A stretch of 64,000 nt of DNA from an uncultured Rivularia sp. (GTDB taxonomy: Bacteria; Cyanobacteriota; Cyanobacteriia; Cyanobacteriales; Nostocaceae): the NCBI GenBank assembly GCA_963665115.1, contig OY762007.1, positions 2,880,001-2,944,000 on the forward strand. The letters are read 5' to 3'. Both the position numbers and the translations under genes were made by a program. Below the pieces are notes generated by a model. It ran no database searches. It saw nothing but the letters and a program-made list of their open reading frames with translations, and had not been told where the DNA came from. This document shows positions 1 to 64,000 of the stretch, in pieces. Numbering within the stretch: the stretch's first letter is position 1; the number at the start of each line of letters is the position of its first letter.

Positions 1-312
1 CTTTTCTTCAGCTATTTCTTGACGAACATCCAAAATTCTAAATTTAAGATGCGAGTTAAACCAAGTAATTACACTAGCTTGAGATGCATTATAATTTTCG
101 ATATTTTTACAAAACCAAAACCAAGTTTTCTGCAATGCATCTTCGTAATATTGAGGGATAACTTCGCCACCCAGCCAAATTTTTCCCGACTGCTGCATCC
201 GAGAAATCAATTGATTTAATAACTGCTGTCGCTCCAGGCTACCGCGAGGATGCTCAGAAACTTCTGTTGCCAATTGATTAAGCTGCTCATTTAAACCTTC
301 AGAATGTGCCAT
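1..312 (-). CDS. 5' part of a cyanobacterial sigma-70-family (ECF-like) sigma factor, running off the window edge
   Basis: Manual translation from the ATG at 312: MAHSEGLNEQLNQLATEVSEHPRGSLERQQLLNQLISRMQQSGKIWLGGEVIPQYYEDALQKTWFWFCKNIENYNASQASVITWFNSHLKFRILD..., open to base 1. The YEDALQ-x-W / VITWFN-x-L pattern resembles region 2 of this family. Not in the ORF track. Confidence 0.65.
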   Translation of the reverse strand, partial: MAHSEGLNEQLNQLATEVSEHPRGSLERQQLLNQLISRMQQSGKIWLGGEVIPQYYEDALQKTWFWFCKNIENYNASQASVITWFNSHLKFRILDVRQEIAEEK

Positions 313-717
313 ATGCGTAATGCTAATATGTAACTGAAAAACGACTGATAGATCGGGCGTTGCTCTCGCACGGCTGCTCCTGCAATGGTTTTGAATTTTC
401 CGCTTCTTAAGGCTGTCAGACGTAATTCAAAAATCTGCCTATATCTTTACAAAACTTTACATTTTTTCGAGCAAATTGCAATTCAGTTTTGTGCAATATA
501 ATACTTAACAAAGATTCGGGAACAAATTTCTAGTATTTCACTACACAAATGTTTATAGAAACTCATATTTTGCACCATTCTTAACAACCGCTTTAGAATA
601 AATTCTTAGGCTAATACACAAAGTGGCTCTTTTGAAGACTGAGCAAGATGTAATTAGTAAGTGATTTATTGCCTCCGAAGTCCCAATCATGAAGCGATAA
701 ATCGCTTACTACGAACC

Positions 718-826
718 TAGTACAGTACGGCGTAAATAAAGCACCCATTTAAAAAGTTTGAAAGCCTTATCATATAATACTTTTTACTTCTTACTTTTGA
801 CTTTTTACTTCCGCGCAGCGGTACTG
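718..826. mobile_element. MITE-like element A (~109 bp), empty copy
   Basis: Near-identical to 37008-37221 once element B is removed; ends TAGTAC...GTACT(G/A). Confidence 0.8.
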
Positions 827-827
827 G

Positions 828-2822
828 TTAAATTAATTTTTCACACCGATAAAGTTGATAGGGAATACCGATTCGATAATGTTGATTAACATCGATATTG
901 CAAGATAATGTTTGAGAAACGTTAATTTGGTTTGGATAATCGCGTCGTAATCTTCCAGGTGCCAATATCCATAAGTTGAGTTGAGAAATCTTTTTATTTG
1001 GTAATTGGGAAAGCTTTTCAAATACTGATTCAAAACCGGAACTTTGATTTAAAAAAGCAAAAGTAGTGCGTTCGCATAGCGTGTCTGGAGGACAAACATC
1101 TTGCTCGCTAGAAAAATTAATTAGATTAGATTTAACATCTTGCTCGCTAGAAAAATCATATTTATTCGGATTAGTAGCTTGTTTGCTTAATAATTGATAA
1201 TTATAATTTACGGTTTCTCTTTCCAAAGCTAAAGCATAGCTCAAACCCAAAGCCACATCTTGATAATTGCTATATGCCATTACAGCCATTACGGGCACGG
1301 TGGGTTCTTGATAAATCTTTTGTGCTACTTGTTGGGGCAGATATGGTTTTTGTAAACCTAGATTAGATACAACGAAAATGCAACCGATCAAACCAACAAA
1401 TAAAATTATCGGTAATTGGTGATTTTTAATTTTTAAATTCGTAGTGCGAGCATCTTGCTCGCTTGAATTTCCACGTACATTCGTAGTGCGAGCATCTTGC
1501 TCGCTTGAATTTCCCCGTACATTCGTAGTGCGAGCATCTTGCTCACTTAAATTTCCTTCAGAAAGCAAGATATTTTTATCTCTACTGTTTTCGCGAATCA
1601 AACTGGCAGCAATTAAAGCGCTGAAGCTGGGATAATAAATAAAGTTGTAGCGGGGTGCAACTGTGATATCTTTACCAAGTATGTAGGAAATCGTAAATAT
1701 TCCTAGTAATACGAAAGTTGTGAAGCTTAATAAAGTTAAAGTAGGTAAACAAGTTGTAGGTTCTTTGAATAACAGCTTGATTCCTTTAAATACTTTCCAT
1801 CCTAACCAAACTGAAAATAACAACATTAGCAAACCGGAAATAATTACTATTGCTAAAGGCTGTCCTTCTACAGGTAACATAATTATCATTACAACCCAAC
1901 TAATCAAAGTTTGATAAAAGGGTTCGATGTGTTGGGGTGTAGGTAGCCAACTGGTTTCGGAACGGTTTAAATGATTTTGAACTATTTTGAGCCAGGGAAT
2001 AAGCGCGATCGCAACAGTGCTGATGGATAAAATTAATGCAATAAGACAATTTCGCAAAGATTTACTGCTGTGAAAACTTCTCTTGTGCAATGAGAAAAGC
2101 TTGATTTTTTTATTCCGTGACAAGCTAGGTAAAAATATTAGTAGTAATAAGGTAGCAATTTGAGCGATAAAGGCAATAATGCAAAAATAATGAATGTAAA
2201 TAGAAATAATATTGATAATTGTCCATGTCAGCCACAGCCAAACTCTAACTTGTTGACGTTGAATATCTTGCTGAATTTGTATAAGTGCTAACAGAGATAA
2301 ACTTATCGTCAGCATTGGTAAAGTGTAATGCCGTGCTTCCTGAGATAAATAAACCGCGAAAGGGGAAACAGCCACAAAAGCAGCACCCATTAACCCAGCT
2401 TTACGAGAAAAAGCTAATCGGTTGAGAAAATACACCGCTACAACCAAAGCGACACCAAACCATGCAGAAGGCGATCGCAATTTATTTACCCAGTCATCAC
2501 CAAGAGGAGCAACCCATCCTAAAAAGGCATACATTCCACAAAAAAACAGCGGTGGATGGGTAGATTCGGTAGCAATATTTTGAGCAATTTGAGGACAAGT
2601 TACCCCCGGTTGATAACTAAAAACATCCCGCAATTTTTCTAAAGGAAATACGACATCTAAGGGGATAGAACTATAATTTTTACCTAAACTAAAGATGGCG
2701 GTGATAACTTCATCCATCCACAAAGGTTTAAGTTCCAAATTCCAAAAGCGCAAAATAATCGCTAATGAAATAAAAAAAGTTAAACTCAAATAATGTAAAT
2801 TTAGCTTCCGATTTGTCATCAT
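828..2822 (-). CDS. Membrane glycosyltransferase, GT39/PMT-like (GT-C), with in-frame repeat insertions
   Basis: LW-DE, HPPLF and SQEARHY motifs plus many TM segments; SSEQDARTT repeats are encoded by REP-like DNA. Confidence 0.8.
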   Translation of the reverse strand: MMTNRKLNLHYLSLTFFISLAIILRFWNLELKPLWMDEVITAIFSLGKNYSSIPLDVVFPLEKLRDVFSYQPGVTCPQIAQNIATESTHPPLFFCGMYAFLGWVAPLGDDWVNKLRSPSAWFGVALVVAVYFLNRLAFSRKAGLMGAAFVAVSPFAVYLSQEARHYTLPMLTISLSLLALIQIQQDIQRQQVRVWLWLTWTIINIISIYIHYFCIIAFIAQIATLLLLIFLPSLSRNKKIKLFSLHKRSFHSSKSLRNCLIALILSISTVAIALIPWLKIVQNHLNRSETSWLPTPQHIEPFYQTLISWVVMIIMLPVEGQPLAIVIISGLLMLLFSVWLGWKVFKGIKLLFKEPTTCLPTLTLLSFTTFVLLGIFTISYILGKDITVAPRYNFIYYPSFSALIAASLIRENSRDKNILLSEGNLSEQDARTTNVRGNSSEQDARTTNVRGNSSEQDARTTNLKIKNHQLPIILFVGLIGCIFVVSNLGLQKPYLPQQVAQKIYQEPTVPVMAVMAYSNYQDVALGLSYALALERETVNYNYQLLSKQATNPNKYDFSSEQDVKSNLINFSSEQDVCPPDTLCERTTFAFLNQSSGFESVFEKLSQLPNKKISQLNLWILAPGRLRRDYPNQINVSQTLSCNIDVNQHYRIGIPYQLYRCEKLI
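1440..1556. repeat. Three tandem 42-bp REP-like units (GTAGTGCGAGCATCTTGCTCGC...) inside the CDS
   Basis: Directly visible; related copies at 1063-1155, 22916, 28034, 34421 and 52751. Confidence 0.9.
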
Positions 2823-2917
2823 TAAATTATTAGCTAATTGAGGAATGGCAAACCAAACTTCTTCCCAACCTCAATATTTATTTTTAATATAGAAAATCTA
2901 CATCTCTTTATTCTCAT

Positions 2918-5476
2918 ATGTCAGACGCTAATGTAACAAGCTCAGTGCCAGAAAATCCTTTGTCATCGCGATTGCCAACCTTGCATACATCTTCGCGTGC
3001 TGCCTCGATTGCAAATATCCGCAACTCCTTACGTATTGGGCAGCAACCAATGGCTGACTGGAAGGGTGGCCCATTAGCAGTATCTGCGGTACCTGGTGCC
3101 GGGAAATCAACGGGAATGGCAGCAGCTGCGGCGATCGCAATTGCTCGTCAGTATCAAAAAACCGATTCTTTACGCCCTGTAATTCGTCGTCAATTAATAG
3201 TTGTCACCTTCACTCGTTCTGCTGCTGCTAATATTAAAGCCAAAATCCGCAAATATTTAAGAGAAGGTTTATCGTTACCGCAAACGGGTTTTTTCGTTTA
3301 TACTTTGCACGGTTTAGCGTTAAATATTGCCACCCGTCATCCCGAATTATCCGGTTTAGAACTCGATTACGTCACATTAATTACCCCAAATCAAAGCCAT
3401 CGCTTCATCCGCACCGCAGTAGAAAAATGGATTGCAAATAATCCACGACTGTACGCTTTATTAATGGAAGGAATGCAGTTTGATGGAGAAGAAACAGAAA
3501 GATTGCGCCGTCAATCGGTGTTACGCACAGAAGTATTGCCAGAATTAGCAACAGCGGTAATTCATGAAGCCAAAAGTTCGGGAATGACACCCGAAGATGT
3601 ACATCAATTGAGCCAGCAAAGCATCGATGCATACGAAATATTGAAAATCTCGGCAGGATTGTACGAACAATATCAAACCTTGATGAGGGATAGAGATTTC
3701 ATCGATTACGACGACATGATATTGGCTGCATTACGAGTATTAGATAACGAAAGCGCCAGAAAAATCGAGCAAAAACAAGTATTCGCCGTATTTGAAGACG
3801 AAGCACAGGATTCTAGTCCGCTTCAGACTAAGTTGTTGGAGATATTGGCGAGTGGGGAAGGAGAAGGAGAGGGGGGAGAGGGGGAGACAGGGGAGAGGGG
3901 GAGACAGGGGGATAAGGGGACAAGGAGATGGGGAGAAAATGCAATTCCCAATGCCCAATTACCAATTACCAATTACCAATTACCAATTACCAATCATCAA
4001 ATTAATATAATTCGGGTGGGAGATCCCAATCAGGCGATTAATTCTACTTTTACACCAGCAGATCCGATTTATTTTCGCCAGTTTTGTCAGGAATGCGATT
4101 CTCAAGAGCGTTTGGCAACTATGGATCAAGCCGGACGAAGTAGTAAAATAATTATCGAAACTGCAAACTTTGCTCTCGAATGGGTAAACAGTCTCTACCA
4201 AAGCAGACAAAGACAATCTTCTTCCCCCTCTCCCCCCTCTACCCCCTCTACCCCCTCTACCCCCTCTCCCCCCTCTCTCCCCTTCCGCTATCAAAGAATT
4301 CTTCCAGTAGATGCCAACGATCCGCAACCGAATGCTAACCCAGCAGCAATCGGAAGAGGAGTAGAAATTTACACTCCTGAAGATATCCACAATACTGTAG
4401 AATTACTGTCAAAAAGAATCATCGAACTATTTCCTGAAGACAACGAAGATAACGGTAGTGCAGCGATATTAGTGAGAGAAAACCGTCAGGGAAACTGGTT
4501 AAGCCAAGCACTTAGACCAATTTGTAAAGAGCATAATATTTTACTTTACGACGTTGGCGAACAAGATAGACATTCCCACGTACCAGAAGAGATATTGGCA
4601 GTTTTACAATTTTGCGATCGCCCTCATTCTCCCGATTTTCTCAAGGCTGCTTTAGGGGTTTTAGTAAAACGAAGATTAATCGAACCCCAAGATTTAAATG
4701 CTTTGGCTTCCTTACCCGAGGAATTTTTATATCCTTCTCCTTTAGCACCATTGCAAACCGAAGCCGTAAAAAAAGCTGGTGAATTTTGTCGAGATTTACT
4801 CAATGCTCGTTTAGAATTACCTCTTTATCAAATAATTTCTTTCATCGCTTTAAAACTGGATTACCAACAAGCCGAATTAGCCACAGCCGATAAACTTTCC
4901 GAAAGAATCAACAAGCAAATTGCAGGTGAGATTTCAATGGGAACAATGCTGGGAACACTCAGCGAAATCGTTAGCTCCGAACGCTTTGAACCCGTAGACA
5001 CCGAAGACTCAGAAGCACGTTATACCCGTCGCAATCAACTGACGGTTATTACAATGCATAAAGCCAAAGGTTTGGATTGGGATTACGTATTTTTACCGTT
5101 TCTGCATGAAAACTTAATACCGGGTAAATTTTGGGTGCCACCGCAAAGAAAATTCCTGGGTGACTTTACTTTGTCGGAAGTAGCTCGCGCTCAAATCCGC
5201 GCTGCACTGCATGGTGAATCAAAATTACCCGACGTAACCGAAGCATGGGAACAAGCAAAGCATTTGAAGATTGCTGAAGAATATCGTTTGTTGTATGTTG
5301 CAATGACTAGAGCAAAGCGATTGTTGTGGTTGTCGGCAGCGAAGGAAGCGCCTTTTACTTGGAGTAAACCGGATAATTTGCAGAAACAACCAGCTTGTCC
5401 AGTTTTTAACGCTTTGAAGCGGGAGTTTACGGAATGTGTCATCGATGAAGCGAATTCGTTCGTAGTAGCGCTTTAG
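2918..5476 (+). CDS. UvrD/REP-family ATP-dependent DNA helicase
   Basis: AVPGAGKS Walker A, TFTRSAA, EDEAQD, VGDPNQAI, TMHKAKGLDWD, LYVAMTRAK motifs. Confidence 0.92.
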   Translation: MSDANVTSSVPENPLSSRLPTLHTSSRAASIANIRNSLRIGQQPMADWKGGPLAVSAVPGAGKSTGMAAAAAIAIARQYQKTDSLRPVIRRQLIVVTFTRSAAANIKAKIRKYLREGLSLPQTGFFVYTLHGLALNIATRHPELSGLELDYVTLITPNQSHRFIRTAVEKWIANNPRLYALLMEGMQFDGEETERLRRQSVLRTEVLPELATAVIHEAKSSGMTPEDVHQLSQQSIDAYEILKISAGLYEQYQTLMRDRDFIDYDDMILAALRVLDNESARKIEQKQVFAVFEDEAQDSSPLQTKLLEILASGEGEGEGGEGETGERGRQGDKGTRRWGENAIPNAQLPITNYQLPITNHQINIIRVGDPNQAINSTFTPADPIYFRQFCQECDSQERLATMDQAGRSSKIIIETANFALEWVNSLYQSRQRQSSSPSPPSTPSTPSTPSPPSLPFRYQRILPVDANDPQPNANPAAIGRGVEIYTPEDIHNTVELLSKRIIELFPEDNEDNGSAAILVRENRQGNWLSQALRPICKEHNILLYDVGEQDRHSHVPEEILAVLQFCDRPHSPDFLKAALGVLVKRRLIEPQDLNALASLPEEFLYPSPLAPLQTEAVKKAGEFCRDLLNARLELPLYQIISFIALKLDYQQAELATADKLSERINKQIAGEISMGTMLGTLSEIVSSERFEPVDTEDSEARYTRRNQLTVITMHKAKGLDWDYVFLPFLHENLIPGKFWVPPQRKFLGDFTLSEVARAQIRAALHGESKLPDVTEAWEQAKHLKIAEEYRLLYVAMTRAKRLLWLSAAKEAPFTWSKPDNLQKQPACPVFNALKREFTECVIDEANSFVVAL

Positions 5477-5673
5477 CGCATCTTAATATTTGTAGTTTTT
5501 GTAGGGTGTGTTACGGCTTCGATATCTGAATTGTTAATTACTATGCAGGGCAATGCCGTAACGCACCATTTCCGGAGAGATGATTTTTGTAGGTTAGCTT
5601 CACGGTGGATTTATAATGATGATTTTTAATATCGAGATTTAAATTGCGCCGTAACTACAAATAAATATAGATA

Positions 5674-5776
5674 CAGCATATTTAGTTTTGGTGAAGTACA
5701 TTCTGACGGGCAGGGATGCCCATCCCACAAGACTTTCGGAATATAGTTTTGTACCTCATTTAGCTGCAAAGGGCTG
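5674..5776. mobile_element. MITE-like element B (103 bp), flanked by TA
   Basis: TA-CAGC...GCTG-TA ends; near-identical copy at 37065-37167. Confidence 0.85.
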
Positions 5777-5782
5777 TATGAA

Positions 5783-6165
5783 GGTAGGTTGGGTGAAGGT
5801 GTATTTGTAATGATGATTCTCAATATCGGAATTGATATTGCACCGTAACCCAACCGGAGCGATTGTGGAGAAATATATAAAATGTTGGGTTACGACACGA
5901 ATTAACAATTTTCTATCAAACCAAATTAACTTTCATGTCTAACCCAACCTACATCTGTAAATAATTTTATTGTGAAATTTACGACTCATCGTTTGTAGGT
6001 TGGGTTAGGTGCAGCAGGTAATGTAGATTTTCAACAAATCAATAAGAAATTGCACCGTAACCCAACATTAGAATTGTGGATAAACATATCGGATGTTGGG
6101 TTACGACACGAATAAACAATTCTTGTTTCAAATCAAATTAATTTGCGTGTCTAACCCAACCTACA
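5783..6165. repeat. Two ~170-bp composite REP-like units (GTAGGTTGGGT / GTAACCCAAC / GTTGGGTTAC / AACCCAACCTAC)
   Basis: Nested inverted repeats at 5783-5953 and 5995-6165; partial copy at 7105-7176. Confidence 0.8.
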
Positions 6166-6352
6166 AATGATATTCTTTTACTACATTAAAATACTCGATT
6201 AAATTAAGAAAAATAAAAGTCCTTCAATAAAAAATTAAAATAATAATATCTAAATAATTTTATTGTGAAATTTACGACTCATAGCACTAATTTATTGCTG
6301 ATATTGTTAAACTTTTGATTGAAATTAAATACCATTTATCAATCAATAAAAG

Positions 6353-7057
6353 ATGTTTACAGAATTCCTTTTATTATCTCAAGTATTATCTAACGATAGC
6401 TTTTTAATCAACCAATCCAAATATACCCAATCGGAAACAGTAGTCAACCTTTATTCTCAACAGAAATCCCAAAAAAGTCAGGGAAGCTTTCACGATAAGC
6501 TTGAAGCATTAGGAGAGCGTGAAACTGGCTTTACATCTGGTGATTTAAGACAATACAACTTTGTCAATCCGCAACTATATTTTCTTGGTAAATACCAGTT
6601 TGCAGAAATATTATTAATTCGACTTGGTTATTACAAAGCTCAGGTTTACTTCGGCAATGGTGCAAATAAAAATTATTGGCGAGGTATTTGGACTGGTAAA
6701 GACGGTATTAATAGTAAAGCGGAATTTATGAATTCTCCGGAAGTTCAAGAAAAAGCTATTCGTGAAGCTTTTGGTGTTTATTGGCAGGATATCAATTATT
6801 TGATGAACAAAAGAGGTAAATCAATTGAATCTTATTTATCTCAAGTAAAAACTTTTAACGAGAGCGGAAAGCCCAGAACAATCAAAATTACTCTTTCAGG
6901 AATAATTGCAGCGGCTCATCTCAAAGGTGCTGATAAAGTTGTAGATTTATTAGTAAATGGTAAAGTATCTCAAGACCCTTTTGGTACTTCTATTCTGGCA
7001 TATTTAGAAGAATTTAGCGGTTACGAAACAACACCACAAGATTTTTTGCAGCCATAA
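6353..7057 (+). CDS. Hypothetical protein, possibly lysozyme-like fold
   Basis: ALGERE...GKYQF...QEKA...AAAHL-G pattern resembles lysozyme/transglycosylase-like domains. Confidence 0.5.
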   Translation: MFTEFLLLSQVLSNDSFLINQSKYTQSETVVNLYSQQKSQKSQGSFHDKLEALGERETGFTSGDLRQYNFVNPQLYFLGKYQFAEILLIRLGYYKAQVYFGNGANKNYWRGIWTGKDGINSKAEFMNSPEVQEKAIREAFGVYWQDINYLMNKRGKSIESYLSQVKTFNESGKPRTIKITLSGIIAAAHLKGADKVVDLLVNGKVSQDPFGTSILAYLEEFSGYETTPQDFLQP

Positions 7058-7216
7058 TCATTTTTCGCTCAATAAACCAACATTACGTTTGTGGGTAAAT
7101 AAGATGTTGGGTTACGACACTAATTAAGAATTATCGTCACAAATCAAATTCCTAAACGTGTCTAACCCAACCTACAATTACCAATGATCAATTACCAATT
7201 ACCAATTATCAATTAA

Positions 7217-8014
7217 TTAAATACTCGCAACAGATCCACCATCAACGCGATAGTTTGCACCTAATACAAAACTTGCTTGCTGGGAACACAAAAAGGCAAT
7301 TACTGCGGCGACTTCTTGGGCTTTTCCACGACGATTGAGTTCTAAATGAGGGCGATCATTTTTCAAAAATTGGGAAATCGCTTCTTCAAAACTAATTCCT
7401 TTTTCTTCGGCTTGTTTTTTCATCATTGCGTCTGTCATGGGAGTTGCAATGAATGCGGGGGAAACTGAGTTTATTAATACGCCATCTTTACCGTAAGCTT
7501 TTGATAATCCTTTGGCTAAGTTGAGTACTCCGGCTTTGGCTGCACAGTAAGGTAATTCGTCTGCATAAGGTTGTAAGGCATCTTCGGAACTTATTAAAAC
7601 TACTCTTCCCCAACCCGATTCGCGCATTGATGGAATGAAAGCACGACAAACCCGCACTGCTGACATTAAATCAACTTAAATTGTATTAAGCCATTCTTCG
7701 TCAGTTATTTCCAGAAAATCCCCGGTTGCTCCAGTAATTCCGGCTGCGTTAACTAAAATATCAACTTTGCCAAAACGCTGTAGAATTTCACTTTTAGCAT
7801 TTTCTACCTGTGCAAGTTCTCTTAAGTCGGCTTTAACGTACATTACTTCGCCAATTTTGCCAACTTCTTGGGCAGCTTGCTTTAATTTATCGTCAGTTTT
7901 ATCAATTAAAGCTACTTTTACACCTTCGGTGGTGAGTAATTTCGCCGTTGCAACACCGATACCCGAATCACCACCAGTGATGACAGCAATCTTATCTTTA
8001 ATATTAAAATCCAT
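7217..8014 (-). pseudogene. SDR-family oxidoreductase interrupted by an in-frame TAA at 7676-7678
   Basis: TGGDSGIG, NAAG and YCAAK motifs; both ORFs are in the same frame (NTI*VDLMSAVR). Confidence 0.85.
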
Positions 8015-8226
8015 AATAAATCAATTAACAGTTATCAATTATCAATTATCAGTTAATGCTTACTGATGACTGTTTGAAGTTTATTTCACGGTTTTGATAT
8101 TTTTATCGCTCTGGGGTTTTATTTTTTTGGTGTTAAGGAGGAAGGATTTACATGACTTTTGATGGTTGAATTTTTATCGTTATTAAGATTTTGATTTAAC
8201 TATATTTTTTTTCTTGCTGAATAAAG

Positions 8227-9420
8227 TTACTGGAAATAATGCATCCGAAAGAGAGAGAAAAGGCGATACCTTCGGTGAGCTTCGCTTAACGCACTCATCA
8301 AGGCGGCAAATTGCGGTGAAATTGCTTGGGGTTGATTAAATACCGAACCAAAAATACTCATAGCTAAACCAACGCCACCAAAATACATTCCTATACCCAA
8401 TCCTCCGCGATTTGGAGGAACCATTTCTAAGGCAAAGGGAATTGTACCGTTTAAAACGAAGCTGCTACTAATTGCTAAAAAAGCTAGAAGTAGAATATTT
8501 GTGCCAACTAAAGGTAACAGTAGCATTAACAAAACAACTACAGCGCTACCAGCAAGCATAGCGTTACGATTACCAATTTTCTTGGCAATTAAACCAGCAG
8601 GTAAAGCCGCCATAGCTGCTGTAATCCCGAATATCACCATTTGTAGCTGGATATTTTCGCTATTTAACTCAAGTTTGAGAAATTTACTAACTGCATCAAG
8701 TAACAACCTATAACCCCAAGCAAAACTACCACCTAAAACAAAAATCAATCCCAGCCCTGGAAAAGATATTGGTAAGGGTGATTCTGCTTGATGTTTATCA
8801 ACTGGTTCATTAGATACAATCTCTGGAGGATGAATAAATCTCAATACTGCTGCCGAACCTAACAGTACAAAAGAACCAGAAGCAAAGGTAACAACTGGAC
8901 CTAAACTAAGTAGTAAGTCATTGGCAGCAATTCTAAAAGAACCGATAGTTCCACCAATTAAGGTAAGTACGCTGGCAGCCATTGGTAAACTTTTTGGCAT
9001 GGCATAGCGTCCCAACAAAGACAGTACCGGACTGCGAAATACAGTCATTGCCAGCGCCCAAGCTATTACTAATACTGGCAAAATGAATTTTAATACTGTT
9101 GTCGGTGGAACAAAAGTAACAACGCACGGGATAGCAATAAATAAAGCTGAGGAAAGCAAAACCCCAACTGTAATAAAAGGGAAACGACTAGAAAACCAAC
9201 GTTGTTTTTGATCGGAAAGCGAACCCATCAAAGGTTCCATGAATACAGCTAAAGCATTTTCTAAAATTAGTAGACTTATCGCCAATGATTTAGAGAAACC
9301 GAATTGCACCAATAATTTAGGCAAGTAAAAATTGTAAATTACCCAGCTAAGTGCAATTGCACCCTGCACCATTGCCAAACCACAAACCTGAAGCCATAAT
9401 ACTTGTTTGCTGTTATTCAT
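8227..9420 (-). CDS. MFS transporter, C-terminus altered by a 22-nt insertion
   Basis: Multiple TM helices, GSLSD motif A; insertion sits in a HIP1 site. Confidence 0.8.
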   Translation of the reverse strand: MNNSKQVLWLQVCGLAMVQGAIALSWVIYNFYLPKLLVQFGFSKSLAISLLILENALAVFMEPLMGSLSDQKQRWFSSRFPFITVGVLLSSALFIAIPCVVTFVPPTTVLKFILPVLVIAWALAMTVFRSPVLSLLGRYAMPKSLPMAASVLTLIGGTIGSFRIAANDLLLSLGPVVTFASGSFVLLGSAAVLRFIHPPEIVSNEPVDKHQAESPLPISFPGLGLIFVLGGSFAWGYRLLLDAVSKFLKLELNSENIQLQMVIFGITAAMAALPAGLIAKKIGNRNAMLAGSAVVVLLMLLLPLVGTNILLLAFLAISSSFVLNGTIPFALEMVPPNRGGLGIGMYFGGVGLAMSIFGSVFNQPQAISPQFAALMSALSEAHRRYRLFSLFRMHYFQ

Positions 9421-9486
9421 TTATATACATAATACTTCTAGTAATATGGCGTATTTTTAACTGTAACTAGATTAGTTTATGCCTTT

Positions 9487-10011
9487 TTATGCATTAAATT
9501 CCCGTCGGGCTTTTTTCATCACTTCCCGAACATAATTGCTTTTTCCTTGTGTATAAGCTTCTCTATCATCATGAAACTGCGCTGCTAAATCCCGCTTTAA
9601 TTTTTCATATCGTCGCGCTTCTTCTGGATGTATTTTTAAATAATCTCTAAATAATCGCCGCTGCCAAAACTTGCCATCAATTTCTACAACATGAACGTGA
9701 TGGGTTCGCTTTTCTCCATATGGTGGCATTCCTTTAACAAAAAACATCTTTTCGGGATTGGGATTGTCTGCCCAATATACATATCCCAAATCTTCGAGAG
9801 GTTTTATAATCTTTTTACCATCCAATAAATCGCGTAACCCAACCATAATATCGATAACTGGTTTCGCCGCTAATCCCGGTACCGCAGTTGAGCCAATGTG
9901 TTGAATTTCTGCAATTGCATCTTTCCCCAAAGCTTTGCGAATAGATTCGGCTTCATGCTCAAACATATTCGCCCAATCCGCGTTATATTCTACAATTTCG
10001 ATTTCATCCAT
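9487..10011 (-). CDS. GrpB/UPF0157 nucleotidyltransferase-like protein
   Basis: HIGSTAVPGLAAKPVIDI, FRDYL and YTQGK motifs. Confidence 0.9.
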   Translation of the reverse strand: MDEIEIVEYNADWANMFEHEAESIRKALGKDAIAEIQHIGSTAVPGLAAKPVIDIMVGLRDLLDGKKIIKPLEDLGYVYWADNPNPEKMFFVKGMPPYGEKRTHHVHVVEIDGKFWQRRLFRDYLKIHPEEARRYEKLKRDLAAQFHDDREAYTQGKSNYVREVMKKARREFNA

Positions 10012-10189
10012 GATTGTTACAAATCAACAGTATCTAGGGAACCTCTCTCCTGCAAGGAGAGAGGCTTTAATGGTTCCCCTTCCCTTGCAGGGAAGGGGTT
10101 AGGGGTTAGGTTTTTCCGATTTCAATGCAGCAAATTACGAATTACAACTTATAATATGGGATTGTGTCTAAGTGTAGAAACATAAAAAA

Positions 10190-10396
10190 ATGCCTAAATT
10201 AAAATCTCGCAAAGCTGCTGCGAAACGATTTCGTGCCACTGGTACTGGTAAAATTGTTCGTCGTAAAGCTTTCAAAAACCACATTCTAGAAAAGAAAACT
10301 AGAAATAAAAAGCGTAACTTATCTAAAGCGGTAATCGTTGACGATCGCGATGCTGATAATGTACGCGGTATGCTTCCTTATCTACCAAGAAAGTAG
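10190..10396 (+). CDS. rpmI: 50S ribosomal protein L35
   Basis: [14 protein letters not shown]; upstream of rplT. Confidence 0.98.
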
Positions 10397-10457
10397 ATTT
10401 GGTAAATTATTAGGAAATTACTAGAAAATTACTGGAAAATTACTGGAACATTAAACT

Positions 10458-10811
10458 ATGCCAAGAGTAAAGCGCGGTAATGTAGCTCGCAAACGCCGCA
10501 AAAAAATCCTCAAACTAGCTAAAGGCTATCGTGGTTCTCACTCTACCTTATTTAGAACCGCCAACCAGCAGGTAATGAAAGCCCTGCGTTATGCTTATCG
10601 CGATCGCAAAAAACGTAAGCGTGATTTTCGCCGTCTGTGGATTGCTCGTATCAATGCAGCTTGTCGTCAACACGGCATGAGCTACAGCAAATTCATGGGC
10701 AATTTGAAGAAATCCAACATTGAAATCAACCGTAAAATGTTGTCTCAAATGGCGATTTTAGATCCTGCTGGTTTTAGCAAAGTTGCCGAAATGGCTAGCC
10801 AAGCGAAATAA
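10458..10811 (+). CDS. rplT: 50S ribosomal protein L20
   Basis: MPRVKRG...AKGYRG...[13 protein letters not shown]. Confidence 0.99.
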
Positions 10812-10823
10812 ATGGATAAAAAA

Positions 10824-10878
10824 GTTCGTAGTAAGAGTTTTAACTCTTATGTTGAGGATTAAAATCCTCACTACGAAC
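10824..10878. repeat. REPIN-like hairpin GTTCGTAG...CTACGAAC, possibly also a terminator
   Basis: Inverted ends; family members at 692-716, 5458-5479, 34352-34407 and 60412-60467. Confidence 0.75.
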
Positions 10879-10907
10879 CCTCACTGATGTAGCTGGTGTT
10901 GCAATAG

Positions 10908-11798
10908 ATGATTGATTGGTTGAGATTACGGTTATATCGACATAATCGGCAATGCAATCGGCAGCGGAAGTCGCATTTGCTACTATCCGCTGCGATGATT
11001 TTATGTCTAACTTGTTTGTTCCTTAATGTTGGAACATCATCGGTATTTGCTGCATCGTTAAAAGAAATTCAGCAGCGTGGCTATATTAATATTGCAGTCA
11101 AAGAAAACTTTCCACCTTTAGCATTCCGAGACGAAAGCGGTAATCTACAAGGATTTGAAATCGAAATCGCGCAAAGGTTAGCACAAGACTTATTAGCTAA
11201 ACCAGACGCAGGTAATTCAGATAAATTAGATATAGATAAATTAGTTAAATTAAAACCCGTTACCAACTTAGAGCGACTCAAATTAGTTGAGAAAGGTAAA
11301 GTTGATTTAACAATTGCCAAAGTAACGGCAACTCCTTCAAGGGAACGCATCGTAAATTTCAGTATTCCTTACTACTTCGACGGCGGATTTATAGCAACAA
11401 AAGACACATCATTTCAAAAGCTAACTGACTTACAAAACAGTAAAATAGCCGTACTCAAAAACTCCAGCACCATTGCCCCGCTGAGATATTACCTCCCCGA
11501 AGCCGACTTAGTAGGAGTTGAATCTTACTTAGAAGGACAAAGACTTGTAGAGAACAATAGAGTATCAGCCTTCGCCGCCGATATAACTAGTTTAAGTAAC
11601 TGGATAAAGCAAAATCCTCAATATAGGTTGCTGCCAACAAAAATATCAACACAACCCTTGTCAGTAGTAATGCCCAAAGGATTGCAGTACGACGAACTAC
11701 GAAGACAAGTAAGCCAATTAATCGGTAGTTATTTACAAAGCGGGTGGTTAAAAGAACGCGCTGAATATTGGGGTTTGCCAATGAACAATTATCAATGA
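10908..11798 (+). CDS. Amino-acid ABC transporter substrate-binding protein (family 3)
   Basis: GFEIEIA and T-SRERIVNFSIPYY motifs; signal-like hydrophobic stretch; start uncertain. Confidence 0.88.
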   Translation: MIDWLRLRLYRHNRQCNRQRKSHLLLSAAMILCLTCLFLNVGTSSVFAASLKEIQQRGYINIAVKENFPPLAFRDESGNLQGFEIEIAQRLAQDLLAKPDAGNSDKLDIDKLVKLKPVTNLERLKLVEKGKVDLTIAKVTATPSRERIVNFSIPYYFDGGFIATKDTSFQKLTDLQNSKIAVLKNSSTIAPLRYYLPEADLVGVESYLEGQRLVENNRVSAFAADITSLSNWIKQNPQYRLLPTKISTQPLSVVMPKGLQYDELRRQVSQLIGSYLQSGWLKERAEYWGLPMNNYQ

Positions 11799-11992
11799 AC
11801 AATTATCAATAAACAATTATCAATCGCTGTTGCTTAAAAGTGAGCCGGTAAACGCAATTCAATCAAGCAGATTGATATATAAGCTTCTGGAAGTTTAGAT
11901 AAATTGATAAATCGTAATTTTTTTCCACTATAAATTCTAGTATCCTAATTAGTAGTCACTGATAATTGATAATTGATAATTGATAATTGACT

Positions 11993-12535
11993 ATGAATAA
12001 CGATTTAGCAACTATTTATCTATCTATTTTAGTCGGCATACTGTTCATCGCACTTATAGCCGTTTTCCGCCAAATATTTAAATCCCGCAAACAAGAAGGC
12101 TCTTTTTCCAAATTGCGTTCTAAATTGAAGAAAGAATCGGGTTCTGTTGGAGAATATTACCAATTAGGTGGTATCTATTCCCAGAAAAAACTTTATAGTC
12201 AAGCAGTTATCCTTTTCCAAAAAGCAATTAAATCAGCACAAGAGCAAGAAGAAACAGATGAGAAGACAGAAGATTATATTACCTTAACCTACAACGGTTT
12301 AGGTTTTGCTTACTTTGCTCAAGAACAATACGACTTAGCAATTCGTAATTACAAAGAAGCCTTAAAAAGACAGCCGGATTACGTAACAGCATTAAATAAT
12401 TTAGGTCACGCTTACGAACGTAAAAAGTTAAATGCTCAAGCTTTGGAAAATTACGAAAAAGCATTAGAAATTGATTCTAAAAATGCTGTGGCAAAACGTC
12501 GCGCTGAATCTTTGAGAAGATTGGTTGCGGCTTAA
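11993..12535 (+). CDS. ycf37: TPR protein, Ycf37-like (photosystem I assembly)
   Basis: N-terminal TM helix plus TPRs (YNGLGFAY, ALNNLGHAYE); located near rplT. Confidence 0.75.
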   Translation: MNNDLATIYLSILVGILFIALIAVFRQIFKSRKQEGSFSKLRSKLKKESGSVGEYYQLGGIYSQKKLYSQAVILFQKAIKSAQEQEETDEKTEDYITLTYNGLGFAYFAQEQYDLAIRNYKEALKRQPDYVTALNNLGHAYERKKLNAQALENYEKALEIDSKNAVAKRRAESLRRLVAA

Positions 12536-12738
12536 GTTGGGGATTGGGGATTGGGCATTGGGCATTGGGCATCATTTCACCTCATCGCCGTCACCCTCGA
12601 AGGGTGCGGCTACACCTACGAAGCCCGCCTGCGCGGGCTTTAAGAAAAATTAGAATTTCATTTTAGCCCACGAAGGTGGGCTTTGCAATTGTAGCCCCAC
12701 CCTTTTAGGGTGAGGGCTGCGAGGATCTTGTTTAATAA

Positions 12739-13362
12739 TCAACCAATCAAATCAAGCCCTGGATTATATTTCTGAAAAATCGGTAGCATTTTTTCCTCAT
12801 CCCCATTTAGATAATCTTCTTCACCTAAATAATGGGCACCTGTTTCTAAATATTCAGCAAGAGTTTGCATCATTGTTGTCAAGCTTCGGAATATCATTTT
12901 CAAATCTAATTCACCGCTTATATCTATTATCGGTGAGTGTCGCTGTTGTTCTCCACTCAATAAAACAGCACAAAAATCACAATTAGAACGAAGAAATGGG
13001 AATAAATGTGTATCGCTGTAAATATCAACTTGGTTCGCGTCTAATAATTCAAAAATACTTGGTAAATCTTCATGTTCAAGAATATCAATCTCAACAATAC
13101 CCAAGTGATATTCTATCGCTTCATCTAAGGGCATATATACCATTGAAGGATAAACAACAGATTTTAAATCTTCACCATCTTCTACACCATTTCGCCAACG
13201 ATATAATTCATAAATTTCTTCAGGTAATTCTAATTCAACATTCACTAATTTTTCCCGAATTTCTGCATCACTCAAACCCGGTAGAAAAGACGCTGCATAA
13301 TCTGGTCTATTTTTCTCCAACCATTGCATGATTTGGTTAAGAGAATCAGTTAAAACCGACAT
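12739..13362 (-). CDS. SMI1/KNR4 (SUKH) family protein
   Basis: LPGLSDAEI...LPEEIYELYRWRNG pattern. Confidence 0.8.
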   Translation of the reverse strand: MSVLTDSLNQIMQWLEKNRPDYAASFLPGLSDAEIREKLVNVELELPEEIYELYRWRNGVEDGEDLKSVVYPSMVYMPLDEAIEYHLGIVEIDILEHEDLPSIFELLDANQVDIYSDTHLFPFLRSNCDFCAVLLSGEQQRHSPIIDISGELDLKMIFRSLTTMMQTLAEYLETGAHYLGEEDYLNGDEEKMLPIFQKYNPGLDLIG

Positions 13363-13747
13363 GATTTTATTTGTAATGTTTGATTTGCAAGATTCAAAAA
13401 TTCTAACTCACAGTCTATTCGGTAAACTCACCCGAAAACTCTCTAAAACTTCTTCCCTCTGCGTTCTCCGCGTCTCTGCGGTTTAATAATCTTATTCCGG
13501 ACATGGTGGGTTACGGCATTATCAAAATGGTAATTAATGATCCAACATAGTAAAGCCGTAACACACCCCACAAGAAAAAGTCTTTAAAACCCCCAATTGT
13601 TAGGAAAATTAACCGTTAAATCAACTTCTATTAACTTCTCTGTTTCAAAACTACTTATTTTGGGACAATTGAGAACGTTGATAAATTAAAGCACTTATAG
13701 TCCAATCTTCGGACAAGTTTATTTTCTATAAAAAGGAGAACACAAAA

Positions 13748-15274
13748 ATGAAATTAGCTTACTGGATGTATGCTGGCCCCGCTCACATTGGTACTTTGCG
13801 GGTTGCTAGTTCTTTTAAGAACGTTCACGCTATTATGCACGCTCCGATTGGCGATGATTATTTTAATGTGATGCGATCGATGTTGGAACGGGAACGCAAT
13901 TTTACTCCAGTAACCACTAGCGTTGTTGACCGAAACGTTCTTGCTCGCGGTTCTCAAGAAAAGGTAGTGGATAACATTACCCGCAAAGACTCCGAGGAAC
14001 ATCCCGATTTAATCGTATTGACTCCGACTTGCACTTCCAGCATTTTGCAAGAAGATTTGGAGAATTTTGTGGAAAGGGCGCAAATGGATGCTAAATGCGA
14101 TGTGATGCTGGCTGATGTTAACCACTATCGCGTTAATGAGTTGGAAGCCGCTGACAGAACTTTGCATCAAGTTGTCAAATACTATATTGAAAAAGCTCGT
14201 AAAAAAGGCGAACTTCCAGAGGGAAAGACTGAAAAACCTTCTGTAAATATCATTGGTGTTTCAACACTCGGTTTTCATAACCTGCACGATTGCACCGAGT
14301 TGAAGAAATTGATGAACGATTTGGGAGTTGAAATAAACGCTGTAATCCCCGAAGGTGCTTCCGTTCACGAGTTGAAGAATTTACCCCGCGCTTGGTTTAA
14401 CTTGGTACCTTACCGCGAACTTGGGATGATGGCAGCCAAGTATTTAGAAGCCGAATTTGGAACGCCTTACGTTGATATTGCACCAATGGGTGTAGTAGAA
14501 ACTGCTCGCTGTATCCGTAAAATCCAGCAGGTAATTAATCAACAAGGTGCAGAAGTAGATTACGAAGAATTCATCAACGAACAGACTCTGCACGTATCTC
14601 AAGCCGCATGGTTTTCTCGTTCAATTGACTGTCAAAACTTAACAGGTAAAAAAGCCGTAGTATTTGGCGACAATACCCACGCAGCCGCAATTACCAAAAT
14701 TTTAGCCAGAGAAATGGGAATTCACGTAGTTTGGGCTGGCACTTACTGTAAATATGACCAAGAATGGTTCAGGGAGCAGGTTAGCGAATACTGCGACGAA
14801 GTACTGATTACCAACGATCATGGTGAAATTGGAGATGCGATCGCCAGAGTTGAACCTTCAGCAATTTTCGGTACCCAAATGGAGCGTCACGTAGGTAAAC
14901 GCTTGAATATTCCTTGCGGTGTAATAGCTGCACCGATTCACATTCAGAATTTCCCCATCGGTTATAAGCCTTTCATGGGCTATGAAGGAACCAACCAAAT
15001 CGCCGACTTAGTATATAATTCCTTTACTTTGGGAATGGAAGATCACCTATTAGAAATCTTCGGTGGACACGATACCAAAGAAGTAATTACCAAAGGAATA
15101 TCCGCCGAATCTGACTTAGGTTGGACAAAAGAAGGATTAGCAGAATTGAACAAAATTCCTGGATTTGTACGCGGTAAAGTCAAGCGAAACACTGAAAAAT
15201 TTGCAAGAGAAAAAGGTGTTAAAGATATTAACGTTGAGGTATTGTATGCAGCGAAAGAATCAGTTGGTGCTTAG
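13748..15274 (+). CDS. chlB: Light-independent protochlorophyllide reductase subunit B
   Basis: [16 protein letters not shown]-terminus; C-terminal PCP_red domain ([14 protein letters not shown]). Confidence 0.99.
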
Positions 15275-15578
15275 TTAATTGAAATTACACGCCCTCAGAC
15301 TATAAGTCTGGGGCTACACAAACAAAGCCCACCTCCGTGGGCTAAAAATATGGTTTTGAGTCCTCTTTAGAGGAATGAAGGCTATTAGACAGAGAGCAGC
15401 GCGTTGCGCGGGTTCCCCGCGTTGTAGCGACTGCGGAGGATTTGAATTGCTGGCGGATTTGAAAGCCCATTAATTATGCTAAAATTCTCTTAAAATAAGT
15501 TATTCGCGGCACAATTACCGCAACATCTCATGTTAACTAAAGTAAATTTAGTCACGAGCCAAGTAGCTCTGAAGGAGG

Positions 15579-16418
15579 ATGGCTCATGGTAATATTTCTC
15601 AAGCAACACAACCGTTAAAACTTGAAACTAACGCAGCTAAAATCAACGAAATCAAAAAGCTGCAAAATCATCGAACCTACCGCGATTCAACCAAACAATT
15701 CTATGTAGAAGGTGTCCGCAACTTTATTAGAATTGTCGATAATAAATTCGATATTTCCACCATCATTTATAGCGAGAAACTGCTGACATCTGTAATTGCT
15801 CGCAAACTAGTACGTCAAAATCGCCGCGCCGGGATACCCTGCCTCAACATTTCTCCAGAAAAATTTCGCACCATTTCCCATACAGAAAAAGCTTCCGGTG
15901 TCGGTGCAATTGTGCGTCAGCATTGGACAAAGTTGCATGAAATTCCCTTGCAAAAACGAACCTGCTGGATAATATTAGAAACAGTGCGATCGCCGGGAAA
16001 CCTCGGTACATTAATTCGCACCTGCGAAGCATTTGGGGGTGCTGGTTTTATTTTGTTAGGAAACAGCATCGATCCTTTTGATAATAATGTAGTGAGAGCT
16101 TCAATGGGTTCTATCTACAATCAACAATTTATCCGCACTGGTTACTCTAAATTACAAAAATGGTTGCAGCATCATAATTGTAATGCAATTGGTGCTTCTC
16201 CAGATGGTACAGTTGATTTTCATCATTTTAACTATCCTGTGACAACAATGATTTTTTTAGGAGAAGAAAGAAAAGGATTAACTCAACAACAAAGGAATTT
16301 GTGTAAACATCTCGTTCGTATTCCGACAGCACGAACAGTTGATTCTCTTAACTTAGCTGTTGCGGGAAGTTTGATGATGTACGAGATTTATAGAGCGCAA
16401 AATATAGTTAATTCCTAA
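15579..16418 (+). CDS. TrmH/SpoU-family RNA methyltransferase
   Basis: PGNLGTLIRT, GEERKGL and SLNLAVA motifs. Confidence 0.92.
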   Translation: MAHGNISQATQPLKLETNAAKINEIKKLQNHRTYRDSTKQFYVEGVRNFIRIVDNKFDISTIIYSEKLLTSVIARKLVRQNRRAGIPCLNISPEKFRTISHTEKASGVGAIVRQHWTKLHEIPLQKRTCWIILETVRSPGNLGTLIRTCEAFGGAGFILLGNSIDPFDNNVVRASMGSIYNQQFIRTGYSKLQKWLQHHNCNAIGASPDGTVDFHHFNYPVTTMIFLGEERKGLTQQQRNLCKHLVRIPTARTVDSLNLAVAGSLMMYEIYRAQNIVNS

Positions 16419-16536
16419 CATTTTGCATCAATCTCCCTCTCCTTAATAAGGAGAGGGATGTCCGTAAGGGACAGGGTGAGGTTTAATATGTAGTGAACTC
16501 AACAGAAACGCCTAATACACGAAGTTTAAAATCCTC

Positions 16537-17136
16537 ATGCCTATTCTCAACGAGAATTATAACTATTCTTTTCGCTCTTACTTTGAATTATCCAACGATA
16601 CCGATGAAATTTTAGCTGAGTTTAACTACGCTTTCACTCGTAAACGTTTACAACTCCCTAAAACGAACCGCGAAATTGAAGGTTTAAACGAACTACGTAA
16701 CTCAATTGAAGAAACTATTCCTTATGTAACTCTTAGCAGCGAAGCAGCGAAACGAGAAATCTTAATCGCACCTGTTTTAAGTCGAGTTGCAGTAATTACC
16801 AAGCGACTTTTGAGAATTGAATATCCAGTAAAGGTAAATAACTTACTTCAAGGAAATCTTGATTATTTAATTCAATCTCAACACAGTTTAGTTGTCATTG
16901 AAGCCAAACGCGATGATTTAACAAAAGGCTTTACTCAACTTGCAGTAGAGATGATTGCAATGGCAACTTTAGAAAAATCACCAGATATAATTTACGGTGT
17001 TGTCACGATGGGTGATGTCTGGGTATTCGGTATTTTGGAACAAGCTTCACGTATGATTACACGGGATATTAGTTCTTATACTTTACCGGATGGTTTGGAA
17101 GAGATAGTCAAGATTTTGGTTGGTATTTTGGAGTAG
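16537..17136 (+). CDS. Cyanobacterial hypothetical protein, PD-(D/E)xK nuclease-like
   Basis: G-LDY...VIEAK...Q...YGVVTMGDVW-F pattern. Confidence 0.6.
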   Translation: MPILNENYNYSFRSYFELSNDTDEILAEFNYAFTRKRLQLPKTNREIEGLNELRNSIEETIPYVTLSSEAAKREILIAPVLSRVAVITKRLLRIEYPVKVNNLLQGNLDYLIQSQHSLVVIEAKRDDLTKGFTQLAVEMIAMATLEKSPDIIYGVVTMGDVWVFGILEQASRMITRDISSYTLPDGLEEIVKILVGILE

Positions 17137-17189
17137 TTATCTTAATTTTTATCTTCTTCTAAATCAGTCAATAATATCGCGATAAATAA

Positions 17190-17621
17190 TTAGATTTTCT
17201 TTTTTATTACTTGCATCAATTGTTCTCTTTCTAAAAAAATATCTAAGTAATCAAAGTTTTCTTTCATCTGTAATAAAAACTCTAAAAGATATGATGCTGT
17301 AAAACTAATTTTTATTCTTTCATCTTCAACTAATAAAAGTAGCTTATTTATTAATATTTTTATTTCACCATGACCTCTCATACCACATAGTATTCTTAAT
17401 ATATTAGCAATTTGATGCTCGCTCATGCCAGATTCATCAATAATTCCAAATAAATAATCATATCCAGGTTTTCTGAATTGAAAAATTTCTTTTTCGACAT
17501 CATATGGTAATGTCTTACAATGAAGTTTTCTTCTTAATTTATTTAATCTATTTATTTCACTGTATTTCATTATTATCTCAATAGTGACTAAAAGAATATT
17601 TAATAATCCACAAATCAACAC
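17190..17621 (-). CDS. Hypothetical protein, very AT-rich; start uncertain
   Basis: 143-aa ORF only. Confidence 0.45.
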   Translation of the reverse strand: MLICGLLNILLVTIEIIMKYSEINRLNKLRRKLHCKTLPYDVEKEIFQFRKPGYDYLFGIIDESGMSEHQIANILRILCGMRGHGEIKILINKLLLLVEDERIKISFTASYLLEFLLQMKENFDYLDIFLEREQLMQVIKKKI

Positions 17622-18061
17622 ATAGCCACATAAACCCCCGTAAAACTCCCCGCTTTCACTCCATCCCCAAAAACATCAACATTCAACTCAATTCTACTCT
17701 TCGACTTCCTTTCCAACATCTTGATAAACTTCTGCCAAACCTCCAACTCTGGAAACGGACAAACAGCAATAAAATCACCATCAATCGGCTGAAGATATTC
17801 TATAGAATTACGCTGAATCACAATTCTTGAAGACAAAGATAAAGCCTGCAAATTAGTATGAACTAAAGTCCATCCCGCAAGAATTGCCAAAGCCGAAACA
17901 CTACCACCAAAAACAGTCGAACGATGATTTATATTTGGGATCAAAGGTGCTGTTAACGTAATACCATTTTCATCAACTTGCTTAACCTTAACTTCCATAC
18001 TTTTAGACAGCGGAATATGTTCGTGAAGGTAGCTTTCAACTTCTGAAATACTAGGAAGCAT
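17615..18061 (-). CDS. YiiD C-terminal-type thioesterase (hotdog fold)
   Basis: IPLS--M, APL-PNINH--TVFGGS motifs. Confidence 0.85.
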   Translation of the reverse strand: MLPSISEVESYLHEHIPLSKSMEVKVKQVDENGITLTAPLIPNINHRSTVFGGSVSALAILAGWTLVHTNLQALSLSSRIVIQRNSIEYLQPIDGDFIAVCPFPELEVWQKFIKMLERKSKSRIELNVDVFGDGVKAGSFTGVYVAMC

Positions 18062-18248
18062 AATTTATATTAATTTACTTTAATCCACCAACTCAAGCCC
18101 ACGAAGGTGGGCTTTGTAACTTTAGCCCCAGCCTTCAAGGCTGAGGGCAATTTCGATTCAAATCTAATATTTTACGTAGCCTTAAGCTAACTTTGGTATT
18201 CTTAATAAAGCCGATTGCGGTAGTACAAAATACTATTAATCTAAATTC

Positions 18249-18971
18249 ATGTTCAACTACACAAATAAACTAATTCAAGGTTGGAAAGAAGAAGTATCTC
18301 CCCGATTATCTCCTTTACTATCGTTAATTTGGGTTGGAGGTTTTGCGATTGCAGCTTTTTGCGTATGGGGATTTTTTCAAATTGAAGAAAGAGTATTTTC
18401 AGAACAAACCACGGAGCTTGATACGGCAATTTTGCAAAGTATTTACGAACAACATACTCCTCTATTAAATCAAATTATGACCGGAATTACGTTTCTAGGT
18501 AATGGTTCAACGTTAATTTATATTAGCTGTATTGTAGGAATAATTTTGTTAGTTACTAAAAAATACGCTAGCGCTTTTACCTTAGTTATCGTCACATCTG
18601 GAGGTATCGGTTTAAACCTATGGTTAAAGAATATATTTGGAAGAGTGCGCCCAGCTTTGTGGGAAAGAATTGTAGATGCTACTAATTATAGTTTTCCTAG
18701 CGGACATGCAATGGTTTCTTTAGTTGTTTACGGTTTTATCGGTTATTTATTAATAGCTAACTTTCGTTCCTGGAGCAGTATAATTTTATTTTTCACCACT
18801 TTATTAATTTTAGCAATCGGCTTCAGTCGTCTTTATTTAGGAGTTCACTGGCCAACTGATATAATTGCTGGATATGCTGCTGGTTTAGTATGGTTAATTA
18901 GCTGTATTCTGAGCCTAGAAATTTTACAGTTTTTGTTTGCTAGGGGAAACCAGCAAACTATTAGCGATTGA
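18249..18971 (+). CDS. PAP2-family phosphatase
   Basis: K-x6-RP, SFPSGH and SRLYLGVHWPTD motifs. Confidence 0.93.
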   Translation: MFNYTNKLIQGWKEEVSPRLSPLLSLIWVGGFAIAAFCVWGFFQIEERVFSEQTTELDTAILQSIYEQHTPLLNQIMTGITFLGNGSTLIYISCIVGIILLVTKKYASAFTLVIVTSGGIGLNLWLKNIFGRVRPALWERIVDATNYSFPSGHAMVSLVVYGFIGYLLIANFRSWSSIILFFTTLLILAIGFSRLYLGVHWPTDIIAGYAAGLVWLISCILSLEILQFLFARGNQQTISD

Positions 18972-19013
18972 TTGCAAATAATAACTCTTTATCGCTGTTT
19001 TTTAATTGGAATG

Positions 19014-19376
19014 CTATGGCAAAGGTAAATAAACAATCATGTCTTGGTATTGGTTTTCTTCAGAAGCAAGAGCTATTAATATTAATTCCTCCAAATTTTC
19101 TCCTATACTTAAATTTGGGTTGAGAATAAAAATACCTGGTATATGACAATTTTTTGCTATATGCTCAGCTAGATGAACGGGCATAGATGTCCGGTTATTT
19201 GTTACCAATACAAAGTTATTGTCTTCACACCAGTCAAGAATTTCTGGATCTAAAGTGCCTTTGGGTGGGATGTTTAATTATCCCACCACTTTGACTATAA
19301 TATTTGGTTCTTTTTGTCTAATTTGTTTGGGATAAAGAGGATTTACATTTTCATCAATCAAGTATTTAAGATTCAT
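19014..19376 (-). pseudogene. DUF5615 PIN-like toxin with an in-frame TAA at 19278-19280
   Basis: MNLKYLIDENV...VVG*LNIPPKGTLDPEILDWCEDNNFVLVTNNR; overlaps the DUF433 gene. Confidence 0.8.
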
Positions 19377-19713
19377 TAATTGATTTTTCAGCTTTTCTTT
19401 TTGCTCTTAATTGACGAAGTTTATCGGAAACAGGTGGGGGGTTGATTCTTTGTTCTTCCCTCATTCTATGACCGTGTTCGTGCCATTTTCTCATATATTG
19501 GCTGATGTTCTCTTGATTTTGTAAGTAATAAAGAATAGTCGCATAAACTTGCTCTAATCTCAAAGACGTGTAAATCTGGGCAATTTCTTCTGGGGTGCGA
19601 TTGCGATCGAGATATTCGTACAAAATAGTTTCAATACCAATCCTTGTTCCTTTAAGACGAATATCAGTAGGAGCAAGAAAGTTGAAATAATCTGTTAAAA
19701 CTTGGGTTGACAT
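19366..19713 (-). CDS. DUF433 family antitoxin-like protein
   Basis: IRLKGTRIGIETIL...TPEEIA...LEQVYATILYY. Confidence 0.85.
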   Translation of the reverse strand: MSTQVLTDYFNFLAPTDIRLKGTRIGIETILYEYLDRNRTPEEIAQIYTSLRLEQVYATILYYLQNQENISQYMRKWHEHGHRMREEQRINPPPVSDKLRQLRAKRKAEKSINES

Positions 19714-20102
19714 TATTTTTACATTAAAACATTAAACTAATTCATAAATACTATTATAAAAAATTCTTTAACTAATTAGCGTAAGCAACCCCGATAACCA
19801 CGCTTTAGCATATATATCATATGTAAGTATTGCAACCCTCGCTTTTACCAAAGCCTTTGAAAAGACGATTGAAAGATTTACTGAAGCAACCTGCAATAAA
19901 ATTGACACCCTACGCAGGAAGATTTGGCATAAGTTAGGTATAAATGTAGTTGAGAGCCTCCTACTTCAGCGGGAAAATCAAAACGAGTGAGGGAATTTAT
20001 CACCTATGTAGTTCTGATTTTTCAAGTATTTTGGATATATAAAGATTTACGTGCTAAAACTTACTAAGTGATATCATTTAGTAGATTAAAGGACAATGAT
20101 AA

Positions 20103-20672
20103 ATGTCAAAAAAGAAACTACTTGGACTTCTAACAGGATTATTAACACTAGGAGGAGTTTCACCTGCTTTGGCGTATGGCGAATGGTGGTCAGGTGGGTT
20201 TGTGACTCCTAATCCCCTAAATTGGACTTATGACAGCGTAACGATGTCTACGAATTACCTCAATTCTTACGTTAAGCCAGCAGCTGGGCCTCAATGGAAT
20301 GGAGTAAGCTCCAAAGTTCAAATGGTTTTTGTAACAAGTGGTAGCTATCGGGTTAAGGCGCTTCTGGCGACTTCACCCGATCCGAATGCAACAGGCTTGT
20401 TTGAACCATATTGTGCAGGCGGTGTAGGCATCGTAAATTGCATTAATTCTACTTGGACTTCTGGTCGAGTGTATGCATATGAAAATGCTATGGCTGCTAG
20501 TGGTTATAACGCTACACAGAGAATTAGCAACTTTACCCATGAGTTCGGACACTCGCTATCAATGTCACACGTTACAGCATCAGGTATTAACGCAGTAATG
20601 CGCCAAGGTCGGCAAGCTCTTGGCACACAAAGCTATGACAAAGCGAATTTAAAAGGTAAATGGGGTCTCTAA
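20103..20672 (+). CDS. Secreted zinc metalloprotease, metzincin/matrixin-like
   Basis: Signal peptide (PALA); HEFGHSLSMSH zinc motif followed by an AVM Met-turn. Confidence 0.75.
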   Translation: MSKKKLLGLLTGLLTLGGVSPALAYGEWWSGGFVTPNPLNWTYDSVTMSTNYLNSYVKPAAGPQWNGVSSKVQMVFVTSGSYRVKALLATSPDPNATGLFEPYCAGGVGIVNCINSTWTSGRVYAYENAMAASGYNATQRISNFTHEFGHSLSMSHVTASGINAVMRQGRQALGTQSYDKANLKGKWGL

Positions 20673-20679
20673 ATCAACC

Positions 20680-21321
20680 ATGAAGAAAAATTTTTTAATT
20701 GCTCTTATCCTCATTCCTGCCTTATCGGGGTTAGCGATCGTGGCTTCATTGCAAGTCCGTCCTAAGTCAATTGCAGGGACAAAACCTCAAGTTGATCGAG
20801 TTTCTTCCCAAGAAATGGAAACAATCAAAGGTTTGCCAGTTAAGCGTCTTCCTGGTTCAATCATTCCTATTGATGGACTTGATGATTTAATCGCCAAATC
20901 AGACCTCATTGTTATTGGGAAGACAGAAAAGTCTGTTGCTCAAGCACGATCAATCATTGGCAGGGATCACGAAGGATTTATTGCTACGGCTGTTTCAGAA
21001 GTCCCTTTTAAGGTGAACAAAGTCTTTAAGGGAGATCCAACCCTCAAAGAAATTCGTCTGGGACAGCAAGCGGCTGTAGTTGAAGAAAACGGGAAATCAT
21101 ACATTCGAGTGTTTGATGAATATACTCCATTAGAACCGGGCAAAAAATACGTATTGTTCCTTCGTAAAGGGATCGATACGGGTGAAGGATTGTATTTCCC
21201 AACTGGCGTAATGTATGGCAAATATAATGTCGATGGGGGTGACACAAGAGAAAATGCAGCATTTGATGACCCAACGTTTAAGGCTATCAAAAAAGCTGTG
21301 AAAGATCGGTTCAAAGAGTAA
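20680..21321 (+). CDS. Membrane-anchored or exported protein with a TIMP/NTR-like OB-fold signature
   Basis: N-terminal TM/signal; SDLIVIGK...V-KVFKG...LEPGKKYVLFL. Confidence 0.5.
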   Translation: MKKNFLIALILIPALSGLAIVASLQVRPKSIAGTKPQVDRVSSQEMETIKGLPVKRLPGSIIPIDGLDDLIAKSDLIVIGKTEKSVAQARSIIGRDHEGFIATAVSEVPFKVNKVFKGDPTLKEIRLGQQAAVVEENGKSYIRVFDEYTPLEPGKKYVLFLRKGIDTGEGLYFPTGVMYGKYNVDGGDTRENAAFDDPTFKAIKKAVKDRFKE

Positions 21322-21744
21322 GATCCGGTCACGATACAATCGTAGTCGAAATAGAGTACGAAAGACAGCTGATAGTTACATTAGGTGTCTTTATTCATAA
21401 ATACTATTATAAAAATTTTATTAACCTATTACCGCAACCGACCCCGATTACTATGCTTAAGCACATATATCATATAAAGATACTATTTAAGGAAATAAAT
21501 ATAAAAATTATTTATTTGATAGTTATACTGATAAATTTAAAAATAAATGTTGCTAAAAATTACAATACAAATCTATTAGTTGTACAAAACAAAGGGAAAT
21601 ATCAATCTATTTTGGTTAAACCGATGTATTTCCGATAACTGCATCATAAAAAGCACATCAAAAACCTTAAAAACCCTTATATAAAAACCGGAGAGTGCAT
21701 GATACATTTTTCAAATCCATTGTCTGTACTTTCCGCCCTACATA

Positions 21745-24700
21745 ATGCATTTGCACTATCTAAAACCAGAGCATCTAGAAGAATTAGTCAATAGTAGTGG
21801 CATTGATTTACACCTGGTAAAGCTGAATTTTCGCTCTCTTGAAAACAAGAATGCTTACGATTATCTATTTATTTCCGAGCTTATTCCCCGTACAAATACT
21901 GGAATAGTCAAAAGCTCGTGGCTGGAGCGTTATGCTCACGTACAGCATGGTGGTTGGTGGTGCTCGGGGATTGATGTGCTGAATAATTGGCACATGATGG
22001 AGTGGGGATGCTTCAAGCCAAACCAGCCTCGTATAAATGAAAAAGGCAAATCTATAAAATACGAACATCCTCCTTGTACCCCGACGCGAATATTTTGTCT
22101 GCGAGTACCGTTGCCGATGTGGGAGCAAGTAGCCCAAAGGTACAACGTCAAGCTACCCGAAAAGATTGCGATCGCTTCGGATGGTGCTGCTATCGGTTTC
22201 TGGAAGTGGGTGATGGAACATAATATCCCGGTAATTATCTGCGAAGGTGTGAAGAAGGCAGCCACCCTGTTAACCCAAGGATATGCGGCTATTGGAGTTC
22301 CTGGAATCACCAGCGGTTATCGAGTTGTTAAAGATAAATTTGGTAAAGTTATTCGTCGTCAGTTGATTGCGGATTTAGCAGCTTTTTGTATTACTAAACG
22401 CACTATTTATATTTGTTTTGATTTTGAAACTGAGCTTAAGAAAACTAACGCCGTAAACAACGCCATATCTCAACTCGGTTTATTATTCCAAGAAAAAAAT
22501 TGTCCGGTACAGGTAATTGAATTACCGGGGATGGAAAAGGGTGTTGATGAGTTTATTGTGGCAAAAGGTGCGGTTGCCTTTGAAAAAATTTATCATCAAA
22601 GCCTGGATTTAGAAATTTATCTTGCTCATATTAAACCCCATACTAATTTAACTATTCCACCGGCACTTACTGTCAACCGTCGCTATTTAGGTGAAATACC
22701 TTTTCCCACTTCTGGATTAGTGGGTGTGAAGTCAGCAAAGGGAACTGGAAAAACTACAGCATTACAAGAAGTTGTCAAACAAGCATTAAGTACAAAAAAA
22801 CCCGTTTTATTAATTACTCATAGAATCCAGTTAGGCAAATTTTTGTGCGAAAAAGTAGGGATTAAATGGGGTGTTGGTTATAAAGAATGGGGAATTCAAA
22901 CTTGTAAAAATATTGGTAGTGGGAGCATCTTGCTCCCTAATATTACAGCAAGCGAACATAATGCTCCCACTACGGGATTATGTATTGATTCAATTTGGAA
23001 ACTGAATCCTTCCGATTGGGAAGGGGCGATAATTATTTTAGATGAAGTAGAACAATCTTTATGGCATCTTCTACACAGCACTACTTGTAAAGATAAACGA
23101 GTTAAGATATTAAAATTATTTCAGCAGCTAATTTCTACGGTGTTAACAACTGGAGGATTAGTTATTGCTCAAGATGCTGATTTATCAGATGTTTCTTTAG
23201 AGTATCTCCAAAGATTAGCGGGAATAAAATTAACACCTTGGGTTGTTGTAAACCAATGGAAACCTGAAAAAGCTTGGGATATAACTTTTTATGATTCTCC
23301 TAACCCAACACCGTTAATTCAACAGTTAGAACTAGATTTACTCGCCGGAAGAAAATGTTATATTACTACCGATAGTCGTTCAGGACGTTACAGTAGTGAA
23401 ACAATCGAGCGTTATTTAAGAGAACGTTTGGATAAGTTACGACATTTGTATCCCAAAACTTTGATAGTTAGCAGTCATACTACTAATACACCAGGGCATG
23501 AAGCAGTTGATTTCGTAGCATCAATAAATCAAAAAATTCCTGAATACGATGCAGTTTTTGTTACTCCCAGTTTAGGGACGGGAATAAGTATTGACGTGCA
23601 GCATTTTGACCGAGTTTACGGCATTTTTCAAGGAGTAATTCCAGATTCGGAAGCTAGACAAGCATTAGCAAGAGTACGCGATGATGTACCGCGTGTTGTG
23701 TGGTGCGCGAAGCGGGGAGTTGGTTTAATTGGTAGCGGCAGTAAAAACTATCGATCGCTGTCTTTTTGGTATCAAGAAAATCAAAAAGAAAACCTGGCTT
23801 TATTAAGTCCAATGCATAAAATAGATGTTGATTTACCCTTAGTTTATGACCCTATTCATTTACGAACTTGGGCAAAATTATCGGCAAGAGTAAATGCTTC
23901 AATTAACTTTTATCGTCAATCGATGAAAGAAGGTTTAACGGCTGAAGGACATAATTTATGGGTGCGTACTAACGATATTCAGAAGAATATTATTCGAGAT
24001 TTACGCTATGCATTTTTAGCCACCGATAAAGATGATTCAGCAAATCGGAGAAGGTTGATTCGAGAAATTATCAAAGTAAAAAAAGATTGGGAGCAAAGCC
24101 GTCAAAAATCTCAAGAAATTAATAATAATATCAAGAAAATTAAACAGCAAAATCAATTAGCGGTAGCTGCTGGTGTAACTAATGCTCCAGATATAGATTA
24201 TATAGAATACGAACAGCTATTAAAGAAACATTCTTTGACAGATAACGAACGTCACAAAATCAATAAATACTTTCTCAGAAAAAGATACGGCGTAGAAATT
24301 AATCCTCAGTTGAAATTGCAAGATGATAGAGGATATTACTATCAATTGCGAACCCATTATTACTTAACTCATTCCAGCGACTATTTTCATATAAGAGATA
24401 AACAAGAATGGAATCAACAGTTATCCTGCGGTGAAGGAAAGGTTTTTCTCCCAGACTTAAAAATTTACACTTTGAGAATAGAAGCTTTACGAGCATTAGG
24501 TGTTTTGCAATTACTCGAACCCGGTAGAGAATTTACCGAAAATGATGCCGATTTAATATTGCTGAAAAATACCGCATTGCAGTGCAGCAGACACATTCAG
24601 AGAGCCTTAAATATTAATTTAGCAGTAGAAAACGAGCAGGTTCCCACAATCAAAATTATTCGGCGACTATTTAATTTATTAGGTTTGAAATTGAAGCGAG

Positions 24701-24855
24701 TGAATAATGTATATCGTATCGATAGAGAAACGCTTAATGATGGCAGAGACAAGATATTTTCTGTATGGTGTCAGCGAGATGAATTGATGTTGACGCATTT
24801 GAAAAATGTCGCCGATTCTCGGGTAGAAATGAAGAGTGAAGTTGTTTTCAACTAG
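21745..24855 (+). CDS. CyRepA1-like DUF3854 Toprim primase-helicase
   Basis: KYEHPP, ICEGVKKA, ICFD and KGVDEF (Toprim/DUF3854); GTGKT Walker A; DEVEQ Walker B; QALARVR. Confidence 0.82.
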   Translation: MHLHYLKPEHLEELVNSSGIDLHLVKLNFRSLENKNAYDYLFISELIPRTNTGIVKSSWLERYAHVQHGGWWCSGIDVLNNWHMMEWGCFKPNQPRINEKGKSIKYEHPPCTPTRIFCLRVPLPMWEQVAQRYNVKLPEKIAIASDGAAIGFWKWVMEHNIPVIICEGVKKAATLLTQGYAAIGVPGITSGYRVVKDKFGKVIRRQLIADLAAFCITKRTIYICFDFETELKKTNAVNNAISQLGLLFQEKNCPVQVIELPGMEKGVDEFIVAKGAVAFEKIYHQSLDLEIYLAHIKPHTNLTIPPALTVNRRYLGEIPFPTSGLVGVKSAKGTGKTTALQEVVKQALSTKKPVLLITHRIQLGKFLCEKVGIKWGVGYKEWGIQTCKNIGSGSILLPNITASEHNAPTTGLCIDSIWKLNPSDWEGAIIILDEVEQSLWHLLHSTTCKDKRVKILKLFQQLISTVLTTGGLVIAQDADLSDVSLEYLQRLAGIKLTPWVVVNQWKPEKAWDITFYDSPNPTPLIQQLELDLLAGRKCYITTDSRSGRYSSETIERYLRERLDKLRHLYPKTLIVSSHTTNTPGHEAVDFVASINQKIPEYDAVFVTPSLGTGISIDVQHFDRVYGIFQGVIPDSEARQALARVRDDVPRVVWCAKRGVGLIGSGSKNYRSLSFWYQENQKENLALLSPMHKIDVDLPLVYDPIHLRTWAKLSARVNASINFYRQSMKEGLTAEGHNLWVRTNDIQKNIIRDLRYAFLATDKDDSANRRRLIREIIKVKKDWEQSRQKSQEINNNIKKIKQQNQLAVAAGVTNAPDIDYIEYEQLLKKHSLTDNERHKINKYFLRKRYGVEINPQLKLQDDRGYYYQLRTHYYLTHSSDYFHIRDKQEWNQQLSCGEGKVFLPDLKIYTLRIEALRALGVLQLLEPGREFTENDADLILLKNTALQCSRHIQRALNINLAVENEQVPTIKIIRRLFNLLGLKLKRVNNVYRIDRETLNDGRDKIFSVWCQRDELMLTHLKNVADSRVEMKSEVVFN

Positions 24856-24960
24856 TATCTTGGATTATTCTCAATAAGCCTCGTAAACCGCCTGGGAATG
24901 AATTCCAAGGCTCACAAACAAACTCGTCTAAAGACGACTGAATAAGCATTTTACTTTTAA

Positions 24961-25108
24961 CTGACATCTTGCACCTCAATCAAAACCGCCGGAGCTTGCA
25001 AACCCCCGTCTCATAGCGATAGTGCGTTTTAACGTACTTTGTATATTAGCCTGGGAATTTATTCCAAGGCGGATTTTCGGGCTTAATAGGAATGGTGCAA
25101 GATGTGAA
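24961..25108. mobile_element. MITE-like element C (~148 bp)
   Basis: Terminal inverted repeats ACATCTTGCACC (24964-24975) and GGTGCAAGATGT (25094-25105); no ORF inside. Confidence 0.65.
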
Positions 25109-25373
25109 TTTTAACGTAATTATACTTATGTATGTGCAGCCCTGAAATTGACAAGGTAAGAATTCGGGCTTAATAAGAATTGCACAAAATGCGAAATGTA
25201 ATAAAAATCTTTAATCATATCAAACCAGCGTATCCCGAATAATAAAAAAACTATATAATTATTGCTAGCTAACATAGGCTAAATTTTATTAAACTAAAAA
25301 CCCGATTTCCGGGAAACTACCGTCGAAAAGTCCGTCAAACATATATAAATCGAACCAGATTATTATAAGAAGC

Positions 25374-26541
25374 ATGAAATTCCGTTTTTACAATCCTTCA
25401 ATGTTATCCCAGATAAAAGTGCGCCATTGGTGGCTCGGAGTACTGTTGTGGATGTTTTTGATTGTCCCTGCACAAGCATCGGTAATTATGCGCGTGGCAA
25501 TTAAACGGGATGTGAAGCAAGTCAAAGTTGGCAGCTCCACAGCTGCGGTTATCAAAGATGGTAGCGGAAATTCATTAGGAGAATTACCAGCTAGAGAAGC
25601 TTACTACGCTCAAGCAGTTTCCGGTGGAGTCGCTCTAAATAAATGGAAATCTCCTTTATTCTGGATTGAACCTAAAGGTAAAGGATTTGTTTATATAGGC
25701 GATAAGTGGTATCGGGGTAGAACCTTAGTTATTCCTACAGAAAAAGGACTAACCGCAGTTAACTGGGTTGATTTAGAAGAATATCTCTACAGCGTTTTAG
25801 GTGGCGAAATGGATGCGAGATGGCATCCCGAAGCCCTTAAAGCTCAAGCCATAGCTGCTCGTAGTTACGCCCTTTACAGAAGGCAGAAACAGCAATCTAA
25901 TCCTTTATATGATGTCGGAGCTTCCCCCGATAAATGGCAGATTTACTCAGGAGTTGCTAGGGAACATCCCAAAATTTACGGCGCAGTAGATGCCACAGCA
26001 GGGCAAGTATTAACCCATAACAATCAAATTATTGAATCAGTATTTCATGCTTGTTCTGGCGGGACATACCGAAAACGTAGAAGAAGTTTGGGGTAACAAT
26101 TTACCTTACCTACGCGGGGTTCCGGACTTTGACATGAATACCCCCAATCTTTCTAAAATTGCCCCTAAATGCCAATGGCAAAAAAGTTTTTCATCTGCAC
26201 AAATTGGTAAAAAATTTCCCGAAGTCGGCGATGTCAAGGAAATTAAACCTGTAGAGTGGTCAAAATTTAACAGCGTGAAAAAATTAGAGATTATTGGTGA
26301 AAAAGGCACTAAAGAGTTAAAAGGAGAGCAAGTTCGTACCGCACTCAAGCTCAACAGCACCCGCTTCGTCGTTAGTAAAGCTGAAAATGGTTCATTCGTA
26401 TTGCAAGGGCGTGGTTGGGGACATGGTTTAGGAATGAGTCAATATGGAGCAAGATATTTAGCCAGCCAAGGCTACAACCATCTACAAATTTTGAATCATT
26501 ATTATAAGAATGTCGCTTTAGCGCCGATTGAAGTTAAGTAA
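25374..26541 (+). CDS. SpoIID/LytB domain protein; +1 frameshift at GGG 26061-26063
   Basis: LEEYL, EALKAQAIAARSY and GHGLGMSQYGA motifs; removing one G restores ACSGGHTENVEEVW. Confidence 0.88.
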
Positions 26542-26599
26542 ATCAATTATCAATTATCAATGAACAATTATCAGTTACCAATTGTTCATTGATAATTGT

Positions 26600-27892
26600 T
26601 CATTGTTTATTGTTTCCTTCCTCCAAACGTTTCTGCCATTCTGCGTCGATTTTTGCGGAATTTTCTATTTCTTGTTCGATTAAACTGGTTTCGGTGGAGT
26701 AAGCTAAGTTTTCTTTGCCGATAACTGTGTTTGTGGCAAACTGATGAGCAAAGTTGATTTTTTGCTGCAACTTTTCATCCGCACTAGCTATTAGCTTTGC
26801 TCGTGATTGACGCTGAGTATTGCGATCGCCAATTTTTTCGTTACGCCATTGTATCCAGAAGTACCGTATCAAAGGTATTGCTAGAAAACCTACACCGTAA
26901 GCTAGCAGCAACCAATAAATACCTTGTGCGAAAGCAACCAGCCCTCCAATTTGTGCTGCTACGGTACCATCTCGTAATAAGCTTCCTAACATTAAAGCGC
27001 CGATTAAATTTACTCCTCCCAATCCAGCGCTCAACATTACTTGTGAGGAAGTTGCTTTACTAAAGCGCCAAGAAAATTCTCTGAGAAAAGCTGGGATTGA
27101 TTGAGAATTTTTTTGTTTCGCAGTTACCTGTAATTCCGGAAAAGAATAGACAATTTCACCATCAGGACTCACCGCTGGTTTTCCGTTGAACTTTGTCAGG
27201 ACCGGCAGCATATAATCTTCGTATTCTTGTTGATATGTCTCGCCAATGTTATCCAAATAAGGTGTAATTTGTTCGGCTACAACCGCACCATCGTTATTAC
27301 GAATTACAGTTGCAATCTCCTGCCAGCGGCGTTCCTCAAGATTTGCATTAGGATTTCCATCGCCAAACAAGAACGAAAATACAGCTTCAAAAAAATTTAA
27401 ATCGCTCTTCTCGCGTCGTCGTCCGTGGCTGCGATACCCAGTATTATAATTTGGGCTAAAGAACCAAAATAAATCTGGAAAATAGAAAAAGCCTATACCA
27501 CCGCCAAAACCACCTCCATCATCATCGCGGTCGGATGAAGAAGCAAGAATCATCGTAATCGCGATAGTAATTAAAGCGATAGAAGCAATTAAGACAATTC
27601 CAAAAGATATCCTAATTAAATAAAATAAAATCTTCCAGACCTTATTCCACCATTCCTGTAGCTGTAATTTAAAATATTTATTTTTTAATACATTACGAAA
27701 ATTACGTGGAAAAAGGTAAACAACATCACCTGTATCCGCAACTTGCAAATGTCCCCCAGCATCAGTTGCAAGCGCCAACAAACCTTGATTAGCCATTTCA
27801 ATATTTAATCCAGCCTGGGTAGCCACATCGCCAACAGTTACCCGATAATTCAACTTTTCCACAGCTTGCATGATAGCGGGATTGGGAGCCAT
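26600..27892 (-). CDS. Conserved cyanobacterial/plastid membrane protein of unknown function
   Basis: RVTVGDVA and FSFLFGDGNPN motifs; TM segments. Confidence 0.65.
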   Translation of the reverse strand: MAPNPAIMQAVEKLNYRVTVGDVATQAGLNIEMANQGLLALATDAGGHLQVADTGDVVYLFPRNFRNVLKNKYFKLQLQEWWNKVWKILFYLIRISFGIVLIASIALITIAITMILASSSDRDDDGGGFGGGIGFFYFPDLFWFFSPNYNTGYRSHGRRREKSDLNFFEAVFSFLFGDGNPNANLEERRWQEIATVIRNNDGAVVAEQITPYLDNIGETYQQEYEDYMLPVLTKFNGKPAVSPDGEIVYSFPELQVTAKQKNSQSIPAFLREFSWRFSKATSSQVMLSAGLGGVNLIGALMLGSLLRDGTVAAQIGGLVAFAQGIYWLLLAYGVGFLAIPLIRYFWIQWRNEKIGDRNTQRQSRAKLIASADEKLQQKINFAHQFATNTVIGKENLAYSTETSLIEQEIENSAKIDAEWQKRLEEGNNKQ

Positions 27893-28092
27893 TTCTCGAC
27901 CCTCCTTTTTTAGAATTGTTCTATTTTAAGTATAAAGTTTTCTAGATGGGGGAGAGGGGGAGACAAGGAGAGAGGGGGGAGAGGGGGGAGAGGGGGGAGA
28001 AAAAATTATGAGTTAAAAGTTATAAAACCATTTGTAGTGGGAGCATCTTGCTCCCTCGTTGTTTTAAATACGAATAAAAAAATCATGCATAC

Positions 28093-28244
28093 CCAATTAC
28101 CAATTACCAATTACCAATTACCAATTACCAATTACCAATTACCAATTACCAATTACCAATCCTCAATTACCAATCCTCAATTACCAATGCCCCATCCCCC
28201 ATGCCCAATTACCAATTACCAATTACCAATCCCCCATGCCCAAT
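28093..28244. repeat. STRR heptamer array (CCAATTA)n / CCCCATG
   Basis: Direct 7-bp tandem repeats; similar arrays near 3950, 29240, 29702-29798, 32506-32630, 38480-38650 and 49370-49470. Confidence 0.95.
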
Positions 28245-29178
28245 TTACCGTCTTCTCGGTACTTCATAGGTCATGAAGTCATAAGCCATTTTGGTGTTGG
28301 GGAAAATTGCTTGACCTTCTTCAAGTAAGTCTTTTAGTTCAATGGCATTTCCTGGGGCGTAACGAGGGCTAAAATGACTCATGATTAAGTTTCGTGCGCC
28401 TGCTGCTAAAGCCGTTTGCGCTGCCATTGTGGATGTGGAATGCAGTCTATCGAAAGCCATTTGCGAATCTTGATGGGCAAAAGTGGCTTCGTGAATCAAT
28501 ACGTCGGCATCTTTTGCTAAGTCAACTGCATTTTCACAGAAAACCGTGTCGGTACAATAGGCTACTTTACGCCCAATTTCTGTGGGGGCCGCATAAGTCG
28601 GAACCGTTGATAACTCTTCCATCTTTTAAAGTTACGGTTTCACCACGTTTGAGTTGGCCGTAAATTCTACCTGCCGGAATTTCTAAGGCTTTGGCTTTCT
28701 CTACATCAAATCTTCCCGCTCGGTTTTTTTCTTCTATACGATAGCCATAAGCTGTAATTCTGTGATGCAAAATATCGCAGCTAACTTTGAATTCGGAATC
28801 TTCATAAACTACCCCCGGACGAACAGCATGAACTTTCACCGGGTAAGAAAAGTGGGTATGAGAATAACGCCTACAGGCTTGCAAATATTCGTTTAAACCT
28901 TGCGGCCCATAAATATCAACGCGACGTACATTCCCAGCCAAACCGCAACTAGCAAGCAAGCCCATCAAGCCAAATATATGGTCGCCATGCATATGGGTAA
29001 CAAAAATTCGGGAGAGTTGACTCATTTTTAAGTCACTCCGTAATATCTGATGTTGAGTACCTTCACCACAGTCGAATAACCATAGTTCTGCTCTTTGCGG
29101 CAATCTAAGGGCAACACTAGATACATTGCGCGACCTTGTGGGTACCCCAGAACTTGTCCCTAAAAATGTTATCTGCAC
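28245..29178 (-). CDS. rnz: Ribonuclease Z; +1 frameshift in the G5 run at 28584-28588
   Basis: [34 protein letters not shown]; removing one base restores [17 protein letters not shown]. Confidence 0.95.
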
Positions 29179-29283
29179 AGCCTTTTGTTGTGATTTTTAT
29201 AATTTAATTTACTGTCTTCATCTATATAATGACACTCCCAATTACCAATTACCAATTATCAACTATCAATTACCAATTACCAA

Positions 29284-29700
29284 TTACCCATCTTTTAAAA
29301 GACTATCGCGAATTTTAGTTAATTTATTTTGAGACACAATAGGTTCTCGTGGTGGTGGAAGTTCGGTATTAGGCCAATTTGAGACATCATTACAAGGACA
29401 TAACAAAGAAGGCATACCTAAATTTTTCAAAGGAACCGGCATATCGCAACGAGAACAAGAAGCCATATCCCATTCAGGTGAAAGTAATTCAGCAACAGTT
29501 TGTTGAGTTCCTTCTAAATAACATTCACCCGATTTAGATGAGAGAACCTTCTGCCAGCATTCCTCAAACTCATCACTATAGCGATCGCCATTAACAACGT
29601 TACCGGGCTGCAAGCTTGCCGCACCATTATTTATAAAAACTTTCTTACCCAACTGAAACCAATAAGCCAGGTATTTTTTAACTTCTGTTTTAGATGCCAT
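29284..29700 (-). CDS. Conserved cyanobacterial hypothetical protein with Cys motifs
   Basis: MASKTEVKKYLAYWFQLGK...C-RC...CPC; the upstream ORF extension is translated STRR. Confidence 0.75.
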   Translation of the reverse strand: MASKTEVKKYLAYWFQLGKKVFINNGAASLQPGNVVNGDRYSDEFEECWQKVLSSKSGECYLEGTQQTVAELLSPEWDMASCSRCDMPVPLKNLGMPSLLCPCNDVSNWPNTELPPPREPIVSQNKLTKIRDSLLKDG

Positions 29701-29824
29701 ATTTAGATTTTGGATTTTAGATTTTGGATTTTGGATTGTGAATAAACACTTCAGGATTGGGGATTGGTAATTGGTAATTGGTAATTGGTAATTGGTCATT
29801 GAATAAATTTCTCCCCATCTCCCA

Positions 29825-30364
29825 TCAAGAAGGTAAACGGCTACCAAGTACGCTCAGATTCAGAACATGACCTCCGGTAACTAAGTATGTAGTCTGGGCG
29901 ATCGCACCTAGTTTGCGGGTTAATGAACCAAGTCGATCCCGAAAGGTTTGACCGACGGGATAGGCTGGTACTACTCCCCATCCGGTTTCTTCGGCGACAA
30001 AAATCATTTCTGCTGCAACTAGTTGTACTGTTTCTAAAAATTCTTCAACGATTTCAAGCCAGGAAATATCGTCTTTTTCGATGTGATTTGCGACCCAAGT
30101 TCCTAGAGAATCTACTAGTAAGACGGTATTTGGTTTGGTATCACTTAAAGTCGCGGATAATTCAAAAGGTACTTCTAAGGTTATCCAGGTTTGGGGACGG
30201 CGATTTTTATGCTGTATTATACGTTGCTGCCATTGTAGATCGTCGGGCGATAAGAGTGCTGTTGCTACATAGACCACTTTTTTATTAGACTGGTTAGCTA
30301 AAGCTTCTGCCCATTCGCTTTTTCCAGAGCGTGCGGGGCCAGTGACAAGGATAACTTTACTCAA
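29825..30364 (-). CDS. cobU: Adenosylcobinamide kinase/guanylyltransferase
   Basis: LVTGPARSGKSEWAE, YVATA, RI--H--RRP, EETGWGVVP, FRD-LG; probable TTG start at 30364. Confidence 0.93.
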   Translation of the reverse strand: MSKVILVTGPARSGKSEWAEALANQSNKKVVYVATALLSPDDLQWQQRIIQHKNRRPQTWITLEVPFELSATLSDTKPNTVLLVDSLGTWVANHIEKDDISWLEIVEEFLETVQLVAAEMIFVAEETGWGVVPAYPVGQTFRDRLGSLTRKLGAIAQTTYLVTGGHVLNLSVLGSRLPS

Positions 30365-30580
30365 AACCGTTTCCTCAGTATCTTTAATAAGGTAGGGTTG
30401 CCCCAAATTTCTGTATTTTTTACCCCAAGGGTATGATTTTTGGTTACAAATAACTTTTAATAGATAAAAATACAACAGATCGGGGTTAGTGCGACTAATG
30501 GCAAGACTTTAAAATTCAACCCTAACTCGTTTGAGCGTTGTATAACTGCACCAAGACATGAACTTTCACCGAATATTTCT

Positions 30581-31384
30581 ATGAAAGCAGGTTTAAAGCG
30601 TATAGAGGAAACTTTGCAGGATTTGGACATTCGCGTTACAAATCCTATTGATGAGAATGGCAACGATAATGGTTCTCTTCAAGAATCTTTATCGTTTCGT
30701 ATTAGTGAAAGAGCAAATGAATCTACTGAAGGTGTAACGGAATCATCTTCAAAAGAGGTTATCGAACATTCTCCCATCGACAAAGTTGTAGAAGACTTTT
30801 CAGAAGAAGATAACTCAGTTCAGACTTTTTCAGCACAAGATGAGGACATTAAAGCTCCGAGTCTTCCTAAATTCAAAACTCCTAGCTTCAGCAGTCACCG
30901 TAATGCTCCTAATCCAGCCGTGGCATCTAATGTCTTGCAAGAAATTCAACAAATTGCAACTGGTTGGCAAACTGAATTACACAAAATTTTACGACAAATT
31001 CAGGATCTTTACTTACAAGGTCCGATTGTGAATGGCTGGTTGGAATCTCACTCGATTGAACCACAACCAGAAGCCACTGCAACCCTGCGTCATGCTGAAG
31101 TCGATCGCTTGATGGACTACGTAGAAGAAATTTGCGCCCAGCAAGAAGCACAGCCCTCATCCAAATCTTCACGTACTGGCTATCGCTTGTGCGGTTTGGA
31201 TGCTTCTGGTGAAGTTTGGTCCCGCCCATGTCCGCCGGAACAAGTTCCAGGGGTTAGTATGGCGATCGCCCGCTATCAGCAATTACGCCAATACCTAGAA
31301 CGCAAGCAGAAATTAGAAAATCGCTTGAACCAATTAGCGGAAACTCTAGTAGTTCTACACGGTCATATTAAACAACAAAAATAA
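30581..31384 (+). CDS. Hypothetical cyanobacterial protein
   Basis: 267-aa ORF with GPIVNGWLES and coiled coils. Confidence 0.65.
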   Translation: MKAGLKRIEETLQDLDIRVTNPIDENGNDNGSLQESLSFRISERANESTEGVTESSSKEVIEHSPIDKVVEDFSEEDNSVQTFSAQDEDIKAPSLPKFKTPSFSSHRNAPNPAVASNVLQEIQQIATGWQTELHKILRQIQDLYLQGPIVNGWLESHSIEPQPEATATLRHAEVDRLMDYVEEICAQQEAQPSSKSSRTGYRLCGLDASGEVWSRPCPPEQVPGVSMAIARYQQLRQYLERKQKLENRLNQLAETLVVLHGHIKQQK

Positions 31385-31580
31385 AGTTTTTACAGTTAAT
31401 CAAACTCAATAAAACTTATATCCGAAAAAACTCGGTTGGTGTGTATAAAATTTTTAGTTAAGATTCTGTGCAGGCGGATATTGAATTTTAGCGATCGCGC
31501 TTTGTGAAATAGCAATAAAGCTACAATCAATTAGCGCTTTGCTTTCTCCAACTTCGGCTCTCTCTAAAATCGTAATAAAA

Positions 31581-32510
31581 ATGCCAGACACGCAAATTTC
31601 TGCCATTATCTGTACTCACAATCGAGATAATTATCTGGGCGCTGCCATAGATAGCCTTTTGTCGCAGAATTTTGCCTTCTGCTTTGAAGTGGTAGTCATA
31701 GATAATGGCTCAAAAGATAATACCAAGCAAGTCGTAGAAAAAAGATTAGACGATTCGCGTCTTAAGTATATTTACGAGCCAGTATTGGGATTGTCTGTAG
31801 CTCGAAATACGGGTACTAAAGCTTCTAAAGGTGAAGTTTTAGCATATCTTGATGATGACGCTGTAGCAAGCGAAGGTTGGTTGCAAGTTCTCTATGAAGC
31901 CTTTGAAAGTAACTCTAAATTAGCAATTGCTGGTGGTAAAGTTACGTTATTGTGGCCGGAACAAACCCTACCACCTCGTTGGCTATCACCAGGATTAGCG
32001 GGTAATTTGGGAGCTTACGATTTAGGCGATCGCGTTGTCAAAATCGAAAACCCAGGTGACACTCCCAGAGGTTTAAATTATTCGATACGCCGCAGTTTTT
32101 TGGAGGATATTGGAGGTTTCGACATCAATCTCGGACGAGTAGGTAAAAACTTACTTTCCAACGAAGAACTGCAAATGACCGAATTAGCCCTAGAGAAGGG
32201 TTGGGAAGTAGCTTATCTTCCCGACGCTTTAGCAGCCCATAACGTCTCTCCAGAACGTCTCAAGCGTTCCTGGTTTATCAGTAGGGGCTGGTGGCAAGGT
32301 ATAAGCGAATGTTACCGAGAGCAACTCGCCGGTAAAGCCGGTACGGGGCAACTACAGCGCGGTGGCGAACGGTTTATACGCGGTTTATATAAAGCATTGC
32401 AACATTATTCCGACCCAGCAGAACGTTTTGATAAGCTTGTTTATGCTTACGGTCAAATAGGTTATTTAAACGCAGCTATTCAGGGACTTCTATCAAAGAA
32501 AAGTAGATAG
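31581..32510 (+). CDS. Family 2 glycosyltransferase
   Basis: IICTHNR, DNGSKD, GLSVARN, YLDDD. Confidence 0.93.
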   Translation: MPDTQISAIICTHNRDNYLGAAIDSLLSQNFAFCFEVVVIDNGSKDNTKQVVEKRLDDSRLKYIYEPVLGLSVARNTGTKASKGEVLAYLDDDAVASEGWLQVLYEAFESNSKLAIAGGKVTLLWPEQTLPPRWLSPGLAGNLGAYDLGDRVVKIENPGDTPRGLNYSIRRSFLEDIGGFDINLGRVGKNLLSNEELQMTELALEKGWEVAYLPDALAAHNVSPERLKRSWFISRGWWQGISECYREQLAGKAGTGQLQRGGERFIRGLYKALQHYSDPAERFDKLVYAYGQIGYLNAAIQGLLSKKSR

Positions 32511-32642
32511 TGGATAGTGGATAGTGGATAGTGGATAGTTGCTAATTAATTGAACAACTACCAAATAACAACTATCAACTAACAACTAACAACTAACAAC
32601 TAACAACTAACACCTAATAACTAATAACTAAAATATAATTAT

Positions 32643-33584
32643 ATGTCTTCTAAGATACCAGTTTCTGTTTTAATTCCGGCTAAGAACGAAGAAGCAAATT
32701 TACCTGCTTGTCTTGCTAGTGTCGCCAGAGCGGATGAAGTTTTTGTTGTAGATTCTCAAAGTACTGATAAAAGCATTGAAATTTCGGAAAATTTAGGTGC
32801 AACTGTCGTACAGTTTGAGTTTAATGGAGGCTGGCCTAAAAAGAAAAATTGGTCTTTAGAAAACTTACCTTTTCGCAATGAATGGGTATTGATAGTTGAT
32901 TGTGACGAGCGCATTACCCCTGAATTATGGGATGAAATTGCTCTAGCCATCGAAAATGCAGAATACGGTGGTTACTATCTAAACCGTCGCGTATTTTTCT
33001 TAGGTAAATGGATTCGTCACGGTGGAAAATATCCCGATTGGAACCTGCGTTTATTCAAGCATAAAGAAGGTCGCTACGAAAACCTAAATACCGAAGATAT
33101 TCCCAATACAGGTGACAACGAAGTTCACGAACACGTTGTTTTAAGTAGTAAAGTTGGATATCTGACTCAGGATATGCTTCACGAAGACTTTCGCGATCTT
33201 TACCACTGGTTAGCCAGACACAACCGTTATTCCAATTGGGAAGCTCGCGTTTACTATAACTTGTTGACGGGCAAAGGTGATGACGGCACCATCGGCGCAA
33301 GTCTATTTGGTGATGCAGTACAGCGCAAGCGTTTCTTAAAGAAAATCTGGGTAAGATTACCATTTAAACCACTTTTACGCTTCCTGCTGTTCTATATAAT
33401 TCAGCGCGGTTTCCTAGACGGAAAAGCTGGATATATTTACGGACGACTTTTGAGTCAATACGAATATCAAATCGGCGTAAAACTATTTGAATTGCGTAGC
33501 TGCGGCGGTAGCTTGAATACCGTAAACGCCTCTAAAAATACCCAACCCGTGATGCCTGGGAAAGTTAGTCAGTCTGCAACTTGA
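32643..33584 (+). CDS. Family 2 glycosyltransferase
   Basis: IPAKNEE, VDSQSTD, VDCDE, VHEH. Confidence 0.93.
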   Translation: MSSKIPVSVLIPAKNEEANLPACLASVARADEVFVVDSQSTDKSIEISENLGATVVQFEFNGGWPKKKNWSLENLPFRNEWVLIVDCDERITPELWDEIALAIENAEYGGYYLNRRVFFLGKWIRHGGKYPDWNLRLFKHKEGRYENLNTEDIPNTGDNEVHEHVVLSSKVGYLTQDMLHEDFRDLYHWLARHNRYSNWEARVYYNLLTGKGDDGTIGASLFGDAVQRKRFLKKIWVRLPFKPLLRFLLFYIIQRGFLDGKAGYIYGRLLSQYEYQIGVKLFELRSCGGSLNTVNASKNTQPVMPGKVSQSAT

Positions 33585-33730
33585 TGGGGAGAGAGGGGGG
33601 AGATAGGGAGATAGGGGGACAAGGAGAATTTTAACCTTTAACCTTTGACCTTTGACCTCTAACCTTAATTATTCCTAACTCCTCACTATTTCCCAATTCG
33701 CCATGCCCAATTCGCCATGCCCAATTCGCC

Positions 33731-34321
33731 ATGCCCAATGCTCAATCCCTAATTCCCACAACATTAAATACCGAACCTTTTGTAGATTTACGTAAATACG
33801 ACCAATCGGACTTTGACAGAGGACGTGCGGGTTGGTATATATTTTTCTGGTGGTTCGTGCAGGCTATTACCTTTCCACTGACTCTTCATAATATGAGCGG
33901 TATGCGTTGCGCTCTGTTACGTCTATTCGGCGCACGCATTGGAAAAGGTGTATTGATTCGCCCTACCGCTCGTTTTACTTATCCTTGGAAAGTGACTATC
34001 GGTGATTACAGTTGGATTGGTGATGATGTTGTTTTATATAGTATCGACGAAATCAACATCGGTTCCCACTCCGTAGTTTCACAGAAAAGCTATATCTGTA
34101 CTGGTAGCCACGATATCAAAGATCCAGCCTTCGGTTTAAAAACGGGAAAGGTTGCAATTGGTAACGGTGCTTGGATTGCTACAGATTGCTTTGTGGGGCC
34201 AGGAGTAACAATTGGAGCAAATGCTGTGGTTGGCGCTCGCAGTACTGTTTTGACTGATATGCCGGAAGGACAAGTTTGTTGGGGTACTCCTTGTCGTCCC
34301 CGCTATGAAAGGAATCGGTAA
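33731..34321 (+). CDS. WcaF/HpsU-like polysaccharide acetyltransferase
   Basis: Hexapeptide repeats, LLRLFGARIG, YPWK, CTGSHD; start lies within an STRR. Confidence 0.88.
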   Translation: MPNAQSLIPTTLNTEPFVDLRKYDQSDFDRGRAGWYIFFWWFVQAITFPLTLHNMSGMRCALLRLFGARIGKGVLIRPTARFTYPWKVTIGDYSWIGDDVVLYSIDEINIGSHSVVSQKSYICTGSHDIKDPAFGLKTGKVAIGNGAWIATDCFVGPGVTIGANAVVGARSTVLTDMPEGQVCWGTPCRPRYERNR

Positions 34322-34525
34322 TATCAATTATCAATTATCAATTATCAAAGGGTTCGTAGTCAGGAATGCGCGTCCTTAAATAAAGCGATAAATCGCTTAC
34401 TACGAACTTTTTTACATATTTGTAGTGGGAGCGTCTCGCTCCCTCGTTACATCAGTGAGCTTTCTGGCTCGCACTACAAGCTTTCAGGGATAAATTGATT
34501 GCCTTGCTCCCTATCTAAATGTATT

Positions 34526-36772
34526 TCAAGCATAGATTTTTTGCGATTTAGTTGCCTCATTAGCTATAATTCCCACCAAATTCAAACTATGCAAAATTTC
34601 CGTAGCTTGAATCAATTCACTTTGCTTGATTTTACCCATGCGCCCTACCATGATGATACCGTTACATAGGGAAGCCAAAATTCTAGCGTCTACAGTATCT
34701 AAAATAGATGAAGCATCTATTAATACTAGATCGTAGCTGCGCGTAAATATTTCTAAAAGTTCCTTCATCCGCCCTGACGTAAGTAATTTAACCGTATCAT
34801 CTGGTACTGGTCCTGCGGTTAAAACATCTATGGCAGGATGAACAGGCTGCACGTAATCGCTCACTTTACTATTTTTTTCTTCTAATAATAGTAAAGATAA
34901 TCCCCAATCGTTAGAAAGTTCTAGAATTGAGTGCAAGCAAGGTTTTCGCAGGTTGGCATCAATGACTAAAACTCGAGTATGCATTCTAGCTGCACTTACC
35001 GCTAATCCTAATGTTGAAGTTGATTTCCCTTCCCCGCTAGAAGCTGAAGTTATCATCAATGACTGACAGTGCGAGGGATACTTCAATATTTGAATATTTT
35101 GGTAAGCCATATCCAGGTTTTCATGGCAAGGTAAATGAGCGATCGCCTCTGAAAAAGATGAGTATGAATTTTGTGGCGATCGCCCGAAAGAAATTGGTAA
35201 GCCTAAGAATTTTTTCCTTTGACGAGGTGCTGGAAGTTTGGGAATTTTACCAAGCAAACGCAGATTCGTAAATTTGGTTAATTCTTGGGGGGTATAAATG
35301 GTGTCGTTAAATAGCTCTAAAATTAAAGCTAATGCGATACCCAAAACCGGGCCAGTAACTGCACCTATTAATATAAATAACAATCGAGAGCTACCAGTTT
35401 TAGCTCCTGATTCGGGTTCTTCAAGTATTTGCCAATCAAATCCCCCTTGAGCAATTTTAAGCGCTAAATTCTGACGCACTTCCATTAACTGTGCTAGGGT
35501 TTTACGGTTGGTTTCTACTTCTGGCAATAAACGGTTGTATTCGGCGATTAAAGCGGGATATTCATTCAAATTGGAACGCAGTTGTCTTTCAGATTCCATC
35601 AAACTTTTTTGATTGGCACGCAAACCCAAAGCTTCTGTCTGTAATTTAATTAAATCTTCGACTAACTTTAAATCGACTCCTGCAAGCTGCCCTTTTGTCA
35701 ATAATGGCTGTACTGTATTATTGGCATCTGTTTTATCTCCCAAACTTCTTCCGGTTTCCTCTCGCAACAAAGCCAATTGACTTTGACGCTGTTGTACCAG
35801 TTTTTGTACGGTGGGAGAATTATCGGTAAACCGCTGTCTCTCCAGTGCCAAAGCCAGTTCCGTCTTTTGAATCTCATCGAGCAGCGATTGGTAACGAGTT
35901 GACTGACTCAGACGCGAAGATACCAACGCATTTTTTGGAGAAGCAGCAATTTTCTGCTCTACATTACTGTAACGAGCTTCTATATCTCGCAGTTGAGCGG
36001 TGGTAGTATCGAGCTCTTTTTTAACTGCGGCGATAGATTCTAAAAGAATTGTACTTTGTACTTGCGGGTCAACTATATTGTACTTTTTGCGAAACCTCTC
36101 TAACTTTGTCTCTGCTTCGATTACCTGTTTTTTAATTCTGGGAAGTCTTTCATTGACGAAAGCTAACCCTTTCGATAAACGGTCTTTTTGCTGTTGTTTA
36201 TTAAAATCTTGATAAACTATCTGTAACGCTTCGAGTACTTTTTGTGCTTTTACTGGGTTTTTGTCTTCAAAAGATACTTCAAATACTTCTGAAGGTACTT
36301 TCCTAGTTCCCGTTCCTGTTTGTAACTGTGTAACTGTTAATGGTCCTTTTTCACCTTTTTTCCCTTTGATATCTTCTACCGTAATATTTGGGTATATCGG
36401 ACGCAGCATTTCCACTGCTTTAGAGATTAATTTTTTGCTCCGCATCAACTGTAGCTGAGCAGTATAATCTACCACCTCAATATTGGAATCGGTAAAATCA
36501 TTATTTGAACTATCTTGATTATTATAAGTTTTTACACTTTGATAAAGATTGGAACTGACTAACATCTGCATCGAGCTTTCGCGCATCGGTTTGATAGCTA
36601 CAGATAAAAGAGTAGCAACCGACATTACTATGCTTGCGACACCCAAAATTAGCCAGCGTCGGCGATATATTATGGTAGATAGCTGTCTAATATCAACAGC
36701 TTCTTGTGGGGAGGCAATTACCATTTGCCCATTATTTAGACTAGTGTCAACCACCACTGTCATACCTCTCAA
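34526..36772 (-). CDS. Wzc/GumC polysaccharide co-polymerase tyrosine kinase
   Basis: Two TMs, coiled coils, GEGKS Walker A, IDANLR. Confidence 0.9.
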   Translation of the reverse strand: MRGMTVVVDTSLNNGQMVIASPQEAVDIRQLSTIIYRRRWLILGVASIVMSVATLLSVAIKPMRESSMQMLVSSNLYQSVKTYNNQDSSNNDFTDSNIEVVDYTAQLQLMRSKKLISKAVEMLRPIYPNITVEDIKGKKGEKGPLTVTQLQTGTGTRKVPSEVFEVSFEDKNPVKAQKVLEALQIVYQDFNKQQQKDRLSKGLAFVNERLPRIKKQVIEAETKLERFRKKYNIVDPQVQSTILLESIAAVKKELDTTTAQLRDIEARYSNVEQKIAASPKNALVSSRLSQSTRYQSLLDEIQKTELALALERQRFTDNSPTVQKLVQQRQSQLALLREETGRSLGDKTDANNTVQPLLTKGQLAGVDLKLVEDLIKLQTEALGLRANQKSLMESERQLRSNLNEYPALIAEYNRLLPEVETNRKTLAQLMEVRQNLALKIAQGGFDWQILEEPESGAKTGSSRLLFILIGAVTGPVLGIALALILELFNDTIYTPQELTKFTNLRLLGKIPKLPAPRQRKKFLGLPISFGRSPQNSYSSFSEAIAHLPCHENLDMAYQNIQILKYPSHCQSLMITSASSGEGKSTSTLGLAVSAARMHTRVLVIDANLRKPCLHSILELSNDWGLSLLLLEEKNSKVSDYVQPVHPAIDVLTAGPVPDDTVKLLTSGRMKELLEIFTRSYDLVLIDASSILDTVDARILASLCNGIIMVGRMGKIKQSELIQATEILHSLNLVGIIANEATKSQKIYA

Positions 36773-37007
36773 ATCGAAACATTAATTTTTTTTAAGTTCA
36801 GCAAAAATCTAAATATTTCTATACACCCTGATTTGCTCTTAAAAAGAACAATTTAAATCCGTTTTATTTAGATGAATAATTTATCATATATAAGCCTTCA
36901 AATTCATAATTACTTCCCCAGACTGTGAAACTATTTACTTACAACTAACCTGCATCATATAGAGGATAACTATTTGATTTTTGAATTATTTTTGAAAAAA
37001 ACGATCC

Positions 37008-37221
37008 TATTACAGTACGGCGTAAATAAAGCACCCATTTAAAAAGTTTGAAAGCCTTATCATACAGCATATTTAGTTTTGGTGAAGTACATTCTGACGG
37101 GCAGGGATGCCCATCCCACAAGACTTTCGGAATATAGCTTTGTACCTCATTTAGCTGCAAAGGGCTGTATAATACTTTTTACTTCTTACTTTTGACTTTT
37201 TACTTCCGCGCAGCGGTACTA
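37008..37221. mobile_element. MITE A with nested MITE B (37065-37167)
   Basis: Direct comparison with 718-826 and 5674-5776; TA target duplication. Confidence 0.9.
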
Positions 37222-37408
37222 TGCTTTCTATTACCTGTTCTCTACCCCCCATAAATATATTTCAAAATAAAACTTGTAATTCAAACCTGATTGCTATAAA
37301 TGATTCAAACTCGGGATTAAATATTGCTGTTAATCCGATATTTAAGTATAATTTTATTAGCTTGGGATTGGGTAACAAAGCTTTATAAGTCAACAAGCTT
37401 GAATATAA

Positions 37409-38473
37409 TTATCTCAGAGAAGAACGAATATTCTTTACGAGTTTGTTTAAGAAATCTAAGTGGCCCTTACTGTTCAAACTTAATTTGTCTATTATAGTAA
37501 AATTAAATTTATTTTTTGCTTGCAGAATATTTTGAGGGTTGGATAAAAACGCAGCAATTTTAAATCGCTTATCTCCAGGATTCCAAACTGCAAAATCCGC
37601 ACCGATACTATTCAAAAAAGCTTTTGCTTTACCAGAACCACCCAAGCTGTAAAATGGTACGCCCAACGCCAGGGCTGTTAATCCCAAATGCAGTTTGTAC
37701 GATACAACTAAGTCAAGTGAAGCAAGAAATTCAAGTGTTGACTGAGGATCTGTATACACATGATATTTGATATTACTAGATAGTTGTTTGGGTCGCAACT
37801 CACTATTTATAGATGATGATGGTAAATATGTTTTTATAAAATGGAAAACAATATCTCTTCTGACAGATGCGATAATACCAAGCTGAAGAGCCAGCCATTT
37901 ACACTGTGAAGTGTTAGGAATATTTATACCAACATTGATGGTATTATTTTTAGTATTATTTTGCTTACTTTGGCTTTTTATTTGCCAAAATTGAGATACT
38001 GACAGCAACACATCGGGATAGTCAAAAACTTCTTTTCCAAAATGGTTAATTAGAGCTTTATCTGATTCCAGTCTAACGGTACAAGATTGACACATATTTC
38101 CTTGAAAAAATTCTCGTCTCCAGTATGAAAGCGAAGCATTTCTGCCCAGCCCTTCTCCACCGATAGAAATAGGATATACGGGACAATTTTTTTCAATGCT
38201 AGCTTGATGTAAGCGGCGAAAATCTTCTTCAAAAGGTGCAGGAAATTTTTCGACAAGAAATCCACCACCACCTATAATGCAAAATTTAGCATCGCTAAGA
38301 AGTTCATTCAAAGAGTCAGTAGTTTGAAGTTGATAGCGTTTTGCTAACTGTTTATCTAATCTATAAACAACAGGCTCAACGTCTAGACTTTGAAGATATT
38401 TGGCGAATTGAATGGCCATAATATCATCGCCATAGTTACCATAATTATACGAACCCCAAATTGCAACTTTCAT
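37409..38473 (-). CDS. Polysaccharide pyruvyl transferase family protein
   Basis: GNYGDD, IIGGGG, VR, PD and LH motifs. Confidence 0.85.
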   Translation of the reverse strand: MKVAIWGSYNYGNYGDDIMAIQFAKYLQSLDVEPVVYRLDKQLAKRYQLQTTDSLNELLSDAKFCIIGGGGFLVEKFPAPFEEDFRRLHQASIEKNCPVYPISIGGEGLGRNASLSYWRREFFQGNMCQSCTVRLESDKALINHFGKEVFDYPDVLLSVSQFWQIKSQSKQNNTKNNTINVGINIPNTSQCKWLALQLGIIASVRRDIVFHFIKTYLPSSSINSELRPKQLSSNIKYHVYTDPQSTLEFLASLDLVVSYKLHLGLTALALGVPFYSLGGSGKAKAFLNSIGADFAVWNPGDKRFKIAAFLSNPQNILQAKNKFNFTIIDKLSLNSKGHLDFLNKLVKNIRSSLR

Positions 38474-38654
38474 AATTTATGGGAATTGAGCATTGGGAAT
38501 TGGGAATGGGTAATTGGGCGTTGGGCATTGGGCATCGGGGATGGGTAATAGGGAATTGGGAATTGGGAAATGGGAGTTAGGAGTAATTAAGGTTAAAGGT
38601 TAAAATTCCCCTTGTCCCCTTGTCCCCTTGTCCCCCATCTCTTCCTACTTCCCA

Positions 38655-40506
38655 TTACCCATTACCATTAAACTGATGCTGTGTTTGATGATATTTCCAG
38701 AGTTTACCTTTACGATTTAATAATTCCTGATAGCCTCCTTGTTCTACAATTCGTCCATGTTCGAGAACTATAACTTTGTCAGCTTTGAAAATAGTAGAAA
38801 GTCGATGAGCAATTGCGATCGCAGTTCTTCCATAAGCCAATTTTTCTAAAGATTGCTGTACTAAACGCTCGCTGACTGAATCGAGGGCGCTGGTTGCTTC
38901 GTCTAAAATTAAAATTTCTGGATTTCGTAATAAAGCTCTCGCAATCGCTATTCTCTGCCTTTGTCCCCCAGATAAACGTACTCCCCTATCTCCAAGTTTT
39001 GTATCGAAACCTTGGGGTAATTCTGCAATAAATTCCGAAGCGTTTGCGCCTTTAGCTGCTTCTAAAATAGCTTTATCATCTATATCTTCTAAACCGTAAG
39101 CGATATTTTCTCGCACTGAGGTGTTAAAGATAAAAGTATCTTGACTTACCATCGCTATATTGTTCCGCAACGAAACCAAGGCTGTATTCGCGCAAGTCAA
39201 CTCCATCGATTAATATTTTCCCAAAAGTAGGGTCATAAAAACGTACCAATAAATCCGCTAAAGTTGTTTTACCGGAACCGCTAGCACCCACCAAAGCTAC
39301 GGTTTGACCGCGTTCGATGGTTAAATTAATATCGTGCAATACTAATTGATTTTTTTCGTAACCAAAATTGAGATTTACAAGTTCGATAGCTTGCTGTAAA
39401 CCGGGGAATTTTTTTGTACCATCAGCTAAATAAGCTTTATTATCAGTTCTTAAAAGTTCTTCAACGGCTCTTAACGCTCCAGAATTCATCGCTATTACAC
39501 CCCAAGAACTATTCATATGAGCGATAATCGGTAGCAAGCGAAATAACGCAAACAAAAAAGCTAGCAAAGAAACTACATTGAGAATTCCACTCGATATCAA
39601 AGTGGAAACAGCAACTAAAATCATTGCGACTAAAATTGTGGTAGCCAACGCTTCAATTAACGGTTGCAAAAGCCCGCTAATAGTACTAGCCTTCAACCAA
39701 GCACTAGCAAACTTTTGCGCTACCTGATGAAAACGCTTGCTTTCAAATTCTTGAGTCCAAAATGCTTGTACCGTGCGAATACCACCAATGAATTCTGTAG
39801 TTTTTGCTGCTAATTCTCCACCAGCAGATGTCATTTCAAAGCTGGCTTGACGCACTCTACGAATCCAATTTGATGCTGCTGCTGCTAACAGACTAAAAAG
39901 AAGTACTGTAACTATAGTTAATTGCCAAGAAATAACGAACATCGCGCAGGTGTAAGCTATGATTACGCAGCTTTTAGTTACAAAATTAATTAGTTCGTTA
40001 AAAGCAAAGCTTAGATGGCTAACCTCACCAGAAAAAGTATTTATTAATTCTCCCGAACGTTTTTGAGTATAGTATGAAAGACTAAAGCTTTGAAACTGTT
40101 TAAATATTCGTTTGCGGAGAGTATCTACCAATCCAATTTCGCATAATTTAGCGCAGTAACGCCCGAAATAGCTGAAAACTGCCCTCACCCAAACAGTAAA
40201 TAATATTAAACCAGATATACGCCAAATACGTTCTTGAGCAACAGCTTCAGTTCCCAAAAATCGCATATCAAACCATTCAATACCAGTTTGCAACGGTGGC
40301 CGTTCTGGATTAGTTAATCCTTGCAGCAAAGAGGCGATCAAACCGATACCTACTGCTTCTAATGCCGCTGCCATGATTGTAAAAAATACGGCTATCATTG
40401 CAGTGCGTAACAACGGTTGAAATGCCTGTACAATCAGATAGTTTTCTTGCCAAAAACTAGTAGTTACAAAAAATTTGCGAATAGAAATTGGTAGCTTAAT
40501 TTGCAT
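38655..40506 (-). CDS. HepA-like ABC exporter; +1 frameshift near 39180
   Basis: N-terminal TSFWQENYLI and QTGIEWFD resemble HepA; GASGSGKT, LSGGQRQR, DEATSALD. Confidence 0.85.
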
Positions 40507-40678
40507 TTATATCTAATTTTTGATGATTAAATAGCCTGCTGTAAAAACTTCATATTATTACAGGCATAAAATTCGGCAGACGGAAATTAGTTAATCGAGA
40601 AGAATAAGTATTATACATGATTATTAAAAAAAATTACGTATTCCTCATACCCCCCAACCCAATTAGTACTGCCAAATT

Positions 40679-41599
40679 TTATGAACGCTGTAACTTATCA
40701 AATTTAGACAATACAAAAAAACGCCAACCATTTTGTAATTGGGAATTCACTTTAAATATCAAAGTAATCAACTGCCAAGATTTTCGATAAGGTTTATACT
40801 TAGCAAAAAATTTCAAAGCAGAAATTATATGTATCAGCGTTAGATAGTTAAATTTTGAACGACTACTTGAGCGTTGATATAAATGCAGTGCAGATACTTC
40901 CGGTTGAAATAAAACTCTGTAACCATTTTGCCAAGCATCTACACATAAACTGACATCTTCAAAATACAAGAAAAACCGTTCGTCAAATAAACCACAACGC
41001 TCGACATACTTACCAGATACCATCATAAAAGCCCCAATAGCCCAATTAATTTCTATCGGTTTTCTGGGAGAAGGCATACTAGCATAATAATAATCAAATG
41101 GGCACAGAATATTCTGCAACTTTTCCCCCAATAAATATTTGCATAGCAAAAAGTTAAAGGTAGGAAATCTGCGAATTGAAGGTTGAACTGATTTGTCAAG
41201 ATAAAGTAATTTAGGACAAACAATTGCGATATCTGGTTGGGAATTTAAAGTCGCCTCCAGACAAGAAACTACTTTTGGTTTAAATGTTACGTCTGGATTT
41301 ACTAAAACATAAGTCTTGCTTGGTAAAGCAGCAACAGCCCTATTATTAGCAACCCCAAAACCTAAATTAATTTCTCCTTTTTTACCTATAAATATGTGTG
41401 GATATTTCCGAGAAAAATCATCCAGAATTTGCGGACTGTTATCCTTAGAGGCATTATCGTAAACAATAACTGTACCCCTTCCTGGATAAAATGCCTCAAC
41501 CACTTCGATGCATGATTTAATTGCACCTCTCAAAGTTCTGGCTGAATTATAAGAAACTATTACAAAAGTTATATCACTTTTCGGCATCATGGTAAACAC
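40679..41599 (-). CDS. Family 2 glycosyltransferase (rhamnosyltransferase-like)
   Basis: IVSYN, DNASKD, NLGFG, NPD, FDERFFLYFED. Confidence 0.9.
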   Translation of the reverse strand: MFTMMPKSDITFVIVSYNSARTLRGAIKSCIEVVEAFYPGRGTVIVYDNASKDNSPQILDDFSRKYPHIFIGKKGEINLGFGVANNRAVAALPSKTYVLVNPDVTFKPKVVSCLEATLNSQPDIAIVCPKLLYLDKSVQPSIRRFPTFNFLLCKYLLGEKLQNILCPFDYYYASMPSPRKPIEINWAIGAFMMVSGKYVERCGLFDERFFLYFEDVSLCVDAWQNGYRVLFQPEVSALHLYQRSSSRSKFNYLTLIHIISALKFFAKYKPYRKSWQLITLIFKVNSQLQNGWRFFVLSKFDKLQRS

Positions 41600-42356
41600 A
41601 CCCGTATCCGTATCAAAACGATGCAGCTAGTAAAAATACACTTAATATCTTGTGCTTTTTAGGCTAAACCAATTTAATAACTCCTATGCAAAATTATCTA
41701 AAAATAAATCGTAGCTTGAGTCAAAATTTTAACCCATTTTGGGAGTTTTTCGGCTTTTGCTTTTTTGGTAAGTAAAATTCTTTAGGATTAAATTACAATC
41801 TAAATCGTGTATATATTGCATCCACCAAAAGTTGTAGATTTCACTATCAGGCTTTTGCAATAGTTACTACAGTTACTACCAATTTAGATAATCTATAAGT
41901 AGTCCACTGTACAGAATTAAGGTCAACTTTTAAGTTATGAGAGTGATTTTTTTGCTCCCAGATTATATTGACCCGATTTATTACACATCAAATACTAATG
42001 TTAAGTAATGCAATAAAAAGAATTGTCACAGGTGAGTTGACTTAATTAAGTAAATAAACTTATCATTGGCTAATATTTGATAAATATTGGATAAAGTAGT
42101 AGTATAAATACTTAATTTATTAAAATCAGTTTAAAATTTTGCTGGTATAACTGCGATCTGCTCGCAGCAGCGCTTCACTATCGCAATTAAACGTTTAGAC
42201 AGATTTATTATATGGAAAATGCGATTGTAAGAAATATTGAATGGAAGCAATTTGATTTATAAACAAGATTTATTTGCAGCTAAAAATTCATTGAGAAGTT
42301 TCGCAATACTTTAGTGCTATCTATTATTAATCGTCAGTAATTACTGATTCTTAGCT

Positions 42357-43121
42357 ATGGTTATTAAGCAAAAACCAACGTCAGTAAGTTTTGCATCGTA
42401 TCCTGACTCAGAAAAGCTAATAAAAGAAAAAGCTTTTGTCAACAAAAATTCTTGTAATTATGATTTGGGTTATAAAATCAAGTTAAAGGGTGAAAAACTT
42501 TTAGTTAAGCTAACTTGCAAACGGGAGCATATGCATTTACTTTCTAATAGAAGCGAAGCATTTTTAGCTGACTGGCTGCAATTTTCTCCTGCGACAATAG
42601 TACAGATAGATTCACGGATTGAATTAGAGAAGCTTCAAATGTGGGCTAATCAATGTAAAAGGTGTAAAAAAGCAGTCTTTTTGCGTTTATCTAAAAAAGA
42701 AAAATTTTCTGAAAGCTTTAACAATTTATCTAATAATTTGAATAAGCTCAGTTGGTTTATAAAGCGGTGCTTAGATATTTTCGGAGCATTAATATCAATA
42801 GTTATGCTTGCTCCAGTATTTATTATTTTAGCCTTATTAATCAAGGTTTATTTTCACGAACCGATATTAAAAACACAATGGTGTATTGGTAAGCAAGGTA
42901 AATTATTTAGCATCTACAGATTCGGTGCAAATCTGACAGAATTGAATTTGAATGGTTTGAGCAAGTTGCCCCAATTACTTAATGTTCTCAAAGGTGAAAT
43001 GAGCTTTGTGGGAAGGTTTCCTTGGAGTTTAGCCGAAGTAAAAAAAATGAGCTTATCAGAACAACAATTAGTTAATGTTTCACCTGGCATTGCAGCGATA
43101 ATTATAGGTGGAAAACAATAA
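42357..43121 (+). CDS. HepC-like priming sugar transferase
   Basis: KRCLDIFGA, G-QGKLF-IYRF, LPQLLNVLKGEMSFVG; HepC-type N-terminal domain. Confidence 0.78.
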   Translation: MVIKQKPTSVSFASYPDSEKLIKEKAFVNKNSCNYDLGYKIKLKGEKLLVKLTCKREHMHLLSNRSEAFLADWLQFSPATIVQIDSRIELEKLQMWANQCKRCKKAVFLRLSKKEKFSESFNNLSNNLNKLSWFIKRCLDIFGALISIVMLAPVFIILALLIKVYFHEPILKTQWCIGKQGKLFSIYRFGANLTELNLNGLSKLPQLLNVLKGEMSFVGRFPWSLAEVKKMSLSEQQLVNVSPGIAAIIIGGKQ

Positions 43122-43215
43122 AGAAGGGAACGGCGCATGGGTAACAGGGAACAGTGGTAAGAAGAAAATCTACACCCTTAACCTTCCGCAAAATCCAAAA
43201 TTAGAAAGGTGAATT

Positions 43216-44010
43216 ATGGAAGTAAGTAGAGCAGCTACACTTGCAATAAAAAACTTAGAATATCATCGAGTTGGGAAATGCAACATATGTGGTAAATCTA
43301 CTATTTTCATCTGCATTGATGCAAAAACAGTTCGGAATAATATGTACTGTCCTTTTTGTAAAAGTTCATCGCGGAAAAGACACGTAGCAAAATTATTTAT
43401 TAATAAAGTTATTCCTGATGTTTATAGTCTTGCAGAAGTTTCATCAAATAAGAATTTAGATAATCTAGATAAATTAAACATCTATAACGCTGATGTAAAC
43501 GATGCTTTTTATCAAGCCTTACATTCAGCCACATCATATTACTGTTCTAGCTATGTACCCAACCTAGAAATAGGAACAGAAATTCACGAACAAGTATTTT
43601 GTCAAGATTTAGAAAAATTGACTTTTGAAAAAGAAAAGTTTGACGTAGTAATTACAGAAGATGTATTTGAACATATCAGAGATTATGAGAAAGCTTTTCG
43701 AGAAGTATATCGCGTATTAAAAACAGGTGGATATCATATTTTTACCATTCCCTGCTTTTTTGATAAACCCACTTTGGTTCGGGTTGACACTTCGGGAGAA
43801 GAAGATATCTATCTATTACCCCCAGAGTATCACGGAGACAAAATTCGCGGTAAAATTCTTGCATACAGAACATTTGGAATCGACATTTTTGAAAAATTAG
43901 AAAAAATTGGTTTTGAAACTACAGTTGATTTCTCTAATTATCTAGATAGAAACTACGGAATATTTGATAGTTATGCTTTCTGCTCTAAAAAAGTAGGGAA
44001 TGGGAAGTAG
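43216..44010 (+). CDS. Class I SAM methyltransferase with N-terminal CxxC pairs
   Basis: CNICG, CPFC, FDVVITEDVFEHI, RVLKTGG. Confidence 0.85.
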   Translation: MEVSRAATLAIKNLEYHRVGKCNICGKSTIFICIDAKTVRNNMYCPFCKSSSRKRHVAKLFINKVIPDVYSLAEVSSNKNLDNLDKLNIYNADVNDAFYQALHSATSYYCSSYVPNLEIGTEIHEQVFCQDLEKLTFEKEKFDVVITEDVFEHIRDYEKAFREVYRVLKTGGYHIFTIPCFFDKPTLVRVDTSGEEDIYLLPPEYHGDKIRGKILAYRTFGIDIFEKLEKIGFETTVDFSNYLDRNYGIFDSYAFCSKKVGNGK

Positions 44011-44131
44011 GGGGAGATGGGAAGATGGGGAGACAAGGAGACAAGGAAAAATTATTTTCTAACTCGCTACTCACTACTTACTACTTACTACTCCTAACCA
44101 CTATCAACTATCAACTAACTGGTAACTGAAA

Positions 44132-45393
44132 ATGAATTCTTTAATCCTGAGTACCTTTGATATTAGTGGCGGAGCAGCGAAAGCAGCATTTCGGTTGCAT
44201 AATGGACTGAAGGATATAAATATAAATTCGCGAATGCTAGTTGAATATAAAACTAGTAGCGATGATACCGTTATTACAAATACGAATAAATTAGAAAAGT
44301 TTCTCAATCAAATGCGACCTACTTTGGATAATTTACCATTAAAATTTTATCCAAAACACGATTATGGAACTTTCTCTCCACAATGGTTTCCAGATTTAAT
44401 TAATTCTAAAATAAAGCATCTGTCTCCAGATATAATTCCAGATATAATTAATATCCACTGGGCTTGTGGCTATCTTAAAATTGAAAGTATTGCCAAATTT
44501 AAACAACCACTAATTTGGACTTTGCACGATATGTGGGCATTTACCGGAGGTTGTCATTATAGTTTAGAGTGCGATCGCTACACTAAAACTTGCGGAAGTT
44601 GCATTCAACTTGATTCCCAAAAAGAGCATGATTTATCGCACTGGGTATGGAAGCGTAAAGCTAAAGCATGGCAAAATCTCGATTTAACAATTGTCACTCC
44701 CAGTCATTGGCTAGCCAAAGCTGCACGACAAAGTTCTCTATTCAAAGATTATCCCATCAAAGTAATTCCGAATGGCATTGATATTCAAAAATATAAACCA
44801 ATTGACAAAAAAACTGCGAGAGAATGGCTGAATCTTCCTGTAGATAAACAGTTAATTTTATGCGGTGCTGCGAAAAGTAGTTATAGAAGAAAAGGAATTC
44901 GTTTACTTGAAAAATCCCTAAAATTTTTAAGCAAAATGGGTTACAAAAACAAGGTAGAATTAGTTGTTTTTGGTTCCTTACAACCCAGCGAACTCGATAA
45001 CACCGATTTCAAATGTCATTATATGGGTAATCTTCATGATGATATATCTTTGGCACTAATTTATGCCGCAGCAGATGTTTTCGTTGCTGCTTCAATTCAA
45101 GATAATTTGCCCAACACCGTAATGGAAGCTTTAGCTTGCGGTATACTCCATGCGTTGCTTTCAATATTGGCGGAATGCCCGATATGATTGAACATCAAGC
45201 CAACGGTTATTTAGCTCAAGCTTTTGAAGTAGAAAGTTTAGCTAAAGGTATTGCCTGGATATTCTCAAATAATTATCCGCAAAAAATTCGCGCTCGCGCT
45301 CGTGAAAAAATAGAACAAGAATTTACACTAGAATTACAAGCAAGACGTTACTCTCAGCTTTTTAAGGAAATAATTAATCAAAAAGGTTTGTAG
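44132..45393 (+). CDS. Family 4 glycosyltransferase (WcaC-like); frameshift near 45143
   Basis: GGAAKAA, WTLHDMW-FTGGCH, DNLPNTVMEALACG; continues as TPCVAF in another frame. Confidence 0.88.
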
Positions 45394-45449
45394 TATTAAT
45401 TTTTCCCATTACCAATTACCCATTCCCAATTCCCAATTACTTATATATA

Positions 45450-46565
45450 TTGTGGGAGCATCAAGTGAATACTAACGCAAAAATTCAACAGCCACAAACT
45501 AACTACTTTTTTTATACACTAATCTTTTATACAGTACTAATCCTATATCTATTTCCTTACAATGTAGAACTTCCCCACGCTAAAATATTTTTGCCTTTAC
45601 TGGCTATAGTTCTATTAGTACAACTTTTTTTCTATAAAACTCAATTATTAATTATAGATATTTTGCTCGTATGCTCAATTTTGATTGTTACCTTTATTAA
45701 TTTTTCAACATACCATTTATTTAGATATAGTTTACCAATCTGCTTAATGCTTATTGGTTTCAGCGGTTGTCCGCAAATACGCATCAAACGTAGCTACTTA
45801 ATCGGATTATGCTGGCTAGCAACCGTAACTTTAATCTATCAAATGGCAATATATCGAAGAGTAGAGTTTGATGGCAGCGCCAGAGTTTCTTTAAGTAATG
45901 GAGATCCGAACGTATCTGGTTTATTTATGTTATTATTCTTTTTCCTTTCTTGCAAAGCTAAATTTAAACCAGGTATTATTTTAGCTTTAGTCTCTACTGT
46001 ATTTTTCTTGAGCAGAAATTATTTTCTTAGCCTGCTAATTTATTTACTAATTATTTTCTGTGAAAAGAAATTTATCAGAATAGCAAGTCAAATAAATTTT
46101 ACTTTTTTCTTTATATTCTCAAACATTTTTGGATTTTTAATAGGAGAATATTTTTTAAATTTTGTTGAAGTAGGTTACGCATACGATACAAGTGCAAACC
46201 GCTTATTCTCTTTTAACGATACGTCAAATTTAGCTAGATTTGAAGCTAACAATTTTTTAATTACATCCTATCAAAATGATTGGACTTTAGCATTGAAAGG
46301 TTATGCAGGTAAATACGATGAAGTATTTAAAAACGTTGGTTCCTTAATTCATAATTCATTCTTAGAGGTAATTGCCTACATCGGCATTCCTCTAGGAATT
46401 CTTTACTTTTGTGCAATTTTAAAAACAATAGGTGGGTACTATACTCCACAAAATTATAAGTTTATCTTTCCCTATTTATTCTTTTGTTTATTCTTACATA
46501 GCGGACTTCAAGGGCTTGCTCCTTTACTTTTCGTCAGTATTTTAGCAATGTCAGTTGAACAGTGA
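45450..46565 (+). CDS. Putative Wzy/O-antigen ligase-like membrane protein
   Basis: Multi-TM; DPN, SR and HNSFLE motifs; EPS locus context. Confidence 0.7.
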   Translation: MWEHQVNTNAKIQQPQTNYFFYTLIFYTVLILYLFPYNVELPHAKIFLPLLAIVLLVQLFFYKTQLLIIDILLVCSILIVTFINFSTYHLFRYSLPICLMLIGFSGCPQIRIKRSYLIGLCWLATVTLIYQMAIYRRVEFDGSARVSLSNGDPNVSGLFMLLFFFLSCKAKFKPGIILALVSTVFFLSRNYFLSLLIYLLIIFCEKKFIRIASQINFTFFFIFSNIFGFLIGEYFLNFVEVGYAYDTSANRLFSFNDTSNLARFEANNFLITSYQNDWTLALKGYAGKYDEVFKNVGSLIHNSFLEVIAYIGIPLGILYFCAILKTIGGYYTPQNYKFIFPYLFFCLFLHSGLQGLAPLLFVSILAMSVEQ

Positions 46566-46657
46566 GCAGTGAACAGTTATCAGTTACCAGTGAACAGTTA
46601 CCAATCAACTCCTAATTCCTAACTCCTAATTCCTAACTCTTAACTATATCAAAAAGG

Positions 46658-47539
46658 ATGCAGCCTAAAATATCAGTTGTCACACCAAGCTTTAATTCCG
46701 AAAAAACTATTGAAAAAACTATTTTGAGCGTTATCAATCAACAGAGAATATATCCTTTAGAGTATATCGTAGTTGATGGAGGTTCTACAGATAATACTCG
46801 TGAAATAATTCAAAAATATGCAAAAAATATAGATAAACTTAAATTGAAAGTCAAACTTAAACTTAAATATATATCCGAACCAGATTCCGGTGCTTACGAT
46901 GCAATGAACAAAGGAATTAATCTTGCTACCGGAGAGATTATCGGTATTATTAATTCCGATGATTGGTACCTTGAAAATACAATCAAAACAGTAGAAGAAG
47001 AATTTGATCGGCATCCAGATATAGATATATTATATTCGCCCATCGAGAACTACTATCAAGGTAAATATATCGCTACCTTTATTCCGGGAGAATTGGAAAA
47101 ACTATCGATTCGCTTTACTTTAAATCACCCATCTTGCTTTATTAAAAAATCGGCTTACATTGCAGGGGGTTTGTATGACTTAAAATATAAAATCGCCGCC
47201 GACTACGATCTGATTTTACGCTTATTTAATAATGGATTTAAATTTCATTCTATCAAAACTCCCTTAGCAGCCTATTCTCTCAATGGAATGAGTTCGTCAC
47301 CCTTACCTTGGGATAGAGCAAAATTGATCGAAGAATGTTGGAAAATAAGTAATAAGGCATCTAATAATTTTCCACAAGTATCGGAGAAAGAACGGACAAA
47401 AGCCTACATAGCATGGATTATAAACGAAGTATTTGCATTACCAGCAAGATATTTTTTCAAACCACCTACCGCACGCAAAATAAAAAGTATTATTCAACTG
47501 TTTACAAAAAAATCTGCATCTGGATATGGAAAATGGTAA
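46658..47539 (+). CDS. Family 2 glycosyltransferase
   Basis: VTPSFN, DGGSTD, DAMNKG, NSDD. Confidence 0.92.
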   Translation: MQPKISVVTPSFNSEKTIEKTILSVINQQRIYPLEYIVVDGGSTDNTREIIQKYAKNIDKLKLKVKLKLKYISEPDSGAYDAMNKGINLATGEIIGIINSDDWYLENTIKTVEEEFDRHPDIDILYSPIENYYQGKYIATFIPGELEKLSIRFTLNHPSCFIKKSAYIAGGLYDLKYKIAADYDLILRLFNNGFKFHSIKTPLAAYSLNGMSSSPLPWDRAKLIEECWKISNKASNNFPQVSEKERTKAYIAWIINEVFALPARYFFKPPTARKIKSIIQLFTKKSASGYGKW

Positions 47540-47545
47540 AGTATT

Positions 47546-48652
47546 ATGTCAAAAATATTATTTATTTGTGCCCATGCTCCTACTAATTTATATCCTCAAG
47601 CAGGGCAAAAGATAGCTTTAACTAATTTGAATAAATATCATCTTGATAATACAACTGTTGATATCGTTGTTATAGCGAATAAAGCAGAAATAAATGCTGC
47701 TATAGATTTAGTGGGTAAATATAAAAATAACCTTTTTGCCTATCCTCTTGAAAAGTCAGATAAAATAATTAGCTGTTTAACTAACTTATCTATTCCTTTT
47801 AAATTTTCTACCCGTTATCAAAAACCTGTAGTTCAAAAATTGCAGGAATTATTAGCAAAAAATACTTATAATGCGATTCATTTTGAATATTCTCATGCTG
47901 CGGTTTACTTAGATTTAATCAGTGATTTAATCAAAAATAAAATTAAATCTAAAAATACTTGCACCATTATCAGCATACATGATGTCGTCTCTCAATCTTT
48001 TTTACGAAAATCTCAAAACAATATTATATTGGGTATCGAAGTAGCCAGATTATTTAAATTTGAAAAAAAGCTTTATTCCGAAGTAGATGAATTATGGGTT
48101 TTATCAACAAAAGACCGCAATATTCTTACTTCTTTATTTACCATACCAGAAAATAAAATTCTTATCAAACCTCCCCAATTGAGTCACTTTATATATAAAA
48201 TCGAACGTAATGTAGAGAACATTGAGAAAAAAAGTTTGTTATTTTGGGCTGCAATGAATCGACCTGAAAACGAGAAAGCAGCTATAATTTTTATTCAAAA
48301 ATGCTTTACAAACCTGCTTAAAATAGACCCCGAATACAAATTATATATTGTCGGTTCCAACCCTTCCCCAAAAATCAGAAAATTTGCCAGCGAGAATATT
48401 ATCATAACTGGATTTATAGAAAACCCCACGAAATTTTTTGAAAAAGCTCAAATAGGCATAGTACCTTTACTTCAAGGTGCGGGAATCAAACTAAAGACAT
48501 TAGAAATGCTTCAAGCAGGTTTGCCAGTTATTTCAACCAGTATCGGTGCTGAAGGGATAGAAACATCAACAAATATATTTATTAACGATAACTTTGATGA
48601 CTGGGTAAATATTATTATAAACGAGAGCGTGCGGAAAATTAACCATCGATAA
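47546..48652 (+). CDS. Family 4 glycosyltransferase
   Basis: GAGIKLKTLE...PVIST-IGAEG. Confidence 0.88.
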   Translation: MSKILFICAHAPTNLYPQAGQKIALTNLNKYHLDNTTVDIVVIANKAEINAAIDLVGKYKNNLFAYPLEKSDKIISCLTNLSIPFKFSTRYQKPVVQKLQELLAKNTYNAIHFEYSHAAVYLDLISDLIKNKIKSKNTCTIISIHDVVSQSFLRKSQNNIILGIEVARLFKFEKKLYSEVDELWVLSTKDRNILTSLFTIPENKILIKPPQLSHFIYKIERNVENIEKKSLLFWAAMNRPENEKAAIIFIQKCFTNLLKIDPEYKLYIVGSNPSPKIRKFASENIIITGFIENPTKFFEKAQIGIVPLLQGAGIKLKTLEMLQAGLPVISTSIGAEGIETSTNIFINDNFDDWVNIIINESVRKINHR

Positions 48653-48836
48653 ATTATCGCGTTAGTGGGAATTAGCCTCGTATTCATGCACCATCAAAAC
48701 CGCCATAAACCATACAATATGACTCGAAACTAATTGAAATTTAATTGGCGATCGCCCGACATCGGATTTTCTTTGTTGCACTTTTAAGTTAAAATTAATA
48801 ATTCGGTTTGGTTTAGCGCAATATTTCTGCCTAAGT

Positions 48837-49316
48837 ATGGTTCGTTATACTCTCGTTCAAAGTCCAGAAATCATCCTTACTGTTCCCGGCAAAGATTCCG
48901 ATAAAGCTCGTGAAAAAGCAATGGATAAGCTGATGGAAATTATGGAAGCGGGTGATTTACCTTCCGAACTCGAAGAAGGATTTGGTCCTCAACAATTGAT
49001 TGAAGTGAAAGAACCGTCAATGGATAGTGCTAGCGGTGAAGATACGATTATAGAAGCAGTTCAGCTTTTGAGTAATCTTGCAACTCTAAAGCTGAAAGTT
49101 CAAGACACGCGCGCCGAAGCTTTAGAAGTTCGTAAGTTAGTTGACATCCTTTTTTCAGATCAATCCGTCAGCGAGGAAGAAATTTCCAGCCTCAAAGAAG
49201 GTTTTAAAGCTCTGAAAAACTTTGCTCAAGCTAATTTACGCTATAAAGATGCGCGAGAGAAAGCCGAACAAGCTCGTCAAGTACTCGATCAAGCTTTGAA
49301 GTCTCCAGATAATTAG
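48837..49316 (+). CDS. Conserved cyanobacterial hypothetical protein
   Basis: 159-aa helical ORF. Confidence 0.7.
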   Translation: MVRYTLVQSPEIILTVPGKDSDKAREKAMDKLMEIMEAGDLPSELEEGFGPQQLIEVKEPSMDSASGEDTIIEAVQLLSNLATLKLKVQDTRAEALEVRKLVDILFSDQSVSEEEISSLKEGFKALKNFAQANLRYKDAREKAEQARQVLDQALKSPDN

Positions 49317-49470
49317 CTTGCTTCGATCAAAAAATTAGGAGTCAGGAATTAATATCCCAACTCCTAACTCTTTAAAGGTTAAAGGTTAAAGGTTAAAGTT
49401 CAAAAGTTTAACACTCCTAACTATTAACTTCTAACCCTAACTCCTAACTCCTAATTCCTAATTCCTAACC

Positions 49471-51675
49471 TCATACCTTAACTTTATTTGCCGAAGATTT
49501 TCCAGCCTCGGTTGCATCATCTGCATCAATTCTTTCTCTACTCACCTTGTAGTACTGTTGATAATTACTTTGAGAAGTAGGTGTGGACTCTTTAGATTTA
49601 TTCGCTACCAAACCTAAAATAGGAGTACCGCTAACTTGAAGTTCCTCTAACGCCTGTGCGAATGCAGTGCGTTTCAATTTACCTAAACCAGCTACCAACA
49701 TAACGCCATTAGTATTTGCTGCCAATAAGTTAGCATCAGCGAAACCAACTATAGGCGTAGTGTCATAAATTACTAAATCAAAGCTGCTATGTAGTTCGTT
49801 CATTAAGTCCTGCATTTTCACAGACGCTAACAATCTAGTAGAGTCTGGTGGAACCGGGCCAGCAGCCATTACATACAGATTATCTTCAAGGGGGGAGCGT
49901 TCAATCACATTGCTCCACTCCAATTCAGAAGAAATAATATCCGTTAAACCCTGGATATTCATCAATCCTACACGGTTGTGTATAGTAGGACAGCGGAGAT
50001 TTGCATCCACTAATAAGACTCTTTGTCCCATCGCTGCTGCGGCCAAAGCTAACTGTATAGCAACAGTAGTTTTACCGTCTTCTGGTGTTGCCGAACTAAC
50101 TACAAGCGAACGAATCGGTGTATCCGAACCCAGAAGAAGAATATTGGTGTAAAGAGAGCGAAAAACTTCAAAAAAGGCGGCGCGTGCTGTTTGATGAACT
50201 CCACTAGCTGCTCCATCTTGCTTGCTACTAGCTGCAAGTTCTTTGCTGAAAGGAACTACCCCCAATAACGGTAATCTAGTAGTTTCTTTCAAATCTTTAG
50301 AAGTGTAGAAAACATTGCTCAACTTGTCTACAATTAAAGCAGCACCCACACCCAATAACAAGCCTAAAGCTCCACCCAAAGCTAAGTTTTTTCTAGCACT
50401 TTGTGACATAGCTTCAGGATTTTCAACTTTAGTAAGTTGAGGATCTAGTAACTTCCAAGGCTGCTGTTTTTGAGACTTTTCAATTTCCAGGGCTTGCTGC
50501 TTGGTTAAAAACTGGTTTAGCCCTGTGGTAGCAATCTGTAACTCCCGCTGAATATTTTCGTAATCGCGGGTAACTGTTGCCAAATTTCTCAGTTCTGCAT
50601 TGAGCTTATCTACCTTGTCACCTAAAGATAGATCGCGAGCATATAACGTTTGGATGCGACTTTGAAATTCTTGTTGAACTCGCTGTTCTTCTGCATTCAG
50701 CATTGGAATCAAATTCGCTTTCCTTTGCCGTAAAGTCTGCATAGTTGGATTGATATCCGTAAATTTAGCAGACTCCGTTTTGACCTCAATCTCAACTTTC
50801 TGGATTTCGTCTAAGATTTTTTGGTAGCGAGGATTTTCACTCAGTATCGAATTACCTGCCCTCTCCGCTGGCTGCTGCGCTAATTCCTTTTGTAACTCCT
50901 TATACTGAGCCATCATTTGTTCGTACTCTACCCGGTTGCTTAATCGCTGTTGCGTCAAAGTAGCAATTTGACCGGACACTTCAGTTGCTTTCTGTGCGGG
51001 TTCAATCAGGTTGTTCACGCTTCGCAGCATTCGCAATTTATTTTGCAAGTCTTTAACCCGCTGTCTTAAGCCACCTTTAGTGATTCGTCCTTGAACAAAT
51101 TTAATAGCCTGATTAATGTCTTCCTGTCGTTCCTTTAAGCTGTACTCTAAATAAGATTGAGCAACTTCGTTTAAAACATCACTCACTAGTTGCTTGTCTG
51201 CGGCTACATATCCTACCGTTAAAATATTTTTCTGACTGGAGGCAATAATTAAACCCTTAACAAATGATTCGTATTCCAGATTTGGATACTTCGTCTGAAG
51301 CTTTTCTACAACTGAATCAAGTACTCGCGGGCTTTTTAAAACTTTAATTGTTGTTGCAATATCTTTTTCCGACTCCGGAAGTGCGATCGCATCCTTAGAA
51401 CCCAAGGTTTGAGGTACGTTTGATATAGCTTTACTTTCCCCAGTCACGGGTTCAGTTAAAATCTCAAACTGACCCTGATATATCGGAGGATCGGTTTCTG
51501 CTTTCAACACCGCAGCGGTTGCTACTACCCCGGTACAACCAACAATTAATAATGCACGCCGTCGCAGAGCCGCTCCAACTTGCCCTAAATTCAATCCACC
51601 TTCTTCAGCTTCATTCAAGGGGCTACCTGCTTGAGAAAAGAGGTAAGAATTTTTATCTGACTTCAACATAGTCAT
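49471..51675 (-). CDS. Second Wzc/GumC co-polymerase tyrosine kinase
   Basis: EDGKTT, VDANLR, Tyr-rich tail (NYQQYY). Confidence 0.9.
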   Translation of the reverse strand: MTMLKSDKNSYLFSQAGSPLNEAEEGGLNLGQVGAALRRRALLIVGCTGVVATAAVLKAETDPPIYQGQFEILTEPVTGESKAISNVPQTLGSKDAIALPESEKDIATTIKVLKSPRVLDSVVEKLQTKYPNLEYESFVKGLIIASSQKNILTVGYVAADKQLVSDVLNEVAQSYLEYSLKERQEDINQAIKFVQGRITKGGLRQRVKDLQNKLRMLRSVNNLIEPAQKATEVSGQIATLTQQRLSNRVEYEQMMAQYKELQKELAQQPAERAGNSILSENPRYQKILDEIQKVEIEVKTESAKFTDINPTMQTLRQRKANLIPMLNAEEQRVQQEFQSRIQTLYARDLSLGDKVDKLNAELRNLATVTRDYENIQRELQIATTGLNQFLTKQQALEIEKSQKQQPWKLLDPQLTKVENPEAMSQSARKNLALGGALGLLLGVGAALIVDKLSNVFYTSKDLKETTRLPLLGVVPFSKELAASSKQDGAASGVHQTARAAFFEVFRSLYTNILLLGSDTPIRSLVVSSATPEDGKTTVAIQLALAAAAMGQRVLLVDANLRCPTIHNRVGLMNIQGLTDIISSELEWSNVIERSPLEDNLYVMAAGPVPPDSTRLLASVKMQDLMNELHSSFDLVIYDTTPIVGFADANLLAANTNGVMLVAGLGKLKRTAFAQALEELQVSGTPILGLVANKSKESTPTSQSNYQQYYKVSRERIDADDATEAGKSSANKVKV

Positions 51676-52587
51676 AGTAAATTAAAATTACTTAATATAG
51701 ATAGACGTAATTTGTAGCTTTCATTACCTAAAGACACCATCGCTAGACGGTTTACTTTAATGTTTTGACAACAGCGATGCACCCTATATTTCTCAAGAAG
51801 TTAACAAAATACGACCGACTGTCTCCAAGCTATCCCTATTGGTTTGTTAACAACCTACCCGACAGATATACCACCCTGTTGAAGTATTGAAGATACCAGT
51901 CTACGGCTCGCGATGCACTATGAGTCCAGTAGCATTACTTAGTCGATGCTTGTCGATTCATTTACAAGTGTAATAAATTATAATTAAAATTTCACTACTA
52001 TTTCTATAAAATACACAAATTCAGTTTCCAATACAGTGCTTGCATCCCAAAGTTTAGACCCCATCCGATAGCCAGTAAGATAATTTATCTTTATAATTAA
52101 CTTAGTGTATTATTACTCTATTAACTTTGTTTTTTCCGGACAAAACTTATTGTTAATAATTTTACCTATTTTTATTTTCTCTCAACATTCAAACATCGAA
52201 TTTTACTCTGTGAAATAATTAGTAATTGATAAATGCAAATTATGTAGGCAAGTATTAAGTGCGATTCAGTATAAGGTAGTAACAATTATTGCCCACACTC
52301 TTTTCTGTCACAACGTGGCGCTTTACATATAATACAAAGATTATTTAAAGAATATATGTTTAACATCCAATTAAATTGAAGCTAGTGCAAACTAACGTAT
52401 AGTTTTTTGATAGAAAATAGCTAAGTTCACAACAATAAAATTTTATATATCAACTTGCAGGCTCAGAAATCAACTTACAGTATTTAAAACCAATTAATCT
52501 GCTATCAAATAATATAAACAAATAAAAAACCTTCCTACTATTAGAAAGGCTATATATCGCAAAAAATATTTTTTCAATCTTAATAAA

Positions 52588-52659
52588 CTGGGGTGCTAGG
52601 ATTCGAACCTAGGAATGGCGAGACCAAAACCCGCTGCCTTACCACTTGGCGACACCCCA
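52588..52659 (-). tRNA. trnQ: tRNA-Gln(UUG)
   Basis: TGGGGTG acceptor stem, GCCAAGTGGTAAGGC D-arm, TTTTGGT anticodon loop, GGTTCGAATCC T-arm. Confidence 0.97.
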
Positions 52660-52986
52660 TTAACTTTACTCTAGTAACTATAACAATAGGGTCGGGCAGT
52701 GTCAAGTAGTTTCATGTTGATTTTCTAAAAAAAGCATCGTTAACCGCTACTAGGGAGCGAGACACTCCCACTACCATTGTTTGACCTAGCTTTGATTAAT
52801 TTAGTGAAGTACCACTCACGAAATACTACCAAAATAGTAAGTATACGGCGATTGCAGGCTTTATTTCTTGAATACCAATTAATGTTGTTATTATGTTGGG
52901 GTTACTTTTACTAATTTCGATCTCAAAACAAACTCACAACTATCGTTTGTGCAAAGAACAGCAAGTTTATTTTTCTCAATTATCTT

Positions 52987-53307
52987 ATGTCATTTAGCAG
53001 GTCAGGCATCAACCTTAGCGTGTTTTTTTTGTCTCTAAAAGATTTTATTTTAGACAGATTCAAGCTGCAAAAGCATAAAACCCATGATTTTACTGAGTGT
53101 GTACCTGGAACAGACTACGTATTTGAAGTTGCAGAAAATCTTACAACAGCTTACATGACAGCGCGGGGTAAAGGTGTCAAAGCTGACGACTATATAGTTT
53201 TACAAATCGGCTCGGAATCTTATCGATATCAAGTAGAACAAATTGACTATTACTCGAACCCACCTGATATGTGGATGGCTTTAATCAAAAAAGTCACGAA
53301 CGATTAA
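52987..53307 (+). CDS. Small hypothetical protein
   Basis: 106-aa ORF, beta-rich. Confidence 0.65.
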   Translation: MSFSRSGINLSVFFLSLKDFILDRFKLQKHKTHDFTECVPGTDYVFEVAENLTTAYMTARGKGVKADDYIVLQIGSESYRYQVEQIDYYSNPPDMWMALIKKVTND

Positions 53308-53902
53308 CAAGTAGTTAACAATAACGCATCTTTATTTTATAACTATATACATATCGCCAAAGAAATATTCGTATATCAAACTAATTAATACTTTTTCTAT
53401 TACTATCTACTAAGAATACTAAGCTTCTATACAATTACACATTTCAATTTTACATTAACTTTATATATATGTTAACTTCATAAATTATCCGGAATTAGTT
53501 ACCCATACTTACGTATATCTTTTAAGATTATACTTAATTGCCTACAGAGCTATACAGGGCTACCTAAAGCAAACATCTACCGCTACATACAGCAAGTTGC
53601 ACTCTTGTAACCGATGCCTTTTTGACTTAAATTCTCGGATCGGGGAAAATAATTTGGGTCAAATCTGTTAACGTGCCATGTTCTTTTTACTTATTCGTGC
53701 TTCAGCTAATACCTGATAGCTTGATAATGAGTACAAGTATCTACCAATAGTTATTTGGGTAACAACAAATATCAGGACATCTAAAACGATAAACTGTCTT
53801 GTAAGCTACTTGATATATCAAGTGATATCACTTATGTTAAAAAAAGTTTGATACAGGTTGCAGAGGAAAAATCAACAGATTAGAAAAAGGAAGTGTCCTA
53901 CA

Positions 53903-54205
53903 ATGATAACTTCAACAACAGATTCCATGATTTCGGAAAAATCTATAATAGTATCTGTGAAAAATCAAATTTCTTCCGATCTTGGTGGTGAAGCGGTGAT
54001 TTTAAACATGAACACCGGAACTTACCACGGTTTGAATGAAGTGGGTGCTTTTGTATGGAACTTGATTGATCAACCGCAAGTCGTAAAAGATATTCAACAA
54101 AAGCTTTTACAAGAGTACGAAATTGAAGCTTTAATTTGTACTAAAGATTTGTTTGCACTGCTTAACGATTTGCACGGTGAAGGGTTAATTGAAGTTAAGA
54201 ATTAA
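53903..54205 (+). CDS. PqqD-family RiPP recognition element (lasso B1), copy 1
   Basis: QISSDLGGEAVILN...YHGLNEVGAFVWNLI; RBS-like AAAGGAAG before the ATG at 53903. Confidence 0.92.
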   Translation: MITSTTDSMISEKSIIVSVKNQISSDLGGEAVILNMNTGTYHGLNEVGAFVWNLIDQPQVVKDIQQKLLQEYEIEALICTKDLFALLNDLHGEGLIEVKN

Positions 54206-54645
54206 ACGCCTGTGTAATTGTTTTAAATTTCTAGGTGTAATAGGTGCTTTCGATTAACTTCCGTATTTTACTTTCAGTTATCAGATTAGATTAGAACTGT
54301 GGTTTCTACCGTTTCGAGTTTTATTAAAAAAAGTTAGTTTACTCAAACTGTATTTAGGTCACGTATATTAAACCAAATTTCTGTCAGTAAAGTTATTTCG
54401 GCTGTAAATATAGCTACTTGCTATACACTTAGGCAATCAAAGTATTTCACACTATCGCGTTTACTACTAAGGTGTTGATGAGTCGTTGTGCTTGTCTTCT
54501 TGAACTTACAGGTATTATTTTCTGAGTAAGTAAAACTTTCTGGCTCATGCTGGGATTAAATACAAGAAAAGGGTTGTAATTAATTCCGTAAGTAAACCTT
54601 TAACGATTTATCTCACTACCATCTCTCGAAGGAATCAGATTATGA
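54195..54645 (+). pseudogene. Decayed lasso leader peptidase (B2)
   Basis: Fragments IRLELWFLPFRVLLK, SKVISAVNIATCY, AFTTKVLMS, AHAGIKY and ISLPSLEGIRL match the intact B2 at 60919; same ATGA overlap with the cyclase. Confidence 0.85.
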
Positions 54646-56672
54646 GCGGTATCGTAGGTATTTGCTACCTGGATAAAAGTCCTGTAGAACAACAAAATAT
54701 AGCGCGAATGATTGATACATTGGCGCATCGGGGACCTGATGGTGCAGACATCTGGGTAGATGGTTCTGTGGGCTTAGGACACCGGATGTTATGGACTACT
54801 CCTGAGTCTTTGATAGAAAAACTGCCTTTAGTCAATCAAAGGGGCGATATAGTTCTTACTTCTGATTGTCGCATAGATAATCGCGAAGAGTTGATTGCTG
54901 CATTACAGTTAAATAATCGTTCCTCCGAGAAAATTACTGATAGTGAATTAGTTCTGGGTGCCTATGAGAAATGGGGTGAAGAATGTCCGGAACATTTGTT
55001 AGGTGATTTTGTCTTTGCCATTTGGGATAAGCGAAAACAGACTTTGTTTTGTGCTAGAGATCATATGGGGGTTAAGCCATTTTATTATTTCCATCAGCCG
55101 GGTAAACTGTTTGCTTTTGGTAGCGAGATAAAAGCGCTGTTATCTTTGCAGGATGTACCGCGAAGGCTGAATGAAATTAAGGTAGGCGACTATCTAGCAT
55201 CAAATTTTCAAGATAAAGTTGAAACCTTTTATCAAGATATCTTTCGTCTTCCACCTGCGAGTTGTTTAACTTTAAATCGGAAAGGATTGCAAATTCGTTC
55301 TTATTGGTCTCTCGATCCAGAGCGCGAATTATGTTTAAGTTCTGATGAGGAGTATGCAGAGGCATTGCAGGAAATCTTTGCAGAATCAGTACGGTGTCGG
55401 TTGCGTAGCGCTTTTCCTGTAGGTTCTCATCTCAGTGGTGGACTGGATTCTTCTTCTGTCACCTGTATGGCACGGAAAATTTTAGAAGAAAAGAATTCTA
55501 AGTTACATACTTTCTCTAATATATTTGATACAGTTACTCAATGTGACGAACGCCCTTTTATCGAAGCTGTACTTGCTCAGGGCGGAATGAATCCTCACTA
55601 CGTCCACGGCGATGAACTCGGACCTCTATCAGACTTAAAACGAATCTTTAAATATCACGACGAAGTATTTTTTGGTCCCACTCATTTTCTAGTTTGGGTA
55701 GCCAACCTTGCAACAGAGAATCAAGGTATCCGAATTGTACTTGATGGCTTTGACGGCGATACCACAATTTCTCACGGTGATGGTTATTTTACCGAACTAG
55801 CACACAAAGGACAATGGGCTGCTTTTGCCAAGCAAGCGAATGATATTGTTCAACGTGCGGGGGGTGGTTCACCTTTAAATATTCTGAGGAGTTCTGGTCT
55901 TACTTATGTAGAAGACTTAGCACGAAAATCAAACTGGCTTGGTTTTGCCAAAGAAACTCGTCAGATATCCAAATACTTTGATATCTCCCAGCAACAGATT
56001 CTTGTGCAACATGGCTTAAAGCCATTGATTCCTGAGTCTGGGCGGCTAGCTTGGCGAAAACTACGCGGACACAATGAGCCGATGCTTAACGCCAATTGGC
56101 TATTTAACCGCAGCTTTGCTCAAAAAATCGGCTTGAAAAAACGTATTAAGGCTTTAGATGAATCTCAGTCTCATCTTCCCGTGACAGAAAGGGAGTATCA
56201 CTGGCGTTATCTAACTTGGGGCTTAGTCGGGTATGCGATGGAGACGTTGGATAAATCATATGCAACCTTTTCAATCGAAGCCCGTCATCCATTCATGGAT
56301 AAACGATTAATTGAATTTTGTCTCTCCTTACCGCCGCAGCAAAAGCTCAACCAAGGATGGACTCGCTTAGTTATGCGCCGTGCCATGCAGAATATTCTTC
56401 CCGAACAAGTGCAGTGGCGACAAACTAAATCTAAAATGACTGCTAGCTTTATACATGGGCTACTCAATCTAAACCGTCAGGTGTTAGATGATTTGATGCA
56501 AAATCACCTTGAGCCAATCGCTACCTACGTAGATATAAATGCTCTGCGTCAAGGCTATGAAAAATTGACATCTAGTAGCAAGATTGGTTCTTATGAAAAT
56601 TCCATATTAATTGAAATATGGAAAGCAGTTACCCTTAGCTTCTGGTTGCGTCACAGCCAGATTGAGTATTAA
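54642..56672 (+). CDS. Lasso peptide isopeptide-bond cyclase (C), copy 1
   Basis: Asparagine-synthetase fold with Ser at position 2 (no catalytic Cys), HRGPDG, LSGGLDSS, GFDGD, R-PF-D. Confidence 0.93.
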   Translation: MSGIVGICYLDKSPVEQQNIARMIDTLAHRGPDGADIWVDGSVGLGHRMLWTTPESLIEKLPLVNQRGDIVLTSDCRIDNREELIAALQLNNRSSEKITDSELVLGAYEKWGEECPEHLLGDFVFAIWDKRKQTLFCARDHMGVKPFYYFHQPGKLFAFGSEIKALLSLQDVPRRLNEIKVGDYLASNFQDKVETFYQDIFRLPPASCLTLNRKGLQIRSYWSLDPERELCLSSDEEYAEALQEIFAESVRCRLRSAFPVGSHLSGGLDSSSVTCMARKILEEKNSKLHTFSNIFDTVTQCDERPFIEAVLAQGGMNPHYVHGDELGPLSDLKRIFKYHDEVFFGPTHFLVWVANLATENQGIRIVLDGFDGDTTISHGDGYFTELAHKGQWAAFAKQANDIVQRAGGGSPLNILRSSGLTYVEDLARKSNWLGFAKETRQISKYFDISQQQILVQHGLKPLIPESGRLAWRKLRGHNEPMLNANWLFNRSFAQKIGLKKRIKALDESQSHLPVTEREYHWRYLTWGLVGYAMETLDKSYATFSIEARHPFMDKRLIEFCLSLPPQQKLNQGWTRLVMRRAMQNILPEQVQWRQTKSKMTASFIHGLLNLNRQVLDDLMQNHLEPIATYVDINALRQGYEKLTSSSKIGSYENSILIEIWKAVTLSFWLRHSQIEY

Positions 56673-56813
56673 AACAGGTGCATCCCCAATATATATCTAA
56701 CTTCTATTTGTATTATTATCTCATTTCTATCTGTACTCTTATTAAAGCGGGGTATTTCCCAAAAGGAGTACCTCTATCGCGAAACACAAACAAAAACCAC
56801 AGGAATTCAAACA

Positions 56814-57005
56814 ATGAAGAAAACTTACGAAGCACCCAAACTCACCAACCACGGTACAGTAGCTCAAATGACCAATTTCTTTGGTAAAGGAGATGGAGAC
56901 ACTTTAATTGGTCCAGGTCCCAATGATGACACAGGTAACCCTGGTGGTTCCATCGATGCTTGTGCAACATTCGACCAGGGCAACTGCTTCGGTAAAGATA
57001 ATTAA
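56814..57005 (+). CDS. Lasso peptide precursor A1
   Basis: Leader YEAPKLTNHG...MTN (YxxPxL, G, Thr-2); Asp8 in the predicted core; directly after the cyclase. Confidence 0.9.
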   Translation: MKKTYEAPKLTNHGTVAQMTNFFGKGDGDTLIGPGPNDDTGNPGGSIDACATFDQGNCFGKDN

Positions 57006-57020
57006 TTAAGTTTATGAAAG

Positions 57021-57368
57021 AAGCAAGCTGTGCAAATTTGACTGCAACTCGAATGTACATTAAAGGCTTACTTCTGACAAATTCAGCATTACCGAACAAG
57101 TTCTAATCTAATATGAGTACAATACTCATGCTTCAGGGAATTCATCTAATTTGATATCTGTATCTACCATCGAGAGTTCAAAGTCTGAATCAATTCACTT
57201 TGATAAAAGACTTTGAACCTCGACACCTAACAAAGCAATGTCGATTAATTCGTACCAATTTATTTGCTTGAGAAGTCAAAGTAAGCAATTGTAAATTCGA
57301 CTGCAACTCGAATGTACATCTAAAACTTAACTCTGACAATTTCAGCATTACCGAACAAGCTCTAATCT
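57021..57368. repeat. ~87-bp imperfect direct repeat (57021-57109 and 57283-57368) around a long hairpin
   Basis: Shared GACTGCAACTCGAATGTACAT and TTCAGCATTACCGAACAAG blocks. Confidence 0.85.
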
Positions 57369-57553
57369 GTCCTCAATATAGCATTAATTAATTAAGTTGC
57401 AGGTGTAATTAAATACGTCTGGCTACTGCGTGATGTCTTTTTTTAGAAGTTAATTGAATTTAACATCCTACTTAAGACAGAAAAATCATATTTTTATCTA
57501 AACAATATCCTTACTTTCTACCTCTTAAGCAAGATGTAATTTACCAATTAAAT

Positions 57554-58489
57554 ATGTTCACCTATTCTGCCTACAATCTTCGTATTGACTCTGAAATTTT
57601 CTTCTCCGAACTTGTAACTTCTCAGGAGGACTTAAGCCGAATCGAACAACTACCCCAAATAATCATACAGCAACGTGAAATCAATCGCTCAGAAATTAAA
57701 AATGCGAATGGTGGCGATCGCTTTGTAGGATATTTAGAAATAAATAAATTACAGTCGTGTAGGTTTTTAGTAGAATTTGGTCGCAAGATTGTGATTGAGC
57801 CTGTCTTAGGAATCGCAGACAATATTATTCGTCCCTGTATTCTCGGTCCGATATTTAGCGTACTGCTGAGGCAAAGAGGACTGCTGGTTGTCCATGCTAG
57901 TTGTGTTGGTATTGATGATGAAGCTGTTGCATTCCTTGGAAATTCAGGATGGGGTAAGTCAACCTTGGCTAATGCTTTTTATAACCAAGGATATCCCCTA
58001 CTTACCGATGATGTAATGGCAATTGAGATTAACAAAGGAAATGAAAGCAATGCAATTACTTTTCCTGCTTATCCCTGTGTGAAACTGCTGCCAGATTCGG
58101 CTGCCAGTTTAGGATACGATTTTGAGGAACTAGCTGTAATTAACTCAGGTTTACTCAAGCGTCATAACAGTCTTACTGAAAAATTTGTACAAAAGCCTTT
58201 ACCCGTCAAGCGAATATACGCATTAGAAAATATTGCAGCCCCTCGTCATGAAGTGCAAACGCTTTCTTCTCAAGATGCACTTGTAGAATTGGTTCGTCAT
58301 TCTCGTGTTACGAATTTATTGACTACTCCTGAATTCACTAGTGCTCATTTGCATCAATGTACGCAACTGATAAAAAAAGTACCTGTTTATCGTTTGAGAA
58401 GACAAAAAACGCTAGCCGCACTTCCCGATTTAGTAAAACTTATAGAAGATGACGTTGCCAAAAGTAATCGTGTAATATCATATACCTAA
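57554..58489 (+). CDS. HPr-kinase-like lasso peptide kinase, copy 1
   Basis: HAS, GNSGWGKST Walker A, LTDD. Confidence 0.85.
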   Translation: MFTYSAYNLRIDSEIFFSELVTSQEDLSRIEQLPQIIIQQREINRSEIKNANGGDRFVGYLEINKLQSCRFLVEFGRKIVIEPVLGIADNIIRPCILGPIFSVLLRQRGLLVVHASCVGIDDEAVAFLGNSGWGKSTLANAFYNQGYPLLTDDVMAIEINKGNESNAITFPAYPCVKLLPDSAASLGYDFEELAVINSGLLKRHNSLTEKFVQKPLPVKRIYALENIAAPRHEVQTLSSQDALVELVRHSRVTNLLTTPEFTSAHLHQCTQLIKKVPVYRLRRQKTLAALPDLVKLIEDDVAKSNRVISYT

Positions 58490-58583
58490 AAAAACTTGTT
58501 GTAAGCTAACTTAGCTACTTGCTAGAGATAACTTATTTGAAGTTTAATAACTAATTTCTGTATCGATAAAAACTATTCCAACA

Positions 58584-60398
58584 ATGCAAGCAGGCAAATT
58601 AAAAGAAAAATTCCAAAGTACGCAACGCCTATTGCCTGCTTTGCGACTGGTTTGGCAAAGTAGCCCTCGCTGGACGATCGCCCGCGTAGTAATTTTGATT
58701 GTTCAAGGTATTCTGCCTGTAGTGGGAATTTATCTGGGCAAACTAATTATAGATACAGTAGCAGCCAGCCTCACTACTGCCGATAAAACCGCAGCTTTTA
58801 ATAATGTAATATTTTTCGTTATCTTAGCAGCAGCAATCGCCCTATTAACTAACCTTGCTAACTCCCTCGGACAATTAGTTACTACCGCTCATTCCCAGCG
58901 AGTAACCGATTATATGCAGGGAATTATTCAAGCGAAATCAATTGCGGCAGATTTAGAATACTACGAAAATCCCGTATACTACGACGTATTACAAAGAGCG
59001 CAACAAGAAGCGCCTTACCGACCTCCGCAAATCCTAAATCGTTTGGCACAGGTTGGTCAAAATGCGATTACTTTAGTTGGGATGATTGCTTTACTGCTGT
59101 CGCTGCACTGGGGAATACCCGGTGTTCTTTTTGTTGCATCCTTTCCGGCTATGGTAGTGCGAGTAAAATATTCTCAGATAATGTATCGCTGGCAGCGCAA
59201 AAAAACACCAATGGAACGTCAGGCAGCTTACTTGGGCTATATGCTGACGGTAGACCAGTTTGCTAAAGAAATTCGTTTATTTAATTTAGGTTCTCACTTC
59301 TCTCAAGCGTATCTTCGCATCCGCAAACAGATATATAAAGAAAGTCTTGCGATTCTAACCGGACGTTCTTTAGCTAGTTTTGCAGTTGAGGCGATCGCCG
59401 CTATTTTAATTTTTGCAATTTATTCTTATATTATTTATCAAACTATCAACGGTGTGCTGCGTTTGGGGGATTTAGTCCTGTACTATCAAGCGTTGCAGCG
59501 GGGACAGGGCAATATCAAAGGTTTATTGAACAGTTTATCTGGACTTTATGAGGATAACTTGTTTCTGGCGAATCTCTACGAATTCCTTGATATTAAACCC
59601 AAGTTAATCGATCCTCCCAACCCCGAACCAATTCCTCATCCAATGAAAACTGGGATTGAATTTAAAAATGTCGGTTTTCAATATTCCACAACTACCCGTC
59701 AGGCACTTAAAAATATTAACCTGACAATTAAACCTGGGGAAGTAGTAGCCTTGGTGGGGGAAAATGGTTCAGGTAAAACTACTTTAATTAAACTTTTATG
59801 TAGATTGTACGACCCTACCGAAGGCAGAATTACCATCGATGGTATCGATCTAAGTCAATTTAAAACTGAAGAATTACGCCGTCAAATCAGCGTGATTTTT
59901 CAAGACTATGCAAAATATCACTTTACTGCTCAGGAAAATATTTGGTTGGGAAACATAGATTTACCACCGCAAAGCGACAGCATCATTAAAGCAGCACGGC
60001 GTTCTGGTGCGGATGATGTAATAAAAAAATTACCCAAAGGTTACGATACCATCTTGGGTAAATTATTTGACAAAGGCGAAGAACTTAGTATTGGACAGTG
60101 GCAAAAAGTTGCTTTAGCGCGGGCATTTTTGCGAGATTCCCAGCTAATTGTTTTGGATGAACCCACCAGCGCAATGGACCCCAAAGCAGAATATGAAGTG
60201 TTTGAAAAGTTCCGCCAATTAATTAAAAATCAATCCGCGATTTTGATTAGCCATCGCTTATCTACCGTGAAAATGGCCGATCGGATATACGTCATGGATA
60301 ATGGAACAATTGTCGAAGGTGGTACCCATCAGGAGTTGATGAAGTTGAAGGGTACCTACGCTCATTTGTTTGAAATACAAGCTAGTCAGTATATGTAA
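58584..60398 (+). CDS. ABC transporter, fused permease and ATPase (lasso D)
   Basis: GENGSGKTT, LSIGQWQK, LDEPTS, SHRLST. Confidence 0.93.
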   Translation: MQAGKLKEKFQSTQRLLPALRLVWQSSPRWTIARVVILIVQGILPVVGIYLGKLIIDTVAASLTTADKTAAFNNVIFFVILAAAIALLTNLANSLGQLVTTAHSQRVTDYMQGIIQAKSIAADLEYYENPVYYDVLQRAQQEAPYRPPQILNRLAQVGQNAITLVGMIALLLSLHWGIPGVLFVASFPAMVVRVKYSQIMYRWQRKKTPMERQAAYLGYMLTVDQFAKEIRLFNLGSHFSQAYLRIRKQIYKESLAILTGRSLASFAVEAIAAILIFAIYSYIIYQTINGVLRLGDLVLYYQALQRGQGNIKGLLNSLSGLYEDNLFLANLYEFLDIKPKLIDPPNPEPIPHPMKTGIEFKNVGFQYSTTTRQALKNINLTIKPGEVVALVGENGSGKTTLIKLLCRLYDPTEGRITIDGIDLSQFKTEELRRQISVIFQDYAKYHFTAQENIWLGNIDLPPQSDSIIKAARRSGADDVIKKLPKGYDTILGKLFDKGEELSIGQWQKVALARAFLRDSQLIVLDEPTSAMDPKAEYEVFEKFRQLIKNQSAILISHRLSTVKMADRIYVMDNGTIVEGGTHQELMKLKGTYAHLFEIQASQYM

Positions 60399-60617
60399 GG
60401 TTCGTATTTAGGTTCGTAGTAAGGACTTTAGTCCTCTGGCTTTGGGACTAAAGTCCTTACTACGAACAAAAAAATGATTATATAAAGACGTAACAACGTC
60501 ATTTTAAAGAGTATATAAAGTGTAAAAAAAAACATAGTACTATCACTATATTAAAGACTATATTTAATACAGCAGAGCAAACAAGGCCAACCAACTAGCA
60601 TTCAACAGTTACAGAAA

Positions 60618-60935
60618 ATGACTTATCCACAACCTGACGTGCGCGAAATTGCAGAATCATCAATAGTAGTAGCTGCTGAAGAGCAAATCTCTTCCGACCT
60701 TGGCGGCGAATCAGTTATCCTGAACATGAAAACAGGAGTCTACCACGGTTTAAATGAAGTGGGTGCGCGGGTGTGGGATTTGATTGAGAAGCCAAAAGCT
60801 GTGAAAGAGATCAAACAGGTACTCCTCAAAGAGTACGAAGTTGAGCCAGATGTTTGCACCAACGACCTGTTCTCACTATTAAATAATTTAAAAACCGCAG
60901 GGCTAATTAAAGTAACAAATGAAACTGCTGCGTAA
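60618..60935 (+). CDS. PqqD-family RRE (lasso B1), copy 2
   Basis: QISSDLGGESVILN...YHGLNEVGARVWDLI. Confidence 0.93.
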   Translation: MTYPQPDVREIAESSIVVAAEEQISSDLGGESVILNMKTGVYHGLNEVGARVWDLIEKPKAVKEIKQVLLKEYEVEPDVCTNDLFSLLNNLKTAGLIKVTNETAA

Positions 60936-61356
60936 GCTTTGGAATCTGAGAAAAGTTAATTTTTACTTCTTATTTGTTACTTACTTTTTACTAGGAGCAA
61001 TTCGGTTAGGGTTGCTGTTGCTGGAATTTCGCATCTTATTAAAGATAATAAATAAACTTATTACGATAAATTTGCCACTCCCTAATGCTCGTTTAAGTCA
61101 AATTCTTTGGGGTGTCAATGTTGCAACCCGCTATATGCCAGGTGGTGCAAAGTGTTTAGCAAGAGCTTTAACTACTCAAGTATTGATGAGTCATAGTGGT
61201 TTTCCCCCGGAATTGTGCATAGGGGTTGCTAAAGGAGAGAAAGGAGAATTAGAAGCGCACGCTTGGATTAAATATCAGGGATACGTTGTTATCGGTTATC
61301 TACCAGATCTACCACGCTACATTCAACTACCATCCCTTGAAGGAATTAAATTATGA
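60919..61356 (+). CDS. Lasso leader peptidase B2 (transglutaminase-like)
   Basis: CLARAL catalytic Cys; AHAW His motif. Confidence 0.93.
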   Translation: MKLLRKLWNLRKVNFYFLFVTYFLLGAIRLGLLLLEFRILLKIINKLITINLPLPNARLSQILWGVNVATRYMPGGAKCLARALTTQVLMSHSGFPPELCIGVAKGEKGELEAHAWIKYQGYVVIGYLPDLPRYIQLPSLEGIKL

Positions 61357-63281
61357 GCGGCATCGTAGGTATTCACTACTTTGACGAACGTCCTGTAGAC
61401 CGCGAAAACTTAACAAAAATGGTTGATATATTGGCGCATCGCGGCCCAGATGGTGCAGATATCTGGGTTGATGGGTGCGTTGGTTTGGGACACAGGATGT
61501 TATGGACTACTCCCGAATCACTTATAGAAAAGCTACCTTTGGTAAATCAGAGGGGCGATTTAGTAATTACAGCAGATGCTCGGATTGACAATCGCGATGA
61601 ATTGATAGCTGCTTTACAGATAAATAATCGTCCTGCTGATAAGATTACAGATAGCGAGCTGATACTGGCAGCATACGGGAAATGGGGCGAAGATTGCCCA
61701 AAGCATTTATTAGGTGACTTTGCATTTGCGATTTGGGATCGGCGTAAGCAGATGTTATTTTGCGCTAGAGACCATTTTGGGGTGAAGCCTTTCTACTATT
61801 ACTCTGCTAACAATACTTTTGTTTTTGGTAGCGAGATAAAAGCAATCTTTTGTTTACCAGAGGTTCCTCGTGAGATTAATGAGGTAAAAGTTGCTGAGTA
61901 CTTATCTATAGAAACAGACGATAAAAGTATCACTTTTTATAATGACATTTTGCGGCTTCCTCCTGCCTGTAAAATGATTGTAAAGAGTAAAACTGTGGAA
62001 TTACAGTCTTATTGGTCTCTTGATTTTACTCGCGAGTTGCGATTGAGTTCGGACGAAGAATATGCAGATACTTTCCGTAAAATCTTTACTGAAGCAGTAC
62101 GCTGTAGATTGCGTAGCGCTTTTCCTATAGGCTCAATGTTAAGCGGTGGCTTGGATTCTTCGTCTATCACCTGTGTAGCACGGAAGTTCATCGCAGAGAA
62201 AGAAGAAAAAAATAAATTACACACTTTCTCAGCAGTTTTTGATAAAGTAACCGAATGCGATGAGCGTGTTTTTCAAGATGCAGTTCTTGCCCAAGGAAAT
62301 ATTGAACCGCATCACTTTCATGCTGATGGATTCAGTCCTTTAACCGATTTTGAACAAGTTCTTTGGCATCAAGATGAAGCTTATTCTGCTGGTAACTTAT
62401 ATTTAAATTGGAATCTTTATAAACCTGCTAGAAAAAATGGTGTTCGCGTTATTTTAGATGGATTTGATGGAGACAGTACCGTATCTCATGGTTTAGGATA
62501 TTTAACTGAATTAGCCAGTAAGGAGCAATGGTTTCAATTAGCTATACATATAAGAAATTACTGTACAAGAATAGGTAAACCTTGGCAAGAAGACTTATGG
62601 AGTTGGATATGGGTTTATAAAATTAATCCTATTATTTGCAAATCTCGCATTCTTACTAAAGCATGGCGCAAATCACAAAAATTGTTTCAAAAAAATCAAC
62701 TTCAAAAACCAGCTTGGAGAAGATTAATTAATTCAGAATTTGTTAAGCAAATTAACTTAATTGAGCGTCTAAGAAATCAACCAAATCCCCCAACAACCGA
62801 ACGGGAAACACAATACCGTTGTTTGATGGAAGCAGGTATGGTTCGTACTCTGGAAAATTTAGATAGAACAGCAAAAGCATATGGAATTGAACTTCGGTTT
62901 CCTTTCTGGGATAAGCGGCTTATAGAATTCTGTCTATCTTTACCTCCGGAGCAAAAGATATCAAAGGGTTGGACTCGGATGGTAATGCGTCGAGCGATGA
63001 AAGATATCCTACCGCAAAAAGTGCAATGGCGAGTCGGTAAATCAAATATGCATCCAGGATTTGAAAGAGGATTGCTCGAATTTGAGCGATTGCGCTTAGA
63101 GCAAATCATTTTACATAACCCGAAAGTAATTGAAAAGTATGTAAATATCGCTGCCCTACAGCAAGCATATCACCGCTACCTGTCTAAACAAGCAACAGTG
63201 GAAGAAGTTAACTCTATTTGGAAAGCTTTTTCTCTAGCTCTGTGGTTAGAACACAAGAATTTGCCAAAACAGAGCTTGTAA
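61353..63281 (+). CDS. Lasso peptide cyclase (C), copy 2
   Basis: Paralog of 54642; LSGGLDSS, GFDGD, RFPFWD. Confidence 0.93.
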   Translation: MSGIVGIHYFDERPVDRENLTKMVDILAHRGPDGADIWVDGCVGLGHRMLWTTPESLIEKLPLVNQRGDLVITADARIDNRDELIAALQINNRPADKITDSELILAAYGKWGEDCPKHLLGDFAFAIWDRRKQMLFCARDHFGVKPFYYYSANNTFVFGSEIKAIFCLPEVPREINEVKVAEYLSIETDDKSITFYNDILRLPPACKMIVKSKTVELQSYWSLDFTRELRLSSDEEYADTFRKIFTEAVRCRLRSAFPIGSMLSGGLDSSSITCVARKFIAEKEEKNKLHTFSAVFDKVTECDERVFQDAVLAQGNIEPHHFHADGFSPLTDFEQVLWHQDEAYSAGNLYLNWNLYKPARKNGVRVILDGFDGDSTVSHGLGYLTELASKEQWFQLAIHIRNYCTRIGKPWQEDLWSWIWVYKINPIICKSRILTKAWRKSQKLFQKNQLQKPAWRRLINSEFVKQINLIERLRNQPNPPTTERETQYRCLMEAGMVRTLENLDRTAKAYGIELRFPFWDKRLIEFCLSLPPEQKISKGWTRMVMRRAMKDILPQKVQWRVGKSNMHPGFERGLLEFERLRLEQIILHNPKVIEKYVNIAALQQAYHRYLSKQATVEEVNSIWKAFSLALWLEHKNLPKQSL

Positions 63282-63500
63282 AAATATGTATGAAATTTAT
63301 CCTATCAAGAACCCGGTTTTTTTACTAATTACACAACAAAAAAATTATGGTTTGACTAAAAAACCGGGTTTCTTAAGATTTATTAATCCAAGATATCAAT
63401 TTAAATCAAGTTATAGAACGTTTTACTTTACGTCCAATCTTTATATGAAGCGAAATATAATTCGCACCAAAAATCTCGTAAACAATAAGGACTTCAAACT

Positions 63501-63669
63501 ATGAATTCTCAAATTAAAAAGTCTTACATCGCACCTGAATTGACTACTCACGGTAACGTTGAGGAAATCACTTTACAAGGGGTCTTTACAGAATGCAGAT
63601 GTACCTAACGGACCTAATGGCACTGCTAACTGTTTTGCAGGTAGTACAGATCCATCTTGTATCTCATAG
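63501..63669 (+). CDS. Lasso peptide precursor A2, with an apparent +1 frameshift in GGGG at 63579-63582
   Basis: Leader MNSQIKKSYIAPELTTHGNVEEITL. As read it stops at 63608; removing one G gives core QGSLQNADVPNGPNGTANCFAGSTDPSCIS*. Confidence 0.82.
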
Positions 63670-63830
63670 TCTAAGCAATTGCTACTGATAAAAAAGTAGC
63701 TTCTGATTAGGTAAATGACAGGAAGTAGATGTCTATAATATTGGCATCTACTCCCATTCATTTACTCTTACAAACTATAGAGCACAAGTTTTAGCTTATT
63801 AAATAATTGATTCTATTAAAAGAAAAACAA

Positions 63831-64000
63831 ATGTATTTTTATAAAGCATACGGTCTTTTATTTCGCTGTAGCTTTGATTTACCAGAATTTATCACTACTG
63901 AAGAAGCAGAACCTGATGTTGTAATCACTCGGGGTAAGATAGAACATTCTTTTCCCGAGCATATACCCGCCCAAGGCTACTTTTATGCTACAGAAAATGA
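63831..64000 (+). CDS. 5' part of a second HPr-kinase-like lasso kinase
   Basis: MYFYKAYGLLFRCSFDLPEF...PDVVIT resembles MFTYSAYNLRIDSEIFFSEL of copy 1; same position after the precursor. Confidence 0.7.
   Translation, partial: MYFYKAYGLLFRCSFDLPEFITTEEAEPDVVITRGKIEHSFPEHIPAQGYFYATEN

Follow-up and report, generated by a model that had tools for sequence, protein, structure and literature searches.

Lasso cyclases select their core peptides in a way that is poorly understood (PMC12480086), and no characterised cyanobacterial lasso peptide was found in the literature. The systems of paeninodin and pseudomycoidin (psmCAKB1B2ND), as described in the accessible parts of their sources, resemble the locus reported here in having split B1 and B2 proteins, an HprK-like kinase with the His-Lys-Asp-Asp residues, a nucleotidyltransferase and an ABC transporter (PMC6993621; PMC9266682), and their precursors end in Ser, as does precursor A2 but not precursor A1. 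Within the same parts, the gene order differs, and the locus here has full-length asparagine-synthetase-like cyclases, Cys pairs in the tails and two slots; furthermore, both of its leaders carry YxxP and not WxxP (motif rule in PMC13381572). Members of the kinase family can phosphorylate a non-terminal Ser, as BsfK and LppK do at Ser3 (PMC10368454; PMC13381572), and the Bsf cluster of Bradymonas (PMC10368454) and the linear polyphosphorylated peptide (LPP) clusters of Bacillota (PMC13381572) resemble this locus, where K1 is predicted to act on such a Ser, in that kinase activity, in an NTP transferase and in an ABC transporter. In contrast to their Ser3, the site predicted here lies 23-38 residues into the core, and compared with LPP this locus has two cyclases and neither a SpI-like peptidase nor a further ORF. 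Loci for capsular polysaccharide harbour both LPP and paeninodin clusters, two coexisting pathways that have similar leaders (PMC13381572) and are insulated by separate RREs and peptidases, whereas the two pathways here appear to share a peptidase. Cyanobacterial lasso clusters in NCBIfam are alike in that all core genes match the models; the present locus differs in having two slots with one B2, one ABC exporter and one nucleotidyltransferase (N), and in its mosaic cyclases.

Homologous recombination in the agr and com pherotype loci uncouples a variable 3' block from the conserved 5' core, and in agr the hypervariable block lies between conserved flanks. The locus here differs from both in that the probable crossover falls inside a biosynthetic enzyme and in that no cognate receptor gene is present. 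Rhs C-terminal displacement, in the accessible part of its description, likewise decouples a conserved 5' core from a variable 3' block by homologous recombination and draws on a pool that crosses taxa (PMC2935791). Set against that account, the probable crossover here takes the substrate and the tailoring enzyme along, and the locus lacks orphan-tip arrays as well as any immunity or receptor gene to match the cassette. No report of such an exchange of lasso cassettes was found in the literature.

The window, a stretch of 64,000 nucleotides from an uncultured Rivularia sp. (contig OY762007.1), carries the locus in the order B1-(dead B2)-C-A-kinase-ABC-B1-B2-C-A-kinase-nucleotidyltransferase, with all genes on the + strand. 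Quite probably, two cyclase-precursor-kinase sets are served by one intact protease, one exporter and one nucleotidyltransferase, which likely yields two phosphorylated lasso peptides, and the C-terminal cyclase part, precursor and kinase of a set are most likely exchanged between strains as a cassette. The features are:

53903..54205, + strand: B1a, RRE (PqqD family) of slot 1 (PF05402, E 1.7e-18; NF033536, 77.1 bits, slightly below its threshold of 80)
54201..54645, + strand: decayed remnant of B2 (leader peptidase), from DNA alignment to B2
54642..56672, + strand: C1, lasso cyclase, 676 aa (NF033535, 1029.8 bits; cut-off 525)
56814..57005, + strand: A1, precursor with a 21-aa leader and a predicted 42-aa core (NF033528, 42 bits; cut-off 33)
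57031..57368, + strand: non-coding tandem unit of ~250 bp with a 79-bp direct repeat at both ends (87% repeat)
57554..58489, + strand: K1, HprK-like kinase of the internal-GSxD precursor clade (weak PF07475 match)
58584..60398, + strand: single ABC exporter, conserved backbone and right border of cassette 1
60618..60935, + strand: B1b, RRE of slot 2 (PF05402; NF033536, 81.6 bits; cut-off 80)
60919..61356, + strand: B2, intact leader peptidase with Cys78 and His113 (NF033537, 93 bits)
61353..63281, + strand: C2, lasso cyclase, 642 aa (NF033535, 937.3 bits; cut-off 525)
63501..63669, + strand: A2, precursor, in two frames; the window has a surplus base at 63579-63582
63681..63790, + strand: stem-loops after A2, terminator-like or stabilising (fold z -5.6)
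63831..64000 and on to window-equivalent 64751, + strand: K2, HprK-like kinase, 306 aa (weak PF07475 match)
window-equivalent 64899-66029 (L001:11899-13029), + strand: N, PsmN-like nucleotidyltransferase, 376 aa, right border of cassette 2

The original prediction of two B1-B2-C-A-kinase modules held for the cyclases, RREs, precursors and HprK-like kinases, each of which is present twice, but not for the B2 of module 1, which is a remnant. The single ABC exporter expected between the modules was confirmed, as was the continuation of the cluster past the window, with the rest of K2 and the N gene. The dead first B2, the frameshift in A2 and the PsmN-like gene had been missed. All core lasso genes match NCBIfam models (NF033535, NF033528, NF033536 and NF033537), and taken singly no gene stands out from the family that these models describe; a cyclase above the cut-off occurs in 73 of 151 genomes drawn from the taxonomic family of the host. 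The cyclases lack an N-terminal Cys, RREs and a Cys-His B2 are present, and the precursors carry YxxPxL, Thr at -2 and the acceptor Asp8 in A1 and in the intact allele of A2, all kept in orthologues. The assignment to lasso machinery is supported, as are the prediction of two distinct peptides and an ancient duplication of the locus, and both cores contain Asp8 and a Cys pair if they are cut after Thr(-2)-X. All 12 kinases that were aligned, K1 and K2 among them, have His114, GxxGxGKS and Asp152-Asp153 without variation, and a PDB search with the kinase gave no match under E 0.1. N matches PF14907 with 221.6 bits and has a DxD motif near residue 140; it is PsmN-like as judged by this profile. 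No ORF lying between the 106-aa gene upstream and N is left unassigned. This 106-aa gene (52987-53307), annotated just as 'hypothetical protein' (Atlas), was rejected as a member of the system, as it is present in all five cyclase-less genomes of the genus; four stretches around it in such genomes contained no lasso gene.

At the DNA level, the slot-1 remnant aligns to B2 with a score of 141, against 30 ± 4.6 for shuffles (n = 200). Its start codon is gone, it has 7-12 stops per frame and many indels, and the ribosome-binding site of C1 is retained at its 3' end. The slot-2 B2 is the only B2 match in the whole genome. Among nine two-slot genomes, slot-1 B2 is intact in none; the remnant aligns clearly to B2 in seven, the match is marginal for G004, and for G008 it does not exceed that of shuffles. 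The slot-2 B2 retains its Cys and His motifs in all nine loci. One genome-wide B2 match was likewise found in each of G000, G003, G007, G188 and G016, as well as in G094, from another genus, in which two cyclases stand behind one B1-B2. Slot 1 is under purifying selection, with dN/dS values of 0.14 for C1 (against G021), 0.23 for K1 and 0.17-0.38 for B1a (against five relatives). As the slot-1 B2 is dead and slot 1 is nevertheless under purifying selection, one protease likely serves both peptides, and from the gene content B2, exporter and nucleotidyltransferase are likely each common to both. The exporter shows 90-96% protein identity across ten relatives of the lineage, whatever the cassette, and DNA identity is back to about 90% at its start.

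C1 begins with Met-Ser, the Ser replacing the amidotransferase Cys, and has an intact SGGLDSS motif. An AlphaFold2 model of C2 (pLDDT 78.5) has an asparagine-synthetase fold matching AsnB and beta-lactam synthetase, with a beta domain at the N-terminus that extends to about residue 219; the matches listed from the PDB searches included no solved lasso cyclase. The cyclase N-termini had been described as near-identical, which overstates their likeness, since the two share 78 of their first 100 residues, with 42 of 44 shared in the stretch 26-69, and residues 1-150 are 79% identical with a dS of 1.76. Same-slot orthologues of other genomes are closer in this part (83-95%). Gene conversion between the two N-termini was rejected on the grounds of this dS and of the separate clades. 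The tree of residues 1-150 has one branch that sets off slot 1, one that sets off slot 2 and one that sets off the rows of the genus as a whole (SH-aLRT 92, 88 and 93), whereas for residues 311-670 the slot 1, slot 2 and genus groupings are rejected (p-AU 5e-7, 1e-53 and 3e-33, using 35 of 74 cyclase rows and leaving out 39). Third-position identity falls from ~0.8 to ~0.5 at codons 131-181 in 16 of 21 cyclase comparisons, a break that selection on the protein cannot explain; in one further comparison it falls from 0.87 to 0.71 at codon 147, and three break at codons 340-342. Past codon ~150, synonymous sites approach saturation even where two genomes have 92-97% identity immediately before that point. 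DNA identity over the backbone is mostly 85-97%, with two blocks that are below 70% or unalignable. Residues ~1-150 of C1 and ~1-160 of C2 are fixed to their slots, this N-terminal part following slot and host, and the remainders belong to cassettes 1 and 2, respectively.

Ten C-terminal cyclase types occur among the 22 modules of the lineage, two of them in both slots, and ten genomes show nine slot combinations, with G009 and G188 carrying the same type in both slots. The C-terminal halves belong to deep lineages common to other genera, which, together with the occurrence of the same types in either slot, makes it most likely that they came in by recombination as cassettes already formed. 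Over the pairwise identities of 73 modules, the kinase correlates with the C-terminal half of the cyclase (rho 0.83) and hardly with the N-terminal part (rho 0.12), though within the genus the values are just 0.57 and 0.36; modules without kinase or precursor were dropped from the counts, and where a relative has a split kinase gene, the translation was continued across the break with X. Exchange does not always involve the entire block, as two cassette types go with one kinase lineage (~80% identity) and as the slot-2 kinase of G016 groups with that of G021 and its cyclase with that of G013. Judging from these comparisons of sequences, precursor and kinase make up a hypervariable block together with the C-terminal cyclase part, and this block is most likely swapped by recombination.

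The A1 leader has YxxPxL and Thr-2, and its predicted core contains Phe1, Asp8, Gly-Ser25-Ile-Asp, Cys29, Cys37 and a C-terminal Asn. The orthologue in G021 and the allele P0002 keep Asp8, the GSID motif and both Cys but not Asp6; no match to A1 was found in plasmids. A predicted core of 42 residues is long, which counts against the explanation favoured here. GSxD follows the ring in 47 of 63 precursors of the K1 clade (shuffles 2.1, maximum 8), and a C-terminal Ser is found in 1 of these 63 compared with 23 of 32 precursors of other kinases. The motif also occurs in six of those 32 and in the A2 sequence, although the A2 of the window was left out of the motif counts for its frameshift. The link between kinase clade and GSxD amounts essentially to one evolutionary event (three independent pairs, p 0.25; 13 of 73 kinases, short or without precursor, were left out of this test). 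The internal Ser of GSxD is likely the phosphosite of A1. The paeninodin type of phosphorylation originally named for the cluster, at a C-terminal Ser, fits peptide 2 and not peptide 1, which ends in Asn.

As read in the window, A2 is frameshifted at the G run 63579-63582, leaving a 10-residue core without acceptor residue, while the intact allele has a predicted 30-aa core with Gln1, Asp8, Cys19, Cys28 and a C-terminal Ser30, the last of these read from the downstream frame. The G run is covered by runs X1, X2 and X3 (X4 has no coverage there). The contigs of X1 and X3 have one base fewer at 63579, that is, the intact allele, and X2 (depth 205, 3084 letters, no gap) agrees with the window. 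At this place the G007 orthologue is shorter by one base, and it ends in the same frame; Ser30 is the only core Ser of A2 kept there. Phase variation at this run is unlikely, as it is 3-4 bases long and absent from the orthologue.

Two to four copies of the non-coding tandem unit occur in 5 of 27 genomes of the genus, those with two related slot-1 cassette types, and the unit travels with the cassette-1 family. It may form a structured 3' region of the A1 transcript, as predicted from its fold (z -3.8; both-sided changes in 5 of 63 pairs); only the whole unit folds, two isolated 79-bp copies doing no better than shuffles (z 0.8 and -1.4). The unit of the window has no Rfam match, and since no reading frame is conserved across five loci, the idea that the 79-bp repeat contains a small ORF was dropped. 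After A2, one terminator pattern matches at 63681-63700, with terminator matches overall at chance level (8 against 7.1); promoter patterns at the locus are at chance level as well.

Different histories of the locus can be set against cassette exchange. The original prediction saw a tandem duplication followed by divergence of the cyclases in place towards two substrates, which now appears highly improbable. The duplication is real and old, as the separate clades and the dS of the N-terminal parts indicate, and slot 1 carries K1-clade cassettes in 10 of 10 genomes, pointing to some slot bias. However, the grouping of C-terminal halves with other genera, the synonymous near-saturation that begins within the gene and the presence of one type in both slots of two genomes contradict divergence in place, and the AU tests together with the comparison of types and change-points already largely refute it. 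Slot 1 might also work without any B2, its leader being removed by a host protease or its cyclase being B-independent. According to the accessible part of PMC6993621, pseudomycoidin was formed without B1 and B2, so that sharing of B2 between the slots is not forced, and a cyanobacterial cluster without B genes is named there; furthermore, the B1a ORF is absent as well at slot 1 of G008 and G188. This is nonetheless very unlikely, since A1 retains a canonical YxxPxL...Thr(-2) leader (dN 0.02 over 21 codons), B1a is under selection in seven of nine genomes and two slot-1 cassette types are found in slot 2 right behind an intact B2.

With regard to the peptides, it is conceivable, if not what is favoured here, that the A2 frameshift is a true loss-of-function allele and only slot 1 works in the strain. 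As run X2 agrees with the window, the assembled sample may lack a working slot 2, but X1 and X3, otherwise letter-for-letter identical over the A2 stretch, lack the extra base, C2 and K2 are intact, and SpoIID/LytB, RNase Z and HepA in the same window are likewise split into consecutive halves, which indicates indel errors in the assembly. Somewhat unlikely is a role of GSxD as a cyclase-recognition element or as a trimming site exposing a C-terminal Ser, which K1 would then phosphorylate as a conventional terminal-Ser kinase. The motif travels with the C-terminal half of the cyclase as well as with the kinase, a cut after its Ser would give cores of 23-38 residues, near the 24-44 of Ser-ending cores, and a few precursors of the other clade end in Ser plus one to three residues. 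On the other hand, the locus encodes no extra protease, many K1-clade cores retain the Cys pair past the motif, a sign that the tail is not removed, and related kinases modify a non-terminal Ser (PMC10368454). That the peptides are strain-specific, agr-like signals or bacteriocins, with the cassettes as pherotypes or toxin types, is unlikely: the hypervariable block between conserved flanks does resemble agr and also rhs tip displacement, as far as the accessible account in PMC2935791 goes, but the cassette neither contains nor adjoins a gene for a sensor, a receptor or immunity, a cognate sensor kinase being absent from the window locus and the listed genus loci, and the exporter is conserved whatever the cassette.

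In the favoured pathway of two sets with common machinery, gene order, loss of B2, selection on slot 1, conflicting cyclase trees and sharp borders of DNA identity come from the sequences, and leader binding, phosphorylation, cleavage, ring closure, disulfide, hexose and export from lasso biochemistry. Each YxxPxL leader would be bound by an RRE, K2 would phosphorylate A2 at the terminal Ser30 and K1 A1 at the internal Ser25, and the single B2 would cleave after Thr(-2)-X. The cyclases would join the new N-terminus (Phe1 or Gln1) to Asp8, and the Cys pair could form a tail disulfide (class IV-like). N may, like PsmN, attach a hexose to the phosphate (a route through kinase and PsmN is documented in the accessible part of PMC6993621), and the ABC transporter would export both peptides. 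Historically, an old duplication of B1-B2-C-A-K would have given two slots, after which the first B2, and in two genomes the first B1, decayed, presumably because leader processing is promiscuous. Homologous recombination, on the left within the first ~450 bp of the cyclase gene, which are conserved, and on the right at the ABC or N gene, would then have replaced the specificity block repeatedly from a pool common to other genera. The weakest step is the role, most likely that of a secreted or surface peptide tied to the sheath-polysaccharide locus and under diversifying selection; a polysaccharide-type neighbour was found in only 36 of 64 loci within the stretch examined. A bolder and quite improbable proposal is a 'serotype' switch, in which recombination in the cyclase gene loads either slot with at least ten peptide types and the knotted peptides carry or anchor sheath polysaccharide, which would be encoded on both sides of the locus. 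The kinases would target the terminal Ser or else an undescribed internal Gly-Ser-x-Asp, the latter in the cyanobacterial clade that is largest in the sample, and the common nucleotidyltransferase would convert the phosphate into a sugar-phosphate link. If true, this would give phosphorylated lasso peptides a structural function.

For the lasso family, the locus offers natural hybrids: ten different catalytic halves, every one paired with a peptide of its own, follow near-constant N-terminal cyclase parts, with the junction at codons ~130-180. These junctions predict where specificity lies and provide points tested by nature for cyclase swaps. The predicted, broadly tolerant B2, cutting many leaders, would be useful for cell-free lasso production, and GSxD is a predicted motif for internal phosphorylation in a large clade whose chemistry has had no study.

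The lasso peptide locus holds two slots, each with genes for an RRE protein (B1a, B1b), a lasso cyclase (C1, C2), a precursor (A1, A2) and an HprK-like kinase (K1, K2), together with one leader peptidase (B2) and a PsmN-like nucleotidyltransferase (N, a PF14907 match):

53903-64000 and the genome beyond the window, + strand, lasso locus in the order B1a, 436-bp gap, C1, A1, K1, ABC, B1b, B2, C2, A2, K2, N

As the original prediction had it, two lasso cyclases enclose a single ABC exporter (C1 scores 1029.8 and C2 937.3 bits against the NCBIfam cyanobacterial lasso cyclase model, cut-off 525) and the cluster extends past the window, with N lying in the genome beyond. B2, B1b and A1 pass their NCBIfam models, B1a falls marginally below the cut-off, and the whole genome contains two precursor matches and one B2 match. 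The closest named locus, also from Rivularia, has a cyclase 82% identical to C2. The locus is flanked on one side by a Wzc-like gene and on the other by glycosyltransferase genes arranged as a convergent block. Just upstream of the cluster lie a tRNA-Gln(TTG) gene (window 52588-52659, - strand), a possible insertion landmark, and a gene for a conserved 106-aa protein without a Pfam or NCBIfam match (52987-53307, + strand), which serves as a marker of the site in 29 of the 64 loci fetched and is retained in genomes without lasso genes. Palindromic elements at 60406-60480 and 63310-63375 are dispersed in the genome, with at least 100 matches to the first and about 20 to the second.

Taken one by one, the genes are unremarkable representatives of a family common in the host's bacterial family: a lasso cyclase above the cut-off was found in 73 of 151 genomes drawn from that family and in 18 of 27 from the genus. 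Nine genomes (G000, G003, G004, G007, G008, G009, G013, G021 and G188; G numbers denote genomes compared, L numbers fetched loci) share the site and have two cyclases there, separated by 6.5-8 kb. G016 has both cyclases, each on its own short contig, slot 1 is absent from G012 and G020, and a single B1-B2-C-A-K-ABC module is found in G010, G011, G017 and G019.

In DNA comparisons with 10 relatives, B1a, ABC, B1b, B2 and N, together with the 5' ~450 bp of C1 and the 5' ~500 bp of C2, show identities that mostly lie at 85-97%. Over ~55100-58500 and ~61850-64890, each spanning a cassette of cyclase C-terminal part, precursor and kinase, identity is below 70% or the sequences cannot be aligned. 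The exceptions are relatives with the same or a related type, meaning class of cyclase C-terminal half (G021 in slot 1, partly G003 and G008, and G007 in slot 2). Within the first 150 residues, C1 shares 83-94% identity with other slot-1 cyclases and C2 90-95% with slot-2 cyclases. Between C1 and C2 this part is 79% identical with a dS of 1.76, so the slot duplication is old, and the near-identical N-termini claimed originally are not borne out. Quick LG+G4 trees were made for 35 of the 74 cyclases. The tree of residues 1-150 has one branch that sets off slot 1, one that sets off slot 2 and one that sets off the genus (SH-aLRT 92, 88 and 93, not starred), and the tree of residues 311-670 rejects the same three groupings (p-AU 5e-7, 1e-53 and 3e-33). 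In 17 of 21 comparisons, third-position identity at identical residues has its change point within codons 131-181 (falling from ~0.8 to ~0.5 in 16 and from 0.87 to 0.71 in slot 2 of G007); in three the change point is at codons 340-342, and there is no drop in the pair sharing a slot-1 type. Since positive selection acting in place cannot saturate synonymous sites beyond a fixed point in the gene, recombination is preferred, and the best reading of these sequences is that the mosaic cyclases probably arose by it. Duplication followed by cyclase-substrate specialisation had been proposed; the old duplication stands, while divergence in place does not, the C-half trees rejecting the slot clades.

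In the C2 model an N-terminal beta domain extends to about residue 219 and is followed, from about residue 234, by the ATP-binding synthetase domain, so the exchanged block would contain the entire catalytic domain. Clustering of C-terminal halves (thresholds 65-75%) gives 11 types among 26 genus modules; the two-slot lineage has 10, two of them found in both slots, in nine combinations across 10 two-slot genomes, and its own precursor family accompanies each type. Identity of the C-half tracks that of the kinase with a rho of 0.83 over 73 modules and 0.57 over the 26 genus modules, the values for the N-part being 0.12 and 0.36. Exceptions to whole-block exchange are additional crossovers inside the block. 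A contig from one sequencing run (X4), in which an ABC-B2-C2 backbone passes into C1-like and K1-like sequence, appears to be a further example of cassette exchange. Some relatives carry additional genes. A 404-aa protein of G021 in which a phosphoribosyltransferase-like domain is fused to an RRE (L026:9186-10400, - strand) adjoins the ABC gene, and L076 has an RRE-containing 403-aa protein in a similar position; both are possible extra tailoring enzymes. A SAM methyltransferase gene lies 3' of the slot-2 kinase in G003 (L027:14495-15262), with a look-alike in G012 (L036), and both genomes have the same cassette type there.

The two predicted B1-B2-C-A-kinase modules each have B1, C, A and K, but the B2 of slot 1 is a dead remnant. 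The 436-bp gap 3' of B1a aligns at the DNA level to intact B2 with a score of 141 against 30±4.6 for 200 shuffles; it has 7-12 stops per frame and no start codon, and judged by its sequence it is a dead B2. An intact slot-1 B2 was found in none of nine two-slot genomes, where the alignment score of the remnant clearly exceeds that of shuffles in seven, exceeds it marginally in G004 and does not exceed it in G008; B1a is also lost in G008 and G188. A single genome-wide B2 match occurs in G000, G003, G007, G016 and G188. Additional B2 matches at other loci, within 567-595-aa frames, occur in G004, G008, G009, G013 and G021; these loci, which have asparagine-synthetase-like genes of 630-680 aa within ~12 kb that score under the cyclase cut-off, are a putative second cluster type. 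Slot 1 itself is not decaying, given dN/dS values of 0.14 (C1) and 0.23 (K1) against G021 and 0.17-0.38 (B1a) against five relatives. B2 is 74-96% identical among genomes with eight different slot-2 cassette types and must therefore tolerate varied leaders, which is why a second copy could decay. In G094 of another genus (B1-B2-C-A-K-ABC-C-A-K-ABC, one B2 in the genome) a single protease likewise precedes two cyclases, which is a distinct instance of this arrangement. In loci of other genera (L045 from G094, L046, L047-L050 and L072), one B1-B2 is adjoined by two sets of cyclase, precursor and kinase or by an orphan pair of precursor and kinase.

With the cut placed after Thr(-2)-X, the predicted A1 core has 42 residues, with Phe1, Asp8, Cys29 and Cys37, and that of the intact A2 allele 30, with Gln1, Asp8, Cys19, Cys28 and Ser30, in agreement with the expected Asp8 and Cys pair in both. 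The calculated monoisotopic mass of the A1 core is 4172.78 when cyclised, 4170.76 with the disulfide formed as well and 4250.73 with a phosphate in addition. In A1, Asp8 is retained where Asp6 is lost (G021, allele P0002). Some precursors in L040, L043, L046, L056, L060, L075 and L078 lack Asp/Glu at positions 7-9; several of these have Asp10, a position that would give a larger ring. Five near-identical A2-related copies occur in a genome of another family (L038:10416-11538). A non-coding tandem unit of ~250 bp with several hairpins (window 57031-57368) is present in 2-4 copies 3' of the precursor gene, also in L026, L027, L029 and L030 and only with two related cassette types; it may be a structured RNA stabilising the precursor mRNA.

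In the window, a G run of A2 (63579-63582) is one base too long. Of the three sequencing runs covering the place, X1 and X3 lack the extra base and X2 has it; all three stem from one common study and are otherwise identical over the stretch compared. The frameshift could be a real allele in one sample, but the A2 orthologue of G007, one base shorter at the G run, ends in the downstream frame, and three housekeeping genes of the window are split likewise into consecutive halves, probably by assembly indels (SpoIID/LytB, 25374-26541; RNase Z, 28245-29178; HepA, 38655-40506). More likely, the extra base is an artefact of assembly or platform.

Both kinases retain the His, P-loop and Asp-Asp named as catalytic residues in two papers (PMC9266682, PMC10368454). 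The kinase tree separates a K1 clade (support 99) from the remaining kinases. An internal Gly-Ser-x-Asp motif (GSxD) follows the ring in 47 of 63 K1-clade precursors (against a mean of 2.1 and a maximum of 8 in 1000 shuffles), and a C-terminal Ser is found in one. Among the precursors of other kinases, 23 of 32 have a C-terminal Ser, a number that rises to 29 when endings with Gly, Leu or Gly-Thr-Phe after the Ser are counted too, and 6 of the 32 have GSxD. The association comprises three independent pairs (p 0.25) and is one evolutionary switch, not many. Its retention in cores that differ in length and otherwise align poorly marks the motif as functional. It could be an element for cyclase recognition or trimming; our reading is a predicted internal phosphosite, which as a sequence-based prediction would be new.

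Among the titles and abstract openings searched, with subscription papers and supplements (precursor lists) outside that scope, there was neither a characterised cyanobacterial lasso peptide nor a report of cassette exchange in lasso clusters, and the phrase 'cyanobacterial lasso' had no literature match. A 2026 review contains no word beginning 'cyanobacter' (PMC13352647), and another paper describes a cyanobacterial lasso cluster in silico only (PMC9332814). Genome-mining lists may already include these precursors; the recurring crossover within the cyclase gene and the two-slot design with a probably shared protease are, within the scope of these searches, new.

Maturation and export of the peptides would follow established lasso biochemistry. 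Genes for immunity, a receptor or a sensor are absent from the block, and this disfavours a toxin-immunity system or one like agr, the system used for comparison. A Wzc-, Wzy- or glycosyltransferase-like neighbour occurs in 36 of 64 fetched loci within the stretch covered, and the same polysaccharide-type neighbourhood is described for Bacillota clusters, whose role that paper terms unknown (PMC13381572). The best guess, held with low confidence, is that the lasso peptides may act at the surface or in the sheath and be subject to diversifying selection.

Follow-up and report, generated by a model that had tools for sequence, protein, structure and literature searches.

We find that A1, a small gene in the 64,000-nt stretch of DNA analysed here (the window), encodes a lasso peptide precursor that, judged by its sequence, is a typical member of an uncharacterised long-core subfamily within a known profile family. 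The A1 group is widespread in cyanobacteria, with many predicted precursors like A1 itself. We propose that A1 gives rise to a 42-residue lasso peptide that has a Phe1-Asp8 ring, is likely to contain a Cys29-Cys37 disulfide, and is likely to be phosphorylated on Ser25 by the kinase encoded next to it, K1. Taken whole, this model seems to us about evenly poised between right and wrong. Its basis is precursor anatomy, gene set, conservation and kinase grouping, established by sequence and profile comparison.

The A1 precursor

A1 consists of a leader and a core, whose parts are located as follows.

56814-57005, + strand: A1 open reading frame, 63 aa with an ATG start, divided into leader (21 aa) and core (42 aa)
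56814..56876, + strand: A1 leader, 21 aa, with the pattern YxxPxL...G...T(-2), assigned from sequence and from NF033528 and NF033521 scores above cut-off
56877..57005, + strand: A1 core, 42 aa and stop codon, predicted to form a lasso peptide, assigned from sequence and conservation in relatives
56898..56900, + strand: codon of Asp8, predicted isopeptide acceptor, invariant in 85 aligned relatives
56946..56963, + strand: conserved GSIDAC block, with Ser25 (proposed kinase site) at 56949-56951 and Cys29 at 56961-56963
56985..56987, + strand: codon of Cys37, predicted disulfide partner of Cys29 on the basis of even Cys counts and spacing

We regard A1 as a genuine open reading frame and not a chance one. 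Among NCBIfam profiles, it matched NF033528 (lasso_cyano) with 42 bits (cut-off 33), a match that spans residues 1-26 only and thus mostly the leader, and NF033521 with 20.2 bits (cut-off 19). The leader carries the YxxPxL motif and Thr(-2) of lasso precursors (Tyr(-17), Pro(-14), Leu(-12), Gly(-8), Thr(-2)). Cleavage by the Thr(-2) rule yields the 42-aa core starting with Phe that had been described beforehand, and conservation backs this site. Cleavage at two other leader Thr residues was rejected because no Asp or Glu would then fall at core positions 7-9. The core begins with Phe-Phe-Gly, includes Asp6, Asp8, Cys29 and Cys37, and is acidic (7 Asp, 2 Lys). Its sole Ser, Ser25, sits in a conserved GS-x-D motif. 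It ends in Asn, in agreement with the earlier statement that a C-terminal Ser is lacking.

A scan of the whole genome for the leader motif printed seven matches, two of them A1 and the second precursor of this cluster, A2. The other five were judged to be non-precursors on inspection of their sequences. The DNA of A1 was identical in contigs of three public runs, which may be the source sample, and no assembly artefact was seen in it. Pfam has no family for A1. A PDB sequence search with A1 returned only leader matches, to other lasso leaders, and a promoter and terminator scan around A1 gave matches at chance level. In the ESM Atlas, relatives of A1 fell into unnamed hypothetical clusters, one mostly of Cyanobacteriota and two with few Gemmatimonadota records, which we take as a lead only. 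An AlphaFold2 prediction of the linear precursor from 85 alignment rows was uninformative (pLDDT 67, pTM 0.32, core without secondary structure).

Conservation of the predicted ring and the cysteine pair

We assembled a set of 102 related proteins, A1 included, and aligned 85 of them, omitting those that were short, unrelated or long-extended. In this alignment, which has a mean column identity of 18%, Pro8, Thr20 and Asp29 of A1 (Asp29 is core Asp8) were invariant and Ser46 (core Ser25) was at least 90% conserved. Asp8 lies within core positions 7-9, where lasso acceptors are expected. We rejected Asp6 as the ring acceptor; it is outside positions 7-9 and is not conserved, occurring in only one of the 14 cores with an acceptor at position 8, namely A1. 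Since Asp8 is invariant and Asp6 is variable, conservation supports the Phe1-Asp8 ring of the preliminary description.

Of 69 Cys-bearing cores, 57 fit the motif. The predicted ring has nine residues in 45 of these, eight in 11 and ten in one, so the eight-residue ring of A1 is the rarer type and most relatives have a nine-residue ring. The distance from acceptor to Ser is 16 in 31 of the 57 cores (range 12-28) and the two Cys are spaced 7-9 apart in 41; the Ser-x-x-x-Cys spacing was fixed by the search motif itself. Separately, six relatives (L066:9872, L036, P0047, P0049, P0051 and P0053) have their sole acceptor Asp at core position 10, which would give a natural ten-residue ring if used. 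One core among the relatives with an acceptor at this position is 58 aa long.

For counts over whole cores we dropped one protein off the leader pattern and one multi-leader protein, which left 100. These cores contain no Cys in 31 cases, two in 64 and four in five; the count is never odd. The even counts, together with conservation, support the predicted Cys29-Cys37 disulfide. A1 has exactly two Cys, neither of them in the ring, as in class IV lasso peptides, and it is plausible that both lie below the ring. We infer that a long loop, tolerant of insertions, leads into a fixed G-S-I/L-D-A-C block and then a disulfide ring. With the threading point set at this block or immediately ahead of it, the peptide becomes class IV-like, a placement that is our own reading of the pattern. 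The top LassoPred loop predictions for close relatives ranged from 6 to 29 residues and disagreed with one another.

How unusual is the core?

A1 had been singled out for a very long core and for a Phe start. Both features stand out against characterised lassos. Their cores measure 13-33 aa, the upper end being pandonodin, in the available text of a 2026 review (PMC13352647). In the accessible part of the LassoPred data (PMC12214591), the longest of 28 PDB-linked rows is 33 aa and the first residue is Gly in 20, Cys in three, Ser in two, Leu in two, Asp in one and Phe in none. Neither feature stands out among the relatives of A1. The 100 related cores have a median of 41 aa (range 14-58), 42 of them being at least 42 aa long, and their first residues include Ala (25), Phe (21), Ile (16) and Val (10); this set was chosen by likeness to A1 and a few of its members are not true relatives. 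Thus, A1 is unusual only when it is set against characterised lassos.

The picture of A1 as a lone oddity is not supported either. Phe-starting, two-Cys cyanobacterial cores of 40 aa are already present in the public LassoPred table. The accessible part of its supplement lists seven cyanobacterial cores of 39-46 aa, five with two Cys and two with Phe first, and gives neither names nor structures for them (PMC12214591). NF033528 matched 84 of the 85 aligned relatives (E up to 0.01). A profile scan of 401 sampled genomes of the order hit 84, mostly via the leader. In the literature covered, which was mostly non-subscription, we found no characterised member of the long-core subfamily, though a prior description is possible; the same literature yielded no paper for 'cyanobacterial lasso peptide' or for an internal-serine lasso kinase. 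The GS-x-D motif may already be visible in the clade logos of the RODEO supplement.

A cluster with two lasso modules

The genes around A1 are arranged in the order RRE1, C1, A1, K1, ABC exporter, RRE2, B2, C2, A2, K2 and nucleotidyltransferase.

53858..54205, + strand: RRE1 (PqqD family, B1), PF05402; NF033536 77 bits, cut-off 80; the likelier start is an ATG at 53903
54642..56672, + strand: cyclase C1, 676 aa; NF033535 1030 bits, cut-off 525
57031..57109, + strand: 79-nt non-coding repeat, copy 1
57290..57368, + strand: 79-nt non-coding repeat, copy 2, 87% identical to copy 1
57554..58489, + strand: HprK-like kinase K1, 311 aa; weak HprK-related matches below cut-off, invariant columns and tree
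58584..60398, + strand: MsbA-like ABC exporter, 604 aa; profile matches
60618..60935, + strand: RRE2 (B1); NF033536 81.6 bits, cut-off 80
60919..61356, + strand: leader peptidase B2; NF033537 93 bits, cut-off 33; Cys79 and His114 present
61353..63281, + strand: cyclase C2, 642 aa; NF033535 937 bits; 52% identical to C1
63501..63669, + strand: second precursor A2, frameshifted at a G-run (63579), 6.7 kb downstream of A1
63831..64000 in the window and on to 64751 beyond it, + strand: second kinase K2, 306 aa, with only its start inside the window
64899-66029, beyond the window and after K2: NTP_transf_5 nucleotidyltransferase

With cyclase (NF033535), B2 peptidase (NF033537) and RRE (NF033536) genes adjacent, we judge the lasso cluster to be complete in its core enzymes. 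B2 is the only leader peptidase found in it. The genome is that of a cyanobacterium, and the closest relatives of the cyclase, at 91% identity, come from records labelled Rivularia.

The downstream frame of A2 has one Asp, two Cys and a terminal Ser, like an intact relative. The cluster thus comprises two lasso modules that share one peptidase and one exporter. The same two-cyclase layout also occurs in related loci. The extra base in A2 is absent from contigs of two of the three covering runs (X1, X2) and the frameshift is also present in X3. Thus, the break varies among near-identical samples.

Wzc-like and glycosyltransferase genes flank the cluster. A scan of 50 of the 73 flanking ORFs found polysaccharide-related neighbours at 10 of 19 K1-type loci; four of the ten are syntenic relatives. 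Several other elements were seen in or near these clusters. The 79-nt direct repeat lies between A1 and K1 and has only two copies in the genome, and two to four copies are found at the corresponding position of each of three related loci (L001, L002, L006); it had no Rfam match and showed just a 5-bp hairpin without compensatory changes. A tRNA gene (window 52588-52659, - strand, Rfam RF00005), whose anticodon we read as TTG (Gln), stands between the wzc-like gene and the cluster. At one related locus, an IS605/TnpB-like gene lies directly upstream of the cluster (L009:6618-7874). At another, the region 3-6 kb upstream of the lasso cyclase contains an APH phosphotransferase gene and a HopA1-family gene (L066:2011-4280), which may form a dehydration system of their own.

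The kinase K1 and Ser25

K1 is an HprK-like kinase that keeps His114, the Walker A motif and Asp152-Asp153; the corresponding residues matter in BsfK, according to the available text of PMC10368454. We built trees from kinases encoded within 2.5 kb of a precursor, with 31 and then 65 rows. K1 falls in a 25-row group that forms one side of a branch at 99/97 (one long-branch row dropped). The 40 distinct cores that neighbour this group have a median length of 42 aa, and 20 of them contain at least two Cys. A terminal Ser is absent from all of them; S-x-[DN] occurs beyond position 18 in 34 and six fail this rule, with rule and group both drawn from the same sequences. Next to the other 40 kinases lie 55 cores with a median length of 24. 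Ser is the final residue in 13 of these and falls within the final four in 33, and four have S-x-[DN]; the frameshifted A2 was excluded from this comparison, and the set includes some non-lasso and spurious ORFs. C2 and K2 group in the trees with the enzymes of terminal-Ser precursors.

We also examined new metagenome loci, scanning with the kinase alignment because the precursor alignment was too variable. Both genes were present at 28 of 80 loci, and 24 kinases were entered into the tree. Three of the 24 joined the K1 group, all beside GS-x-[DN] cores, and these are close kin of earlier rows. By our own reading, one of the 21 cores outside the K1 group has a late S-x-D.

The simplest reading is that K1 is likely to act on Ser25. 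The preliminary description had held that, for want of a terminal Ser, the adjacent kinase would need another target. This stands insofar as the site would not be a terminal Ser, none of the 40 K1-group cores ending in one. Another target peptide is probably not needed, since Ser25 is conserved and tracks with the K1 group. A complex prediction for K1 with ATP, Mg and the A1 core scored 0.02, which gives no verdict and is not evidence either way.

Other kinase-bearing loci differ in their precursors. Tail-Ser-free lasso precursors at L082, L119 and L125 share a late Thr motif and have their own kinase subgroup, which suggests a Thr site. Four loci (L076, L080, L085, L154) encode peptides that bear the leader but lack an Asp or Glu acceptor, and a cyclase was not seen in the fetched stretch; they have a kinase, B2, RRE, exporter and nucleotidyltransferase and are possibly an LPP-like linear phosphopeptide system. 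L144:6153-7319 encodes four leader-bearing precursors with long RGG-repeat cores next to an RRE, B2, kinase, exporter and nucleotidyltransferase, again with no cyclase in the fetched stretch. L120, L121 and L122 have arrays of four to five long two-Cys precursors and a second kinase-like gene after the exporter.

A model for A1 maturation

Established lasso chemistry consists of leader binding by the RRE, a B2 cut after the Thr(-2) position, adenylation of the acceptor with ring closure, and ABC export (PMC13352647, available text). On this basis, we propose that the RRE would bind the YxxPxL leader of A1 and that K1 would then probably phosphorylate Ser25 in the GS-x-D motif of the linear precursor, before cyclisation. 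In pseudomycoidin, the phosphate is glycosylated by PsmN and a phospho-glycosyl lock has been proposed (PMC6993621, available text). By analogy, the nucleotidyltransferase may add a sugar (hexose) to the Ser25 phosphate, an addition that we put forward with some reserve. The single B2 would very probably cleave between Asn(-1) and Phe1, and C1 would also very probably adenylate Asp8 and join the Phe1 amine to it around the chain. Residues 9 to about 24 would form the loop and G-G-S would thread the ring, with phospho-Ser25 and the disulfide ring as the lower stopper in a class IV-like manner; we consider this topology slightly favoured. The ABC exporter would secrete the acidic peptide, which has a net charge of about -5 before the phosphate is added. 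The calculated monoisotopic mass is 4172.78 for the ring form, 4170.76 once the disulfide is closed and 4250.73 with the phosphate as well. We further propose that C1-A1-K1 (internal Ser) and C2-A2-K2 (terminal Ser) act as two modules that share B2 and the exporter.

On a broader and more tentative level, we hypothesize a subfamily of giant lassos with cores of about 30-58 aa, a hydrophobic first residue and often an 8-10-residue ring, served by its own kinase lineage. Its internal Ser, at the threading point, might be phosphorylated and maybe glycosylated, so that a phospho-sugar and the disulfide ring form the lock of what would be the longest natural lassos. This Ser might correspond to the terminal Ser of paeninodin-like peptides, with the core extended past it. 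As for function, a component of the sheath or matrix or an exopolysaccharide-linked signal, rather than an antibiotic, is a guess that we rate as somewhat unlikely to be right.

Alternative explanations

The lasso could be as long as predicted and Ser25 could be kept for structure, as a small residue at the threading point, with K1 acting on a Thr, on the other precursor or on a non-peptide substrate, or being idle. A segment that passes through the ring is well served by small residues, and Gly is frequent in the motif. In addition, several other lasso kinases adjoin cores without any tail Ser, and a kinase-free control cluster was not found among the cluster maps of this type, all of which have a kinase-like ORF. 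Because kinase and precursor genes are passed on together, linkage alone could produce the tree pattern and the association cannot separate a kinase site from a structural residue. Against this reading, 54 of the 57 cores have Ser at the motif position and three have Thr, in a search that allowed only these two, and Ser also predominates in the unconstrained alignment. This suggests that the hydroxyl is conserved and not merely a small side chain. Apart from Thr20 of the leader, no Thr of A1 is conserved, and only 28 cores have Thr directly following the acceptor. A2 comes with a kinase of its own, and the catalytic residues of K1 are intact. We consider a purely structural Ser25 unlikely and continue to favour phosphorylation by K1.

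The remaining alternatives concern the shape of the product. Threading could occur later, so that the loop holds either Cys29 alone, with Cys37 left in the tail, or both Cys; such a topology would fall outside the four disulfide classes. In the accessible LassoPred output, two relatives have the motif Asp as first plug, with second and third choices after the first Cys, and two others have a first plug near the last Cys. However, the chains of Cys-free relatives stop shortly beyond the motif, with a few beta-branched residues, which suggests that all of them thread at the motif or ahead of it, and the published loop record in the available review text is 20 residues (PMC13352647). Late threading thus appears improbable. 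The product could also be shorter, its long tail trimmed by a protease, or an unthreaded branched ring held by the disulfide only. No characterised lasso in the accessible parts of PMC12214591 and PMC13352647 exceeds 33 aa, carboxypeptidase trimming of tails is common (PMC13352647, same text), and the eight-residue ring is rich in Gly. But no part of the core is better conserved than the far C-terminal motif and the Cys pair, so that discarding them is hard to explain, and the cyclase is a full-length lasso cyclase; we hold a trimmed or unthreaded product to be very improbable. Finally, phospho-Ser25 could be eliminated to dehydroalanine and form a thioether with Cys, or the Cys pair could bind a metal. 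The Ser-Cys distance is fixed at four residues, and a dehydroalanine-containing lasso appears by title among the references of the review (PMC13352647, available portion). Still, no lyase or lanthionine cyclase gene was seen in the cluster map, and strictly even Cys counts with 31 of 100 cores free of Cys speak against this reading, which would surprise us greatly. A threaded lasso with a tail disulfide remains our preferred structure.

Significance

If it is made whole, the A1 product would be longer than any lasso described in the review text available to us (13-33 aa, PMC13352647). A cyclase that natively threads cores of 40-58 residues, with a bulky first residue and an insertion-tolerant loop, would widen the scaffold space for engineering; the same review states that enlarged lasso loops have not been reported. 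With the internal-Ser kinase group, the reason for lasso phosphorylation also becomes open to direct test, as one cluster has both types of module. What is added here is the picture of a subfamily and a testable internal kinase site.

Comparison with known systems

Comparisons with published systems in this section draw on the accessible parts of the cited sources. The nearest systems are NF033528 lasso_cyano precursors with NF033535 cyclases and cyanobacterial LassoPred rows such as WP_017317180, WP_169263806 and WP_193919667. The cores of the listed relatives are 39-46 aa long and share the motif of A1 and a pair of Cys, and Phe comes first in two. These rows carry no family name or PDB entry, and the eight-residue ring of A1 is the rarer one among such peptides.

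Among class IV lassos, we compared A1 with pandonodin (PDB 6Q1X), LP2006 and related peptides. Pandonodin has an eight-residue ring on Asp8, a late Cys pair and a long tail, as predicted for the A1 product. It differs in being 33 aa long and Gly-first with Cys four apart, whereas A1 is 42 aa long and Phe-first with Cys eight apart. The pandonodin cluster that was expressed is panABCD (PMC7549694), while A1 has a kinase next door. The class II peptides achromonodin-1 and ubonodin have loops of up to 20 residues, near the 16-17 proposed for A1, but they are 28-30 aa long, lack Cys, start with Gly and have two-residue tails.

The gene set most resembles those of paeninodin and pseudomycoidin (pade, psm), which likewise have split B1/B2, a cyclase, an HprK-like kinase, an ABC exporter and a nucleotidyltransferase (PMC6993621). 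Paeninodin-type clusters are often found beside capsular polysaccharide loci, as here (PMC13381572). In paeninodin and pseudomycoidin, however, the C-terminal Ser is phosphorylated and the leaders are WxxP (PMC6993621, PMC13381572), whereas A1 ends in Asn and has a YxxP leader. A2, and not A1, is the closer counterpart of their precursors. The Bsf lasso and the LPP linear phosphopeptides also rely on HprK-like kinases, BsfK and LppK, that act with help from an RRE on a non-terminal Ser, namely ring Ser3 for BsfK (PMC10368454) and S3 for LppK (PMC13381572). Bsf-type precursors are defined by Ser/Thr3 and Ile/Val(-2) (PMC10368454), and A1 has Gly3 and Thr(-2). By these defining features, we place A1 in neither the paeninodin type nor the Bsf type. 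As the predicted ring of A1 has no Ser or Thr, the proposed Ser25 would be a third position for a kinase site in these peptides.

Follow-up and report, generated by a model that had tools for sequence, protein, structure and literature searches.

A probable one-base insertion artefact hides a predicted Ser-terminated lasso precursor with a tail Cys pair in a two-module cluster of a Rivularia genome

We analysed a 64,000-nucleotide stretch (the window) of the genome of an uncultured Rivularia sp., G000, which consists of a single 8.69-Mb contig. The window ends within a lasso peptide cluster made of two modules (Table 1). Module 1 comprises B1, a decayed B2, the cyclase C1, the precursor A1 and the kinase K1; an ABC exporter follows, and then module 2, in the order B1, B2, C2, A2 and K2, with a PF14907 nucleotidyltransferase beyond the end of the window. 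Precursor A2 thus lies between the lasso cyclase C2 and the HprK-like kinase K2 with its nucleotidyltransferase, and the adjoining B1, B2 and cyclase genes all score above the cut-offs of their family models (NF033536, NF033537 and NF033535). The two-module layout is also found in the same-genus genome G007, where L029 is the syntenic locus, and in G003, G013, G021, G004 and G009.

The B2 leader peptidase of module 2 is the sole intact one within the cluster. Its counterpart in module 1 is a real, old pseudogene with several stops and frame changes, at least one stop lying at the identical place in G007; partial matches to it occur in G003, G013 and G021 and none in G004 or G009. With its own B2 decayed, module 1 would have to borrow that of module 2. 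The cluster is flanked by a Wzc-like chain-length gene and tRNA-Gln (52588-52659) on one side and by a run of genes that look like glycosyltransferases on the other (window 49471-52659 and L002:4185-18659), the chain-length and glycosyltransferase names being given from sequence appearance. At L002:16640-18659 (minus strand), two overlapping ORFs of 441 and 276 aa look like one split gene, as judged from the paralogue at L002:15148-16584.

Table 1. Features of the two-module lasso cluster around precursor A2 (window positions unless a locus is named)
Feature	Position	Strand	Evidence or remark
Module 1, whole	53858-58489	+	
Module-1 B1	53858-54205	+	
Module-1 B2, decayed	about 54200-54640	+	
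Module-1 cyclase C1	54642-56672	+	
Module-1 precursor A1	56814-57005	+	
Module-1 kinase K1	57554-58489	+	
ABC exporter, likely common to both modules	58584-60398	+	
Module-2 B1 (leader-binding RRE)	60618-60935	+	PF05402; NF033536, 81.6 bits (cut-off 80)
Module-2 B2 leader peptidase	60919-61356	+	PF13471; NF033537, 93 bits (cut-off 33)
Lasso cyclase C2	61353-63281	+	NF033535, 937 bits (cut-off 525)
A2 leader, 25 aa, YxxPxL at -17 to -12, Thr at -2	63501-63575	+	NF033528 lasso_cyano, E 1.7e-7
A2 core, 30 aa with the extra G skipped	63576-63669	+	orthologues P0002, P0037, P0048
GGGG before TC, likely systematic +1 error	63579-63582	+	run contigs, genome statistics
Two hairpins past the A2 stop, putative	63671-63765	+	63671-63710 terminator-like; 63711-63765 with 27-nt arms
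HprK-like kinase K2, 5' part	63807-64000	+	314 aa in all; continues in L002 to 2751
Nucleotidyltransferase, past K2, outside the window	L002:2899-4029		PF14907

As assembled, the frame that opens at the ATG at 63501 encodes 35 residues and stops at 63608 (63501-63608), giving a 25-residue leader followed by a 10-residue core without Asp or Glu at positions 7-9, just as an initial annotation made from the sequence had read it. That annotation also called the precursor absent from the ORF track, which holds for the long form, unseen as assembled, but not for the 35-aa form, which appears at a 30-aa cut-off and stands in the protein collection as P0003, known only from the G000 contig. When one base of the GGGG run is skipped, so that the run is read as one codon, a 55-aa ORF ending in TAG at 63667-63669 results. 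This repair reproduces the 30-residue core proposed earlier, with Gln1, Gly2, Asp8 (63598-63600), Cys19 (63631-63633), Cys28 (63658-63660) and a terminal Ser30 (63664-63666), together with a further Ser at position 3; the in-frame allele therefore has in Asp8 the acceptor that the short frame lacks.

Read off relative to Gln1, the leader carries Tyr-17, Pro-14, Leu-12 and Thr-2, so that both the YxxPxL element and the Thr are present at the spacing given for lasso leaders in the available text of PMC10368454, and because of this spacing we take Gln as residue 1. A2 scores 31.1 bits against NF033528 lasso_cyano, below the cut-off of 33, which A1 passes at 42; a Pfam scan returned no match for either precursor. 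The only two Cys of the repaired core both lie outside the ring, in the tail, as in class IV lassos. At the level of sequence, A2 carries every feature examined of a lasso precursor of the Ser-terminal kinase type. Upstream of it, an inverted repeat with 18-nt arms occupies 63307-63374; stretches of 65-70 bases like this one recur at many sites in same-genus genomes, as a dispersed intergenic repeat.

Four sequencing runs contain the stretch, and we compared their contigs over 63200-64000. The contigs of X2 (depth 66), X3 (depth 244) and X4 (depth 4.9, a single low-depth contig) lack one base at 63579, so that three of the four runs read GGG. Run X1 (depth 205) reads GGGG like the assembly, yields no GGG contig, although run contigs drop rare variants, and contains all sampled words; it is probably the source of the assembly. 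X1, X2 and X3 are otherwise identical across 801 bases, X2 and X3 being other samples than X1 and so possibly other strains, and X4, an independent biofilm metagenome from another study, differs at 2 further places over 449 nt. The in-frame allele is present as DNA in X2, X3 and X4, and its long frame is preserved in orthologues. A confirmed GGGG coupled with a short frame conserved among homologues, named at the outset as the outcome that would count against a hidden precursor, is thus not what the runs and homologues show.

An orthologue of 55 aa without a frameshift, P0002, is encoded in G007; with P0037 and P0048 it forms a set of 30-aa cores each carrying Asp8, Cys19, Cys25 and Ser30; Cys19 is common to these three and A2, whereas the second Cys stands at 28 in A2 and at 25 in the others. 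No homologue keeps the short frame: all are in frame, and the frameshift site is not conserved. Asp8 is present in all close homologues, the five closest in-frame homologues have Asn or Thr at position 3 and all keep the terminal Ser, and all 18 aligned relatives share Gly2 but differ in the preceding residue. A profile built from 18 short relatives, 17 of them Ser-ended, found 107 proteins, 86 of them Ser-ended by automatic parsing, a share biased by the profile; Gln was predicted as first residue more often than any other (47 of 107). Among the 86, 79 have no Cys, three (P0002, P0037 and P0048) have a tail-tail pair, two a ring-tail pair and two another arrangement. By its sequence, A2 is a member of the short, Ser-ended subfamily of lasso_cyano, within which the tail-tail pair appears to mark a small subfamily of four including A2; because so few Ser-ended relatives carry this pair (3 of 86), the predicted disulfide looks like an optional add-on. 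The ring-tail Cys pair, a class III pattern, is seen in L089:9853-10002, P0004 and P0039, two of which are Ser-ended, and the L089 precursor adjoins a K2-like kinase.

We next consider the GGGG run against the rest of the genome. An alignment of G000 with G007 (20 stretches of 20 kb; 288,537 aligned bases) held 73 isolated indels of 1-2 bases. Those that broke a frame numbered 13 in G000, of which 12 were extra bases, and 21 in G007, all extra bases; in G000, indels break genes at a rate of one or more per 22 kb. As a genome-wide measure we used a -1 repair signature, given by a site where two open frames, each 100 codons or longer, become one when a single base is removed. Against a background of 0.42% of 1,834,843 base runs, the signature marked 39 of 655 GGGG-TC sites (14-fold enriched; p 1.8e-31), a count for which the A2 site itself is too short. 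It also marked 37 of 330 GGGG-CC, 27 of 140 GGGGG-TC and 20 of 1168 GGGG-AC sites, and 0.1-0.5% of sites in the remaining nine GGGG contexts. A one-base gap in G007 was found at 4 of 21 aligned GGGG-TC sites and 6 of 22 GGGG-CC sites, versus 7 of 695 in other contexts.

For the first 20 of the 39 marked GGGG-TC sites, we searched the flanks on either side for family matches at E 1e-25. Fifteen gave no match at this threshold and two matched non-contiguous or different models; the other three were each one gene cut exactly at the motif, namely psaA (G000:C1:2104889; model positions 1-105, then 108-507), uvrB (G000:C1:4938375; 2-183, then 187-586) and a VioB-like gene. The uvrB gene is single-copy, and the broken psaA is the main copy, beside psaB, with a 74% paralogue elsewhere. 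It is unlikely that a living phototroph would have psaA and uvrB truly broken at one motif. GGTC/GACC (0.51) and GGCC (0.26) are depleted in G000, which fits methylated restriction sites, and the error could arise from DNA methylation at GGTC/GACC that provokes a +1 insertion on a long-read platform; no account specific to methylation-linked insertions in long reads appeared among the papers that a literature search listed. Insertions of one base at GGTC/GACC, GGCC, GGAC/GTCC and GGAAAC break many genes in both G000 and G007, and within the window gene-splitting insertions relative to G007 (+1 and +2) lie at about 39175 and about 45145, probably errors of the same kind. For frameshift sites other than that of A2, the case for artefact draws on the G007 comparison and the genome statistics. 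Frameshift and pseudogene findings in G000 and G007 at GGTC, GGCC, GGAC and GGAAAC are to be held suspect.

The extra G at 63579 is very probably an artefact of sequencing or assembly. The precursor had been described as masked by a frameshift, and the frameshift is indeed in the assembly, but as an artefact rather than a biological mask. A real mutation that recently inactivated the gene in the population sampled as S1, with sister populations intact, would agree with the depth at which X1 reads GGGG and with the origin of X2 and X3 in different samples, and the module-1 B2 shows that the cluster does contain a true pseudogene. That psaA and the sole uvrB are broken at this motif too, which is enriched genome-wide for the repair signature, and that X1, X2 and X3 are identical over the rest of the compared bases, makes such a mutation improbable. 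Hardly credible is a programmed switch at GGGG, by ribosomal frameshifting or phase variation, between 35-aa and 55-aa products: both alleles are seen among the runs and the C-terminal peptide of the short frame contains two Cys, but four bases make a short run for slippage, the 35-aa form is known from the G000 contig only and lacks an acceptor at 7-9, unrelated genes show this insertion as well, and homologues are in frame at a site that they do not conserve.

K2 contains a His, the Lys of a GxGKS motif and an Asp-Asp pair, matching the His-Lys-Asp-Asp motif named for lasso kinases in the available text of PMC9266682. Its match to PF07475 (E 2.7e-6) is below the gathering score, and in a PDB sequence search with K2 all matches were to HPr kinases, none better than E 0.006. 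To place K2 and A2 among relatives, we used a three-sequence profile that matched 107 of 389 genomes of the family; 82 loci, made up of part of these matches and four others, gave 100 distinct parsed precursors, of which two had an ambiguous kinase and nine had none in the stretch fetched. The Cys count was 0 or 2 in 99 of the 100. Ser-ended precursors made up 13 of the 20 beside K2-like kinases versus none of the 69 beside K1-like kinases, 37 of which contain a pair of tail Cys. A quick tree of 66 kinases placed K2 in a 16-row clade (SH-aLRT 97) in which 13 of 16 neighbouring precursors are Ser-ended, the exceptions being A2 as assembled, one Ala-ended precursor and one with an extension, whereas Ser-ended neighbours are absent from all 48 rows on the opposite side; the tree keeps L029_2287, a long branch that is probably not a kinase. 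By these sequences the link between kinase and terminal Ser is essentially that of one clade, and we read it as consistency rather than as repeated co-evolution or independent evidence.

Precursor A1, beside K1, has a 42-aa core with Asp8, a tail Cys pair and a GSxD motif and no terminal Ser, and most of the 69 precursors beside K1-like kinases likewise carry GSxD in the tail. Because none of these is Ser-ended and most have the tail motif, their sequences suggest an internal phosphorylation site in A1-type precursors.

Our main reading, to which we assign a probability of roughly 0.6, is that the extra G is an artefact and that A2 encodes an intact 55-residue lasso precursor whose product would have a Gln1-Asp8 ring, a Cys19-Cys28 disulfide and a phosphorylated Ser30. 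Taken by itself, the occurrence of all three predicted modifications in a single peptide stands at about even odds. Each part of this structure had been proposed in the initial annotation, and each gains sequence support: the ring from the leader spacing, the phosphorylation from the adjacent His-Lys-Asp-Asp kinase and its clade, and the disulfide from the pairing of Cys in orthologues. By extension from paeninodin and pseudomycoidin, K2 would phosphorylate the still linear precursor at Ser30, once or perhaps several times; B1 would bind the leader, B2 would cleave after Leu-1, and C2 would link Asp8 to the amine of Gln1 around the threaded tail. Oxidation of Cys19 and Cys28 would need no dedicated enzyme, in keeping with what has been suggested for class IV lassos; a hexose may be attached to the phosphate by the nucleotidyltransferase, and the ABC transporter would export the peptide.

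An intact gene whose lasso is not doubly decorated, with Ser3 phosphorylated instead, the tail trimmed or the Cys left free, is the rival that deserves most attention, though we consider it unlikely. Ser3 is in the core, BsfK (PMC10368454) and LppK (PMC13381572) modify Ser3 according to the available text of these sources, and 79 of the 86 Ser-ended relatives have no Cys. Yet the five closest in-frame homologues carry Asn or Thr in place of Ser3 and all retain the terminal Ser, and Cys occur in pairs among relatives, which speaks against free thiols. We judge it very improbable that the leader is cut one residue later to give a 7-membered Gly1-Asp7 ring. The invariance of this Gly, and the variation of the residue before it, would suit such a cut, but Gln1 satisfies both the Thr-2 and YxxPxL spacing given in the available part of PMC10368454 whereas Gly1 breaks both, and paeninodin and pseudomycoidin start with Ala1 in that of PMC6993621. 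The main reading, with Gln as first residue and Ser30 as phosphorylation site, is the one compared below with characterised systems.

The closest parallel is pseudomycoidin (psm, Bacillus pseudomycoides), for which the available text of PMC6993621 describes, as here, split B1 and B2, a cyclase, an HprK-like kinase, a nucleotidyltransferase, an ABC exporter and a Ser-ended precursor, and whose precursor, too, called for resequencing to put right a database sequence error. It differs in its Ala1 and 9-residue ring, as described there, from A2 with its predicted Gln1-Asp8 ring, tail Cys pair, cyanobacterial host and second module. Paeninodin (pade, Paenibacillus dendritiformis), in the available text of PMC9266682 and PMC8498205, shares a kinase with the His-Lys-Asp-Asp motif beside a Ser-ended precursor but is a class II lasso without a disulfide, from a cluster without a nucleotidyltransferase. 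K2 is likened to PadeK and PsmK by the motif as described rather than by direct sequence comparison. The tail pair of A2 resembles that of the class IV lassos LP2006, pandonodin and the felipeptins, which have one all-tail disulfide and no dedicated oxidase; unlike the A2 cluster, class IV clusters are described without a kinase or phosphorylation in the available parts of PMC9266682 and PMC13352647. By analogy, the A2 product may work like pseudomycoidin with a class IV tail.

Cyanobacterial lasso clusters have been predicted before (NF033528; PMC9332814, as available), and A2 and its cyclase fall under this bioinformatic scheme, the leader matching NCBIfam lasso_cyano NF033528 and the cyclase passing NF033535. 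Reviews from 2022 and 2026 list class IV members and phosphorylated lassos separately, with no overlap in their available text. In the portions of the literature accessible to our search, we found no lasso with both a disulfide and a phosphate, in line with the earlier remark that the combination was not known from characterised examples, and no characterised cyanobacterial lasso or Gln1 lasso; orthologues may stand in prediction catalogues. Disulfide and phosphate are each known separately, and their joint presence would be new relative to the literature so searched. As to function, the available text of PMC6993621 reports no antibacterial activity for paeninodin or pseudomycoidin; because of this, and of the position of the cluster among polysaccharide genes, we lean weakly, by analogy, towards a surface or signalling role.

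We would tentatively go further and see in A2 the first phospho(glyco)lasso of class IV, its ring closed between Gln1 and Asp8, in a family that shifts between no disulfide, a ring-tail and a tail-tail disulfide on one Ser-terminated scaffold, in a cluster where one peptidase would serve two cyclases and the kinases would follow different site rules, the terminal Ser in A2 and the internal GSxD Ser in A1. If the main reading is true, A2 offers a testable lasso that joins two separately known tailoring features to an unusual first residue, and it comes from a phylum without a characterised lasso peptide in the accessible literature. With naturally occurring variants of classes II, III and IV next to a single kinase clade, the family would then allow the roles of disulfide and phosphate to be separated.
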